The position numbers were made by a program, and so were the translations under genes. From Haemophilus parainfluenzae (lineage in GTDB: Bacteria; Pseudomonadota; Gammaproteobacteria; Enterobacterales; Pasteurellaceae), in contig JAGZQB010000002.1 of NCBI GenBank assembly GCA_018382395.1, positions 32,200-96,199 of the forward strand: a stretch of DNA of 64,000 nt. The letters are read 5' to 3'. The notes under the pieces were generated by a model that had not been told where the DNA came from, searched no databases, and worked only from the letters and a program-made list of their open reading frames with translations. Positions within the stretch are counted from its first letter, which is position 1, and each line of letters starts with the position of its first letter. Positions 1 through 64,000 of the stretch are shown here, piece after piece.

Positions 1-219
1 TACCATATCGGGTGGACATTTAAGATTGATAAAATCAGTCTCCCCTTGTTCTTTTAAACCAAGTTTAGTTTTACTGATTTTGCCAATAAGCGCATACCAT
101 TTCCCTTTGGCATTACCATGACGCAAGATGGCATATTCGGGGTGTTTTGCCCAAAGATATTCTGGCTGTGTCGCATATTGATTAGCGGCATAATCAAAGA
201 TTTGTTGTGCTTGGTGCAT
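1..219 (-). CDS. YjbR/MmcQ-family DNA-binding protein, N-terminal 73 aa; C-terminus lies beyond the window
   Basis: Minus-strand ATG at 219..217. I translated MHQAQQIFDYAANQYATQPEYLW..GKWYALIGKI..FINLKCPPDMV; the KxFAli and inLKCdP motifs are typical of PF04237. Confidence 0.55.
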   Translation of the reverse strand, partial: MHQAQQIFDYAANQYATQPEYLWAKHPEYAILRHGNAKGKWYALIGKISKTKLGLKEQGETDFINLKCPPDMV

Positions 220-368
220 GGGGTACTCCTTGAATGATGAATGGGGTTATTATCAGTCGTAAAGCAGAGAAAAGAAAGACCGCCTGAAAATTGAATTTCA
301 GACGGTCCTTTGCTTTAGCCTTAAAAGAGCACACATATAAGTGCGATCGTTTCTTTGTCTATTTTTAA

Positions 369-854
369 CTACTCAGTCACATAGAAAACTTGTTTTTCAA
401 ATTCGTGTTTACCAATTTTGACAGTCAGCACATATTTGCCAATTGGATCTCTGCGGTCGAATGTCCAACAGTTCATCATGTATTTACCATTTTCTAATGT
501 TGGTCTGGTATAAGTGATGGTATGGAGTTTTTTATTTGGCGATGAAACCACTTTTGCATTTTCAATTGTACTTGAGAATTCACTTTGGGCTTGAGCTTTA
601 AAGGTTTCACTTACCGTTGCTTTTTTACCAAAATTCCCCGTTGCTACCCAACATACTTTCTCAGTTTTATTGGAACGAGAGGTTTCTTTTTTATTTAAAT
701 CAGGTGATGGCTCCTGAGTTCTATCAAACACAGAGAGATAAATAGTAGGCTCATTTGCAGTATCTTTAGCTGTTTCTTTTGATTCTGGTGCTACAGCAAA
801 TGTGCCAGTTGAGAATAAGGTCGCAATTAAAGCGAATGTTGAGATTTTTTTCAT
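369..854 (-). CDS. secreted hypothetical protein with Sec signal peptide
   Basis: 161-aa ORF. N-terminus MKKISTFALIATLFSTGTFAVAP is a classic signal peptide. I recognise no domain. Confidence 0.5.
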   Translation of the reverse strand: MKKISTFALIATLFSTGTFAVAPESKETAKDTANEPTIYLSVFDRTQEPSPDLNKKETSRSNKTEKVCWVATGNFGKKATVSETFKAQAQSEFSSTIENAKVVSSPNKKLHTITYTRPTLENGKYMMNCWTFDRRDPIGKYVLTVKIGKHEFEKQVFYVTE

Positions 855-880
855 GTTAGATTCCTTTTTATATCATTATT

Positions 881-2290
881 TTATTGAACAATCATTATAC
901 CAAGGCAGCCCATATCTGCTAGCATTAAATTGGATGAGCCAAATAAGAAGGGATGGGTATTTGACGAAGGTTGTTCAAATTTTACTAAAATTTGTACTTT
1001 CTTTTTCACCCAAACCGTGTCTTTCCAGGCTAGTTCCGACGCATCGACGTTGACGTCATCTTGGCTTTCAATAACAAATTTAGCCCCTTGAATGGTGAAG
1101 CCCACAGGCAGCGAGCTGTTGATAATCCAACGTTCGACGGTGCCGACTTTAGCCGAAACATCAACACGACGCGGGTCAAAGCGTTGTTTGTTGATCAAGC
1201 CATTTGTGACATCCAATTCAAAGGTACGTTCTTGCGCGATTTTACTTGCGAGCATAGCGGAAGCATCAGTATTGAATGATTCATTCATTTTTTTACTGAA
1301 TGCAGAGATTTCACCTAGTGGACGAAGTTCTAAAACGGTGTTATCGGCAAAATCATTATTAGAACTGAATACATTTTTGATTTTGTCGAAGAAACCACGT
1401 TTTACGCCAGAAATAAGTGATACGCCTTGGCCTTCGCTTAAATTAACTAACACTTCTGCGCGTTCACCCGGTGCTAGAATGAGAGAATTAATCGCTTTAC
1501 CTTGTGGTAAAAAACCTAAATCTCTCGCAACAAGTAACATCTCCTGTTCATTATCTAAACGGAGATCATAGGCTCTTGCCAATGAGGCGTTGAGTAAACG
1601 TAAACGTACCCAACCGCGAGGGACGTCAAGATAAGGTGCTTCCTGCCCATTAACGAGAAGACGATTACCAACAAAGTGCGGTTGATTTTGCTTAAATAAT
1701 TGTAATCCGTCACCGTTAAATTCCATGTCTTGTAAGATTAATGGAATATCGTCCACACCGTATTTATGAGGTAGCTTTGATTTTAGGCTTTGATCATCTT
1801 CAATTAACCACATCCCCACAATGCCGCGATAGGTTTGATAAGCCGAGTTTGCCAGGGTGGCAGAACGATACCAGCAAGTCGCGGCATGTTGCTCTATTGG
1901 GATAATGGGTGCCCAAGATTCTCCTTTTTTGAGGATTTTTGCGGCACCGCCAAATAATTCACCACTGGCTTGTAATCCCTGAATAGAGAGAGCAATACTT
2001 TGTGGCAAATTGTTGTGATAATTGAGTTTTGCAAAGGAACCCGATTTGATACGAATAGTGGGGCCAAGATAATTGCCGTTAAAGCCCCACACACTGACAC
2101 TATGGGCGCCATCTAATTTGTAGCCGGTTTCTTCCATATTAAGAATAATTGGGCGCCCACGTTTCGCTTCCATCAACGGAGGAATGGTTAATTTTTCACG
2201 GGATGCCGCTAATACTGATTGAGGTGTAGCAGCAAGTGCGGTTGAAATTGCGGTAGTTTTTAATAATTGGCGACGAGAAAGACGCAACAT
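881..2290 (-). CDS. ftsP: cell division protein FtsP (SufI), multicopper-oxidase fold, Tat-exported
   Basis: Twin-arginine signal [21 protein letters not shown]. Length and cupredoxin-like motifs match. Sits beside plsC as in E. coli. I chose the internal Met at 2290 as the start. Confidence 0.9.
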
Positions 2291-2291
2291 A

Positions 2292-3014
2292 TTATTTTCC
2301 TTGTGCAATTTCAGCATCGAGTTCAGCGATGCGTTTTTCCATTAAATCGTGGCAGTAAGAGGCGAGTTCACGTACATTGTCTTTTGTGTATGATGACACA
2401 TCAATTGGATCCATCATTTCACAAATCACCTTACCATTATCCCAACGATTCAAATCAATTTTGTTATGCGTCGTTGAACACACTACAGGCACGATTGGCA
2501 CACCAGCCGCAATTGCAGCATGGAATGCCCCTGTTTTGAATGGCAATAAGCCGCGACCACGGCTACGTGTACCTTCAGGGAACATCCAAATTGACAGGTT
2601 GTCTTTATTGATACGGCGAGCAAGTTCCGTCATGGTGCTGTGTGCTTTAGAACGATTTTCACGATCCAAGAAAATATTGCCGGTTACCCAATATAAAATA
2701 CCGAAGAAAGGAATCCAAATTAGGCTTTTTTTACCCACACTCACCGTGCGAGGGAGTACCATGTAAGAGATGGTTACCATATCGAAATTATTTTGGTGGT
2801 TACCGATGTAAATACAACGTGGCATATTCTCTTTATTTTGTGGAAATCGGTGTTCTACCTTTAAGCCAAATAAAGGGTATAAACGACCAAACCAGCGAGC
2901 CATAACGCCTACGTTACTTGGATTTTTAAAACGAATAAAGGAATAGATCGTACCGAGCACACAAATTAAAATACAACAAAGTGCAACGATGAGAATTCTG
3001 GCGATTTTTAACAT
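2292..3014 (-). CDS. plsC: 1-acyl-sn-glycerol-3-phosphate acyltransferase
   Basis: HxxxxD acyltransferase motif (NHQNNFD), N-terminal membrane anchor, FPEGTRS box. Confidence 0.9.
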
Positions 3015-3101
3015 AGAAAATACCTAATTAAAATTTTTGGAAAGTATAGCAAATTACACAAAAATGTGTGCTAATCTAATGAAAAAAATGACGGAATAGT
3101 T

Positions 3102-3806
3102 ATGAAACCCATTTATTTTATTGCAGATCTTCATTTAAGCGAAACGCATCCGGAATTAACCGCACTTTTTAACGATTTTATGCAAAACAAAGCACAAGAA
3201 TCGCAAGCGGTTTATATTTTGGGAGATCTTTTTGATTTTTGGATTGGTGACGATGAAACTTCACCTTTAATCTCACAAGTAAAACAGTTGATTAAAAACC
3301 TGACAGAAAAGGGTATTGTTTGTTATTTTATTCATGGCAATCGTGATTTTTTAGTGGGGAAAAAATTTGCACAAGATTGTGGTTTAACGTTATTGCCTGA
3401 TTATCATTGTGTTGATCTTTATGGTGTGCAAACCTTAATTTGTCATGGTGATACCTTATGTGTTGATGATGTGAAATATCAACAATTTCGCCGAAAGGTG
3501 CATCAAAAATGGCGACAAAGATTGTTTTTATGCTTGCCATTAAAAGTGCGGTTAAAAATTGCAGAGAAAATTCGCGCGAAGAGTAAACAAGATAAGCAAT
3601 ATAAGTCACTGGATATCATGGATGTGAATTTAGCGTTTACGGCACAAACCGTAAAAGAATTTGGCGTAAATCGATTAATTCACGGTCATACGCATCGAGA
3701 AGCCATTCATCAGGAAAAAGGGTACACGCGAATTGTGTTAGGCGATTGGCGAAAAGATTATGCTTCAATTCTGGAAGTAACAGAAAACGGTTATCGGTTT
3801 ATTTAA
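3102..3806 (+). CDS. lpxH: UDP-2,3-diacylglucosamine diphosphatase
   Basis: [33 protein letters not shown] are calcineurin-like metallophosphatase motifs characteristic of LpxH. Confidence 0.9.
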
Positions 3807-3807
3807 A

Positions 3808-3842
3808 CAAAAAGCACAGGATTAAACCTGTGCTTTTTTGTA
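3808..3842 (+). terminator. rho-independent terminator after lpxH
   Basis: aaaaagcacaggattaaacctgtgcttttttg: a GC stem followed by a T-tract. Confidence 0.6.
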
Positions 3843-3870
3843 TTAAAACGTGCTGATTTTCAACCGTACT

Positions 3871-5703
3871 TTATTCTACGGTTACCGATTTTGCTAAGTT
3901 ACGAGGTTGATCCACGTCGGTTCCTTTAATTAATGCCACATGGTATGACAATAATTGCATAGGAACAGTGTAGAAAATTGGTGCAATAATTTCATTCACT
4001 TTTGGCATGGTGATAATTTTCATGCCTTCGCTTGGTGTGAAGCCTGCTTCTTTATCAGCGAACACATAAAGCTGACCACCACGCGCACGTACCTCTTCAA
4101 TGTTTGATTTCACTTTTTCAAGTAATTCATTGTTTGGTGCGACCACGATAACCGGCATATCTGCATCGATTAAGGCTAATGGACCGTGTTTTAATTCACC
4201 CGCCGCATAAGCTTCAGCATGAATATAAGAAATTTCTTTTAATTTCAATGAAGCTTCCATTGCGATAGGGTAGAACTCTCCACGACCTAAGAAAAGCGCA
4301 TGGTTTTTCTCTGCGAAGTCTTCTGCTAACGCTTCAATGTCTTTATCAAAGGCAAGAGCTTTTTCAACTTCAGCCGGAAGTGATTGTAACGCTTTTACAA
4401 TTTCCACTTCTTGTTCGTTTGAGATATTGCCTTTTACTTTACCAATTGCAGTTACTAACATTAATAATGCAGCCAACTGGGTGGTAAATGCTTTGGTTGA
4501 TGCTACACCAACTTCAACGCCTGCACGTGTCATGAAGGCAAGATCAGATTCGCGTACTAAAGATGAACTTGATACGTTACAGATCGTTAAGGCTGCCATG
4601 TAACCTTTTTCTTTTGCAAGACGAAGTGCTGCAAGAGTATCCGCTGTTTCACCTGATTGAGAGATAGTCACTAACAAGCTATTTGGGCGAGTGACAAATT
4701 TGCGATAGCGGAATTCAGACGCGATTTCAACATCACAGCTCACGCCAGCAAGTGCTTCGAACCAGTAACGAGCAGTCATCCCTGCATTATAAGAGGTACC
4801 ACAAGCCACAATTTGAATGTGTTCAACTTTTTCTAAAATTTCAGCTGCGCCATTACCAATAGCATCCACAATCACGTTGTTATGAAGGATACGCCCTTCC
4901 ATGGTGTTGATTAATGCATTTGGTTGCTCATAGATTTCTTTTTGCATGAAATGGCGGAATTTGCCTTTTTCTGCTGCATCATTTTCAAGGTTAGACTCGT
5001 GTACTTCACGTTCTACTTTTTGACCATTCGCATCGTAAATATCCACGGTGCGACGTGTGATTTCTGCGATATCGCCCTCTTCTAAATAGATGAAACGACG
5101 AGTTACGCTTAAGAGCGCAAGTTGGTCAGATGCCAGGAAGTTTTCACCAATTCCTAAACCAATCACTAATGGGCTGCCTGAACGAGCTGCCACTAAATGT
5201 TCTGGATGCTCACGATCTAGTACAACCATACCATATGCACCAGTAAGTTGTTTTACGGTTTTTTGTACTGCTTCAAGAAGATTTGAGGCTGTACGCATTT
5301 CCCAATTAACAAGGTGTGCAATTACTTCGGTATCGGTTTGAGAATTAAACACGTAGCCACGTGATTTAAGTAATTCACGTAATTCTTCGTGATTTTCGAT
5401 GATACCGTTATGGACAACAGCAAAGTTACCTGAAGTATGCGGATGAGCATTAGCTTCAGACGGTTCACCATGAGTTGCCCAACGCGTGTGAGCGATACCT
5501 GTACCACCGATTAATGGTTTTACTGCAACGGCTTCATCAAGGGCTTTTACTTTACCCAAGCAGCGTACGCGGTGTAATTCATGGTTTGGATCCACAACAG
5601 CAACACCCGCAGAGTCGTAACCACGATACTCTAAGCGGTGTAAACCGTTAATTAAAATTTCTGCTACATCACGTTGTGCTACCGCACCAACAATACCACA
5701 CAT
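3871..5703 (-). CDS. glmS: glutamine--fructose-6-phosphate aminotransferase
   Basis: N-terminal MCGIVGAV (Cys2 nucleophile), SIS domains, C-terminal ..KSVTVE. Confidence 0.95.
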
Positions 5704-5753
5704 AGTTTTTCCTTATTTAATAAAATTAAAAGTCTTGTTTTTCTGACCGCACT

Positions 5754-6536
5754 TTATGCTACATCCACACAAATCACTTCCACGCCTTGCGCCACTATAG
5801 CTTCTTTGTCGGCCTGAGATAATTTGTTATCGGTAATCAGCACATCAATTTGTTGCCAGGTTAATTCCACATTTGGCATTTTTCTGCCAATTTTTTGTGA
5901 TTCCACCATCACAATCACTTCGCGAGATACTTCAGCCATCACCTGGCTTAAGCGAACCAACTCATTAAATGTTGTTGTACCACGTTCTAAATCAATGCCA
6001 TCGGCACCAATAAATAATTGGTCAAAATCATAAGAACGTAGCACTTGCTCGGCAATATTGCCTTGGAAGGATTCAGAACGTGTGTCCCAAGTGCCTCCCG
6101 TCATTAAGAGTGTCGGTTCATTTTCGAGTGAACGTAATGCGGTGGCCACCGAAAGCGAATTCGTCATCACAACCAAGCCTTGCTTGCGATTAAGTTGTTT
6201 AATCAATGCAGCGGTTGTGCTGCCACTATCCACAATAATACGATTGTGATCACGAATACGTTCTGCGGCTGCCTTTGCTAAGACTAACTTTCGTTGCGAA
6301 AGTTCATCATCTTGTTCCTCTTCGATGATTTCTTGTGGCATTAAAATGGCGCCACCATATTTACGAAGAAGGAAACCATTACTTTCCAATGCAGTGAGAT
6401 CTTTTCGAATCGTCACTTCAGAGGTGTCAAATAACTGTACGAGTTGTTCTACACTGACTTCACCTTGTTCTTGCAGAAGTTGCATGATGACATGTCTGCG
6501 CTGTTGGGTATTTCGGTGTTGAATGTTTCGTTTCAT
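5754..6536 (-). CDS. DeoR/GlpR-family transcriptional repressor
   Basis: N-terminal HTH (RRHVIMQLLQEQGEVSVEQLVQLFDTSEVTIRKDL) plus a DeoR C-terminal sugar-phosphate-binding domain. Confidence 0.85.
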   Translation of the reverse strand: MKRNIQHRNTQQRRHVIMQLLQEQGEVSVEQLVQLFDTSEVTIRKDLTALESNGFLLRKYGGAILMPQEIIEEEQDDELSQRKLVLAKAAAERIRDHNRIIVDSGSTTAALIKQLNRKQGLVVMTNSLSVATALRSLENEPTLLMTGGTWDTRSESFQGNIAEQVLRSYDFDQLFIGADGIDLERGTTTFNELVRLSQVMAEVSREVIVMVESQKIGRKMPNVELTWQQIDVLITDNKLSQADKEAIVAQGVEVICVDVA

Positions 6537-6608
6537 TATTTATATCCGTATTTAAGTTTCGGTTCGGAATTATATCGGCAAAATGATGATTGTAAAGCTA
6601 AAATTTAG

Positions 6609-6641
6609 TCAACAAAAAACCCTGACAAAGCAGGGTTCAAT
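6609..6641 (-). terminator. hupA terminator
   Basis: Minus strand aaccctgctttgtcagggttttttg: hairpin plus T-run. Confidence 0.6.
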
Positions 6642-6662
6642 TAAAATTCGTTTTAAGACTAA

Positions 6663-6935
6663 TTATTTGATTGCGTCTTTTAATGCTTTACCAGATACGA
6701 ATGCTGGAACTTTAGATGCTGCGATTTTGATTTCAGCACCAGTTTGTGGGTTACGGCCAGTACGTGCAGCACGTTTGTTTACTTTGAATGTACCGAAGCC
6801 GATTAATTGAACAGGTTCACCTTTTTTAAGGCTACCAGTGATAGCGGCTAAAGTAGCTTCTAATGCAGCTTTAGCTTGTTTTTTGTTTAATTCAGCTGCA
6901 CTTGCAATTGCATCGATTAAATCTGTTTTGTTCAT
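6663..6935 (-). CDS. hupA: DNA-binding protein HU
   Basis: [29 protein letters not shown], 90 aa. Confidence 0.95.
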
Positions 6936-7072
6936 AAATTTGTACCTTCTGTTAAATTAAAATTGACTCTATTCAAATAAGCGTAGCTTTTAACTGCTAC
7001 GGCTTGGGCAAGTCTAATCGAACTTGGGGGGAAATAAAAGCCCGATTTGCAAAAATTGTGACAAATCTCACG

Positions 7073-7663
7073 TTATTGCTCAATTTTTATACCAATGTTG
7101 GAGATTCCCTCCTGCTTTATCTCGTTTCGGAGGGATAAAATCAAGTCTACATCGCGTTTTTCACAGTCTTTGAGTAAGCGATAGATTTGCCATTGAAGGT
7201 CTAATTCTTCTTCAATTTCTTCACGACCTTTCAGTTCAGTTTCAGAAAGATCACGATCTTCTTGTGTTTCTAACAAAGAACAAACCGTGCCTAATGAAAT
7301 TTGGCTGATTTGAATTGCTTTTTCAAGTGTCTCGCCCGCGATAATCGCATGCAACAATTCACCTAACGCTTCACAAGCATCGAGTGCAGGTACCACACCA
7401 AAGAAGTCGTAATCATTCACATCAGGAATAATTTCTTCAAGTTTCTCTAATTGGTTCTCGAAATTAATCTTTGCCTCTTTAACCGTTAGAAACTCCCACA
7501 CTAAGTTTAAAATGTTGTGATAGGTTTTTTCTGCAGGCTTTTGTTCCGTCATTTGGCAGAATAGGGCAAAGTTCGGTGCCATACGCTCGCATAAGCAAGC
7601 CATAAAGGTCAGATGTTGCCAGCTTTCGAGATTTTCGAGACGCTTGTGAATCGGATTTCGCAT
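7073..7663 (-). CDS. yjaG: YjaG/DUF416-family protein
   Basis: 196 aa and acidic. Adjacent to hupA exactly as yjaG is in E. coli. N-terminus LENLESWQHLTFMACLCERMAPNF. Confidence 0.75.
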   Translation of the reverse strand: MRNPIHKRLENLESWQHLTFMACLCERMAPNFALFCQMTEQKPAEKTYHNILNLVWEFLTVKEAKINFENQLEKLEEIIPDVNDYDFFGVVPALDACEALGELLHAIIAGETLEKAIQISQISLGTVCSLLETQEDRDLSETELKGREEIEEELDLQWQIYRLLKDCEKRDVDLILSLRNEIKQEGISNIGIKIEQ

Positions 7664-7674
7664 TTTTTTCTCGC

Positions 7675-8739
7675 TTATTTATGATAGGCTTTAGAGAACT
7701 CATGAATCGCATCCACGAAGATTTTTGGTGCACTTTCCGGCACATCTTGGTGAATACCATGACCTAAATTAAATACATGTCCGCTGCCTTGACCAAAATC
7801 AGCTAAAATTGACCGCACTTCTTGCTCAATACGCTCTGCAGGTGCATATAACACGCTTGGATCCATATTGCCTTGTAGTGCTACTTTATGGCCTACGCGT
7901 GCTTTCGCATCCGCTAAATTCACTGTCCAGTCTAACCCGAGCGCATCACAGCCTGTATTTGCCATGGCTTCTAACCATAACCCGCCACCTTTGGTAAATA
8001 AAGTCACCGGCACTTTACGGCCATCGTATTCACGAATTAAACCATCGACGATTTTGTGCATATATTGTAGAGAGAAGTCTAAATATTCACGATGACCTAA
8101 CACACCGCCCCAAGTATCAAATACCATGACGGCTTGTGCACCTGCTTTGATTTGTGCGTTTAGGTATAAAATCACGGAATCCGCCACTTTATCTAATAAA
8201 AGATGTAAGGTTTGCGGTTCGGCATACATCATTTTTTTGATTTTATTGAAGGTTTTGCTGCTACCACCTTCAACCATATAAGTAGCCAGTGTCCACGGGC
8301 TACCAGAGAAACCAATCAGTGGCACTTCGCCTTTTAGTTCGCGACGAATTGTGCGAACAGCATTCATTACATATTGAAGTTCGCCTTCTGGGTCAGGAAT
8401 CGGTAAATTTTCGACCGCACTTTTGTTTTCAATTGGATGAGCAAATTTCGGACCTTCACCCGCACCAAAACTTAATCCTAAGCCCATTGCATCAGGAATA
8501 GTTAGAATATCTGAAAATAAAATGGCTGCATCTAAAGCATAGCGACGAAGTGGCTGTAAGGTGACTTCACAAGCTAAATCCGCATTACGGCAAAGAGACA
8601 TAAAATCGCCCGCTTCAGCGCGTGTTGCTTTATATTCAGGCAAATAGCGTCCCGCTTGGCGCATCATCCATACGGGTGTCATATCCACTGGTTCACGTAA
8701 TAAGGCTTTTAAATAACGATCATTTTTTAATTCAGACAT
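7675..8739 (-). CDS. hemE: uroporphyrinogen decarboxylase
   Basis: [36 protein letters not shown] is near-identical to the E. coli HemE N-terminus. I moved the start to the internal ATG at 8739. Confidence 0.95.
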
Positions 8740-8749
8740 GGGCTTTCCT

Positions 8750-9544
8750 TTATTTATTTTGTTCCGCTTTGCAAAGCTCAAGCGTAGCATTAATTAATTT
8801 GAGTGCGATAGTACCTGTTGGCGGTAATTCTGGCAAGGGGGCAGCGCTAGAAAACCATTGTGCATCATGCAGTTCTGTTTCTTGCAGTTGAATTTCTCCA
8901 CTGTCGTAATCGGCTAAAAAGCCCACCATTTGTGAATTCGGGAATGCCCAAGGTTGACTACCGAAATAGCGAATATTTTTAATGCGAATACCCGTTTCTT
9001 CAAAGACTTCGCGGCGAACCGCATCTTCGAAGGTTTCGCCCACTTCCACAAAACCGGCGAGCGTGGTATACATCCCCGCTTTGCCAGGCGTGTAATGGCG
9101 TTTATGGTTGGCTAATAAAATCTCTGTGCCACGGCGAACGGCGACAATAATCGAAGGGCAAATAACGGGGTAAGTACGATAGCCACAACTTGTGCATTGA
9201 ACCGCTAGCTCATCGTGAGTTTGTTCCGCTTTTTGACCGCACTTTCCGCAGAATTGGTGGGTTTTCAAAAAATGATTGATTTCCACGCCTCGGCTTAATA
9301 AATGAAAATCTTCAGTTGGTAAAGGCAACAAACTCCGTAAGGAAAGGTATTCTCGTTCATCTTGATCATTTTCTGCCACAAGCCATAAAGATTGAGATTT
9401 CCATTTCCCGAGCAACATTGCTTTTTGTGTCGTGAGGCCGAGTTCCTTTGCTGATCCGAAAGGCAGATCATTTTCCTGCCAATAAATCATCGATCCTTTG
9501 GTGAACAGCCAATATCCCTGATCTTCGGGCTGAATTGCTTTCAT
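8750..9544 (-). CDS. nudC: NAD-capped RNA hydrolase / NADH pyrophosphatase
   Basis: Zinc-ribbon CGKCG..CTSCG plus Nudix box [23 protein letters not shown]. nudC-hemE synteny. Confidence 0.9.
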
Positions 9545-9692
9545 GTTTTTCTCTTTTTTATCTCAAAAGTGCGGTCATTATAAAAGGGATTTTTTGGAAA
9601 AACGAATTTAATTTCTGTGATAAAAATAGCTAGTCAGTTTTCGTTGTGCTATAGTAGCAACCTGTTTTTCTTTTTAAAATTGGGAATGCAAA

Positions 9693-10148
9693 ATGTCTTT
9701 TTTCTCTTTTGCTTTTTTAGAAAATGCGATGTCTTTTCAAGGTTATCTTAAATATATCGCCATTTTTGTCTCGCTAGGTGCATTGCTTGTGGTAACAAGC
9801 TTATATTTGCGTCATCGGTTACAAACCAAATATCGTGATCTCAGTATTATTTTCCTTTTATTAATCATTTTCTTGCTCGGTGTGCAATATAACCAATATG
9901 AGCGAAGTGAAGTCTATACAGCTGATACCTCTCGCGTGGTGACATTTTTAAATTCGGTGAAAGACAGTCAAAATTTGCAGAAAGAAGATATTCGTACCAA
10001 TAGCCGTACATTAACGAACGGCATGATTTTAAATATTCGGGATCAGTATTTCGAAGTCCATTTTAATAATGATTTTTCAGCGTATACCTTATCCCCAATT
10101 AACTTAGTAAACCCGAATGTTACTGTGATTGATAAGGAGGATAAATAA
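9693..10148 (+). CDS. DUF3290-family small membrane protein
   Basis: Two predicted TM helices. It is translationally coupled (ATAATGG overlap) to the downstream DUF421 gene, a pairing typical of DUF3290. Confidence 0.6.
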   Translation: MSFFSFAFLENAMSFQGYLKYIAIFVSLGALLVVTSLYLRHRLQTKYRDLSIIFLLLIIFLLGVQYNQYERSEVYTADTSRVVTFLNSVKDSQNLQKEDIRTNSRTLTNGMILNIRDQYFEVHFNNDFSAYTLSPINLVNPNVTVIDKEDK

Positions 10149-10783
10149 TGGATGGCTACACATTATTAGGCTTGAAATTGGCCATGGGTATTATTGGACT
10201 GGTACTCCAAATTAACTTAATGGGAAAAGGTAACCTTGCACCGACCTCCGCGATGGATCAGGTACAAAACTATGTGCTAGGTGGCATTATTGGTGGTGTG
10301 ATTTATAGCGATAGTATTGGGGTATTCCAGTTCTCTCTCGTGCTCGTGCTTTGGACATTATTGGTTTTTACCCTCCGTTTTATCAAAAATCATAACAAAT
10401 TAGTTAAATCTTTGATTGATGGTAAACCTGTTTGGGTGATTTCAAACGGTAAGGTCAAAACCGCTGAATGTATGAAAAACGGTATTGCTGCCCATGACCT
10501 CATGTTTAAGTTACGTGCAGCCGGTATCTATGAAATCAAAACGGTTAAACGTGCGGTATTCGAACAAAATGGGCAACTCTCGATTATTCAATACGGCGAT
10601 GATAACTTACGTTATCCATTAATTGTTGATGGACAATTAGATGATGATATTTTAGACATTATTGATCGTGATGAAGAATGGGTTAAAGCCGAGTTAGAAA
10701 AACAGAACCTAACAGTTGAGCAAGTGTATATTGGCGAATATTTGAATGGTCAGTTAGTGACACATTTATATGAAAACAAATAA
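10148..10783 (+). CDS. DUF421 (YetF-like) membrane protein
   Basis: N-terminus MDGYTLLGLKLAMGIIGLVLQINLMGKGNLAPTSAMDQVQNYVLGGIIGGVIY is the DUF421 signature; C-terminal DUF2179-like soluble domain. Confidence 0.7.
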   Translation: MDGYTLLGLKLAMGIIGLVLQINLMGKGNLAPTSAMDQVQNYVLGGIIGGVIYSDSIGVFQFSLVLVLWTLLVFTLRFIKNHNKLVKSLIDGKPVWVISNGKVKTAECMKNGIAAHDLMFKLRAAGIYEIKTVKRAVFEQNGQLSIIQYGDDNLRYPLIVDGQLDDDILDIIDRDEEWVKAELEKQNLTVEQVYIGEYLNGQLVTHLYENK

Positions 10784-10818
10784 AAAAAGACCGCACCTTA
10801 AAAGTGCGGTCTTTTTTG
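10784..10818. terminator. bidirectional USS-pair terminator
   Basis: aaaaagaccgcaccttaaaagtgcggtcttttttg: inverted USS copies flanked by A and T tracts. Confidence 0.7.
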
Positions 10819-10825
10819 TTCCATT

Positions 10826-12040
10826 TTAACCCACAACAAAAGGTAAGTAACCGGCTCTAATCGCAAAAGGAATCGAAGTAATCATCACGCCAAGCACTAA
10901 TACGATCACTAACAATGCTTTCCCACCCCATACGCGGTATGGTAAGTTTGGATGAATTGAGCGTGCTTTCCAAACTAATGCTACCGGTAAAACCACTGCG
11001 TAGAACGCGAACATTTGACCGGCGTAACCTAGTGCGAGAATAAAACCTTCTGGATAGAAAAGGGAGAAAAGCACCGGTGGAATAAAGGTCATTAAACCTA
11101 ATGAAATGCGCCCTGCATGAATATTAAAAGATTGCTTGAGCAAGTCTTCAATACATTCTAATAAGCCTAATGCCACCCCTAAGAATGAGGTGACCAACGC
11201 CAAAGTGGAGAAGATTTTTACCGCATTCGCAATAATTGGGCTTTGGGTGATTTCTAAGGTTGCTTTCACTAAGCCATTTAATGTGGCGTCTTCACGTAAA
11301 ATTTGTAAGAACTCATTTTGGCTGAGTAAGCCGTGCGTCGAAAGTTGCCACAAAAAGTAAGCAAATAATGTGATGCCAGAACCCACTAAAATTGCAATGC
11401 GTAAGGATTTCACATTACCGTCTAAGTATTTATTTAAGCTAGGAATCGAGCCGTGGAAGCCAAATGCCGTGAAAAATACAGGGCTTGCAGAAATAATTAA
11501 GGCATTATCAATCGGCATCGCCATTAAGTTATCAAATTTAATGTTTGGTAACATTAATGCGAGCACTAAGATAAAAGTGGCAATCATCACAAAGAATAGG
11601 ACACGGTTAATTTTATCCACACTGTGTGTACCGATGACAATAAAACTACCGAAGAAAATGGTGAATACAAGCACCGCGATTTTGTTCATGGTGTCTTTAT
11701 CGCCCATGGCTGGGAGTAAATCCATTAATAAGGAACCACCACCACTTACATAAGCAGCAATTAAGGCATATAAAAAGACAATTAAAACAGCGGTGGAAAT
11801 AATTCGCCCCGCTTTACCAAAATATTGTGCAGCAAGTGTGCCGATCCCCGCATCGCTGTCAGCAGTTTGATACAGTTCCACGAATAACAATGCGGTGAAT
11901 GTGAGTACCGCCCACAAGCCAATTAATAAGAAAACCGTCGCCGTTAAGCCAATCCCTGCTGAGGTGAGCGGCATTGCCAACATCCCCGCACCAATCATGG
12001 TTCCTGCCACAAGCAAGGTACTTCCCACAGTCTTGTTCAT
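10826..12040 (-). CDS. tyrP: aromatic amino acid (tyrosine/tryptophan) HAAAP-family permease
   Basis: MNKTVGSTLLVAGTMIGAGMLAMP, 11 TM helices, 404 aa, resembles TyrP/Mtr. Confidence 0.85.
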   Translation of the reverse strand: MNKTVGSTLLVAGTMIGAGMLAMPLTSAGIGLTATVFLLIGLWAVLTFTALLFVELYQTADSDAGIGTLAAQYFGKAGRIISTAVLIVFLYALIAAYVSGGGSLLMDLLPAMGDKDTMNKIAVLVFTIFFGSFIVIGTHSVDKINRVLFFVMIATFILVLALMLPNIKFDNLMAMPIDNALIISASPVFFTAFGFHGSIPSLNKYLDGNVKSLRIAILVGSGITLFAYFLWQLSTHGLLSQNEFLQILREDATLNGLVKATLEITQSPIIANAVKIFSTLALVTSFLGVALGLLECIEDLLKQSFNIHAGRISLGLMTFIPPVLFSLFYPEGFILALGYAGQMFAFYAVVLPVALVWKARSIHPNLPYRVWGGKALLVIVLVLGVMITSIPFAIRAGYLPFVVG

Positions 12041-12216
12041 TTTACTTTCCTTTGATTGTAATAATTAATTTACGATGATTGTATTTTAATCTTTACAGTG
12101 TGTAAAGTGGAGAAAACAAATTTCTTCTACAAAATGTACGGTAGAAATGACCGCACTTTCCCGATAAAATAAACGGCAAATCAATTAAGACGAGAGACAA
12201 TAGTAGGAGAGCGCTT

Positions 12217-13080
12217 ATGATTTATAGTATGACAGCCTTTGCACGCCTTGAAATCAAGAAAGATTGGGGCGATGCAGTTTGGGAAATTCGTTCGGTTAAC
12301 CAACGTTATTTGGAAAACTTTTTCCGCTTGCCAGAGCAATTTAGAGGCTTGGAAAATGCTTTGCGTGAGAAACTTCGTCAAAATCTCACTCGCGGTAAAA
12401 TTGAATGTTCATTGCGTATTGATAGCAAAAAACAAACAGCGGCTGAACTCAATTTAAATAAAGAGTTGGCGAATCAAGTAATCCAATCTTTACAATGGAT
12501 TAAGGCACAAGCTGGCGAGGGTGAAATCAATTTAGCAGATGTATTGCGTTATCCCGGCGTGGTGGAAGCGGCTGATCAAGATTTAGATGCCATCAGTCAA
12601 GATTTGTTGACAGCTTTTGATGAGTTGTTGGTGGAATTTATTGCGATGCGTGGACGTGAAGGCGAAAAATTACAAGCCATTATTCAACAACGTCTTGATG
12701 GCATCACCGTTGAAGCCGAAAAAGTGCGGTCACAAATGCCGGCGGTTTTACAATGGCAGCGTGAGCGTTTATTACAACGTTTTGAAGAAGCGAAAATTCA
12801 ACTTGATCCACAACGTGTCGAACAAGAAATGATTTTATTGGCACAACGTGTGGATGTGGCAGAAGAATTAGATCGTCTGCAAATGCACGTAAAAGAGACC
12901 AATAATATCTTGAAAAAAGGTGGAGCAGTAGGCCGTAAACTGGACTTTATGATGCAAGAGCTTAATCGTGAATCTAATACGTTGGCATCAAAATCTATTA
13001 ATGCTGATATCACCGCTTCCGCCGTGGAATTAAAAGTATTAATCGAACAAATGCGTGAGCAAATTCAAAACCTTGAATAG
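12217..13080 (+). CDS. yicC: YicC-family stress-induced protein
   Basis: MIYSMTAFARLE..WEIRSVNQRYLE is the YicC N-terminal domain; C-terminal DUF1732 segment. Confidence 0.85.
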   Translation: MIYSMTAFARLEIKKDWGDAVWEIRSVNQRYLENFFRLPEQFRGLENALREKLRQNLTRGKIECSLRIDSKKQTAAELNLNKELANQVIQSLQWIKAQAGEGEINLADVLRYPGVVEAADQDLDAISQDLLTAFDELLVEFIAMRGREGEKLQAIIQQRLDGITVEAEKVRSQMPAVLQWQRERLLQRFEEAKIQLDPQRVEQEMILLAQRVDVAEELDRLQMHVKETNNILKKGGAVGRKLDFMMQELNRESNTLASKSINADITASAVELKVLIEQMREQIQNLE

Positions 13081-13088
13081 GAAAAATC

Positions 13089-13928
13089 ATGGCAACATTT
13101 ATTTCATTAAACCACTATGATTTGGTGGAAGTGGTGGGCGTAGATGCGGAGAAATATCTGCAAGGCCAATTAACCTGTGATGTGGTGCATTTAGCAGCGG
13201 GCGCTTCAACGCTGACAGCGCATTGCGATCCGAAAGGCAAAATGAACTCGTTGTTTCGCTTAATTAAGCTTTCATCAGAGCAGTTTTTGATTTTAATGCC
13301 GAAAAATTTATTTGCGCCACTCGATCATTTAAAAAAATATGCCGTGTTTTCAAAAGTGACATTTCAAGTATTGGATTGGCAAATTGTCGGCTTAATTGGT
13401 GAAAAGTGCGGTCGAATTCAAGCGCAAATTACCTTGGATATTGATGAAAAACGCACAATTTTGCTCAATCCTACACCGTTAGATGTCACCTTTAATGGCG
13501 ATGAAAAACAATGGCTTTGTGCGGATATTCAAGCGGGCTTACCAAGCTTGAGTGTGGAAACGCAAAATGAATTTATCCCACAGGCATTAAATCTACAAGC
13601 AATCGAACAAGCGATTTCTTTTACTAAAGGCTGTTATATCGGGCAAGAAACTGTCGCGCGAGCCAAATATCGTGGCGCCAATAAGCGTGCGATGTATGTG
13701 CTTTCGGGGGAAACCACGGTTACACCGAAAATCGGTAGCGAAATAGAAATGCAGTTAGAAACAGCTTGGCGTAAAACCGGTACGATCGTAAGTGCGGTCA
13801 ATTTTGACGGCGTTTTATGGTTACACGTGGTGATGAATAACGATTTAGAAGAAGGGACGCATTTCCGTTTACCTGAAGATGGAACTGTTCTGAAAATTGA
13901 ACCATTACCTTATTCCATCAATAGCTAA
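13089..13928 (+). CDS. ygfZ: folate-binding tRNA-modifying protein YgfZ (GcvT-like)
   Basis: 279 aa, GcvT-like fold, conserved KGCYIGQE motif near the C-terminal third. Confidence 0.65.
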   Translation: MATFISLNHYDLVEVVGVDAEKYLQGQLTCDVVHLAAGASTLTAHCDPKGKMNSLFRLIKLSSEQFLILMPKNLFAPLDHLKKYAVFSKVTFQVLDWQIVGLIGEKCGRIQAQITLDIDEKRTILLNPTPLDVTFNGDEKQWLCADIQAGLPSLSVETQNEFIPQALNLQAIEQAISFTKGCYIGQETVARAKYRGANKRAMYVLSGETTVTPKIGSEIEMQLETAWRKTGTIVSAVNFDGVLWLHVVMNNDLEEGTHFRLPEDGTVLKIEPLPYSINS

Positions 13929-14054
13929 AAAACGATTTAGTCATTGATGACTTATAAGCATTATTAATGATGAAAAGAGAGAACCACAACGTTCTCTCTT
14001 TTTTTATTTTTTTAAAATCCGCTATAATTCTGAAAAACTCATGAATTGAACACT

Positions 14055-15173
14055 ATGACTTATTATCTTGGCATCATGTCTGGCACCAGCCTTGACGGAG
14101 TGGATATTGCCCTTACTGACATCCAATCTAATCAAACCAAATTAATTGCGGCAGATTTTACACCTATGTCGGCAAATTTACGCGAAAAAGTGACCGCACT
14201 TATTCAATCAGGCACAACTACATTACAGGCTCTGGGAGAACTTGACCATCAATTTGGTTTACTGTATGCCGATTGCGTAAATACCTTTTTACATAAATAC
14301 CAGTTAAAACCAGAGCAGATCGAAGCTATTGGTTGCCATGGTCAAACCGTGTGGCATTCCCCAAAAGGTCAATTTCCGTTTACCATGCAAATCGGTGATA
14401 TGAATTTATTAGCCGCTAAAACAGGTATTACGGTCGTTGGTGATTTGCGCCGTAAAGATATGGCATTCGGTGGACAAGGGGCGCCTTTAGTACCCGCCTT
14501 TCACCAAGCGGTATTTTTTGATCCTAACTGGGCAACAGTGGTGCTTAATATTGGCGGCATTAGTAATGTATCCTTATTGATACCCGAACAGCCTGTCATT
14601 GGCTTTGATACAGGAACCGGTAATACCTTGCTCGACCAATGGATCGAAAAGCATCAAAGAAAAGCTTATGACAAAAATGGTGAATGGGCGGCTTCAGGTC
14701 AAGTGAATCCAGATTTGTTAGCGGCATTATTAGATGAAGATTTCTTTCAACTTCCACCACCGAAAAGCACTGGGCGTGAATTATTTAATTTGGCTTGGCT
14801 AGAGAATAAAATTCAAAAAATAGCAGGTAAAACGACCGCACTTTTACCACAAGATGTGCAAGCCACCTTGGCTGAATTTACCGTGCAAAGTATTGTTTTA
14901 GCCCTTAACAATATTCAGACGACATTACAATGTCGATTACTTGTTTGTGGCGGTGGTGCTAAAAATCAGGCGATCATGAGTGGCTTAAAACAAGCATTAT
15001 CAAATTGGCGTATTCAACTAACGACTGAATTAGAACTTGATATCGATTATGTGGAAGCGGCAGCTTTTGCTTGGTTGGCCTATCGTCGTATGCATAATTT
15101 GCCGGCTAATTTGCCGAGTGTTACGGGCGCTACAAGTGCGGTCAGTTTAGGGGTGATTTTTCCAAAGGAATAA
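14055..15173 (+). CDS. anmK: anhydro-N-acetylmuramic acid kinase
   Basis: [20 protein letters not shown] matches the AnmK N-terminus. Start ATG at 14055 (the ORF track begins at a TTG). Confidence 0.9.
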
Positions 15174-16085
<912 letters not shown>

Positions 16086-16145
16086 GCAAAAATAAAACGC
16101 TAGGCATCAAACCTAGCGTTTTTTATTATTTAATAGTTTACTCAA

Positions 16146-17804
16146 TTAGCAATCTTGTTTGCCGTAAGCATCTTGACGAAGGATTTGACGAACGCCTTCA
16201 TCAAATTGTGCTAAAACTTGATCCGCGTCTTTTGGATCTTTACCGCGAGCATCAAGATAGAACTTGATTTTCGGTTCTGTACCTGATGGGCGAACGATTA
16301 AGCGGCTACCGTTTGCTAGTACGAATACAAGGATGTCGCTTTGACGATCTGTTTTCGTATGGTCGATGAATTGTGCCACTTTAACGCCACCTACTTCTGC
16401 TGGTGGCGTGTTACGAAGTGCGGCCATTAATTTACCAATTTCAGATAAATCGCTTACACGAATAGAAATTTGACCACTTACATAAGCACCGAATTCTTGT
16501 GTGAAGTCATTAGCGTAATCCGCTAAGGTTTTGCCTTGAGCTTTCAAGTGACGCACTAAATCTAAGAATACGATAGCGGCAGAAATACCATCTTTATCGC
16601 GTACTTTATCTGGGTCAACTAAGTAGCCAAGTGCTTCTTCGAAACCAAATAACAAGCCTTGAACTTTACCGATGTATTTGAAGCCGGTTAAGGTTTCTTC
16701 TGATTGGAAGCCGTATTTTTTCGCAATTTCAGCAAGTGCAGGAGAAGATACTAAAGAACACGCTAATACGCCTTTCTCACCTTTTGCATGATATTGTTTT
16801 GCTAAATACCAACCTAAGAAACAACCTACGACGTTACCGTGTAAAGGTTTCCAGTTACCTTGTGCATCTGGAACAGCCACTGCTAAACGGTCTGCATCAG
16901 GGTCATTAGCAATAATGAATTCCGCATTGTGTTCTTTTGCTACTTTAATAGCTAAATCTAAGGCACCTTTTTCTTCTGGGTTAGGGAAGTTTACTGTTGG
17001 GAATGTGCCGTCTGGCCACACTTGTTCAGCCACAATATGAGGTTGTGGAAGCCCAGCTTTGGTTAAGGTTTTGCTTAGTACTTCATAGCCTACACCGTGC
17101 ATTGCAGTATAAACGTAGTTAATGTCTGCTTCTGGTTCTTTAGCAAGAGAAGCGGTTTTTTCGATATAAGCGTTAACCACTTCATCATCTAACACCACAT
17201 AATCTTGGCTACGTGGTAAATCTTTTACATTACCCGCTGCCACTTTGTCGATTAATGCCGCGATATCTTTATCTGCAGGAGAAACGATTTGGCCACCGCC
17301 GTTCGCTTTACCTAAATACACTTTATAGCCGTTATCTTCAGGTGGGTTGTGACTTGCCGTCACCATCACACCTGCTGTGGTATCAAAATATTGGATTGCG
17401 TAAGCTAATACAGGAGTCGGTAATTTACGTGGAAGTAAATAAGCTTTCACACCTGCACCCGCCATGATTTCAGCAGTATCACGTGCGAAAACATCAGAGT
17501 TTTTACGACCATCATAACCAATCACGATAGAAGGTTGTTTGTCGTAATCTTTTAAATAATCTGCTAAACCACCTGCTGCCTGAGCCACTAAAACACGGTT
17601 CATCCCCATAGGGCCTGCTTGTAATGGTCCACGAAGCCCCGCCGTACCAAATTGTAAACGACCACTAAAGCGCGCTTGTAATTCAGTTTTTGCTTTTTCA
17701 TCCCCCTTTTTCGCCGCGGTTAAAAGTGCGGTTAATTCTGCATGAGTTTCTGCATCAGGATCTTGGTTTAACCAGTTTTGTGCAATATCAAAAAGCGTTG
17801 TCAT
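16146..17804 (-). CDS. pgm: phosphoglucomutase/phosphomannomutase-family phospho-sugar mutase (about 550-aa type)
   Basis: Active-site TASHNPPEDNGYK with the catalytic Ser, GIVIGYDGR, four alpha-D-PHM domains. Confidence 0.85.
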   Translation of the reverse strand: MTTLFDIAQNWLNQDPDAETHAELTALLTAAKKGDEKAKTELQARFSGRLQFGTAGLRGPLQAGPMGMNRVLVAQAAGGLADYLKDYDKQPSIVIGYDGRKNSDVFARDTAEIMAGAGVKAYLLPRKLPTPVLAYAIQYFDTTAGVMVTASHNPPEDNGYKVYLGKANGGGQIVSPADKDIAALIDKVAAGNVKDLPRSQDYVVLDDEVVNAYIEKTASLAKEPEADINYVYTAMHGVGYEVLSKTLTKAGLPQPHIVAEQVWPDGTFPTVNFPNPEEKGALDLAIKVAKEHNAEFIIANDPDADRLAVAVPDAQGNWKPLHGNVVGCFLGWYLAKQYHAKGEKGVLACSLVSSPALAEIAKKYGFQSEETLTGFKYIGKVQGLLFGFEEALGYLVDPDKVRDKDGISAAIVFLDLVRHLKAQGKTLADYANDFTQEFGAYVSGQISIRVSDLSEIGKLMAALRNTPPAEVGGVKVAQFIDHTKTDRQSDILVFVLANGSRLIVRPSGTEPKIKFYLDARGKDPKDADQVLAQFDEGVRQILRQDAYGKQDC

Positions 17805-17931
17805 GATGTTTTCTCCTTGTAAAAACTAATTCTTGTTAGACTAGCTGAAAATGACTTTAATTTAAATGACTATTTTGCTTTTTTACTGAAAATTTAAGCT
17901 TTTTTTGATCGCAACCGTTTTCTCTTGATAT

Positions 17932-17962
17932 AAAAACGGCGTAAAAAATATTTACGCCGTGA
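17932..17962 (-). terminator. hairpin terminator
   Basis: aaaaacggcgtaaaaaatatttacgccgt inverted repeat. Confidence 0.4.
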
Positions 17963-17994
17963 GAGTGATATAAATTTATATAAAATAATAAAAA

Positions 17995-18564
17995 TTAGAG
18001 AAGAAGGGCAGAACCCCATTTAATAATATCAAAGAAGAATTTGTTTTGATTGGTTGCAATACCATCACCCGTTTTCTTCAATGTGCCGTCATCATTTTTC
18101 GTTTCATCTACCATGCCATTTACATACTGGCCTTTCACCACATCTAAGTCTTCTTTTGCCTGAGTACGTAAGATTTGGCAAGCTTTTGGCTCTAATGCAT
18201 CGACATCACCAAGTTCTGCGCGGAATTTCTTAAATTGATAGGTCGCATAATTCATCGATTTTTCATCTTTTTGAATCATTTTTACATAATCTTCACCGAT
18301 AATTTTTTCTAACGGATAGAAAAAGACATATTGGGAATGAATATAGCTATCTTCTTTTGCAAAATGTTGTTGCTGAATACGGGTTAAATTCGGATAGATA
18401 CATTGTTCAGCTTGTTTACTCGCTACAGCCCATGTTTTTGCATTGGCATCAGACAGGAGATAGTCTGCTTGTGCGAATTCAGCAGGAATAGTTGATTGTG
18501 ATGAACCAAATAAACTACAAGCATTCAATAACATGATGCTGCTTAAAAAAATAATTTTTTTCAC
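17995..18564 (-). CDS. hypothetical lipoprotein
   Basis: [16 protein letters not shown]: lipobox L-N-A-C. 189 aa, no recognised domain (possibly YceB/DUF1439-like). Confidence 0.55.
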
Positions 18565-18709
18565 TTAAATTTCCTTACTAAAGTTGGAATGGCGGAATTT
18601 TAACAATAACGACATAATTGTAAAGTCTTCAGTAATTGATTTTCTTTCCCGAACTAAAAAACTTCCGCTATAATGACCGCACTTTTTTACACTTATAAAG
18701 GAAAGAACA

Positions 18710-19567
18710 ATGCAAAATCCAAAAGATGATGTTTTATATGCACCAGTTGAGTGGGTTGACCATAGCGAAGGTTATACTGATATCCGTTTCCACAAATCGA
18801 CTGATGGTATTGCAAAAATCACGATTAACCGTCCGGAAGTGCGTAATGCATTTCGTCCGCAAACAGTCAAAGAAATGATCCATGCGTTTTCTAACGCGCG
18901 TTTCGATGAAAAAATCGGCGTGATTGTATTAACCGGTGAAGGCGAAAAAGCATTCTGTTCTGGTGGTGACCAAAAAATTCGTGGTGACTATGGCGGTTAC
19001 AAAGATGAAAGCGGTGTACATCACTTAAATGTATTGGATTTCCAACGTGATATTCGTACTTGTCCAAAACCAGTGGTGGCAATGGTCGCAGGTTATGCGA
19101 TTGGTGGTGGTCATGTACTTCATATGTTATGTGATTTAACCATTGCGGCAGACAATGCGATTTTTGGTCAAACAGGCCCTAAAGTAGGTTCATTTGACGG
19201 TGGCTGGGGTGCAAGCTATATGGCTCGTTTAGTGGGGCAGAAAAAAGCACGCGAAATTTGGTTCTTATGCCGCCAATATAATGCGCAAGAAGCATTAGAT
19301 ATGGGCTTAGTGAATACTGTTGTGCCTTATGCAGATTTAGAAAAAGAAACCGTGCGTTGGTGCCGTGAAATGTTACGTAACAGCCCAATTGCATTACGTT
19401 GCTTAAAAGCCGCATTAAATGCAGACTGTGATGGTCAATCAGGTTTACAAGAGCTCGCAGGTAATGCAACCATGTTGTTCTATATGACTGAAGAAGGTCA
19501 AGAAGGTCGTAACGCGTTTAACGAAAAACGCGCACCAGACTTCAGCAAATTTAGACGTAATCCTTAA
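18710..19567 (+). CDS. menB: 1,4-dihydroxy-2-naphthoyl-CoA synthase
   Basis: Crotonase fold, 285 aa, ..[17 protein letters not shown]..; highly conserved with E. coli MenB. Confidence 0.95.
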
Positions 19568-19576
19568 TTTGAATAT

Positions 19577-19618
19577 AAAAGTGCGGTTAAAAATCTGTGT
19601 GTTTTTAACCGCACTTTT
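19577..19618. terminator. USS inverted-pair terminator
   Basis: aaaagtgcggttaaaaatctgtgtgtttttaaccgcactttt. Confidence 0.7.
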
Positions 19619-19636
19619 GTCATCAAGGAGAATAAG

Positions 19637-20626
19637 ATGGAAACCAAATCATTTAATCTTTATCGTTATTCTATTCCCGTCGATAGTCAGCTGATTTTAC
19701 GTGGACGTTTTTTAAAACGCCGTGAAGGTTTGATTGTACGTGTTGCTTGCAGCCGTGATGGCTGGGGGGAAATTGCACCTTTACCTGGTTTTAGCGAAGA
19801 AACCATCGAACAAGCGCAAGAGCAAGCCATTGAATGGCTGACGAATTGGTGTCATGCAAGTTGCGAAGCACCAAGAGTCCCTCTTTACGGTTGTTATCCT
19901 TCTGTTGCTTTCGGTATTAGCACAGCAATGGATGAGATGAAACGTTATTTAAATGAGGAAGGTAACTATCATACTGCACCATTGTGCTATGGCGATCCTG
20001 ATGAGTTATATGCAGAACTGAATCAAATGCCAGGTGACAAAGTCGCTAAAATCAAAGTCGGTATGTATGAAGCAAATCGTGATGGTTTGATTACGGATAT
20101 GTTTCTTGAAGCTATTCCTGATTTGCAATTACGTCTAGATGCGAATCGTCAATGGACCTTGGAAAAGTCATTAAAATTTGCGGAGAAAGTAAAACTACAA
20201 CATCGTTCTCGCATTCAATTTTTGGAAGAACCTTGTAAAACCCGTGAAGAAAGCCGCCAGTTTGCCGCTCAAACAGGTATTAATATTGCTTGGGATGAAA
20301 GTGTGCGAGAGCCAGATTTTCTTTTAGAAAAAGAACCGCACTTAAGCGCCATTGTGATTAAACCAACATTGATTGGCTCGCTGCAAGATTGTCAAAAGCT
20401 GATTGCACAAGCGCATAGCTTAGGCATAAAAGCGGTGATCAGCTCGAGTATTGAAAGTAGCCTTGGATTGACGCAACTTGCTCGTATCGCTGCGCAATAT
20501 ACGCCTAACGTGATGCCTGGATTAGATACATTGAATTTGATGCAACATCAGGTATTACGCGCATGGCCAGGCTCAGATTTACCGCTAATTGATCTAAATT
20601 CAGAATTTATTACCAAAATCGTATAG
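19637..20626 (+). CDS. menC: o-succinylbenzoate synthase
   Basis: Enolase-superfamily length and KxK/D/E/D pattern; directly downstream of menB. Confidence 0.85.
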
Positions 20627-20686
20627 AGATACGACCACCATTACATAAAAAATCGCTATAATTCGCACAAGTTAAAGGATGTGAAA

Positions 20687-21139
20687 ATGTCAAAAAAATT
20701 CAATATTTTGCTGCTAAATGGCCCGAATTTGAATATGTTGGGCGCAAGGGAACCAAAACATTATGGTTCACTTTCATTATCTGCCATTGAAGAAAATGTG
20801 GGTAAACTTGCTGAGCAGCATGGTGTGAATTTGGAGTGTTTCCAAGCAAATAGCGAAGAAAAGTTAATTAATAAGATTCATCAAAGTTTTCAGAAAGTGG
20901 ATTTTATTTTAATTAACCCTGCAGCTTATACGCATACCAGTGTTGCATTGCGCGATGCGTTGCTTGCGGTGTCAATTCCTTTTGTCGAAATTCATTTGTC
21001 TAATGTACATAAACGTGAGCCATTCCGTCATCATTCTTACTTTAGTGATGTGGCTGAAGGTGTGATTTGTGGCTTAGGTGCAAAAGGCTATGAGTTTGCT
21101 CTCCAATTTGCGTTAGATTTTTTCAATAAAAAAGCATAA
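20687..21139 (+). CDS. aroQ: type II 3-dehydroquinate dehydratase
   Basis: [28 protein letters not shown]..; aroQ-accB-accC order as in E. coli. Confidence 0.9.
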
Positions 21140-21233
21140 AATTTCACAAAATTTACAGATTTTCGCAGAAATTTATCGCAAAGTTCATGATTTTGCGGTA
21201 ATCTTGCCGACACAAAAAAACAGGTTTCAAAAT

Positions 21234-21270
21234 GACCGCACTTTGGAAATCAATTCTGAAAGTGCGGTTA
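21234..21270. repeat. USS inverted pair in the accB leader
   Basis: gaccgcactttggaaatcaattctgaaagtgcggtta. Confidence 0.6.
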
Positions 21271-21300
21271 ACAATTCATTATTATTTTTAGGAAGAACGT

Positions 21301-21765
21301 ATGGACATTCGTAAAATCAAAAAACTGATTGAATTAGTAGAAGAATCGGGTATCACTGAATTAGAAGTGCAAGAAGAAGAAGGTACAGTACGTATTAGTC
21401 GTGCGGCACCAGCTGTTGCACCTGCTGCAATTCAATATGCAGCGGCGCCAGTTGCACCGGTTGCGGCTCCGGCAGCAGCGCCAGCACCTGCAGCGGCAGC
21501 ACCTGCGGAAGCGCCTGCAGCTGAAGTGTCTGGTCACCAAGTACGCTCACCAATGGTGGGTACATTCTATCGTAGTCCAAGCCCAGAAGCGAAAGCTTTC
21601 GTGGAAGTGGGACAAACAGTCAAAGTAGGCGATGCACTTTGTATCGTTGAAGCAATGAAAATGATGAACCGTATTGAAGCTGATAAAGCTGGTGTGGTTA
21701 AAGCAATCTTAGTAAATGATGGCGAAGCGGTTGAATTTGATCAACCATTGATCGTTATCGAATAA
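21301..21765 (+). CDS. accB: biotin carboxyl carrier protein of acetyl-CoA carboxylase
   Basis: Ala/Pro-rich linker; biotinylation motif EAMKMMN. Confidence 0.95.
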
Positions 21766-21825
21766 TCCCTATCAATCTGAAATGGCGAGCTTTCTCGCCA
21801 TTTTTTCACCCAAGTGGAAATTGTT

Positions 21826-23172
21826 ATGTTAGAAAAAGTTGTGATTGCTAACCGTGGTGAAATTGCACTGCGTATTTTGCGTGCCTGTAAAGAATTAGGC
21901 ATTAAAACTGTGGCGGTTCACTCTACCGCTGACCGTGATTTAAAACACGTATTACTTGCAGATGAAACAGTTTGTATCGGACCTGCTCCATCTGTAAAAA
22001 GTTATTTAAATATTCCTGCGATTATTGCTGCAGCAGAAGTAACCGGTGCGGATGCGATTCACCCTGGTTATGGTTTCCTTTCTGAAAACGCGGATTTTGC
22101 AGAGCAAGTTGAGCGTTCTGGTTTTATTTTTATTGGCCCAACAGCGGACGTTATTCGTTTGATGGGGGATAAAGTTTCAGCGATTAAAGCAATGAAAAAA
22201 GCAGGCGTGCCTTGTGTACCGGGTTCAGATGGCCCAGTAGGTAGCGATATCGCGAAAAATAAAGAAATTGCAAAACGTATTGGCTATCCAATTATTATCA
22301 AGGCATCTGGCGGCGGTGGTGGCCGTGGTATGCGCGTGGTACGTAGCGAGGATGCACTTGAAGAATCCATTGCGATGACAAAAGCAGAAGCAAAAGCAGC
22401 GTTTAACAATGATATGGTTTACATGGAAAAATATTTAGAAAATCCACGCCATATTGAAATCCAAGTTTTAGCGGATACACACGGTAATGCAATTTATCTT
22501 GCTGAGCGTGATTGTTCTATGCAGCGTCGCCACCAAAAAGTCGTAGAAGAAGCACCTGCGCCAGGTATTACCGAAGAAGTTCGTCGTGACATCGGTTCTC
22601 GCTGTGCGAAGGCTTGTGTTGAAATTGGCTATCGCGGTGCAGGTACGTTTGAATTCTTGTATGAAAATGGTGAATTCTATTTCATTGAAATGAATACCCG
22701 TATTCAAGTAGAGCATCCAGTAACAGAAATGATTACCGGTGTAGATTTGGTGAAAGAACAATTGCGCATTGCAGCTGGTTTACCACTTTCTTATAAACAA
22801 GAAGATATCAAAGTGAAAGGCCATGCGATGGAATGTCGTATCAATGCAGAAGATCCAAAAACATTCTTACCATCTCCAGGTAAAGTTGCACACTTGCACT
22901 CACCAGGTGGTTTAGGGGTTCGTTGGGATTCTCATGTATATGCTGGTTATACAGTTCCACCACACTACGATTCTATGATCGCAAAATTAATCACATACGG
23001 TGATACTCGTGATGTCGCAATCCGTCGTATGCAAAATGCATTATCAGAGACGATCATTGATGGTATCAAAACAAATATCCCACTTCATGAACTCATTCTT
23101 GAAGATGAAAACTTCCAAAAAGGTGGTGCGAATATCCACTATTTAGAGAAGAAATTAGGGATGTATGATTAA
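21826..23172 (+). CDS. accC: biotin carboxylase
   Basis: [17 protein letters not shown].. ATP-grasp. ATG at 21826 (the track starts at a GTG). Confidence 0.95.
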
Positions 23173-23265
23173 TTCATAATTTTAAGGTAAAGGCAGAATA
23201 TTTCTGCCTTTTTGTTTATCATTGAATAATTATCTGACGGTAAAATTTTTTAATAGGAACTCAAA

Positions 23266-23520
23266 ATGGAACTTTCACAACGGTATAAGCAAGCGGCTAA
23301 GGAAGCTCGCTGGGCATTAAGTTTAGCTATTTTTTATGTGATTGGGTGGTGTGTGTGTGCTTATCTCCCGAAAGATTCACCCGGACCGATAGGTTTTCCG
23401 TTGTGGTTTGAATTATCCTGCATTTATTTACCTATTTTGTTTGTAGTTATTGGGTATTGGATTGTCAAAATTGTCTTTTTAGATATCCCGCTAGATGTTG
23501 AGTCAAAGGAGAATAAATAA
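23266..23520 (+). CDS. yhdT: YhdT/DUF997 small membrane protein, companion of panF
   Basis: 84 aa, two TM helices, stop overlaps the panF start (TAATG); yhdT-panF pairing as in E. coli. Confidence 0.6.
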   Translation: MELSQRYKQAAKEARWALSLAIFYVIGWCVCAYLPKDSPGPIGFPLWFELSCIYLPILFVVIGYWIVKIVFLDIPLDVESKENK

Positions 23521-24944
23521 TGAATTTAGGTATTATTCTCCCATTAGCTATCTATTTAGTCTTCATCTTTGGCGCGGCATTATTTGCTTATGTAAAACGC
23601 AGTAAAGGTGATTTCCTTACGGAATATTATGTAGGAAATCGCTCCATGACGGGCTTTGTCCTTGCGATGACAACGGCTTCCACTTATGCCAGTGCCAGTT
23701 CTTTTGTTGGTGGACCTGGGGCAGCTTATAAATATGGACTAGGTTGGGTATTACTCGCCATGATCCAAGTACCGGCTGTTTGGTTAGCCTTAGGTGCATT
23801 AGGTAAAAAGTTTGCACTACTCTCTCGCGAAACTAATGCGCTCACTATTAATGATTTATTTCTCTATCGTTATAAAAACAAATATCTCGTTTGGATTTCC
23901 AGTCTAGCATTGTTGCTTGCCTTTTTTGCCGCCATGGTTGTGCAATTTATTGGTGGGGCGAGATTGCTCGAAACCACGATAGGGATTCCTTATACTCACG
24001 CCTTGCTTATTTTTGCCTTAACGGTTGGTATTTATACGTTTATTGGTGGTTTCCGAGCCGTCGTGTTAACCGATACAATTCAAGGTACGGTAATGATTTT
24101 GGGCACAATCGTGCTATTAGTGGGCGTGATTTACCATCTCGGTGGCGTAGAAAGTGCGGTCAATAAATTAACTGAAATTGATCCGAGTTTAGTGAGTCCT
24201 TACGGCCCGAATGAGATGCTAGATTTTCAATTTATGGCATCATTTTGGATCCTAGTCTGTTTCGGTGTGGTTGGTTTACCACATACAGCTGTCCGTTGTA
24301 TGGCTTTCAAAGACAGTAAAGCCTTACATCGAGGCATGCTCATTGGTACGATTGTCCTTTCAGTCATTATGTTTGGTATGCACTTGGCAGGCGCTTTAGG
24401 ACGTGCCGTTGTGCCAGATTTAACGGTGTCAGATAAAGTCATTCCAACCTTAATGTTGGAAGTGCTTCCTCCTATTGTTGCAGGGATTTTCTTAGCTGCA
24501 CCGATGTCGGCGATTATGTCCACAGTTGATGCGCAACTTATTCAATCCTCCTCAATTTTTGTGAAAGACTTATATCTTGCAAGCAAACCTGAAGCAGCGA
24601 AGAATGAAAAACGAATTAGCCGTATTTCATCAGTCATCACACTTGTTTTATCGGCGTTGTTAATTCTTGCGGCACTTAATCCACCGGATATGATTATTTG
24701 GTTGAATTTGTTTGCTTTCGGAGGATTAGAAGCGGCATTTCTTTGGGTGATTGTATTAGGCATTTATTGGGATAAAGCAAATGCAACAGGGGCAATAAGC
24801 TCGATGGTGGTGGGATTAAGCAGTTTTGTATTGCTGACTCAATTTGGTATCAAACTATTTGGTTTTAATGCGATTGTGCCTGCACTTGTATTTGGTTTGA
24901 TTGCGTTCATCTTAGGCAATCAATTCGGCGCCAAAAAACAGTAA
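23520..24944 (+). CDS. panF: sodium/pantothenate symporter (SSS family)
   Basis: 474 aa, 13 TM helices, SSS-family motifs. Confidence 0.9.
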   Translation: MNLGIILPLAIYLVFIFGAALFAYVKRSKGDFLTEYYVGNRSMTGFVLAMTTASTYASASSFVGGPGAAYKYGLGWVLLAMIQVPAVWLALGALGKKFALLSRETNALTINDLFLYRYKNKYLVWISSLALLLAFFAAMVVQFIGGARLLETTIGIPYTHALLIFALTVGIYTFIGGFRAVVLTDTIQGTVMILGTIVLLVGVIYHLGGVESAVNKLTEIDPSLVSPYGPNEMLDFQFMASFWILVCFGVVGLPHTAVRCMAFKDSKALHRGMLIGTIVLSVIMFGMHLAGALGRAVVPDLTVSDKVIPTLMLEVLPPIVAGIFLAAPMSAIMSTVDAQLIQSSSIFVKDLYLASKPEAAKNEKRISRISSVITLVLSALLILAALNPPDMIIWLNLFAFGGLEAAFLWVIVLGIYWDKANATGAISSMVVGLSSFVLLTQFGIKLFGFNAIVPALVFGLIAFILGNQFGAKKQ

Positions 24945-24960
24945 AAATGGACCGCACTTT

Positions 24961-25836
24961 ATGATTTACCAGATCCTGGCATTGTTTATTTGGAGTAGTG
25001 CCTTTGTTGCTGCGAAATACACCTTTACAATGATGGACACCATTTTGATGATCCAAGTCCGTTTATTAATGGCGGCAATTATTGTGATGCCACTCTTTTT
25101 TCGACGTTGGAAAGGTGTATCCAAACCGATGCGAAAACAGCTTTGGTGGCTAGGTTTTTTCAACTATACTGCGACCTTTTTGCTGCAATTTATTGGTTTA
25201 AAATATACGAGTGCGGCGAGCGCAACAACCATGATTGGATTAGAGCCGTTATGTGTGATTTTTATAGGGCATTTTTTCTTTCAAGATCGTGCGAAATGGT
25301 ATCATTGGGTATGTGGGGCTTTTGCCTTTTTAGGCGTGGCCATTTTAATTCTAGGTGGGCAGGGCAATGAAGGCTCAAGTGAAGTTAGTTTATTGGGTTG
25401 CTCCTTAGTAGTGGCGGCAAGTATTGTGTTTGCTTGTTGCTTGCGTTGGACGAAAAAAGTGGTGGCAACGGTTTCAGCACAAGCCTATACATCAATTTCG
25501 ATTGTGTTAGCAACCATCACCATGCTGCCATTTACTTTATTGATGACTGAAAACTGGGATATCCATTTTAACTGGCTTGGTTTCTTCGGTTTGATTTATC
25601 TTGGTGTAGCATGTAGTTGGTTTGCCTTTTGGTTGTGGAATAAAGGCTTAAATTCAGTGGATGCAAAAATCTCGGGAATTTTGACCGCACTTGAACCGAT
25701 TTTTGGTGTCTTTTTAGCGGTATTATTACTTAACGAAGAAGTTTCACTTGTTTCAGCGCTTGGGATTATCATTATTGTAGCTTCAGCCCTAGGCGTAAGT
25801 TTATTACCGAAATGGTTACATAAAGAAATTAATTAA
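24961..25836 (+). CDS. EamA/DMT-superfamily transporter
   Basis: Two EamA repeats, 10 TM helices, 291 aa. Confidence 0.75.
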   Translation: MIYQILALFIWSSAFVAAKYTFTMMDTILMIQVRLLMAAIIVMPLFFRRWKGVSKPMRKQLWWLGFFNYTATFLLQFIGLKYTSAASATTMIGLEPLCVIFIGHFFFQDRAKWYHWVCGAFAFLGVAILILGGQGNEGSSEVSLLGCSLVVAASIVFACCLRWTKKVVATVSAQAYTSISIVLATITMLPFTLLMTENWDIHFNWLGFFGLIYLGVACSWFAFWLWNKGLNSVDAKISGILTALEPIFGVFLAVLLLNEEVSLVSALGIIIIVASALGVSLLPKWLHKEIN

Positions 25837-25848
25837 AAGGAAAAGAAG

Positions 25849-26736
25849 ATGGCGTGGATTCAAATTCGCTTAAATAGTACAAATGAAAAAGCCGAGAAAA
25901 TTAGCGACTTTTTAGAAGAAATTGGCTCAGTTTCGGTCACATTTATGGATAGCCAAGATACGCCGATTTTTGAACCACTTCCAGGCGAAACGCGTTTGTG
26001 GGGAAATACAGATGTGATTGCATTGTTTGATGCAGAAACCGATATGAATGAAATTGTGAGTTTGCTTAAACAAGCCCATCATTTAGATGAAAACACCGCT
26101 TACAAAATCGAGCAAATCGAGGATAAAGACTGGGAACGTGAATGGATGGATAACTTCCACCCAATGCAATTTGGTCAACGTTTATGGATTTGCCCAAGCT
26201 GGCGCGAAGTGCCGGATCAAAATGCGGTGAATGTGATGCTTGATCCAGGTTTAGCTTTTGGGACAGGTACCCACCCGACAACCGCACTTTGTTTAGAGTG
26301 GTTAGATGGTTTGGATTTAACTGGGAAAACCGTCATCGATTTTGGCTGTGGATCAGGAATTCTTGCTATAGCAGCCCTTAAGTTAGGTGCAAAAAATGCG
26401 ATCGGTATTGATATCGATCCACAAGCGATTCTCGCCAGTCGAAATAATGCGGAACAGAATGGGGTGGCAGATCGTCTTCAGCTTTTCTTATCCGATGATA
26501 AACCCGCAGATTTAAAAGCGGATGTCGTTGTAGCGAATATTCTTGCGGGTCCATTAAAAGAACTTTACCCGATTATTTCTCAATTAGTGAAAGAGGGTGG
26601 CGATCTTGGATTATCGGGTATTTTAGAAATCCAAGCGCAATCGGTATGCGATGCTTATGCGCAATCCTTTGATTTAGATCCTGTGGCGGTGAAAGAGGAA
26701 TGGTGCCGTATTACAGGTAAATTAAAATCGGCTTAA
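25849..26736 (+). CDS. prmA: ribosomal protein L11 methyltransferase
   Basis: [16 protein letters not shown].. and SAM motif [13 protein letters not shown]. Confidence 0.9.
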
Positions 26737-26784
26737 TTTCTTTTTGTCAATTAAAAAAAGTGCATTTTTTGAACAAAATTCCCT

Positions 26785-26820
26785 TTGCAAAAAAAAGAAA
26801 AATGCGTAATATAGCACCCC
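26785..26820 (+). promoter_or_regulatory. putative sigma70 promoter of the dusB-fis operon with a GC-rich discriminator (growth-rate/stringent type)
   Basis: TTGCAA (26785-26790), 16-bp spacer, TAATAT (26807-26812), then AGCACCCC. Confidence 0.45.
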
Positions 26821-26884
26821 TTGTCGGTGACTGCTGTTGCCTGACTTGCTAGAGATTAGGACTTGTAATTGGGGATAACATAAA

Positions 26885-27865
26885 ATGCGAATTGGTTCTT
26901 ATGAATTAAAAAATCGTATTTTATTGGCACCCATGGCGGGTATCACGGATCAACCTTTTCGACGTTTATGTGCCCATTACGGTGCGGGATTAACGTTTTC
27001 AGAGATGATGTCCACTAATCCACAAGTTTGGCATACAGAGAAATCGAAACTTCGTTTAGCACATAGTGAAGAGCTAGGATTAAATGCGGTGCAAATCGCA
27101 GGTTCTGATCCTTTAGAAATGGCCCAAGCTGCAGCAATTAATGTAGCCTATGGCGCTGAAATTATCGACATCAATATGGGGTGTCCCGCAAAGAAAGTGA
27201 ACCGAAAACTGGCGGGCTCTGTACTGCTTCAATTTCCCGATTTAGTGGAGAAAATTTTAAAAGAAGTCGTGAATGCCGTTGATGTGCCTGTGACGTTAAA
27301 AATTCGCACAGGTTGGGATAAGGCAAACCGAAACTGTGTGCAAATCGGCAAAATTGCAGAACAATCTGGTATTCAGGCTTTAACCATTCACGGGCGGACG
27401 AAAGAATGCTTATTTGAAGGTGAAGCGGAATACGATAATATTCGAGCAGTGAAACAATCAATTTCAATTCCAGTTATTGCGAATGGTGATATTGATTCTG
27501 CCTCGAAAGCGAAAAAGGTACTTGAGTATACAGGTGCCGATGCAATAATGATCGGTCGTGCTGCACTAGGCAATCCATGGCTTTTTCAAGCCGTCGAGGC
27601 TTTAGTTGAACATGATACGATAATTCAAACTCCAAGTTTGCGTGAAAAGTGCGGTCATATTTTGCATCATATTCAGGAACTCCATCAGTTCTATGGTGAG
27701 CAAAAAGGCTATCGAATAGCCCGCAAACATGTAGCTTGGTATTTACAGGGAATTCAACCCGATTCCGTTTTTAGACAGACTTTTAACGCAATTAATGAAC
27801 CGAAAGAGCAGTTAATTGTGCTGGAAGATTTTTTAAATTCAATTTTGGATAAAGAAAAATGTTAG
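26885..27865 (+). CDS. dusB: tRNA-dihydrouridine synthase B
   Basis: TIM-barrel FMN motifs; ..[16 protein letters not shown]..; overlaps the fis start. Confidence 0.9.
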
Positions 27866-28158
27866 AACAACAACGTAGTCCGTCTGAAGCGTTAACCGTT
27901 TCAGTTTTAAACTCTCAATCACAAGTAACAAACAAACCATTACGTGATTCAGTAAAACAAGCTTTACGCAATTACTTATCACAATTAGATGGTCAAGATG
28001 TGAATGATCTTTACGAATTAGTATTAGCGGAAGTTGAACACCCGATGTTAGATATGATTATGCAATACACCCGCGGTAACCAAACCCGCGCAGCTAATAT
28101 GCTCGGTATCAACCGTGGTACATTGCGTAAGAAATTGAAAAAATACGGTATGGGCTAA
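27859..28158 (+). CDS. fis: DNA-binding protein Fis
   Basis: 99 aa, C-terminal HTH ..[25 protein letters not shown]. Confidence 0.95.
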
Positions 28159-28204
28159 TTAAAATTAGCAAAAAGAAAGGCGAACATCATGTTCGCCTTT
28201 TTAT

Positions 28205-29005
28205 TTATTGAATGGTGAAACTAATTGGTACGCTTACTGAAGACGCAAATCCAGCAGGTTTTGGACCGACAGGTCTCGCACTTCTCACCGCTTCCAGTGC
28301 TGCGTTGTCTAAGCTTTCATCTCCAGAGGAATTCGTTACTCGTTCTCCTGATAAGGAGCCATCTGCCCCTACGCTAAAACTCACGCTCACAACACCTTGT
28401 TTACGCATCATCTTCGCACGAGCAGGATAGCGTTTGTGCCGTTCAATTTCACGTCGAATAGCCGCACGATAAGCATTTAGTTCATCCGTATTGGTACCTG
28501 AGCCACCTTGAACGCCATTTGTACCAGGTTGACCTGTGGTCGTTGCTTTAGAATTTGCCGTAGCCGTTGAATTAATATTCTTATCGCCAATCGGTAAGCT
28601 CTTCGGCATTTCTACCGCTTTCTCTGCTTTTACCTCATTTTTAGGTTTTTCCTTTGGCTTCTCTTTCGGTTTTGGTTTCGGTTTTTCTATTGGTTTTTCT
28701 GGCTTTTTCTCAGGTTCTTTTTTCTTCTCGGGTTCTGGTTTTTTCGTTGGATCCGCAACGACTTCCTGTTTTTCAGGTTCCGGTTCTGCCTGTTGAGGTT
28801 CAGGTTCCGGCTCTGGAGCCTGTTCTTCTACTCGCATTCCTTGAATCATTTCCATCGAAATCATTGTAGATATTTCACCTGTAGCATTACTTGCGGCTTC
28901 ACTTGGCTTATGCCAGTTCCAAAGCAATGCGCCTACAATGGCACCATGAATTAATAGAGAAATAAGCAAGCCTAATAGTGATCGTTTAGCTTGTTGGCTG
29001 TTCAT
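28205..29005 (-). CDS. tonB: energy transducer TonB
   Basis: N-terminal TM helix, (EP)n/(KP)n proline-rich spacer, C-terminal TonB domain; follows exbB-exbD. Confidence 0.9.
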
Positions 29006-29439
29006 TGTTTATGCCCTACTCCGACGCCTCCCACTGCTGGCGAATTTTTGCTCGAAGCGCCTTTATCTTTCATCGAAACAATCGCGACATTTTTAATTTC
29101 GTTTTTCGATAACATGTCAGTAATCGTCACAAAATCTTGGAAAGAGGCTTCTGCATCAATTTTTAATGTCACTTTCTGATCTTTATTCCAACCTGCGATC
29201 TCTTTTTCAAGCGCTTCTTGCGAGATAGGTTTGTCATTAAAATAAAGTTGTTTATCTGCCGTTACAGTCAATAATTTGGCTAATTCATCTGATTTGAATG
29301 CAACCGTTGAACTGGCTTTTGGCACATTGACTTGAATTTTTCCTTGAGAAATAAAGGATGCGGTGATCAACACTATCGCTAATAGCACCAACATAATGTC
29401 GATGAAAGGAATAATATTGATTTCATCAAATTTTTTCAC
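29002..29439 (-). CDS. exbD: biopolymer transport protein ExbD
   Basis: 145 aa, single TM helix, ExbD/TolR fold. Confidence 0.9.
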
Positions 29440-29441
29440 GA

Positions 29442-29894
29442 TTATTCCTTATCTTTTTGAGCGTTTAATACTTTCCATTTCAATAAGTTAACTTCTACTT
29501 TACGACCTAAGCCGTTATAGAACATCATAGATGGAATTGCGACTAAAATACCTAGTGCGGTTGCTTTTAATGCAAGAGAGAGGTGCATCATGATTGCGCC
29601 AGCATCGACATCACCGCCAGCTTGACCAATTTGATAGAAGGTTAACAAAATACCAATTACTGTTCCTAACAAGCCCACATAAGGTGCGTTTGCACCAACT
29701 GTTGAAATGATCGTCATATTGCGATTTAAATCAATTTCAAGCGAATGGATATTGGTATATTTAGCCACATTGATACGGCTTAAAAAGATAAAGCGCTCAA
29801 TTACAGTAGCAAGCATAATTACGCTCATAAGAAGTAAAAGCCCGATAATAATGTAATCACTATATTGTTCTAAAAACTCAAAAAGTTTTGGCAT
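29442..29894 (-). CDS. exbB: biopolymer transport protein ExbB
   Basis: 150 aa, MotA/TolQ/ExbB family with three TM helices. Confidence 0.9.
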
Positions 29895-30020
29895 CTGATA
29901 GTCCTTTTATGTGTAATAAAGAATACAAAATGAATTGATAATGAATTTCAATTAGATTGGTGATTCTATCAAATGGAAAATAGAGCGTAAATATAAATTA
30001 GAAAAATGGCTATTTTTTTT

Positions 30021-30056
30021 GACCGCACTTTGAGGTAAATCATAGAAAGTGCGGTT
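30021..30056. repeat. USS inverted pair
   Basis: gaccgcactttgaggtaaatcatagaaagtgcggtt. Confidence 0.6.
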
Positions 30057-30071
30057 GTTTTGAGAGGGGAT

Positions 30072-30539
30072 TTAAAGGGATTGCAGGTAATCTAAGACAA
30101 CCTGATGATGTTCGCCTGTTTTGAATTTATCAAAAACGTGTTGAATTTTGCCTTGTTCATCAATGAGGAAGCTAATACGGTGAATGCCGTCATAGGTGCG
30201 TCCCATAAATTTCTTTTCTCCCCATACACCAAATTGCTCGGCAACCTGGTGATCTTCATCAGAAAGCAAGGTGAAATTGAGTGACTTTTTCTCAACAAAT
30301 TGAGCCAGTTTTTTGGGCGCATCTGTGCTGATGCCTAAAATAACCACACCTAATTTTTCTAACTCACTTTTAGCATCACGTAAACCGCAGGCTTGAGTTG
30401 TACAGCCTGGTGTTAAGGCTTTGGGATAAAAATACACAAGTACTTTTTTGCCTTTAAAGTCGCTAAGCGAAATTGGCTGATTGTCTTGATTTAAAAGGGT
30501 GAATTGCGGTGCTAAGTCACCCGCTTGTAATGTTTTCAT
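30072..30539 (-). CDS. bcp: thiol peroxidase Bcp (peroxiredoxin Q)
   Basis: FYPKALTPGCTTQAC peroxidatic-Cys motif. Confidence 0.9.
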   Translation of the reverse strand: MKTLQAGDLAPQFTLLNQDNQPISLSDFKGKKVLVYFYPKALTPGCTTQACGLRDAKSELEKLGVVILGISTDAPKKLAQFVEKKSLNFTLLSDEDHQVAEQFGVWGEKKFMGRTYDGIHRISFLIDEQGKIQHVFDKFKTGEHHQVVLDYLQSL

Positions 30540-30656
30540 AAAAAATCCTTAAAAATGTAAAAAATGATTTGTAAATTCAAGCTATTTTAGCGATTATAAC
30601 CAGATATTTTCAAATGTTATTGTTAAAACGCAAAATAGATGTAAATGGAGTGCCTT

Positions 30657-31553
30657 ATGACTACGCAAACCCCCTTATTTTCAGGCAGTATTGTTGCTTT
30701 AGTAACCCCGATGGATAACCACGGAAACATTGATTTTGAAACATTAGAAAAACTTATTGAGTTTCATATCAATGCGGGTACAGATTCGATTGTATCTGTG
30801 GGTACAACGGGAGAGTCCGCCACATTAAGTATTGAAGAAAATGTGAAAGTGATTGAAAAGACGGTTGAGTTAGCAAAAGGACGTATTCCAATCATTGCTG
30901 GCACCGGTGCTAATGCAACGAGTGAAGCCATTGTGATGACAAAATTATTACGTGATAGCGGTGTTGCAGGTTGTTTATCTGTTGTTCCTTACTACAATAA
31001 ACCAACTCAAGAAGGCATGTTCCAACATTTTAAAGCGATTGCAGAATGCACGGATTTACCACAACTTCTTTATAACGTTCCAGGTCGTACCGGTAGTGAT
31101 ATGAAACCTGAAACCGTCGCACGTTTGTCTCAAATTGAGAATATTGTAGGGATTAAAGAAGCAACAGGCGATTTAACTCGCATTACTGCGATTAAAGAAT
31201 TAACCGGTAAAGATTTCATTGTATTAAGTGGAGATGATGCCACAGGGTTAGAAGCGATGAAATTAGGCGCAGAGGGTGTTATTTCTGTGACAAATAACCT
31301 TGCTGCAAAAGATATGGCCGCGATGTGTCGCCATGCTTTAGCAGGCGATTTTGCGAAAGCGGAAGAAATTAATGCACGTTTAATGCCTTTACATCAAGAT
31401 TTATTTATTGAATCAAACCCAATTCCAGTTAAATGGGCAGCATATCGTTTAGGTTTAATTAAGACTCCACATTTACGTTTACCACTTACTGTGTTAAGCG
31501 AAAGCGCGCAAGTAAAAGTGGAAGAAGCATTAAAAATTGCTGGCTTAATTTAA
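30657..31553 (+). CDS. dapA: 4-hydroxy-tetrahydrodipicolinate synthase
   Basis: [19 protein letters not shown].. and TIM-barrel Schiff-base lysine region; dapA-bamC synteny. Confidence 0.9.
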
Positions 31554-31653
31554 TGAATTAAAGGGTTGTTTTTACAGCCCTTTAAACTTTCGACTTTTTT
31601 ATTTGTCAAAGAGCGGTCATTATTTTAATTATTTTTATTGAAGGATTTAAGGA

Positions 31654-32655
31654 ATGAAAAAAATCGTACTGAGTTTAGTCGCAGCAGCATTGTTATCGGC
31701 GTGTTCAAACAGCGTAGAAAAAATGCAGACGGCTAATGACACTTACCAAAATTCTGATCGTGAAATACCGAGCTTTTCTCCTTTAGCAAGTGGTGGTGTA
31801 ACATTGCCGCAAGCCGATCCGACTTATGAACTTCCTCAGCTTAATGCGAAAAAAGAACGCGTGGATATTCGTCCGCCTTCAACCCCATTAGCGATTATCA
31901 AAAATTCTTTGACACAATTTGATGGCGAACGTGCATTGATTGTTTATACGGATGCGCAAGCAGAGCTTTATAATCTCAAACAAATTGAGCGTTTATTAAA
32001 AGAAGAAGGCACGAATTCAACTTTAAATGGTGCAGTATTAATTAGCGATTGGGCGCCAACAGGTCGTGCAGATGATAAAGCCAATACAGAGATCCGTTAT
32101 AAAATTGAACAAGTTACGGCGCAAGATGCAAGTGCGTTAGCGGTTTCTGTAGAGCAAATGCGTCGTGATGGTGTGATTTACACACCAAATCAAGCAGATA
32201 AACAACGCTATGCATCGGATCGTTTAAATCGTTTTGTTGCTGCGCTTACTAATGCTTATAACAAGCAACAACAAGATTTAAATAATGCTTCTGCAGGACC
32301 TTTCCAATCAGGTTTAATTACTGATACGAATGGTAGAATGGCATTAGGTATGGATGCAAGCTTTGGTCAAGCATGGCAACGTTTAGGTTCGACTTTACCT
32401 AAATTAGGCTTTAAATCTACATCGGAATCGGCAGGCCGTGGCTATCGCGAGTTAAAATATAAACCATTGGATAAACAAGAGTGGCTACGTTTAGGTGTGA
32501 ATCCGCCTAATCTAGAAAAAGGTGTTTACCAAATGCAAATCTCCGCAGTGGGTAAACAAAGTGCGGTCGTCATCACTGATGAAGATGGTAAGGCATTGCC
32601 AAATGAAGCGGCTCAATCCCTCTATTCCGCGCTAGGTGTGTTACTTGCGCAATAA
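31654..32655 (+). CDS. bamC: outer membrane protein assembly factor BamC (NlpB)
   Basis: Lipoprotein signal ..LLSAC; immediately downstream of dapA as in E. coli. Confidence 0.8.
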   Translation: MKKIVLSLVAAALLSACSNSVEKMQTANDTYQNSDREIPSFSPLASGGVTLPQADPTYELPQLNAKKERVDIRPPSTPLAIIKNSLTQFDGERALIVYTDAQAELYNLKQIERLLKEEGTNSTLNGAVLISDWAPTGRADDKANTEIRYKIEQVTAQDASALAVSVEQMRRDGVIYTPNQADKQRYASDRLNRFVAALTNAYNKQQQDLNNASAGPFQSGLITDTNGRMALGMDASFGQAWQRLGSTLPKLGFKSTSESAGRGYRELKYKPLDKQEWLRLGVNPPNLEKGVYQMQISAVGKQSAVVITDEDGKALPNEAAQSLYSALGVLLAQ

Positions 32656-32673
32656 TATAATAAGTTGATAAAT

Positions 32674-32707
32674 AAAAAGTGCGGTTTAATTTGACCGCAC
32701 TTTTTTA
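32674..32707. terminator. bidirectional USS-pair terminator
   Basis: aaaaagtgcggtttaatttgaccgcacttttttatt. Confidence 0.7.
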
Positions 32708-32719
32708 TTGGAAACAGAT

Positions 32720-33016
32720 TTATTCGGCTTTCACGCCTAAGTTACCCATTTTTACGCCGAGGTTACCGAGTGAAACTGGGTCCAAATAATCCCCTAAGAA
32801 TTTGAATAACTCGCTTAATTCTGTAAATGAGCGTTTGATTTTTACTTGATCTTCTACTTTACGCACAAATTCATAACGCACATTTTCGCCTTCAAAATAA
32901 GCCGTGAGCGTGAGATAAATGGTTTCAAAAAAGTGGCTTTGAGCCCCTTCTTCACCTGGATCGCTGATACGGACATTCCAAGTATTGTTAAATAAAACTT
33001 CTGTTTTGATTGACAT
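32720..33016 (-). CDS. hypothetical 98-aa protein with a C-terminal tandem GNLGVK duplication
   Basis: ORF with plausible spacing to arfA. No recognised domain. 18-bp direct repeat at the 3' end (ggtaacctcggcgtaaaa / ggtaacttaggcgtgaaa). Confidence 0.45.
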   Translation of the reverse strand: MSIKTEVLFNNTWNVRISDPGEEGAQSHFFETIYLTLTAYFEGENVRYEFVRKVEDQVKIKRSFTELSELFKFLGDYLDPVSLGNLGVKMGNLGVKAE

Positions 33017-33041
33017 ATAGACTTCCTCTGTTTGTTATTTT

Positions 33042-33296
33042 TTATACTGAAATTGAAACGAAAAACCCGATGATAAAATTTCTGAAATCAAAAACTTTAT
33101 CATCGGGCTTTTCAAACCAATTGCTCGCATATTTTGCTTTTCGTTGGTAACTGCCTTTGCCTTTACGTTTTTTCTCAACGCGTTGGCGGAATAATTTGTC
33201 GTGTAATAGTGCCATCACAGCATTATCTTTCACGACTCCTTTGGAGTGTTGATAAATGGGCTGATTCTCAACCGCACTTTTTGTTTTTTTCGTCAT
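33042..33296 (-). CDS. arfA: alternative ribosome-rescue factor A
   Basis: ..[42 protein letters not shown].. aligns with E. coli ArfA ([42 protein letters not shown]). A hairpin lies inside the 3' end. Confidence 0.8.
33066..33117 (-). promoter_or_regulatory. intragenic stem-loop in the arfA 3' coding region (predicted RNase III site / terminator giving a non-stop mRNA)
   Basis: cccgatgataaa ..28 nt.. tttatcatcggg: perfect 12-bp inverted repeat. Confidence 0.65.
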
Positions 33297-33361
33297 ATTT
33301 ACCTCTAAAAAATTGCCGTGAAGTGGTTCACGGCAAGCCATTATAGCGAAAATGAATAGAA

Positions 33362-33712
33362 TTACAAAATGGTGAGTACGCTTTCAGGCGGTCGTCCAAT
33401 TTTAGCTTTTTCACCTTTTACCACAATCGGGCGTTCTAATAGGGCTGAATTTTCACTGATGGCTTTTAATAAATCATCATTTGTTAATGCTGGATTATCC
33501 AACCCTAATGATTGATAAAGCTCATCTTTGGTACGCATCATTTTTCTGACATCATCTAATCCTAATTTATTAGCCAGTTGCTGTAGCACTTCAATCGAGT
33601 AGTGTTGTTGTAAATAAAGTTCGATAGTTGGTTGAATACCTTTTTCTTCTAATAAAGCTAAGGTTTCACGGCTTTTTGAACAGCGGGGATTATGATAAAT
33701 CTTAACAGACAT
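33362..33712 (-). CDS. ArsC/Spx-family thioredoxin-fold protein (arsenate reductase-like / YffB-like)
   Basis: [28 protein letters not shown]-terminal CxxS/arsC-type motif; 116 aa. Confidence 0.8.
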
Positions 33713-33806
33713 AACGTTTCCTTCTATTTTATGTTGAATGAGTGGATATAGGATTGATTTAAATTTTAACTTATAATGACAAAAAATACTTGTTTAGGAA
33801 GACTTT

Positions 33807-34853
33807 ATGTTTGAAATGCTAAAAAATTGGTATAGCCGCCGCTTAAGCGATCCGCAGGCGATGGGGCTACTTGCCATTTTGTTATTTGGCTTTATTGCGA
33901 TTTATTTCTTTAGTGATTTAATCGCCCCGTTGCTGATTGCCATTGTATTAGCATATTTATTGGAAATGCCAATTAATTTCCTGACGAAAAAATTAAAATT
34001 TCCTCGAATGCTCGCCACGTTAATTATTTTTGGTGGTTTTCTAACCTTGGCGTTATTAATTTTCTTCGGACTAGTGCCAACATTATGGAATCAAACGATT
34101 TCCTTATTAAGCGATTTGCCAGCCATGTTCAATAAATTACATGAATGGTTGTTAGCCCTTCCTGAGCATTATCCTGAACTCATTGATTACACCATGATTG
34201 ACACCTTTTTTAGTGCAGCTCGAGCAAAGATTTTGGGCTTTGGTGAATCTGCGGTGAAATTGTCGATTACCTCATTAATGAACCTTGTATCACTGGGTAT
34301 TTATGCATTTTTAGTGCCATTAATGATGTTCTTTATGTTGAAAGACAAAACTGAACTTCTTTCTGGAGTGAGTCGCTTTTTACCTAAAAACCGTCTTTTG
34401 GCTTCTAAAGTATGGAATGAAATGCAGCAACAAATTGCGAATTATATTCATGGTAAGCTGTTGGAAATTTTGATTGTCGGCGTGGTGACTTACATCATCT
34501 TTTTAAGCTTTGGTTTAAATTATCCTCTGTTGCTTTCTGTTGCCGTTGGGTTGTCTGTATTAGTGCCTTATATCGGGGCGGTATTAGTGACGATTCCTGT
34601 TGCGTTAGTGGCGATGTTCCAGTTTGGCATTTCCCCAACGTTTTGGTATTTAATTGTGGCCTTTGCGGTGAGTCAACTTCTGGATGGAAACTTGTTAGTA
34701 CCGTATTTATTCTCTGAAGTCGTTAATTTACACCCTTTAGTAATCATTATTTCAGTGCTGATTTTCGGTGGATTATGGGGGTTCTGGGGGGTATTCTTCG
34801 CGATTCCATTGGCAACGCTCGTCAAAGCTGTGATAAATGCATTGCCGGATTAG
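33807..34853 (+). CDS. AI-2E family transporter (PerM/YhhT-like)
   Basis: 348 aa, 8 TM helices, conserved C-terminus ..[15 protein letters not shown].. Confidence 0.8.
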
Positions 34854-34888
34854 AGATGATTAAGGTAATAAAAGAAAGCTGACGAAAG

Positions 34889-35626
34889 TCAGCTTTTTTG
34901 TTCTTTTAATTTTTGGATATCCAGAATTTCGACACAATCTATTGTCCCTGCTTTAATACGCCATTTAATATTAAATTCGTACAGACTAATACCGTAAATA
35001 CGATCGGTTTCTTTACCTTGTTGATAAGCGGGACGGGGATCTTGTGCGATCACTTCCGTAATGAATCTTGCTAAGTGCGGTCGATTTTTATGATATTTTT
35101 CCATCGCACTTTGGGCGATTTCTGTAAATTCAACGCTTAATTTCGCAGGTGGTTTTTCTTGTGCAAAACTTGATTTTGCCTCAGGCTCGCTATCAGCATA
35201 GGCAATATAAGGTTTAATATCAAAAATAGGTGTGCCATCGACAAGATCCACGGAACCCAAATGCAGAAAAACACGCCCATGAATGCATTCCACTTGGCGT
35301 AATTCAACTTTAGACAAGCCTAGCGGATTTGGACGATGTGTAGCGCGAGAAGCAAATACGCCGACACGTTGATTGCCTCCTAAACGAGGGGGGCGAACGG
35401 TGGATTGCCATTTCCCATGGGGTACTTTGTCGAATTGGAAAATAAGCCAAAGATGGCTAAATTGCTCTAAGCCTCGCACTGCCTCTGGCGAATTATACGG
35501 GGGGAGCAATTCCACAATACCAATACCATCTTGTACTAAATCAGGCTGACGAGGTACCGAGAATTTTTCTTTATAAGGCGTGTGAATCACCGCAATTGGG
35601 TGAAGAGTCAGTGTTAAATCATTCAT
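34889..35626 (-). CDS. trmO: tRNA (m6t6A37) methyltransferase TrmO (YaeB/TsaA family)
   Basis: TsaA-like domain ..[27 protein letters not shown].. with a C-terminal extension. Confidence 0.8.
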
Positions 35627-35687
35627 AAAAAGGCAATTTCCGTGTAAAATACGCTCTTTATTGTAATCAAAAGTGCGGTCAAAAAAA

Positions 35688-36599
35688 ATGACAAATCATA
35701 AATTGAAAATGTGGTGGGAAACCGCTCGCCCAAAAACCTTGCCTTTGGCATTAGCTTCTATTTTTACTGGTTCAGCATTGGCATATTGGGCGGATAAAGA
35801 AAGTTTTAATTTCACCGTGATGTTACTTTGCTTGCTTACTACCATTTTATTGCAAGTACTTTCTAACTTTGCTAACGATTATGGTGATCATCAAAAAGGG
35901 ACAGATACCGAAGAACGTATTGGGCCTTTACGTGGTATTCAGCAAGGTGCAATTTCTGCGAATGAGCTTAAATGGGGCTTAATTTTAATGGCGGTGGGGG
36001 CGTTTTTCTCCGGCGCATTCTTAATTGGTATCGCATATCAAAGTCTCACAGATTTATTGGCCTTTGCTGGCTTGGGTATTCTTGCCATTATTGCTGCCAT
36101 TACTTATACCGTAGGCGCTAAACCTTATGGTTATTTAGGTTTAGGCGATCTGTCAGTGTTGCTCTTTTTTGGACTATTAGGTGTGGGTGGAACTTATTAT
36201 CTACAAACTCACAGCATTGATAGCTTAATTACTTTACCTGCGCTGGGCTCTGGTTTATTAGCGACAGCCGTTTTAAATATCAATAATTTACGTGATATTG
36301 AGCAAGATACGAAAGTAGGGAAAAATACCTTGGTGGTACGTATTGGACCGAAGAAGGGACGTATTTATCATTGTATTTTATTAAGCGTTGCCGCTTTATG
36401 TTATGTGTTATTTGCGGCATCAACAGCATTTAGCTCTTGGCATTTCTTATTTTTACTGGCATTTCCACTGCTATTAAAACATGCATTATTTGTTTATCGC
36501 AGCAAAGAGCCTGCAGTGTTGCGTCCGATGTTGGCTCAGATGTCTATGATTTCTTTATTTATCAATATCTTGTTTAGTTTAGGCTTGCTTATCGGCTAA
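35688..36599 (+). CDS. menA: 1,4-dihydroxy-2-naphthoate octaprenyltransferase
   Basis: UbiA motif [12 protein letters not shown]-terminus ..[13 protein letters not shown] matches E. coli MenA; ATG at 35688. Confidence 0.85.
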
Positions 36600-36644
36600 A
36601 TCGGCTTATACTAGAGAAAAAATTTTAACGACAAGGGGTACATT

Positions 36645-37145
36645 ATGTATATCGATACTTCAGAACTTTGTGATATTTATGCTGATCAAGTAGATGTGGT
36701 TGAGCCAATTTTTTCTAGCTTTGGTGGCGTCAGCAATTTCTACGGCAAAGTGACGACAGTAAAATGTTTTGAAAATAATGGATTAATTGCCGAGATCCTT
36801 GAAGAAAATGGTAAAGGCAGAGTGCTTGTCGTAGATGGTGGTGGTGCAGTACGCCGTGCTTTAATTGATGCTGAGCTTGCACAACTTGCCGCAGATAATG
36901 ACTGGGCGGGCATCATTGTTTATGGTGCAGTGCGTCAAATTCAACAACTTGAAAATATTGATATTGGTATTCATGCGCTTGCTCCAATTCCAGTTGGCGC
37001 AGATGAAAATAATCATGGTGAAAGTGATCTTCCAGTGAATTTTGGTGGTGTAACATTCTTCCCTGAAGATTATATTTATGCCGATTTAACAGGTATCATT
37101 CTTTCACAGGAAGCATTAGATTTAGAAGACGTCGAAGAAGAATAA
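36645..37145 (+). CDS. rraA: ribonuclease E inhibitor RraA (formerly MenG)
   Basis: [23 protein letters not shown].. RraA-fold, 166 aa. Confidence 0.9.
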
Positions 37146-37167
37146 TTTTGAAATTATTGACCTTTTT

Positions 37168-37199
37168 AAAGTGCGGTTAGAAATAACCGCACTTTTTTT
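37168..37199. terminator. USS inverted-pair terminator
   Basis: aaagtgcggttagaaataaccgcacttttttt. Confidence 0.7.
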
Positions 37200-37308
37200 G
37201 TTAAAATTTTTTTGAACAAGATCACATTTTAAACATTTGTTGGTTGAAAGTTTGTAACATTCATTTAACATCGCAAATAGTTCATCTGTAATCAGTTTGG
37301 AGGGACTC

Positions 37309-38694
37309 ATGAACGAAACAAACACAACTAAAAATTATAAAAGTGGGATTATCTTTCTGCTGGCGATAGCCTGTTTTTTTATTTTATTAAAATCTTTACC
37401 TTTCGCACCTAAGGAAAATGCTGGTTTAGCATTATTAGCCTTTGTGGCGATTCTTTGGTTAACTGAGGCATTGCATGTCACAGTGACCGCTCTTTTGGTG
37501 CCATTGCTTGCGATTTCACTTGATTTGGTGACAACCAAGCAAGCTTTAGTCGCGTTTGCTGATCCAACCATTTTCTTATTCTTTGGTGGCTTTGCTTTAG
37601 CGACAGCTTTACATATACAAAAGCTCGATAAAATGATTGCCAATAAAATCATGGCAATGGCTCGTGGAAATTTATTTGTAGCTATTATGTATCTTTTCTC
37701 TATTACTGCTTTCCTTTCCATGTGGATGAGTAACACAGCAACAGCAGCCATGATGTTGCCTCTAGCGATGGGGATCTTAAGCAAACTTGATAAAGAAAAA
37801 GAACATAATACTTATGTCTTCGTATTATTAGGGATTGCATATAGTGCGAGTATTGGTGGTATGGGTACATTAGTGGGTAGCCCACCAAATGCTATTGTTG
37901 CAAGTAACTTACATTTAACCTTCTCTGATTGGTTATGGTATGGCTTACCAATTATGCTCATTTTGATGCCGTTGATGATTGGTACACTTTTCATTGTCTT
38001 TAAACCAAAACTTAATTTACATTTTGAACAAAACTTTGAACGTATTGAAATGAATGGCCAACGCGTTTTAACGCTTGTGATTTTTGCTTTGATTGCACTC
38101 TGCTGGGTATTCAGTAGCTATATCAATCCAATCATTTCAGGTGTATTTGGTCTTGCTAAAAATATAGGTAGTTTTGATAGTGTGGTCGCATTACTTGCTG
38201 CAGTTATCATTTGTTCAACCGGTGTGGCAAATTGGAAACAAATCCAAGAAAGCACTGACTGGGGTGTATTGATGCTTTTCGGTGGCGGTTTAACCTTAAG
38301 TGCGGTATTAAAAGATTCAGGCGCAAGTAAAGTGTTAGCTGACGGTATTGTATTCTTGGTTCAAGGACAACATTACTACCTCATTGGTTTATTGGTCGCA
38401 ACCTTCATTATTTTCTTAACTGAGTTTACTTCCAATACCGCGAGTGCAGCGTTATTAGTACCAATCTTTATTTCTATCGCGCAATCTCTCGGTATGCCGG
38501 AAATTGGTCTTGCGTTAATTATCGGTTTAGGTGCATCTTGTGCCTTCATGTTACCAGTGGCGACACCGCCAAATGCAATCGTATTTGGTACAGGTGAGGT
38601 TCGCCAAAGTGATATGGTTAAAGCCGGATTTATCTTAAATATTGTATGTATACTCGTTATCGCGACAATAGGATATTATTTCTGGTTGAATTAA
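37309..38694 (+). CDS. DASS/SLC13-family sodium-coupled anion (dicarboxylate/sulfate) symporter
   Basis: About 460 aa; two-fold repeat with SNT motifs (WMSNTATAAMM..FTSNTASAALL); ATG at 37309 preceded by GGAGGG. Confidence 0.8.
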   Translation: MNETNTTKNYKSGIIFLLAIACFFILLKSLPFAPKENAGLALLAFVAILWLTEALHVTVTALLVPLLAISLDLVTTKQALVAFADPTIFLFFGGFALATALHIQKLDKMIANKIMAMARGNLFVAIMYLFSITAFLSMWMSNTATAAMMLPLAMGILSKLDKEKEHNTYVFVLLGIAYSASIGGMGTLVGSPPNAIVASNLHLTFSDWLWYGLPIMLILMPLMIGTLFIVFKPKLNLHFEQNFERIEMNGQRVLTLVIFALIALCWVFSSYINPIISGVFGLAKNIGSFDSVVALLAAVIICSTGVANWKQIQESTDWGVLMLFGGGLTLSAVLKDSGASKVLADGIVFLVQGQHYYLIGLLVATFIIFLTEFTSNTASAALLVPIFISIAQSLGMPEIGLALIIGLGASCAFMLPVATPPNAIVFGTGEVRQSDMVKAGFILNIVCILVIATIGYYFWLN

Positions 38695-38703
38695 TCATAT
38701 AAA

Positions 38704-38742
38704 GAAAAGGGCGTGTTGGATATTCAACACGCCCTTTTATTA
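38704..38742. terminator. bidirectional terminator between the DASS gene and plsB
   Basis: aaaagggcgtgttggatattcaacacgcccttttatt. Confidence 0.65.
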
Positions 38743-38754
38743 TTTCAGTAAAGA

Positions 38755-41238
38755 TTATTCATCTTTATTTGATTTATCCTCTTCTTCTACTTCAATCTCA
38801 ACTTCATCTGCTTTGTCTGCCGCACCATTGATTGTTAAGCAAATTTCGCTAGAAATCAAATGCTCTAAGATTATTGCTAGCTCGTGTAATTTTTCTTTAT
38901 CATCATCGAAATAACCTTCTTCTTTTAAGTTAGCAATGAAGGCAGAGAATACCGCTTTATCAAAGAATTCAGGCGCGTTAATACCGTGTAATACAGAAAG
39001 GCGCTGTGCTACCAATTGGCTTTCTTTTTCTAGTAAACCACGGGCAATTCCAGGATCTCTACGTAAAATGCTTACAGTAATGTAGTAGCGTTGTAAGATT
39101 TCACGCATACCTGCAGACCAAAGTTGTAAAATACGAACTTTAGCGCGGTGAATCGATAAGAAATTATCATTGGATTGGATAACTTCTTGACGCGCAAATT
39201 CATCAATAATGGCTTTAATTTGTGTATCTAATTCTTCTTCAGTGAAATGAAGGAAGAGTTCGCCTTTTAAGAATGGATAAATTTTACGTACCGCATCCAA
39301 TAATAAATCTTTTTGGATAGCTTCATAATGTAAAACGATACTCGCAACAAGTGAAGGCAACACAAATAAGTGTTGAATATTATTGCGGTAATACGTCATG
39401 AGAACAGCAGAATTACGTTCTAAACGAATAATTTCCCCAAAGTTATCTTTTTCAACTAATACACCCACACGATCTAAACTTAATACGTGGTCAAGCATCG
39501 CTTTTGGTGAATCAGTTGGCAGTACCACATCAGTAGAATACGGTACGTTCTTTAACATTTCTTGATAACTAGAGAGTTGTTCTAATAGTTGCTCATGAGA
39601 AAGTGCACGCTGACGAGAAGAGAGTAGAGCGGTCCCCACTAAATTCATCGCATTAACAGCAGCGGCTTTATTAATATTCACCATCACTTGATTCGAAACA
39701 GACCCAACTGCATGGTTAAACCAGTGAGGTTTATCTTCATGATGTTGTTCTTTCCATTCTGGATAATGGTGATTGAGGTAATTTGAAAGCGTGATTGGTT
39801 CACCAAAATTCACAAAACCTTGACCTAAATTACGTAATTTTTTAATCACACGTAAAACTAAGCCTGCATTTTCTTTTTCTTTTGCGGCACCACGTAATTC
39901 TTTCGCGTAAGTATCTACTTCTAATACGTGCTCATAACCGATATACACAGGCACCACAGAAATTGGACGAGTTTGGTTATGTTGAAGCGCTTGTAGTGTC
40001 ATCGACATCATACCGGTTTTCGGTGCAAGCAAGCGACCTGTACGAGAACGACCACCTTCAATGAAGTATTCGACGGAATAACCGCGGTGGAATAATTCCC
40101 CTAAATATTCACGGAAAATCGCAGAGTAAAGGCGATTACCTTTAAAGGTACGGCGAATAAAGAACGCCCCCCAGCTACGGAATAAAGGACCCGCTGGCCA
40201 GAAGTTTAGGTTTATTCCCGCTGCAATATGTGGCGGTACAAGACCTTGGTGATAGAGCACATAAGAAAGTAATAAATAGTCGATATGACTACGGTGACAA
40301 GGCACATAAACAATCTCATGGCCTTCTAACGCTAATTTACGCACTCGGTCGGCATTTTGTACATCAATACCTGAATACAGTTTGTTCCATAACCAACGCA
40401 AGAAACGATCCGCCGCACGAAGGCTTGAATGGCTTACATTAGCCGCAATTTCATGAAGAATTTTTTCGGCTTCAGCATAGGCTTTCTCACGGCTGATATT
40501 TTTTGATTTTGTCTCATCTTCAATCGCATTTTGAATTGCTTGAGAATTTAAGAGCTTATTAAACATCGCTTCGCGGTTTGGCAAACGAGGTCCAGTAGCG
40601 GAAATGCGTTGTTTAGCAAAGTGCATTTTAGCCACGCGAGCCAGTTTTTGTGCAATTTTTTCATCTGAACCGTGCTCATTTACCATGTAACGCAAAGAAA
40701 GCGCTTGAGAAAAACGTACAAAGGTGTCTCGTCCAAACCAGATGGCTGCAAAGGTTTTTTGAAGACCATTTAATAAGCGAAGATTAGGTAAGGTTGCTTT
40801 ATCTTCTTTACCTGGCGAGCGTCCCCAAAGTACAGAAACCGGAATCAGTTGTACATCTAAATCAGCAACATCACGGTGCAATTCTAAGTATTTATTGAAG
40901 ACTTTGGCAGTTTCATCTTTTGCACCTTTTGATTTAAAAAAGCGGCGACCTTCGTCTAAATAGACATAACGTGGTAATGCTACGCCATCAATCACATTCT
41001 TTTCAGCAGGATCAGGCAAACCTACACTCAAACAGTTACGACGGAAAATCACGAAGTCAGTTTGAGAGGTATAAGGTAAAACGTAAAGAATGGGTTGATT
41101 GATATTGAGTTGAAGCTCTTCGATGGGTTGAGCGGGAATAGGATTATTTTTTACTAGAACCGAAAGCGGTAATTCTAATAATTTACGATAAGTACTTACG
41201 ATGCCAGACATAATTAATATTCTCTTTTTGTTAGACAT
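38755..41238 (-). CDS. plsB: glycerol-3-phosphate 1-O-acyltransferase
   Basis: 827 aa; [15 protein letters not shown]xxxxD motif; colinear with E. coli PlsB; divergent from lexA as in E. coli. Confidence 0.95.
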
Positions 41239-41384
41239 TTCTAGGTATTGTCTGGCATTTTAACACATTCGACCAGTCAAATTCTAAAAATTTACATTTG
41301 AGATTTATGATGAACACGCAAAAATATGAAAAAAATTGACCGCACTTTTATGACTAGAAAATAGTTGTTGCAATCGCCATCTTT

Positions 41385-41400
41385 CTGTATATACTAACAG
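41385..41400 (+). promoter_or_regulatory. LexA (SOS) box 1
   Basis: CTGTatatactaACAG = CTGT-N8-ACAG. Confidence 0.7.
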
Positions 41401-41405
41401 TTATT

Positions 41406-41421
41406 CTGTATAAAGTAACAG
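41406..41421 (+). promoter_or_regulatory. LexA (SOS) box 2, 9 bp upstream of the lexA start codon
   Basis: CTGTataaagtaACAG = CTGT-N8-ACAG. Confidence 0.7.
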
Positions 41422-41429
41422 GAGTGTAT

Positions 41430-42056
41430 ATGAGACCATTAACTGCCAGACAACAAGAAGTGCTGGGACTCTTAAAACGCCATTTAGAAACCACGGGTAT
41501 GCCGCCTACTCGTGCAGAAATTTCTCGCGAATTAGGTTTTAAATCCCCTAATGCGGCAGAAGAACACTTAAAAGCGCTTGCACGTAAAGGTGCAATTGAA
41601 ATTGTTGCGGGTGCTTCTCGTGGTATTCGCATTATTGATGACAGTGCAAATGATGAGGAAGAAGAAGGCTTGCCACTAATTGGCCGTGTGGCCGCAGGGG
41701 AGCCGATTCTAGCTGAACAACATATTGAAGGCACTTACCGTGTTGATGCTAATATGTTTAAACCACAAGCTGACTTTTTATTAAAAGTATATGGCCAATC
41801 CATGAAAGATATCGGCATTTTAGATGGCGATCTTCTTGCGGTTCATAGCACAAAAGATGTGAGAAATGGACAGATTGTTGTCGCACGAATTGAAGATGAA
41901 GTGACAGTAAAACGCTTAGAGCGAAAAGGTTCTGTTATTTATCTGCATGCAGAAAATGAAGAGTTTCAGCCGATAGTCGTTAATCTTGAAGAACAACCTC
42001 ATTTTGAAATTGAAGGGATTGCAGTAGGGATTATCCGCAATAACGCTTGGATGTAA
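41430..42056 (+). CDS. lexA: SOS repressor LexA
   Basis: [12 protein letters not shown]..wHTH; Ser/Lys dyad region ..[17 protein letters not shown]..; ATG at 41430 preceded by AGGAG. Confidence 0.95.
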
Positions 42057-42061
42057 TGATG

Positions 42062-42102
42062 AAAGTGCGGTGAGAAAATAAAGTGTTTTTAGACCGCACT
42101 TT
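42062..42102. terminator. USS inverted-pair terminator
   Basis: aaagtgcggtgagaaaataaagtgtttttagaccgcacttt. Confidence 0.65.
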
Positions 42103-42177
42103 GTCTATTATGGCTATTTGCCATTCGGCTTATTGCTCTCTATAATGCCAAAAAATTTTCAAATCAAGGAAGGAAAC

Positions 42178-43002
42178 ATGCAGTTTTCCAAAATGCATGG
42201 CCTTGGCAATGACTTTGTCGTTGTTGATGCTGTGACGCAAAATGCCTATTTTACCCCTGAAACCATTAAACGCTTAGCCGATCGTCATCGTGGCATTGGT
42301 TTTGATCAGCTTTTAATTGTTGAGCCACCTTATGATCCAGATTTAGATTTCCATTATCGTATTTTTAATGCCGATGGTAGTGAAGTGTCGCAATGTGGAA
42401 ATGGGGCAAGATGCTTTGCGCGTTTTGTCACCTTAAAAGGGTTGACCAATAAAAAGGATATTGCAGTAAGCACGCAAAAAGGAAAGATGGTTTTAACGGT
42501 AAAAGAAGATGGGCAAATTCGCGTCAATATGGGCGAGCCGATTTGGGAACCCAATAAAATTCCTTTTACTGCCAATAAATTTGAAAAAAACTATATTTTA
42601 CGTACCGATGTTCAAACGGTGCTTTGTGGTGCAGTATCAATGGGCAATCCACATTGTGTTGTTCAAGTGGACGATATTGAAATGGCCAATGTAGCAGAGT
42701 TAGGTCCACTCTTAGAAAGCCACGAACGTTTTCCTGAAAGGGTAAACGCTGGATTTATGCAAGTCGTCAATCGTAACCACATTAAGTTGCGTGTATATGA
42801 GCGTGGTGCTGGTGAAACGCAAGCTTGTGGCAGTGGGGCGTGCGCAGCGGCAGCTGTTGGGATGATGCAAGGTTTACTTGATAACAAAGTGCAAGTTGAT
42901 CTACCCGGTGGTAGCTTACTTATTGAATGGGAAGGGGTAGGTTCACCGCTTTATATGACTGGCGATGCGACTCATATCTATGATGGCAACATTCACCTTT
43001 AA
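42178..43002 (+). CDS. dapF: diaminopimelate epimerase
   Basis: [19 protein letters not shown].. identical pattern to E. coli DapF; catalytic CGNGARC and GSGACA. Confidence 0.92.
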
Positions 43003-43011
43003 TCTTTTCTA

Positions 43012-43050
43012 ATCTGAATAAAAAATGCGTGGAGATTATCACGCATTTTT
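43012..43050. terminator. bidirectional terminator
   Basis: aaaaaatgcgtggagattatcacgcattttttatt. Confidence 0.6.
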
Positions 43051-43053
43051 TAT

Positions 43054-43806
43054 TTATTGTTCAACTTCCACATCACGCTGATTTAATGGTTGCGTTGGGC
43101 GGTTGTTTTTCCCTTCCATTTCTTCTATCGCAGCAATTTGTGCTTTGCTTGCTTGAATTGGTGATTTAAAAATGGTCCAAGCTACGTTTTCACTACAAGG
43201 TGGAGTAGTGAGTGAGCCATTTAAGCGGAAGCGTGCCATCTCTTTTGGCATTAGCGCTTTAATATCAATCTGTTGAGCCAATTTTTCTTTTTGTCCAACG
43301 GTGAGTTTTTTCTCAACTACTGGTGCTAATGCTGGATTAGCTTCGCCTTCATTGACCATTACGGCAACAACCGCTAACGCTTTATCTTCACTTTGATGGA
43401 CAAAATGAATTTCTAAAGGATAATGTTGGCGTTTAAAAGTATGTTCACTTGGTGTGTGAAAGTGAAATTGTTTTAAATAGAATGGTTTATTGTTGAGCGT
43501 AATAAATGGTGCATTTTCTTGTGCAACACTGACTTGCACAGTATGTCCATTGTTTTCTACTTGATAAGCTGCAGGGAAATAATTCATCTTAAGTGGTTTA
43601 TTTGCCACTTTCATGCTGTTATCAGCTTCGAGATTAACAGGCGACTGAACTTTCCCTAGCTTACAGGTTTGGTATTCAGTGAGCAAATCCCCCCAATGTT
43701 CAGGGCTTTCTTTTCCATTATAAGACCAATGCGCTTTATGCGTTTGGGCAAATGATGTTGCGCTTAATGCGATAAGTAAGCTAGAAAGCAATAGACGAGT
43801 CTTCAT
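43054..43806 (-). CDS. periplasmic alpha-class carbonic anhydrase
   Basis: Signal peptide MKTRLLLSSLLIALSATSFA; HWSY.G...P.HW and QFHFHTPSEH zinc-ligand His motifs; start ATG at 43806 with AGGAGAGG RBS. Confidence 0.85.
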   Translation of the reverse strand: MKTRLLLSSLLIALSATSFAQTHKAHWSYNGKESPEHWGDLLTEYQTCKLGKVQSPVNLEADNSMKVANKPLKMNYFPAAYQVENNGHTVQVSVAQENAPFITLNNKPFYLKQFHFHTPSEHTFKRQHYPLEIHFVHQSEDKALAVVAVMVNEGEANPALAPVVEKKLTVGQKEKLAQQIDIKALMPKEMARFRLNGSLTTPPCSENVAWTIFKSPIQASKAQIAAIEEMEGKNNRPTQPLNQRDVEVEQ

Positions 43807-43959
43807 AAGGCACCTCTCCTTTTTTGTGGTATATGCCTCATCGATTCTACTGATTCTGTATGATAGCTTTTTGATTTTGGTCAAGTTTTGTTTGACTGTA
43901 AGCACTCATCGTACGAGTGGGGATAATACTAAAAAGCAGTCTATTCTGACTGCGCTTTT

Positions 43960-44892
43960 TTAGCACTGACAGAGTCGTTCTCTCAGATCTTCTGCTGTTT
44001 TGCTGGTTTTAATTCGCTCAAAAACGATGTCTGCTTCAGGATATTCTTTATTGAGATAGCGTAGCCATTGTTTGATGCGGGCAACATGATAAAAACCAGA
44101 ATCATGGAAATTTTCCATTTCTGCATATTTTTGCAAGATTTTTTGAATATCTTCCCAAGGCATTTTTTCGCAGTTTTGTTTAAGTACAAGGCTTAAGTTT
44201 GGGATATTTAATGCCCCACGCCCGACCATTAGATCTTCGCACCCTGTCGCTTTTAAACATGCTTGACCATCTTCCCAACGCCAAATTTCACCATTAGCAA
44301 TCACCGGGATCGTCAAGCGAGATCTCACTTCACCGATTTTTTCCCAATTGATGCGCTCGGCACGATACCCATCGGCTTTGGTTCGACCGTGAATAGTGAT
44401 TTCAGTCGCACCACCTTGTTGTACGGCGTCGGCAATTTCAAACGCTTGTGAAGTACAATCCCAACCTAATCTTACTTTCACACTGACAGGTAAATGACTA
44501 GGTACGGTTTTTCGCAAGGCTAGAGTCGCTTGATAAATTAATTCAGGTTGTTTGAGAAGTGCTGCACCTCCGTTGCTCCCATTAACGGTTTTGGATGGGC
44601 AGCCACAATTTAAATCAATACCATGTGAGCCAAGCTCAATGGCGCGATTAGCATTTTCAGCAAGACAGTTCGGATGTTGACCTAAAAGTTGGACACGAAC
44701 AGGTGTTTTAGAAGGGGTAAAGCCCTGATTTTTGAGTTCAGGGCAAAGACGATAAAAGACTTTTTCAGGTAAGAGTTGATTTACCACTCGGACAAATTCG
44801 GTGATGCAGAGATCATATTCGTTCACTTCGGTTAAAAGTTGGCGAACGAAGGGATCAAGCACCCCTTGCATGGGGGCGAGGATAACACGCAT
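43960..44892 (-). CDS. dusC: tRNA-dihydrouridine(16) synthase
   Basis: [21 protein letters not shown]..; DUS TIM-barrel motif NCGCP. Confidence 0.85.
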
Positions 44893-45758
44893 TATTTCCA
44901 GCCTTTCACTTTACAAATTAAATCGTAAGCGGCTTGGATTTGTTGTGCTTTTTCTTTAGCCATTTCCATCATTTCTGGCGGTAAGCCTTTCGCGACTAAT
45001 TTATCTGGGTGATGCTCATTCATTAAACGACGATATGCACGTTTTACGGCATTACGATCATCGCTTTCACTTACGCCCAATACTTTATAAGCATCACTTA
45101 ATGTTGGGCCAGAAGATTGTTGATATCCGCCTTGTTGTTGGTATTGGTAGCCACCTTGCTGTTGATAACCGCCTTGTTGGTATTGGCGATAGAATCCACC
45201 TTGGGTAAATTGGCGAGCCGCAATTTCCATTGCCAGCATTTGCTCAAACTGCATACGGGAAAGGCCAAGCTCTTCAGCCACCACATAAAGTACTTCTTTT
45301 TCCGACTCATGTAATTGAGAATCAGCAAATGCAGCCTGCACTTGCACGTGTAAAAACATTCTCAGCAAGTCAGCTCGTTGTCCACATCCAATGCGGAATT
45401 CGCGAATCACCTGACGTAATGGAAAATCTGCTTCTTTACCGCGACGAAAGGCCTCTTGAGCAAGTTTGCGATGACTCTCATCTAATTGCATCTGGTTCAT
45501 CAACTGATTTGCCAGTTGAATATCTTCTTCCGTCACACGACCTTTGGATTTACTTAAATGCCCAAGTACCGCAAAAGTAGTTTGCATAAAGAGTGCTTGT
45601 CGGGTCGTTTTTTTCTTAAAAAAGCTAGAGTTAACCGAACCAAGCTCATAGAGTTTTTTATCTGCGATAGAGCCTAAAATAAGTCCAGCGATAGCGCCGA
45701 AAAAGCCCCCCCATTTAAAACCGAGAAAAACGCCGATAATCTTTCCAAAAAAATACAT
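44892..45758 (-). CDS. djlA: co-chaperone DjlA
   Basis: N-terminal TM helix, central TerB-like domain, C-terminal J-domain with HPDK; Gln/Gly/Tyr-rich linker (QQGGY)n. Confidence 0.85.
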
Positions 45759-45864
45759 TCTCTTCCCCTAAAGTGCGGTCAAAAGGTCTTTTGACAATAA
45801 TGGGCAGACGCAAATGTCTGCCCTTACATTAATATGGCTTTATTCTTATTTTTCAAGTGATGAA

Positions 45865-46506
45865 TTACACACCATAACTTTCACGATAAGCCCGCATCGC
45901 AGGTAAATATTGCTGATAATCGGGTTCTTTTTCAATGAATTGCATTAAATCATCCAAATCAATAATGGAAAGCACTTGGCATTGATAGTCTCGTTCTACT
46001 TCTTGGATGGCAGACAGTTCCCCTTTGCCTTTTTCCTGACGATTTAATGCAATAAAGACAGCAGCTAATTTCGCGTTATTGGCTTCAAGAAGCGCCATGG
46101 ATTCACGAATGGCTGTGCCAGCTGTAATGACATCATCGACTAACAACACATTGCCGGTTAATGGGCTACCGATCAAATTACCGCCTTCACCGTGATCTTT
46201 GGCTTCTTTACGGTTAAAGCAAACAGGCGTATCACGGTTAAATTGATTGAATAGTGCAATGGAAACGCTTGTCGCAATTGGAATGCCTTTGTAGGCAGGC
46301 CCAAAAATGACATCAAAATCGACCGCACTTGATTGAATCGCTTTCGCATAGAATTCACCTAAGCGAGCAAGATCTGCGCCCGAGCTAAATAATCCTGCGT
46401 TAAAAAAATAAGGGCTTTTTCGACCTGATTTTAGTGCAAACTCGCCAAATTTAAGCACGTTACGGCTCAAGGCGAATTTAATAAATTCGATTTTGTAGCT
46501 TTCCAT
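45865..46506 (-). CDS. pyrE: orotate phosphoribosyltransferase
   Basis: 213 aa; PRPP-binding ..[13 protein letters not shown].. Confidence 0.95.
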
Positions 46507-46515
46507 TTTTTGTTC

Positions 46516-47232
46516 CTATAAACCTAATGCTTCACGTTGTGCAGCGAAGATTTGTTCGCAGCCTTGTTTTGCCAAGCCCAATAAGGTGAGTAATTCTTCG
46601 TGGCTGAATGGTTCGCCTTCTGCGGTACCTTGTACTTCAATCATACGGCCATCTTCCATCATGACAACGTTCATGTCTGTTTCAGCGGCTGAATCTTCCA
46701 CATATTCCAAATCACACACGGCTTCACCTTCAACAATTCCAACTGAAATTGCAGCAACCAGGCCTTTGATTGGATTGGTTTTTAATGTACCGTTAGCGAT
46801 TAAACCATTGATAGCATCACATAAAGCCACCGCTGCACCGGTGATAGACGCTGTTCTTGTACCGCCATCCGCTTGAATCACATCGCAGTCTAAGGTAATA
46901 GAACGTTCGCCAAGGGCCTCTAAGTCAACCATTGCACGTAATGAACGTGCGATTAAACGTTGAATTTCCATGGTACGTCCACCTTGTTTGCCTTTTGCAG
47001 CCTCACGTTGCATACGGCTGTGTGTAGAGCGTGGCAACATGCCATATTCTGCTGTCACCCAACCTTGATTTTGTCCTTTTAAGAAACGCGGTACGCTTTC
47101 ATCAACACTCGCCGTACATAATACTTTGGTATCACCAAATTCCACTAATACTGAGCCTTCAGCATGTTTCGTGTAATTACGGGTGATTTTGATTGGACGA
47201 GATTGATGATTTTCACGATTATTTGGACGCAT
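46516..47232 (-). CDS. rph: ribonuclease PH
   Basis: 238 aa; ..[19 protein letters not shown].. pyrE-rph synteny. Confidence 0.95.
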
Positions 47233-47295
47233 TCTGAATTCCTTTATTTTTATTGATAAAAAAAGCGTGCTTATTTTAGCACGCTTTTTAGTGTT

Positions 47296-49038
47296 TTATG
47301 GATTTGCTTGTTCAAACTCACGAATTTTATTAAACACATCTTGTAAATCTGTACCATAGTTAATTTTTTGCAATTCAGGCACAGAGTTAGATTTTACTAA
47401 CATTCTGAGTGGTTGGAATTGCATATTGCACAAGTAGATTTGTTGATGTGGCAACATATGTTGTACAAAGTGGGTGAGTGCATGAATACCCCCTGTATCC
47501 AGAACAGTCACGGCATCGCATTGTAATACGATATGTTTTATCTCGTGATCGGTATGTACGGTTTTATCGTGCAAATCTGCAAAGAGTTTATCTGCCGCTG
47601 CAAAGAACAATGGACCGCTGATACGATAAGCTAACACATCATCTAAATCTTCTGGCACAGGTTGTTCAATCGTTTTTGTCATTTCTGCAATGGTACGGAT
47701 AAATAAGAGGCTCGCTAATAATACGCCGACAGAGATGGCGATTACCATATCAAATAACACAGTGAGAATTAAGCAAGTGAACAACACAGCAATTTCGTTT
47801 TTTGTGGAGCGACGCGCCAAACGAATGATTTCAGGTACATTCGCCATATGCCAAGCTACCATTAATAGCAATGCAGCCATAGAAGAGAGTGGTAAATAAG
47901 ACAGGGCATTCGCAAAGAATAATAGCGAGAATAAAACTAAGAGTGCATGAATTACACTGGCTATTGGTGATACCGCTCCAGATTTTACATTGGCTGCGGA
48001 ACGTGCAATTGCCGCGGTTGCCGTAATGCCGCCTAAGAATGGTGAAATAATATTACCTAAACCTTGGGCGAGTAATTCATTATTGGAATGATGTTTGGTA
48101 TCCGTCATATTATCTAAGATGACCGCACAAAGTAGCGATTCAATTGCGCCTAATACAGCCATTGAAAAGGCTGCAGGCAAGATATCTTGTATGCGATCAA
48201 AATTCCAATTGATGACTTCACCTTGTGCATTAGGAATATTCCAAGGTAAGGCAAATTCAGGCAAGACATTAGGGATACCATGTCCTGTTGTACCGTCAGA
48301 TAAGGTATATTGGAATGCCGTACCAATAGTTTCAACGGAGAAACCAAATTGTCCTAAGGCTAATGCCATAAGTGTCCCAATAATGACCGCAGGTAAATGA
48401 CCCGGCACGGGTAAACGAAGCTTATGCCATTGGGTGAGTACAAATAATGTGACTACACCAACAGCGGTATCTGCCCAGTTAATCGTCGGAAGTGCGGTCA
48501 AAATAGCTTGCACTTTTTCAATATAGTGAGGTGGCATCTGAGCAATGTCTAAACCTAAGAAATCTTTGATTTGCAGAGTGCCGATGGTGATCCCAATTCC
48601 GCAGGTAAAGCCAAGTGTAACGGGGAGAGGAATGTACTCAATTAATCGCCCTAATCGCGATAAGGCCATAATAACTAAAATAATCCCCGAAAGTAGTGTC
48701 GCCATAAGTAACCCGCTGAGCCCAAATTGTTGGGTAACGGGATATAAAATCACGACAAATGCGGCGGTTGGCCCAGAAATATTAAAACGCGATCCACCGG
48801 TTAACGCAATCACGATACCAGCCACGATAGCAGTATAAAGACCGTGTTGTGGTGGAACACCGCTGGCGATCGCCAAGGCCATGGAGAGGGGAATCGCAAT
48901 AACTCCCACGGTGAGACCCGCGATAATATCTTTTATCAATTTTTGTTTTCCGTAACCTTCACGGAAAGATTCTTTCAATGCGCTAAATGGTTTTACCGCC
49001 AAAAACACATTTTTAGAAAAGAGTGATTTGATTTGCAT
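47296..49038 (-). CDS. SulP-family anion transporter with C-terminal STAS domain
   Basis: 580 aa; SulP TM core plus STAS domain. Confidence 0.85.
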
Positions 49039-49163
49039 AAAAATACGACGATAGAAAAGAGATAAGTTTATATTTTAGCTAAAAGGAAAAGGATTTTTTA
49101 TGTTCTAGCTCAAAAAACTTGACTAATCTTAGATAAATCTTTATATTTCACGCACTTCAAAAC

Positions 49164-49253
49164 GGTGAGATGTCCGAGTGGTTGAAGGAGCACGCCTGGA
49201 AAGCGTGTATGTGCGAAAGTGCATCGGGGGTTCGAATCCCCCTCTCACCGCCA
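49164..49253 (+). tRNA. serW: tRNA-Ser (anticodon GGA)
   Basis: GGTGAGATGTCCGAGTGG..CCTGGAAAGCG..GGTTCGAATCCCCCTCTCACCGCCA; long variable arm; near-identical to E. coli serW/serX. Confidence 0.9.
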
Positions 49254-49324
49254 TTCAAATTACAATCCTTTATAAATATCCGATTATTTTTCAAATCATA
49301 GATTCTCGATATCTTATGGGGATA

Positions 49325-49356
49325 AAAAAGCACGCATTAAGCGTGCTTTTGTTATT
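49325..49356. terminator. bidirectional terminator between tRNA-Ser and the adhesin gene
   Basis: aaaaagcacgcattaagcgtgcttttgtt. Confidence 0.65.
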
Positions 49357-49371
49357 TATACGAGTGTTTAG

Positions 49372-50559
49372 TTAGCGCCAACGTATACCAACACCTGCAC
49401 CCGCACCAAAATCACCACGGCTACTTGCAGTACCGCCTACTTTAAATAGTAGTTTGCCATTATCAGAAGCACGAGAATAACCGACTGCTAGCGCACTTTC
49501 ATTACGGAAAGTTCCTGCACCTACACCAAGCACGCTTTCCCCAGAAGTAATTGCTTGGGGGACTTGTGTTAACGCAATAGCGCTAGAAATCCCTGCACGT
49601 AATTTTTTCACGTTGTGTTTCAAATCTGAGCGCAATGATTCAGTAGAACGTGTCATTTCAGAGCGTAAATCAGAAATCTCTTTTGTATTTGTTATGACTT
49701 GATTTGATAAGTAATCTAAACGTGAAGCGTTGTTCGCAATATTTTGCACGTTATTGTTTACTTTATCAGCAAGTGCTTTGGTGTTTTGAGTATTACTTGA
49801 TGAATTATGGCTGATTCTATTTTTTAGATCATCGATATCAGTTCTGTTCGTTTGAATATTGTTTGTATTATTTTTTACTTGGTTATCTAGGTTATTTAGA
49901 TTTTTTTCGGTATCCGTAACACGCCCTTCTACACCCGTGATACGATTATCTAAATCCTTACGATTCTCCGTAATACGATTATCTAAATCTTTGCGATTTT
50001 CAGTAATTCTTTCATCTAGTACTCGGCGATCTTCAGTAATGCGACCATCTAAACGACCCACTTCATCATTGATGCGATTATTTAGATTTTTATCTGTTTG
50101 ATTTAAACGTTCATCAACACCAGTAATACGATTATTTAAATCTTTCTGAGCATTGGTGATGCGATCATCAAGACGTCCCACTTCAGTTGTTACACGATTA
50201 TCAATTTCAGTTTGAGTATTCGTAATACGTTCATCTAATGCTCGACGATTTTCTGTGATATCTTTATCTAAACGCCCCACTTCGTTATTAATGCGGTTGT
50301 TGAGATTTTTATCTGTTTCATTAATACGATCATTTAAATTTTTGTCCGTTTGATTTAGTCGAACATCGACACCCGTGATGCGATCGTCAAGTTCTTTACG
50401 CTCATTTGTAATTCGATTATCAAGAACTGAACGAGTTTCAGTAATACGCTCGTCGAGTCTTCCTACTTGAGTATAAACTTCAGTTTTTGTTGCGCTATCT
50501 TCTGCGAAAGCAAGAGATGCACTTCCAAATAAACATACAAATAATAGTGTTTTTTTCAT
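49372..50559 (-). CDS. small trimeric autotransporter adhesin (Oca/YadA-like family) with hendecad-repeat coiled-coil stalk
   Basis: Signal peptide MKKTLLFVCLFGSASLAFA; about 15 consecutive 11-residue repeats (LDxRITxxxxx); C-terminal YadA-type anchor ..AIALTQVPQ..GVGAGTF..ALAVGYS..KVGGTASSRGDFGAGAGVGIRW. Confidence 0.75.
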   Translation of the reverse strand: MKKTLLFVCLFGSASLAFAEDSATKTEVYTQVGRLDERITETRSVLDNRITNERKELDDRITGVDVRLNQTDKNLNDRINETDKNLNNRINNEVGRLDKDITENRRALDERITNTQTEIDNRVTTEVGRLDDRITNAQKDLNNRITGVDERLNQTDKNLNNRINDEVGRLDGRITEDRRVLDERITENRKDLDNRITENRKDLDNRITGVEGRVTDTEKNLNNLDNQVKNNTNNIQTNRTDIDDLKNRISHNSSSNTQNTKALADKVNNNVQNIANNASRLDYLSNQVITNTKEISDLRSEMTRSTESLRSDLKHNVKKLRAGISSAIALTQVPQAITSGESVLGVGAGTFRNESALAVGYSRASDNGKLLFKVGGTASSRGDFGAGAGVGIRWR

Positions 50560-50750
50560 TAGGTTTAATTCCTTTAAATAAAAAATATCCGAAATATCAT
50601 AAAAGTTTCATTCGGTATGAAACGAAATGAATAATACTTGTATGAAATAATTTGGTAAATATTTTAACGTAAAACTTTACAAAGATTTACATTGTAAAAC
50701 AATGGTTTATGATTTTGTGAGATGATTTGATTTTTTGAGAATGTATATAA

Positions 50751-50827
<77 letters not shown>

Positions 50828-50879
50828 ATTTTAAGGGTTACATCTTTTGTATGGAATTTCGAGGGAAATATAAAAGAAG

Positions 50880-50956
50880 TGGTCGGCGAGATAGGATTTG
50901 AACCTACGACCCACTGGTCCCAAACCAGTTGCGCTACCAAGCTGCGCTACTCGCCG
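50880..50956 (-). tRNA. proL: tRNA-Pro (anticodon GGG)
   Basis: Reverse complement CGGCGAGTAGCGCAGCTTGGTAGCGCAACTGGTTTGGGACCAGTGGGTCGTAGGTTCAAATCCTATCTCGCCGACCA; matches E. coli proL. Confidence 0.9.
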
Positions 50957-51133
50957 ACGATTGAGCACAATTATAGTGAGCTTTTCTTTTCAGTCAATTA
51001 ATTTTTTAGATTCCTCTTTCAATTGCTCAAAATTATTCCAGTTTTTCAACCGCACTTTTGTTGTCTTTGTAAAATAAGGCGTTGTCAGTTAAAATAGCAA
51101 ACGTTTACTTAATGCCATCTTGAGGAAAAACGC

Positions 51134-51991
51134 ATGACCGCTCAAATTATTTCAGGTACTGAACTATCAAAAAAAATTAAATCGGATGTTGCCAATAAAA
51201 TTGAACATTATCGTGCTCAAGGTAAACGAGCCCCTGGACTTGCGGTAATTTTGGTGGGAGCAGATCCTGCTTCTCAAGTCTATGTTGGCAGTAAACGAAA
51301 AAGTTGTGAGGAAATCGGGATGGTTTCAAAATCCTATGATTTACCTGAAACCACTTCGGAAGCAGAACTACTGCAACTGATAGATCAATTAAATGCCGAT
51401 GAAACGATTGATGGTATTCTTGTGCAACTTCCATTACCTGAACAAATTAATAGCACATCAGTGATTGAGCGTATTAGCCCTGAAAAAGATGTGGATGGTT
51501 TCCACCCTTATAATGTTGGGCGCTTATGTCAGCGTATTCCAACTTTACGCGCCTGCACCCCTTATGGTGTGATGAAATTATTAGAAACCACAGGTATCGA
51601 TTTGCACGGTAAGCATGCGGTGATCGTCGGTGCATCAAATATTGTGGGTCGTCCAATGTCACTCGAATTATTGTTGGCAGGCGCTACTGTTACAGTGACG
51701 CACCGTTTCACCAAAGATTTAGAGCATCATATTCGTCAGGCAGATGTTTTAGTGGTAGCTGTGGGTAAACCTCGTTTTATTCCAGGCGATTGGATTAAAG
51801 AAGGGGCAACAGTCATTGATGTAGGGATTAACCGTATCAATGGTAAATTAGTGGGCGATGTGGAATATGATGTGGCGATACAAAAAGCGGCTTATATTAC
51901 ACCAGTACCGGGTGGAGTAGGGCCAATGACGGTTGCCATGCTGATGTTTAATACACTTTATGCCTATGAGCGTAACAATCAACTCGTTTAA
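51134..51991 (+). CDS. folD: bifunctional methylenetetrahydrofolate dehydrogenase/cyclohydrolase
   Basis: 285 aa; ..[18 protein letters not shown].. and GRS..VG.P motifs. Confidence 0.95.
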
Positions 51992-51997
51992 GAAATA

Positions 51998-52027
51998 AAA
52001 AAGTGCGGTGAAATTTGACCGCACTTT
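51998..52027. terminator. bidirectional USS-pair terminator (folD / ndh)
   Basis: aaaaagtgcggtgaaatttgaccgcacttt. Confidence 0.7.
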
Positions 52028-52030
52028 GTC

Positions 52031-53365
52031 TTAATGTAATTTCAATCTTGGTTTTAAATAGTGGTTAAGTTTATCCACTAAAATAATCAAGCCGATCTTA
52101 ATACATCCATGCAAAGCATGTTGATGCATACGATATAAAGACACATACGCAAATTGTGCAAATTTACCTTGAACAGTCAGAGGGTTTTTCCCAAATTTAT
52201 TTGAGATGCTACCCAATGCGGTAAAGCTTGAAAGAGAAACCAAGGTGCCTTTATCGTTGTATTTGAATGCTTTTAATGGTTTTTGCTCAAAAAGTGCAAA
52301 GATATTTTTTGCACAAGCTTTTGCCATTTGGTGTGCCGCTTGCGCTCTTGGCGGGACTAATTTACCGTTTGGTTGCATTAATGCTGCACAGTCGCCAATG
52401 GCAAAAATACTATCATCTACTGTAGTTTGAAGGGTATCTTTTACCACTAATTGATTGATGCGGTTAAGCTCTAATCCATCGAATTGCTGTGTCACCGTTG
52501 AGGTACGAACACCCGCCGCCCACACAATGAGATCAGCTTTAATTTCTTCACCATCTTTGGTAATAAGCGTGTTTGGTTGGGCTTCCGTGATCATCGTATT
52601 TAATTTCACGTTAGCACCCATTTCTTGCAATTCCTCTAATACCGCTGCAGATAAATTTTCAGGTAGAGCAGGTAATAAGCGAGGACCTGCTTCAACTAAG
52701 GTGACTTGCAAGCAAGAATTATCAATTTTACCGTAACCGTAAGAAGATAAGTCTTCAGTCGCATGATAAAGCTCAGCAGTTAATTCCACACCAGTAGCGC
52801 CACCACCAACAATCGCAATATTGACTTTGCTTTCATCGACTAATTTTTGTTTAAACTCTTCTTCACCGATATCATCTAATGCACGGTTTTCAGAGAATTT
52901 AAGGAATAATTCCAACATTCTTTGTTGGAAGCGAAGCGCTTGATCAGAACTGTCTAAGAAAATACAGTTATCGGCCACACCTTTTGTATTGAAATCATTC
53001 GATTTACTGCCAATTGCAATCACTAAGTAATCATAAGGAATACGGCGTGCAACCACGAGCATATCGCCTTCTTGCCCATAAACAGGGGCAAGTTCAACAT
53101 ATTTTTGCTCACGATTGATACGCGTGATCGAACCTTGTTCAAAGCTAAAATGGTGGTTTTTCCCGTGTGCACGATAGCTCAGAGAATCTGTGCCATCATC
53201 CATTACACCTGTAGCAATTTCATGTAATAAGGGTTTCCACAAGTGGGTCGCATTGTGATCCACAAGCGTCACTTTAGCCTGTTTTTTACGACCTAATTTG
53301 TCGCCTAAAAATGTCGCTAATTCAATGCCGCCGGCGCCACCACCAACGATCACGACGTTTTTCAT
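52031..53365 (-). CDS. ndh: type II NADH:quinone oxidoreductase
   Basis: MKNVVIVGGGAGGIELATFLG.. two Rossmann GxGxxG motifs; 444 aa. Confidence 0.9.
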   Translation of the reverse strand: MKNVVIVGGGAGGIELATFLGDKLGRKKQAKVTLVDHNATHLWKPLLHEIATGVMDDGTDSLSYRAHGKNHHFSFEQGSITRINREQKYVELAPVYGQEGDMLVVARRIPYDYLVIAIGSKSNDFNTKGVADNCIFLDSSDQALRFQQRMLELFLKFSENRALDDIGEEEFKQKLVDESKVNIAIVGGGATGVELTAELYHATEDLSSYGYGKIDNSCLQVTLVEAGPRLLPALPENLSAAVLEELQEMGANVKLNTMITEAQPNTLITKDGEEIKADLIVWAAGVRTSTVTQQFDGLELNRINQLVVKDTLQTTVDDSIFAIGDCAALMQPNGKLVPPRAQAAHQMAKACAKNIFALFEQKPLKAFKYNDKGTLVSLSSFTALGSISNKFGKNPLTVQGKFAQFAYVSLYRMHQHALHGCIKIGLIILVDKLNHYLKPRLKLH

Positions 53366-53465
53366 AAAGTACTCCTAAAAGCAAAATTGTTAAAAATGTT
53401 AAACTAATGTAATGATAGCATAACAAATAAACAAGACGAAAAAATTTAATGGAAATGACCGCACT

Positions 53466-54089
53466 TTATTGATGGCAGCGATTGTAAAGCGGTTGCAATT
53501 GTTGAATGGTTTGGGTGATAAATAAAACGGGATCGATTTGATGGAGTTCAGCTTTTTCAATGCTTTTTCCAATGCACCAAAAATCTTCATCTGAACGCAA
53601 GAGTAAATCTTTTTCAGAGATGGCTTTTACTTTGCGAAAATCATCATATTCACTTTCATCTTCTCGCCAAATATCAAAATCAGCAAATTGTTTGAAATCA
53701 AATTGATCAAGCCACTGATTATATTGTTGCACATTAATTTGTGAGCGATCTGCACGATAGCAATGCCAATCTAAACACACTCTTAGTCGGCGACGATTTA
53801 ATAGCACAGAAAAAATGGCTGCAGAATTTTGGTTGAACTCGTATTTAAAATAAGCAAAGAAATGCGCGCGTACCTGCCAGCCATTGGTCCAGCTTTCAAT
53901 ATGTGGTTTCGCAAAAGGCATGCCAAGTTGCTTTGCCACTTCTTGAATAATCGCTTTCCAATTATCCCAATGTAATTTGTAATCAGCTTTAATTGCCGGA
54001 ATATCTTCCGGGCAGAATTTCTTCATTTGGGCGAATTGATAGAAAGGAATATTGAACAGTTCGCAAGATTCAGCAGTAAGCGAGAGCAT
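53466..54089 (-). CDS. conserved hypothetical protein (207 aa, Trp/Cys-rich, no recognised domain)
   Basis: Long ORF 9 bp downstream of apaH on the same strand, so probably co-transcribed. Confidence 0.5.
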   Translation of the reverse strand: MLSLTAESCELFNIPFYQFAQMKKFCPEDIPAIKADYKLHWDNWKAIIQEVAKQLGMPFAKPHIESWTNGWQVRAHFFAYFKYEFNQNSAAIFSVLLNRRRLRVCLDWHCYRADRSQINVQQYNQWLDQFDFKQFADFDIWREDESEYDDFRKVKAISEKDLLLRSDEDFWCIGKSIEKAELHQIDPVLFITQTIQQLQPLYNRCHQ

Positions 54090-54098
54090 GGCGTTTCC

Positions 54099-54926
54099 TT
54101 AAAAATCACTGTAATTTTTGACCGCACTTTGAGTGAAGAGCTGTTTGTCTTCCCAACGCAATAGGGTCATTCGATTATTCCATACACATCCTGTATCCAA
54201 GGCATAAATACCTGGTGGAGTAGGCTCATCCACTAAACTTGCCCAATGTCCAAATACAATGGGAATTTGTTTATAAAGAGGATTATCTAAATTAAACCAA
54301 GGCGTGAGTTCAGCTGGTGCATCTTTTAAAGGGGATTTACAGGCAAAATCAAAACGATGATCTAAATAACAAAAACGCATTCGAGTGAAAGCATTAATAA
54401 TGTAACGATGACGTGCTAAGCCCTGCAAATCTGGCGACCAGCGATCAGGCTGTTCAGAATACATATTTTCAATGAGATAATGAAAATCCCCATTTTGTAA
54501 AATCTGTTCCACTTCAGCCGCACAAGATTTCGCAGTTTCCAAATCCCAATCAGGCGAAATGCCTGCGTGTGCCATCAGGAAGTTTAATTCTTCATTGTGT
54601 ACAAGTAATGGCTGATGACGTAACCAGTGAATCAGCTCATCAAAATCGGGTGCATTAAAAATGGCATCGACACGATCACGCGGTTTCACTTGTTTAATAC
54701 CTAGTGCGGTCGCAATTAAGTGTAAATCGTGATTGCCTAGTACGGTTTGTGCGGCATTACCAAGTGATTTTACGAAACGAAGACATTCAAGTGATTTATC
54801 CCCACGCGCCACAAGATCCCCCACAAGATACAGTTTATCTTGCGTAGGATTGAAATCTACACGTGCTAATAAAAGCTGTAATTCATCATAACAGCCTTGC
54901 AAATCACCAACGAAATAGGTTGACAT
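54099..54926 (-). CDS. apaH: bis(5'-nucleosyl)-tetraphosphatase (symmetrical)
   Basis: [29 protein letters not shown] metallophosphatase motifs. Confidence 0.9.
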
Positions 54927-55087
54927 TCTTTCTACAATGCTCCAGTTATGGTTATTAGGTTTTGGCAGTCTTTATGCTAAACATTTACCATAAATTCTAG
55001 CATAGATTTTTTGTGAAGATACTATTCATTTCATGATCTTAAAATAGTAAGATAGCCTGCAATTTAAGGCAGATATGATGTTTTTCT

Positions 55088-55936
55088 ATGTATTCTATTG
55101 AACATAAAAATGTAGTGATTAGTATTTCAACGGCGGATAAACGTCGAAATCACATTATCGATCAATTCGGTCAGAAACAAATTCCCTTTGAATTTTTTGA
55201 TGCATTCACACCTTCTGATCGACTTGATGCTCATTTACAGCGTTATCTTCCAAATGTTGAAGCTACATCAAAACTCACGGCAGGAGAAAAGGGCTGTTTG
55301 GTGAGTCACTTTATGTTATGGAAAAAGTGTGTTGACGATAATTTAGATTATATTTCTATTTTTGAGGATGATATTCTGCTTGGAGATAATGCAGAACAAT
55401 ATCTTGCGAATGATGAATGGCTAAAAGAGCGGTTTGATTTTCAAGAGATTTTTGTTTTGCGTTTAGAAACATTTTTAATGCCTGTTCAACTGGAAAAACA
55501 GCAACAAATTTTACCTTTCCAAGAAAGAAACATTGATATTTTAAAATCAAAGCATTTTGGTACAGCTGGTTATATTATCTCTAATGGCGCAGCGAAATAC
55601 CTCATTAATTTATTTGAAAACCTCGCGGTAGATGAAGTCAAAGCAATTGATGAGATCATGTTTAATGAACAGATTAATGTCGGTGTCTATCAAGTATATC
55701 AACTTAATCCTGCCATTTGTGTTCAAGAATTGCAGTTAAATCAAGAAAATAGCTTATTGGTAAGTGACTTGCAGCAGGAGCGTAAAAAAAATACGGCAGT
55801 GCACACCAAGAAAACATTGAAACAGCGTTTAATTCGGGTGAAGGAAAATATTATACGAGCGCTAAATAAAGAAAAATGGAAAGAACAACAGCGCCTGAAA
55901 GAAATGCAAGGTAAAGAAATTGTTCGTTTTATGTAG
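55088..55936 (+). CDS. GT25-family LOS/LPS glycosyltransferase (Lic2A/LpsA-like)
   Basis: ..ISISTADKRRNHIIDQFGQKQIPFEFFDAF.. GT25 pattern. Same position relative to apaH/ksgA as H. influenzae lic2A (recollection). No 5' CAAT repeats. Confidence 0.75.
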   Translation: MYSIEHKNVVISISTADKRRNHIIDQFGQKQIPFEFFDAFTPSDRLDAHLQRYLPNVEATSKLTAGEKGCLVSHFMLWKKCVDDNLDYISIFEDDILLGDNAEQYLANDEWLKERFDFQEIFVLRLETFLMPVQLEKQQQILPFQERNIDILKSKHFGTAGYIISNGAAKYLINLFENLAVDEVKAIDEIMFNEQINVGVYQVYQLNPAICVQELQLNQENSLLVSDLQQERKKNTAVHTKKTLKQRLIRVKENIIRALNKEKWKEQQRLKEMQGKEIVRFM

Positions 55937-55961
55937 ATAAGCTGATGAAATACTTTATATA

Positions 55962-55985
55962 GGCTTAATCTCTTAAGCCTATTCG
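55962..55985. terminator. bidirectional terminator between convergent glycosyltransferase genes
   Basis: ataggcttaatctcttaagcctat. Confidence 0.55.
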
Positions 55986-56070
55986 TAAAAAGCGATTTAC
56001 ACGCAAAATCAAAGTAATGATACTTTAAGCCTTGAAAACCACCAATGAAGCTGGTTGTCATTTTAGAAAA

Positions 56071-56961
56071 TTAAAAGATGTGATAGACAAATTTATACTT
56101 AATTTCTCTAATGAGCCTTCTTACTTTTGTTCTAAAGTCAACAACATCAAAATCAGCCTTAAAAGCAGGATAACTATTGCAGATTTCCTTAAATAGTGAA
56201 TACCCTAAATTAGCTTTTAAGTGAGAACTTCGGCTAGACCAAAACTTATCTGGCCCAGGATAATGGTAAATAACTGCAGGAAATTGAATTTCTCGTTCTT
56301 TTCGATATTTTATATAGCCAGATTCAGATGGCGTGAAGTTAAATCTTGTATTTATAAATTTAACATCGTCTTTGAAAATACCATTTAAGATATCCTGATC
56401 TTGATACTTTATAACGTCCTTATATTTATTTAACCACGTCAGACTCATCTCTAGAACATTCAATTCTCGCCATCTTCGCATATTGATAAGAAGCACTCCG
56501 GCGTTAAAATAATGATGATTTTCTAAGCCAATTTTGGCCTTGTAATCGGCTTGCTCAATTTCAATAAAGAAATCCTTACATGCTGCAAGTGAATACTGTT
56601 CGATATCAGTATTCCATAAATCATCTAATGAGCCATTTGTTAGCGTATCAACATCAATATAAAGTAACTTATCTACATCAGGGATATATTGAGTTATATT
56701 TAATCTGGCATAGGTTGCTAAAGAAATATAATTTATTGTAATGGGAAAGTTAGCAAATTCATCTTTATCCACACTTATAAACTTGATACTTTTCCCATGA
56801 TTGTAAACGATATTTGCTATAATTTCTTTATTGTTATTATCAATGCCAAAATCCAAAATATAGAAACAAATTTCAGATTCAGAATTATTTTTTAATACAC
56901 TTAATATGCTGACGGCTAAATATGGTGCATAGTTATTATCAGATGAAAACGCGACATTCAT
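56071..56961 (-). CDS. GT8-family LOS glycosyltransferase (LgtC/RfaJ-like)
   Basis: MNVAFSSDNNYAPYLAVSILSVLKNN..; DxD (YIDVDT); no 5' GACA repeats. Confidence 0.8.
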   Translation of the reverse strand: MNVAFSSDNNYAPYLAVSILSVLKNNSESEICFYILDFGIDNNNKEIIANIVYNHGKSIKFISVDKDEFANFPITINYISLATYARLNITQYIPDVDKLLYIDVDTLTNGSLDDLWNTDIEQYSLAACKDFFIEIEQADYKAKIGLENHHYFNAGVLLINMRRWRELNVLEMSLTWLNKYKDVIKYQDQDILNGIFKDDVKFINTRFNFTPSESGYIKYRKEREIQFPAVIYHYPGPDKFWSSRSSHLKANLGYSLFKEICNSYPAFKADFDVVDFRTKVRRLIREIKYKFVYHIF

Positions 56962-56962
56962 A

Positions 56963-64000: not shown

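Follow-up and report, generated by a model that had tools for sequence, protein, structure and literature searches.

The closest described systems are the α-class carbonic anhydrases (CAs) of other bacteria. The enzyme of Neisseria gonorrhoeae (structures 1KOP/1KOQ and 8DPC) is like the Haemophilus parainfluenzae protein in class, in size (about 225 residues when mature) and in having a signal peptide (predicted in H. parainfluenzae), the zinc triad, a His proton shuttle, the Thr/Glu gatekeepers and one disulfide. Along the full length of the mature enzymes the two are 42% identical (E = 6e-55, model TM about 0.77–0.87), and both organisms are naturally competent and live on human mucosa. Gonococcal CA is regarded as a drug target; in H. 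parainfluenzae, by contrast, TnSeq finds the α-CA gene to be non-essential. The best sequence and structure matches are the thermostable α-CAs of hydrothermal-vent bacteria (Thermovibrio ammonificans 4C3T, Persephonella marina 6IM0, 6EKI, Sulfurihydrogenibium 4G7A/4X5S; E = 3e-62 to 1e-52, TM up to 0.90), with the same fold and catalytic residues; these organisms and their habitats are unrelated and the likeness is one of compact bacterial α-CA architecture, not of near kinship. More distant (about 30% identity, E = 2e-33, TM 0.76–0.84) is the periplasmic α-CA of Helicobacter pylori (4YGF), which shares the fold and, according to PMC4444264, is coupled to urease in acid acclimation; unlike it, the H. 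parainfluenzae locus has no urease linkage. The β-class enzymes of H. influenzae (HICA) and of H. parainfluenzae itself carry out the same overall reaction as the α-CA. CAs of the β class are cytoplasmic and their fold is unrelated to that of the α class. A precedent for an oxygen-regulated periplasmic CA is the α-CA AcaP of Rhodopseudomonas palustris, a phototrophic alphaproteobacterium, which Puskas and colleagues reportedly found in 2000 to be expressed anaerobically and needed for bicarbonate use. As to regulation, class II FNR-activated promoters of Escherichia coli (e.g. nirB, dmsA and narG) have their site centred at −41.5. The putative CA promoter described below resembles these in having a TTGAx-N4-xTCAA inverted repeat overlapping the position of the absent −35 element, and differs from them in that the one dataset bearing on it is without an oxygen response.

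The gene lies between dapF and dusC in the window (the whole stretch of DNA analysed, 64,000 nucleotides; Table 1). The neighbours were identified by profile search (DapF, TIGR00652, E = 3e-105; DusC, NF007838, E = 7e-156), and the DapF and CA proteins are 98–100% identical to Haemophilus parainfluenzae records. The exact CA protein is present in NCBI under the name ‘carbonic anhydrase family protein’, and the TnSeq table of PMC11406952 (Table S7) lists the gene as ‘Carbonic anhydrase, alpha class’ between dapF and a dihydrouridine synthase gene; the α-CA gene of H. parainfluenzae is an ordinary one whose annotation already exists. The reading frame (250 aa) has its ATG at 43804–43806 and its stop codon at 43054–43056 on the minus strand, and these coordinates are exact. 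In the program-made list of open reading frames it runs on to a GTG at 43905 (283 aa). This longer version was rejected and the ATG at 43806 taken as the start because of the strong Shine–Dalgarno sequence there, the signal peptide and the starts of the homologues, and because the extra N-terminal part would run across the conserved promoter. The 22 aligned homologues are about 233–280 aa long (mostly 243–259) and their M1 is nearly invariant.

An earlier note on this DNA had described the gene as a secreted α-CA of bacterial type inserted between dapF and dusC, and as not part of the canonical H. influenzae core. The α class, bacterial type, predicted signal peptide and insertion all stand. 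The contrast with the H. influenzae core is inapplicable as the genome is that of H. parainfluenzae, and the gene is not unusual, being found at dapF–dusC in all 10 representatives of the H. parainfluenzae complex and already named in NCBI and the TnSeq table. The same note had held that universal presence in H. influenzae genomes would make the gene unremarkable and, since every H. parainfluenzae-complex representative has it, the spirit of that statement applies. Overall we think it probable that the locus is best explained as a competent, Sec-exported α-CA on an old, fixed insert of about 0.9 kb, with an inferred class II promoter and a role in CO2 supply.

Table 1. Positions of the CA gene and associated features in the window.
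Feature	Position	Strand	Basis or remark
Whole dapF–dusC interval, 957 bp	43003..43959	.	About 50–100 bp in Rodentibacter
Bidirectional intrinsic terminator common to the convergent dapF and CA genes	43017..43054	.	15-nt arms, 8-nt loop
CDS, α-class carbonic anhydrase precursor	43054..43806 (including stop codon)	−	PF00194, PDB matches, AlphaFold model, catalytic residues
Predicted signal peptide, residues 1–20, MKTRLLLSSLLIALSATSFA	43747..43806	−	n/h/c layout; predicted cleavage after S-F-A
Shine–Dalgarno sequence AGGAGAGG	43813..43820	−	Read from sequence; does not vary between the H. parainfluenzae loci compared
Candidate −10 hexamer TAGAAT	43844..43849	−	Conserved at 21 nt from the FNR-type box
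FNR-type box TTGACCAAAATCAA	43871..43884	−	9/10 match to TTGAT-N4-ATCAA
Imperfect inverted repeat CACTCGTACGATGAGTG, upstream edge of the conserved cassette	43903..43919	−	H. parainfluenzae loci
Terminator hairpin just past the dusC stop	43936..43953	−	Terminator scan, found on both strands

A candidate FNR-type promoter

The gene itself matters little, as a standard bacterial α-CA that is present in essentially every H. parainfluenzae, annotated and dispensable in vitro; its sole new feature is a conserved upstream site suggesting that it may be turned on when oxygen is scarce. If transcription begins 7–8 nt past TAGAAT (an inferred start), the FNR-type box is centred at about −40.5 to −41.5. 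Within the 64-kb window TTGAYNNNNATCAA is matched at this one place, a count that is not above chance (one found vs. an expected mean of 0.97, with at least one in 41 of 100 shuffles); the support for it as a putative FNR site comes from position and conservation, not from mere occurrence. Box, 21-nt spacing and −10 are conserved upstream of CA in four chromosomal contexts while the sequence of the spacer has diverged, with the −10 hexamer being TAGAAT in H. sputorum and at locus L097 and TAAGAT in H. pittmaniae, and in Bisgaard taxon 10 a perfect FNR-type box lies upstream of the CA gene. The composite pattern of box, spacer and −10, which was defined post hoc from sequences already viewed, occurs five times in 423 kb and on each occasion directly upstream of a CA gene; it should be noted that the four Haemophilus-clade cassettes are not fully independent because they share ancestry. 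The inverted repeat further upstream varies slightly among the H. parainfluenzae loci examined; its core, TACGATGAGT, is common to H. sputorum and is where the DNA homology between the cassettes of the two species starts. H. parainfluenzae and H. sputorum stand on the two sides of the Hin-type/Apl-type uptake-sequence divide.

A scan for −35/−10 consensus promoters did not pick up TAGAAT because there is no −35 hexamer at 16–18 nt from it. The hexamer TTGACC, which is 29 nt from the conserved TAGAAT, was considered as an ordinary −35 and rejected, there being no −10-like sequence 16–18 nt downstream of it in either H. parainfluenzae or H. sputorum, and a CRP site was rejected on the grounds that both half-sites are TTGA/TCAA and not GTGA/TCAC. 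From the arrangement of these elements we put the prediction that the CA promoter is class II and FNR-dependent at close to, if a little short of, an even chance. An FNR dimer would bind the box, centred near −41, in place of the absent −35 element and, if FNR does substitute in this way, our proposal is that CA would be made chiefly under oxygen limitation. The CA genes of Actinobacillus equuli, Cardiobacterium valvarum and Neisseria chenwenguii were found to lack an upstream FNR-type box, so that the Neisseria-type relatives examined differ from H. parainfluenzae in this respect, and the box was not enriched among 78 environmental α-CA loci, which disposes of FNR boxes as a general trait of bacterial α-CA genes. 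Our search of the literature yielded nothing on FNR control of any bacterial α-CA and nothing specific on the CA of H. parainfluenzae or on periplasmic CA in Pasteurellaceae; carbonic anhydrase is mentioned neither in a paper analysing the FNR regulons of Pasteurellaceae (PMC1805755) nor in that on the gonococcal anaerobic stimulon.

Oxygen response and possible roles

Published data for H. parainfluenzae strain ATCC 33392 do not include α-CA among the genes changed at least twofold between anaerobic and aerobic colony biofilms (PMC11406952, Table S5). This RNA-seq result argues, weakly, against strong anaerobic induction under the conditions used; it is weak evidence because the dataset separates FNR-on from FNR-off states poorly. 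Several typical low-oxygen genes (grcA, cydAB, aspA and pckA) fell anaerobically, 5% CO2 was present in both arms, and the anaerobic response was termed ‘unremarkable’ by the authors; the words ‘nitrite reductase’ appear nowhere in the supplement file. TnSeq in the same study (Table S7) scored α-CA as ‘N’ (non-essential) in six conditions, biofilms included, and metagenomes hold independent alleles that disrupt CA (a 10-bp deletion, a 2-bp insertion and a nonsense mutation). The α-CA is dispensable in the laboratory and is lost now and then via frameshift. Since H. parainfluenzae also has a β-class CA, which is conditionally essential in strain EL1 (PMC11406952), the α-CA is an addition and not a replacement; a third CA gene is labelled just ‘Carbonic anhydrase’. 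With α-, β- and third CAs in one of the commonest commensals of the human mouth, the species is a handy one in which to ask about periplasmic vs. cytoplasmic CA.

These data bear on a reading that we regard as possible if somewhat unlikely, namely that the same periplasmic α-CA is under constitutive control, or under that of CO2/bicarbonate or pH, and captures CO2 as bicarbonate for growth at low CO2, with TTGA-N6-TCA either belonging to an atypical promoter or serving another regulator, whether of the CRP/FNR family or unrelated. The nearest characterised pathogen enzyme is that of N. gonorrhoeae, for which a low-CO2 role has been proposed, and the lack of a box in the Neisseria, Cardiobacterium and A. 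equuli relatives and the absence of α-CA from the anaerobically regulated genes of PMC11406952 would also fit. Set against this are the half-sites, which are of the FNR and not the CRP type, and the distance from box to −10, which is that of a class II FNR promoter and has been kept while the spacer sequence diverged. In addition, the conditionally essential CA in EL1 is the β-class one, and the α-CA is therefore not the main supplier for the bicarbonate requirement.

For an FNR-controlled α-CA the likeliest use would be to speed the periplasmic equilibration of salivary and plaque bicarbonate with CO2. CO2 might thus go on entering the cell at the rate that carboxylation by PEP carboxykinase demands, a step that in Pasteurellaceae feeds fumarate respiration and the production of succinate. 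When H. parainfluenzae grows as an anaerobic biofilm, both this enzyme and fumarate reductase are conditionally essential. Such a link of α-CA to C4/fumarate metabolism is, in our estimate, unlikely taken by itself. We also advance, tentatively, a broader picture in which the cassette moves among Pasteurellaceae of human and animal mouths with its own class II FNR promoter, across the Hin-type/Apl-type divide, is induced by oxygen limitation and, in bicarbonate-rich plaque, supplies PEP carboxykinase and fumarate respiration with CO2. If true, a cassette carrying its own FNR promoter would join the anaerobic regulon wherever it is inserted. From the candidate FNR-type promoter comes a hypothesis for dental plaque, in which equilibration of CO2 and bicarbonate in the periplasm would be tied to anaerobic C4 metabolism.

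We judge it improbable that the enzyme serves to buffer periplasmic pH near the pKa of CO2/bicarbonate, as the H. pylori α-CA does, in partnership with some periplasmic or cytoplasmic reaction that consumes protons or yields ammonia, for example urease or Nrf nitrite ammonification. Enzyme class and predicted compartment are those of the H. pylori α-CA (4ygf, E = 2e-33), H. parainfluenzae encodes a periplasmic Nrf nitrite reductase, and Nrf is under FNR control in related bacteria. However, neither urease nor nrf genes are linked to the CA gene, which has dapF and dusC beside it, and in all species examined the cassette is placed beside unrelated housekeeping genes. The gene is non-essential in biofilms, and we know of no acid-related phenotype.

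The dapF–dusC insertion

The insertion was examined by comparing tblastn gene maps of loci L011–L020 with those of L028 and L033, together with junction sequences of Rodentibacter. The order plsB–lexA–dapF–CA–dusC–djlA–pyrE–rph is found in 10 of 10 species representatives of the H. parainfluenzae complex and also in 10 of 10 metagenomic contigs with the identical CA protein, while two species of Rodentibacter show this order but lack CA, the junction there containing only an uptake-signal-sequence (USS) hairpin. As CA is present in all 10 representatives and the Rodentibacter junction is empty, we read this as an insertion of long standing that has become fixed in the lineage of H. parainfluenzae, and are highly confident that CA is an ancient, fixed insertion of a single gene. 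In H. haemolyticus purL directly follows dapF, and the 120 best CA homologues include no α-CA of the H. influenzae group.

Both flanking hairpins, which the earlier note had claimed as terminators, prove real by folding energy. That at 43017–43054 has arms that are 100% complementary, with an A run on one side and a T run on the other (−17.3 kcal/mol, z = −8.9 on the minus strand; −19.5 kcal/mol, z = −7.7 on the plus strand), and in H. sputorum the cassette has a conserved counterpart of its 3′ half. The hairpin at 43936–43953 (−15.2 kcal/mol, z = −5.0) sets the transcription of dusC apart from the CA promoter. The gene is a promoter–gene–terminator cassette of about 0.9 kb. In the mechanism that we propose this self-contained unit, complete with promoter, ribosome-binding site and terminator, would have entered long ago between the convergent dapF and dusC, and would now be fixed in the H. 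parainfluenzae species complex.

H. sputorum, H. pittmaniae and other Pasteurellaceae have relatives of the cassette elsewhere on the chromosome, adjoining unrelated housekeeping genes in each species examined. At third codon positions the cassettes of H. parainfluenzae and H. sputorum are 61% alike, vs. 43% for dapF over the same deep split (with H. parahaemolyticus dapF as proxy for that of H. sputorum), and this excess at synonymous sites suggests lateral transfer at some time. The varied sites of the cassette represent relocation or transfer of a single gene without mobile-element machinery in naturally competent bacteria.

A different account, implied by the earlier note, that the gene is a recently acquired, strain-variable accessory island with a part in niche adaptation, setting some Haemophilus strains apart from the core genome, is very improbable. 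The similarity figures just given, the patchy distribution of α-CA genes across Pasteurellaceae, at loci that differ between species, and the distant relatives on conjugative enterobacterial plasmids would agree with it, but CA occupies the identical site in every representative and contig above. The 90%-identity cluster of the protein has 3827 members, and the 92–99% identity of the CA proteins within the complex fits an old resident gene. The G+C content of the interval (0.38–0.41) is like that of the surrounding DNA, and an island of foreign composition was rejected, with neither a G+C nor a skew anomaly present. Mobility of the transposon or integron kind was also rejected, as dapF and dusC enclose neither an integrase nor a transposase gene and flanking direct or terminal inverted repeats are absent. 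A search of plasmids and phages gave no CA relative of at least 60% identity (plasmid relatives at most 45%, phage relatives below 30%), and such an origin was likewise discarded.

Enzyme and predicted export

The protein matches Pfam PF00194 (Carb_anhydrase) with E = 3.3e-46 and 158.4 bits vs. a cut-off of 27, residues 34–248 aligning with profile positions 2–252 of 254, which bears out the α-class assignment; an NCBIfam profile search returned no family for CA and is uninformative since no model in that library reaches it. Kinship with the Neisseria/H. pylori type, as the earlier note had it, agrees with the E-values to 1KOP and the H. pylori enzyme given above. Identity with solved bacterial α-CAs, the N. 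gonorrhoeae enzyme included, is 42–45% (elsewhere put at about 42–46% for the gonococcal one), and PDB sequence matches (4c3t, 6im0, 8dpc and 1kop) have E of about 1e-62 to 1e-55. The AlphaFold2 model has core pLDDT of 90–97 and in Foldseek bacterial α-CAs rank first with a probability of 1.00 and TM of 0.78–0.90 (6im0, 1koq and 4x5s).

The His-ligand motifs quoted in the earlier note are present in the sequence (AHWSY, PEHWGD and QFHFHTPSEH). His115, His117 and His134 align with the zinc ligands His94, His96 and His119 of hCA II, His88 with the proton shuttle His64, and Glu121 and Thr200/Thr201 with Glu106 and Thr199/200. In the alignment of 22 homologues all of these are invariant except His115, which is nearly so. 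Cys48 and Cys204, the only Cys residues, line up with the Cys pair found in NgCA and in the thermophile enzymes and match the conserved disulfide (Cys23–Cys203 in hCA numbering), Cys48 being invariant and Cys204 nearly invariant among the 22. The N-terminus, MKTRLLLSSLLIALSATSFA followed by QTHK, has the n/h/c layout of a Sec-type signal peptide, with a basic n-region, a hydrophobic core of mean Kyte–Doolittle value 2.1 and small residues at −3/−1 (S-F-A), in agreement with the signal peptide that had been predicted; in the alignment, the first residue of the predicted mature protein falls opposite residue 2 of the N. gonorrhoeae enzyme as crystallised. On reading the sequence no lipobox was found at the N-terminus, the sole Cys residues being 48 and 204. 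According to a review (PMC5746736) every bacterial α-CA then known has a signal peptide.

It is very likely from these residues that the protein is, as predicted, an active periplasmic α-CA. It would be exported by Sec to the periplasm, where the single disulfide Cys48–Cys204 would form; zinc-bound hydroxide, held by the three His residues, would interconvert CO2 and bicarbonate, with His88 closing the catalytic cycle as proton shuttle. That it is instead a catalytically dead CA-related protein with a binding or structural role has a negligible probability, for although such proteins exist in the α-CA superfamily (dioscorin is among the PDB matches) nothing specific points to one here, and the three zinc His, the proton shuttle, the Glu106/Thr199 equivalents and the disulfide pair are all present and invariant or nearly so. 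Sulfonamide CA inhibitors that patients take would probably act on this enzyme of a commensal as well and, because the α-CA is non-essential, little effect on growth is expected.

The carbonic anhydrase gene between dapF and dusC

The coordinates of the alpha-class carbonic anhydrase (CA) ORF that the earlier note had assigned to the interval between dapF and dusC were confirmed (see table), as were all of the His-ligand motifs quoted for it and the terminators on both sides, a hairpin towards dapF (free energy −17 to −19.5 kcal/mol; z-scores −7.7 to −8.9) and another towards dusC. The convergent neighbour is diaminopimelate epimerase, dapF (TIGR00652, E=3e-105), and the same-strand upstream neighbour is tRNA-dihydrouridine(16) synthase DusC (NF007838, E=7e-156). 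A GTG start at 43905 in a mechanical ORF list was ruled out because homologues start at the ATG. The class assignment was also correct, with an end-to-end match to Pfam Carb_anhydrase (E=3.3e-46), and the closest solved structures in a PDB sequence comparison are bacterial alpha-CAs (Thermovibrio 4C3T, E=3e-62; Persephonella 6IM0, E=6e-61); the suggested comparison with the N. gonorrhoeae (8DPC/1KOP) and H. pylori (4YGF) enzymes gave E values of about 1e-55 and 2e-33, and human CA II about 1e-25. Functional residues were placed by alignment to human CA II and the Neisseria enzyme: His88 corresponds to the proton shuttle His64, His115, His117 and His134 to the zinc ligands His94, His96 and His119, Glu121 to Glu106 and Thr200/Thr201 to Thr199/Thr200, and Cys48 and Cys204, the sole cysteines, to the conserved disulfide pair. 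The catalytic residues and this pair are invariant or nearly so across 22 aligned homologues. The core of an AlphaFold2 model has pLDDT 90–97, and Foldseek ranks bacterial alpha-CAs first (TM 0.78–0.90). By inspection, residues 1–20 are arranged like a Sec signal peptide, with a basic, a hydrophobic and a small-residue part; the predicted mature protein begins where the crystallised gonococcal enzyme does; and, according to a review, all bacterial alpha-CAs known when it was written carried such a peptide (PMC5746736). Residues, fold, signal-peptide layout and this review together make it very likely that the protein is an active, exported alpha-CA.

The gene had been set against the H. influenzae core, which was the wrong framing: the DapF of the window is 100% identical to that of an H. 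parainfluenzae genome, and the exact CA protein is recorded at NCBI as 'carbonic anhydrase family protein [Haemophilus parainfluenzae]' (MBS7127885.1 and others), in a 90%-identity cluster of 3827 sequences. Nor did the implied rarity hold, as the order rph-pyrE-djlA-dusC-CA-dapF-lexA-plsB is present in 10/10 contigs with the identical protein and in all 10 species-level representatives of the H. parainfluenzae complex recovered by DapF search (CA identity 92–99%). Published TnSeq data for strains ATCC 33392 and EL1 name the gene 'Carbonic anhydrase, alpha class' (PEG 884/834), with diaminopimelate epimerase on one side of it and tRNA-dihydrouridine synthase on the other, and score it as non-essential under all six conditions; a beta-class CA is listed too, as conditionally essential in EL1, along with a third CA gene (PMC11406952). 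A cluster of 145 truncated sequences represents genes broken at the same locus, and in metagenomic contigs of the species the lesions are a 10-bp deletion accompanied by further stop codons (two contigs) and a 2-bp insertion (one further contig). Such independently arisen lesions fit the TnSeq finding, in that not every condition requires the gene. Present at dapF-dusC in every contig and representative sampled, named at NCBI and in the TnSeq study, and non-essential there, this is therefore a core gene that was annotated before and can be dispensed with in vitro. It encodes an ordinary bacterial alpha-CA and is fixed in H. parainfluenzae. Only two leads are new: the cassette structure, whose insertion site differs among related species, and a predicted FNR-type promoter.

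Features of the CA locus and of the rest of the window (positions are those of the window unless a contig is named)
Feature	Position	Strand	Details
alpha-CA ORF	43054-43806	minus	250 residues, N-terminus MKTRLLLSSLLIALSATSFAQTHKAHWSYNG
Shine-Dalgarno sequence	43813-43820	minus	AGGAGAGG, upstream of CA ATG
Hairpin between dapF and CA gene			15-bp perfect stem, A and T runs either side
Second hairpin	43936-43953		3' of dusC stop
FNR-type box	43871-43884		TTGACCAAAATCAA, upstream of CA gene; 9/10 to TTGAT-N4-ATCAA
Imperfect inverted repeat	43903-43919	minus	CACTCGTACGATGAGTG, about 20 nt upstream of FNR-type box
Broken CA alleles	L103 2244-2986; L104; L105 1190-1944		H. parainfluenzae metagenomic contigs
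Rodentibacter junction pairs	L028 6835-6865; L033 6832-6860		Hin-type uptake sequences, forming bidirectional terminator
H. sputorum Apl-type sequences	L091 4862-4870 and 5815-5823		ACAAGCGGT, same orientation
Paired FNR-like boxes	21731-21761	plus	TTGAATTTGATCAA and TTGATCGTTATCGA, both 9/10, 3 nt apart
CitMHS/DASS transporter	37297-38694	plus	di-/tricarboxylate; adjoins plsB
SulP-family permease	47296-49038	minus	STAS domain; 3.5 kb from CA gene
FNR-like match	49028-49041		TTGATTTGCATAAA, 9/10; overlaps SulP start
tRNA-Ser	49164-49253		adjoins adhesin gene
Trimeric autotransporter adhesin	49372-50559	minus	395 aa; YadA-like membrane anchor, coiled-coil stalk
tRNA-Arg(TCT) and tRNA-Pro(TGG)	50751-50956	minus	ordinary features
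RpsF leader	61406-61491	plus	42.5 bits, Rfam gathering-threshold scan; ordinary feature

Insertion site and cassette

The same eight-gene order, but lacking the CA gene, recurs in Rodentibacter pneumotropicus and Rodentibacter genomosp. 1, whose dapF-dusC spacers of about 50–100 bp are made up of two uptake signal sequences in inverted orientation. By comparison, the 957-bp interval 43003-43959 is an insertion. Other genes follow dapF in H. haemolyticus (purL) and H. quentini. The inserted DNA showed no compositional anomaly, no mobility gene and no flanking direct or terminal inverted repeats, and plasmid and phage searches returned no close copy. In H. parainfluenzae neither dapF-dusC terminator is built from uptake sequences, none of which occurs across the 3.7 kb at 42102-45770.

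The nearest homologues are from uncultured Haemophilus (88–90%), H. sputorum (82%), a Pasteurellaceae contig (66%) and H. pittmaniae (62–64%), followed at about 50–56% by other Pasteurellaceae, Neisseria, Uruburuella and Cardiobacterium. In each relative the CA gene stands by itself, and its surroundings differ: in H. sputorum it has two hypothetical genes on one side and pqiA/ilvC on the other, in H. pittmaniae a DUF1440 gene and the rplN ribosomal operon, in the Pasteurellaceae contig it adjoins mog/glnB, and A. equuli, Bisgaard taxon 10, Avibacterium, Cardiobacterium and N. chenwenguii carry it at other sites again. DNA homology between H. parainfluenzae and H. sputorum runs from about 110 nt 5' of the ATG to the 3' half of the terminator, and the conserved unit is therefore promoter, gene and terminator, about 0.9 kb. 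Uptake sequences are all of the Hin type in the window (55, with no Apl-type) and all of the Apl type in the 10.7-kb H. sputorum locus (five, with no Hin-type), which places the two species across the deepest split in the family. Third-codon-position identity between them is 61% for the CA gene; the dapF value, taken from the comparison of H. parainfluenzae with H. parahaemolyticus, is 43%. This gives a hint, from one proxy gene and not decisive, that the cassette may have crossed between lineages after their split. The H. sputorum cassette lies between two Apl-type sequences (see table). Separately, many E. coli, Klebsiella, Enterobacter, Citrobacter and Raoultella plasmids carry an alpha-CA that shares 44% identity with the window protein, the same protein throughout hits H2-H10 (e.g. 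NZ_CP071438.1 4589-5257) and also on a 3.9-kb Salmonella plasmid; 144 of the 228 matching plasmid records are predicted conjugative.

Candidate FNR-type promoter and likely role

A promoter consensus scan found no −35/−10 pair at normal spacing upstream of the CA gene. TAGAAT lies exactly 21 nt downstream of the FNR-type box, and TTGAYNNNNATCAA has a single match in the 64-kb window (0.97 expected by chance). Similar arrangements precede the CA genes of H. sputorum (TTGACTAAAATCAA, 21 nt, TAGAAT), H. pittmaniae (TTGACCAAGATCAG, 21 nt, TAAGAT), the Pasteurellaceae contig (TTGATTCAGATCAG, 21 nt, TAGAAT) and Bisgaard taxon 10 (perfect TTGATTGAAATCAA, 22 nt, TACTAT), with a weak version in Avibacterium, and in all of these the spacer and surrounding sequence have diverged. 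The composite pattern, which was written after the sequences were seen, occurs five times in 423 kb on both strands (the window plus non-redundant loci), each time directly upstream of a CA gene. If the start lies 7–8 nt after the −10 hexamer, the box centre is at −40.5 to −41.5, as in promoters of E. coli that FNR activates in the class II manner. The box is absent upstream of the A. equuli, Cardiobacterium and N. chenwenguii CA genes and is not enriched across 78 environmental alpha-CA loci. The alpha-CA was not among the genes changed at least twofold between anaerobic and aerobic colony biofilms, it should be noted in 5% CO2; grcA, cydAB, aspA and pckA were lower anaerobically, 'nitrite reductase' appears nowhere in the supplement file and the authors termed the anaerobic response unremarkable (PMC11406952). 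These data are weak evidence against FNR control, and from the sequence pattern we predict an FNR-dependent promoter with slightly less than even confidence. The inverted repeat upstream of the box is kept across the H. parainfluenzae loci examined, its core TACGATGAGT being common to H. sputorum, and may be a second regulatory site. Neisseria-type alpha-CA loci (N. chenwenguii L102 and L110-L112) have another conserved box, TTGC(G/C)(T/A)TATATCAA (8/10 to the FNR consensus), about 95–135 nt upstream of the CA start, with no suitably spaced −10 hexamer in L102.

Enzyme class, catalytic residues and dispensability are established; a CA in the periplasm, its predicted location, would hold external bicarbonate and CO2 in rapid equilibrium, which would let CO2 entry match cytoplasmic demand. 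The main anaerobic carboxylation in Pasteurellaceae is by PEP carboxykinase, feeding fumarate respiration. Anaerobic biofilms of H. parainfluenzae conditionally require both PEP carboxykinase and fumarate reductase (PMC11406952), and in Actinobacillus succinogenes the formation of succinate has been suggested to depend in part on a CA (PMC3091790). A periplasmic CA under FNR control would suit such a scheme, but its link to PEP carboxykinase/fumarate metabolism is speculative, and we consider it rather unlikely; the alternatives are a Neisseria-like role in CO2 capture, with regulation other than by FNR, and periplasmic buffering as in H. pylori.

Other features of the window

Some SulP transporters are bicarbonate carriers. 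The SulP gene is 'Putative sulfate permease' PEG 889, 2.1-fold up anaerobically in ATCC 33392, and the CitMHS/DASS transporter is PEG 880, 2.1-fold down (PMC11406952). The latter is strain-variable, being replaced by a GATase_4 gene in three contigs with the identical CA protein (L005, L007 and L010). The adhesin spot also varies between strains, other contigs having 373–417-aa versions, a phage-type integrase (L004) or a direct passage to folD (L001, L005). The paired FNR-like boxes lie at the end of ORF 21301-21765, just upstream of an ORF starting at 21814.
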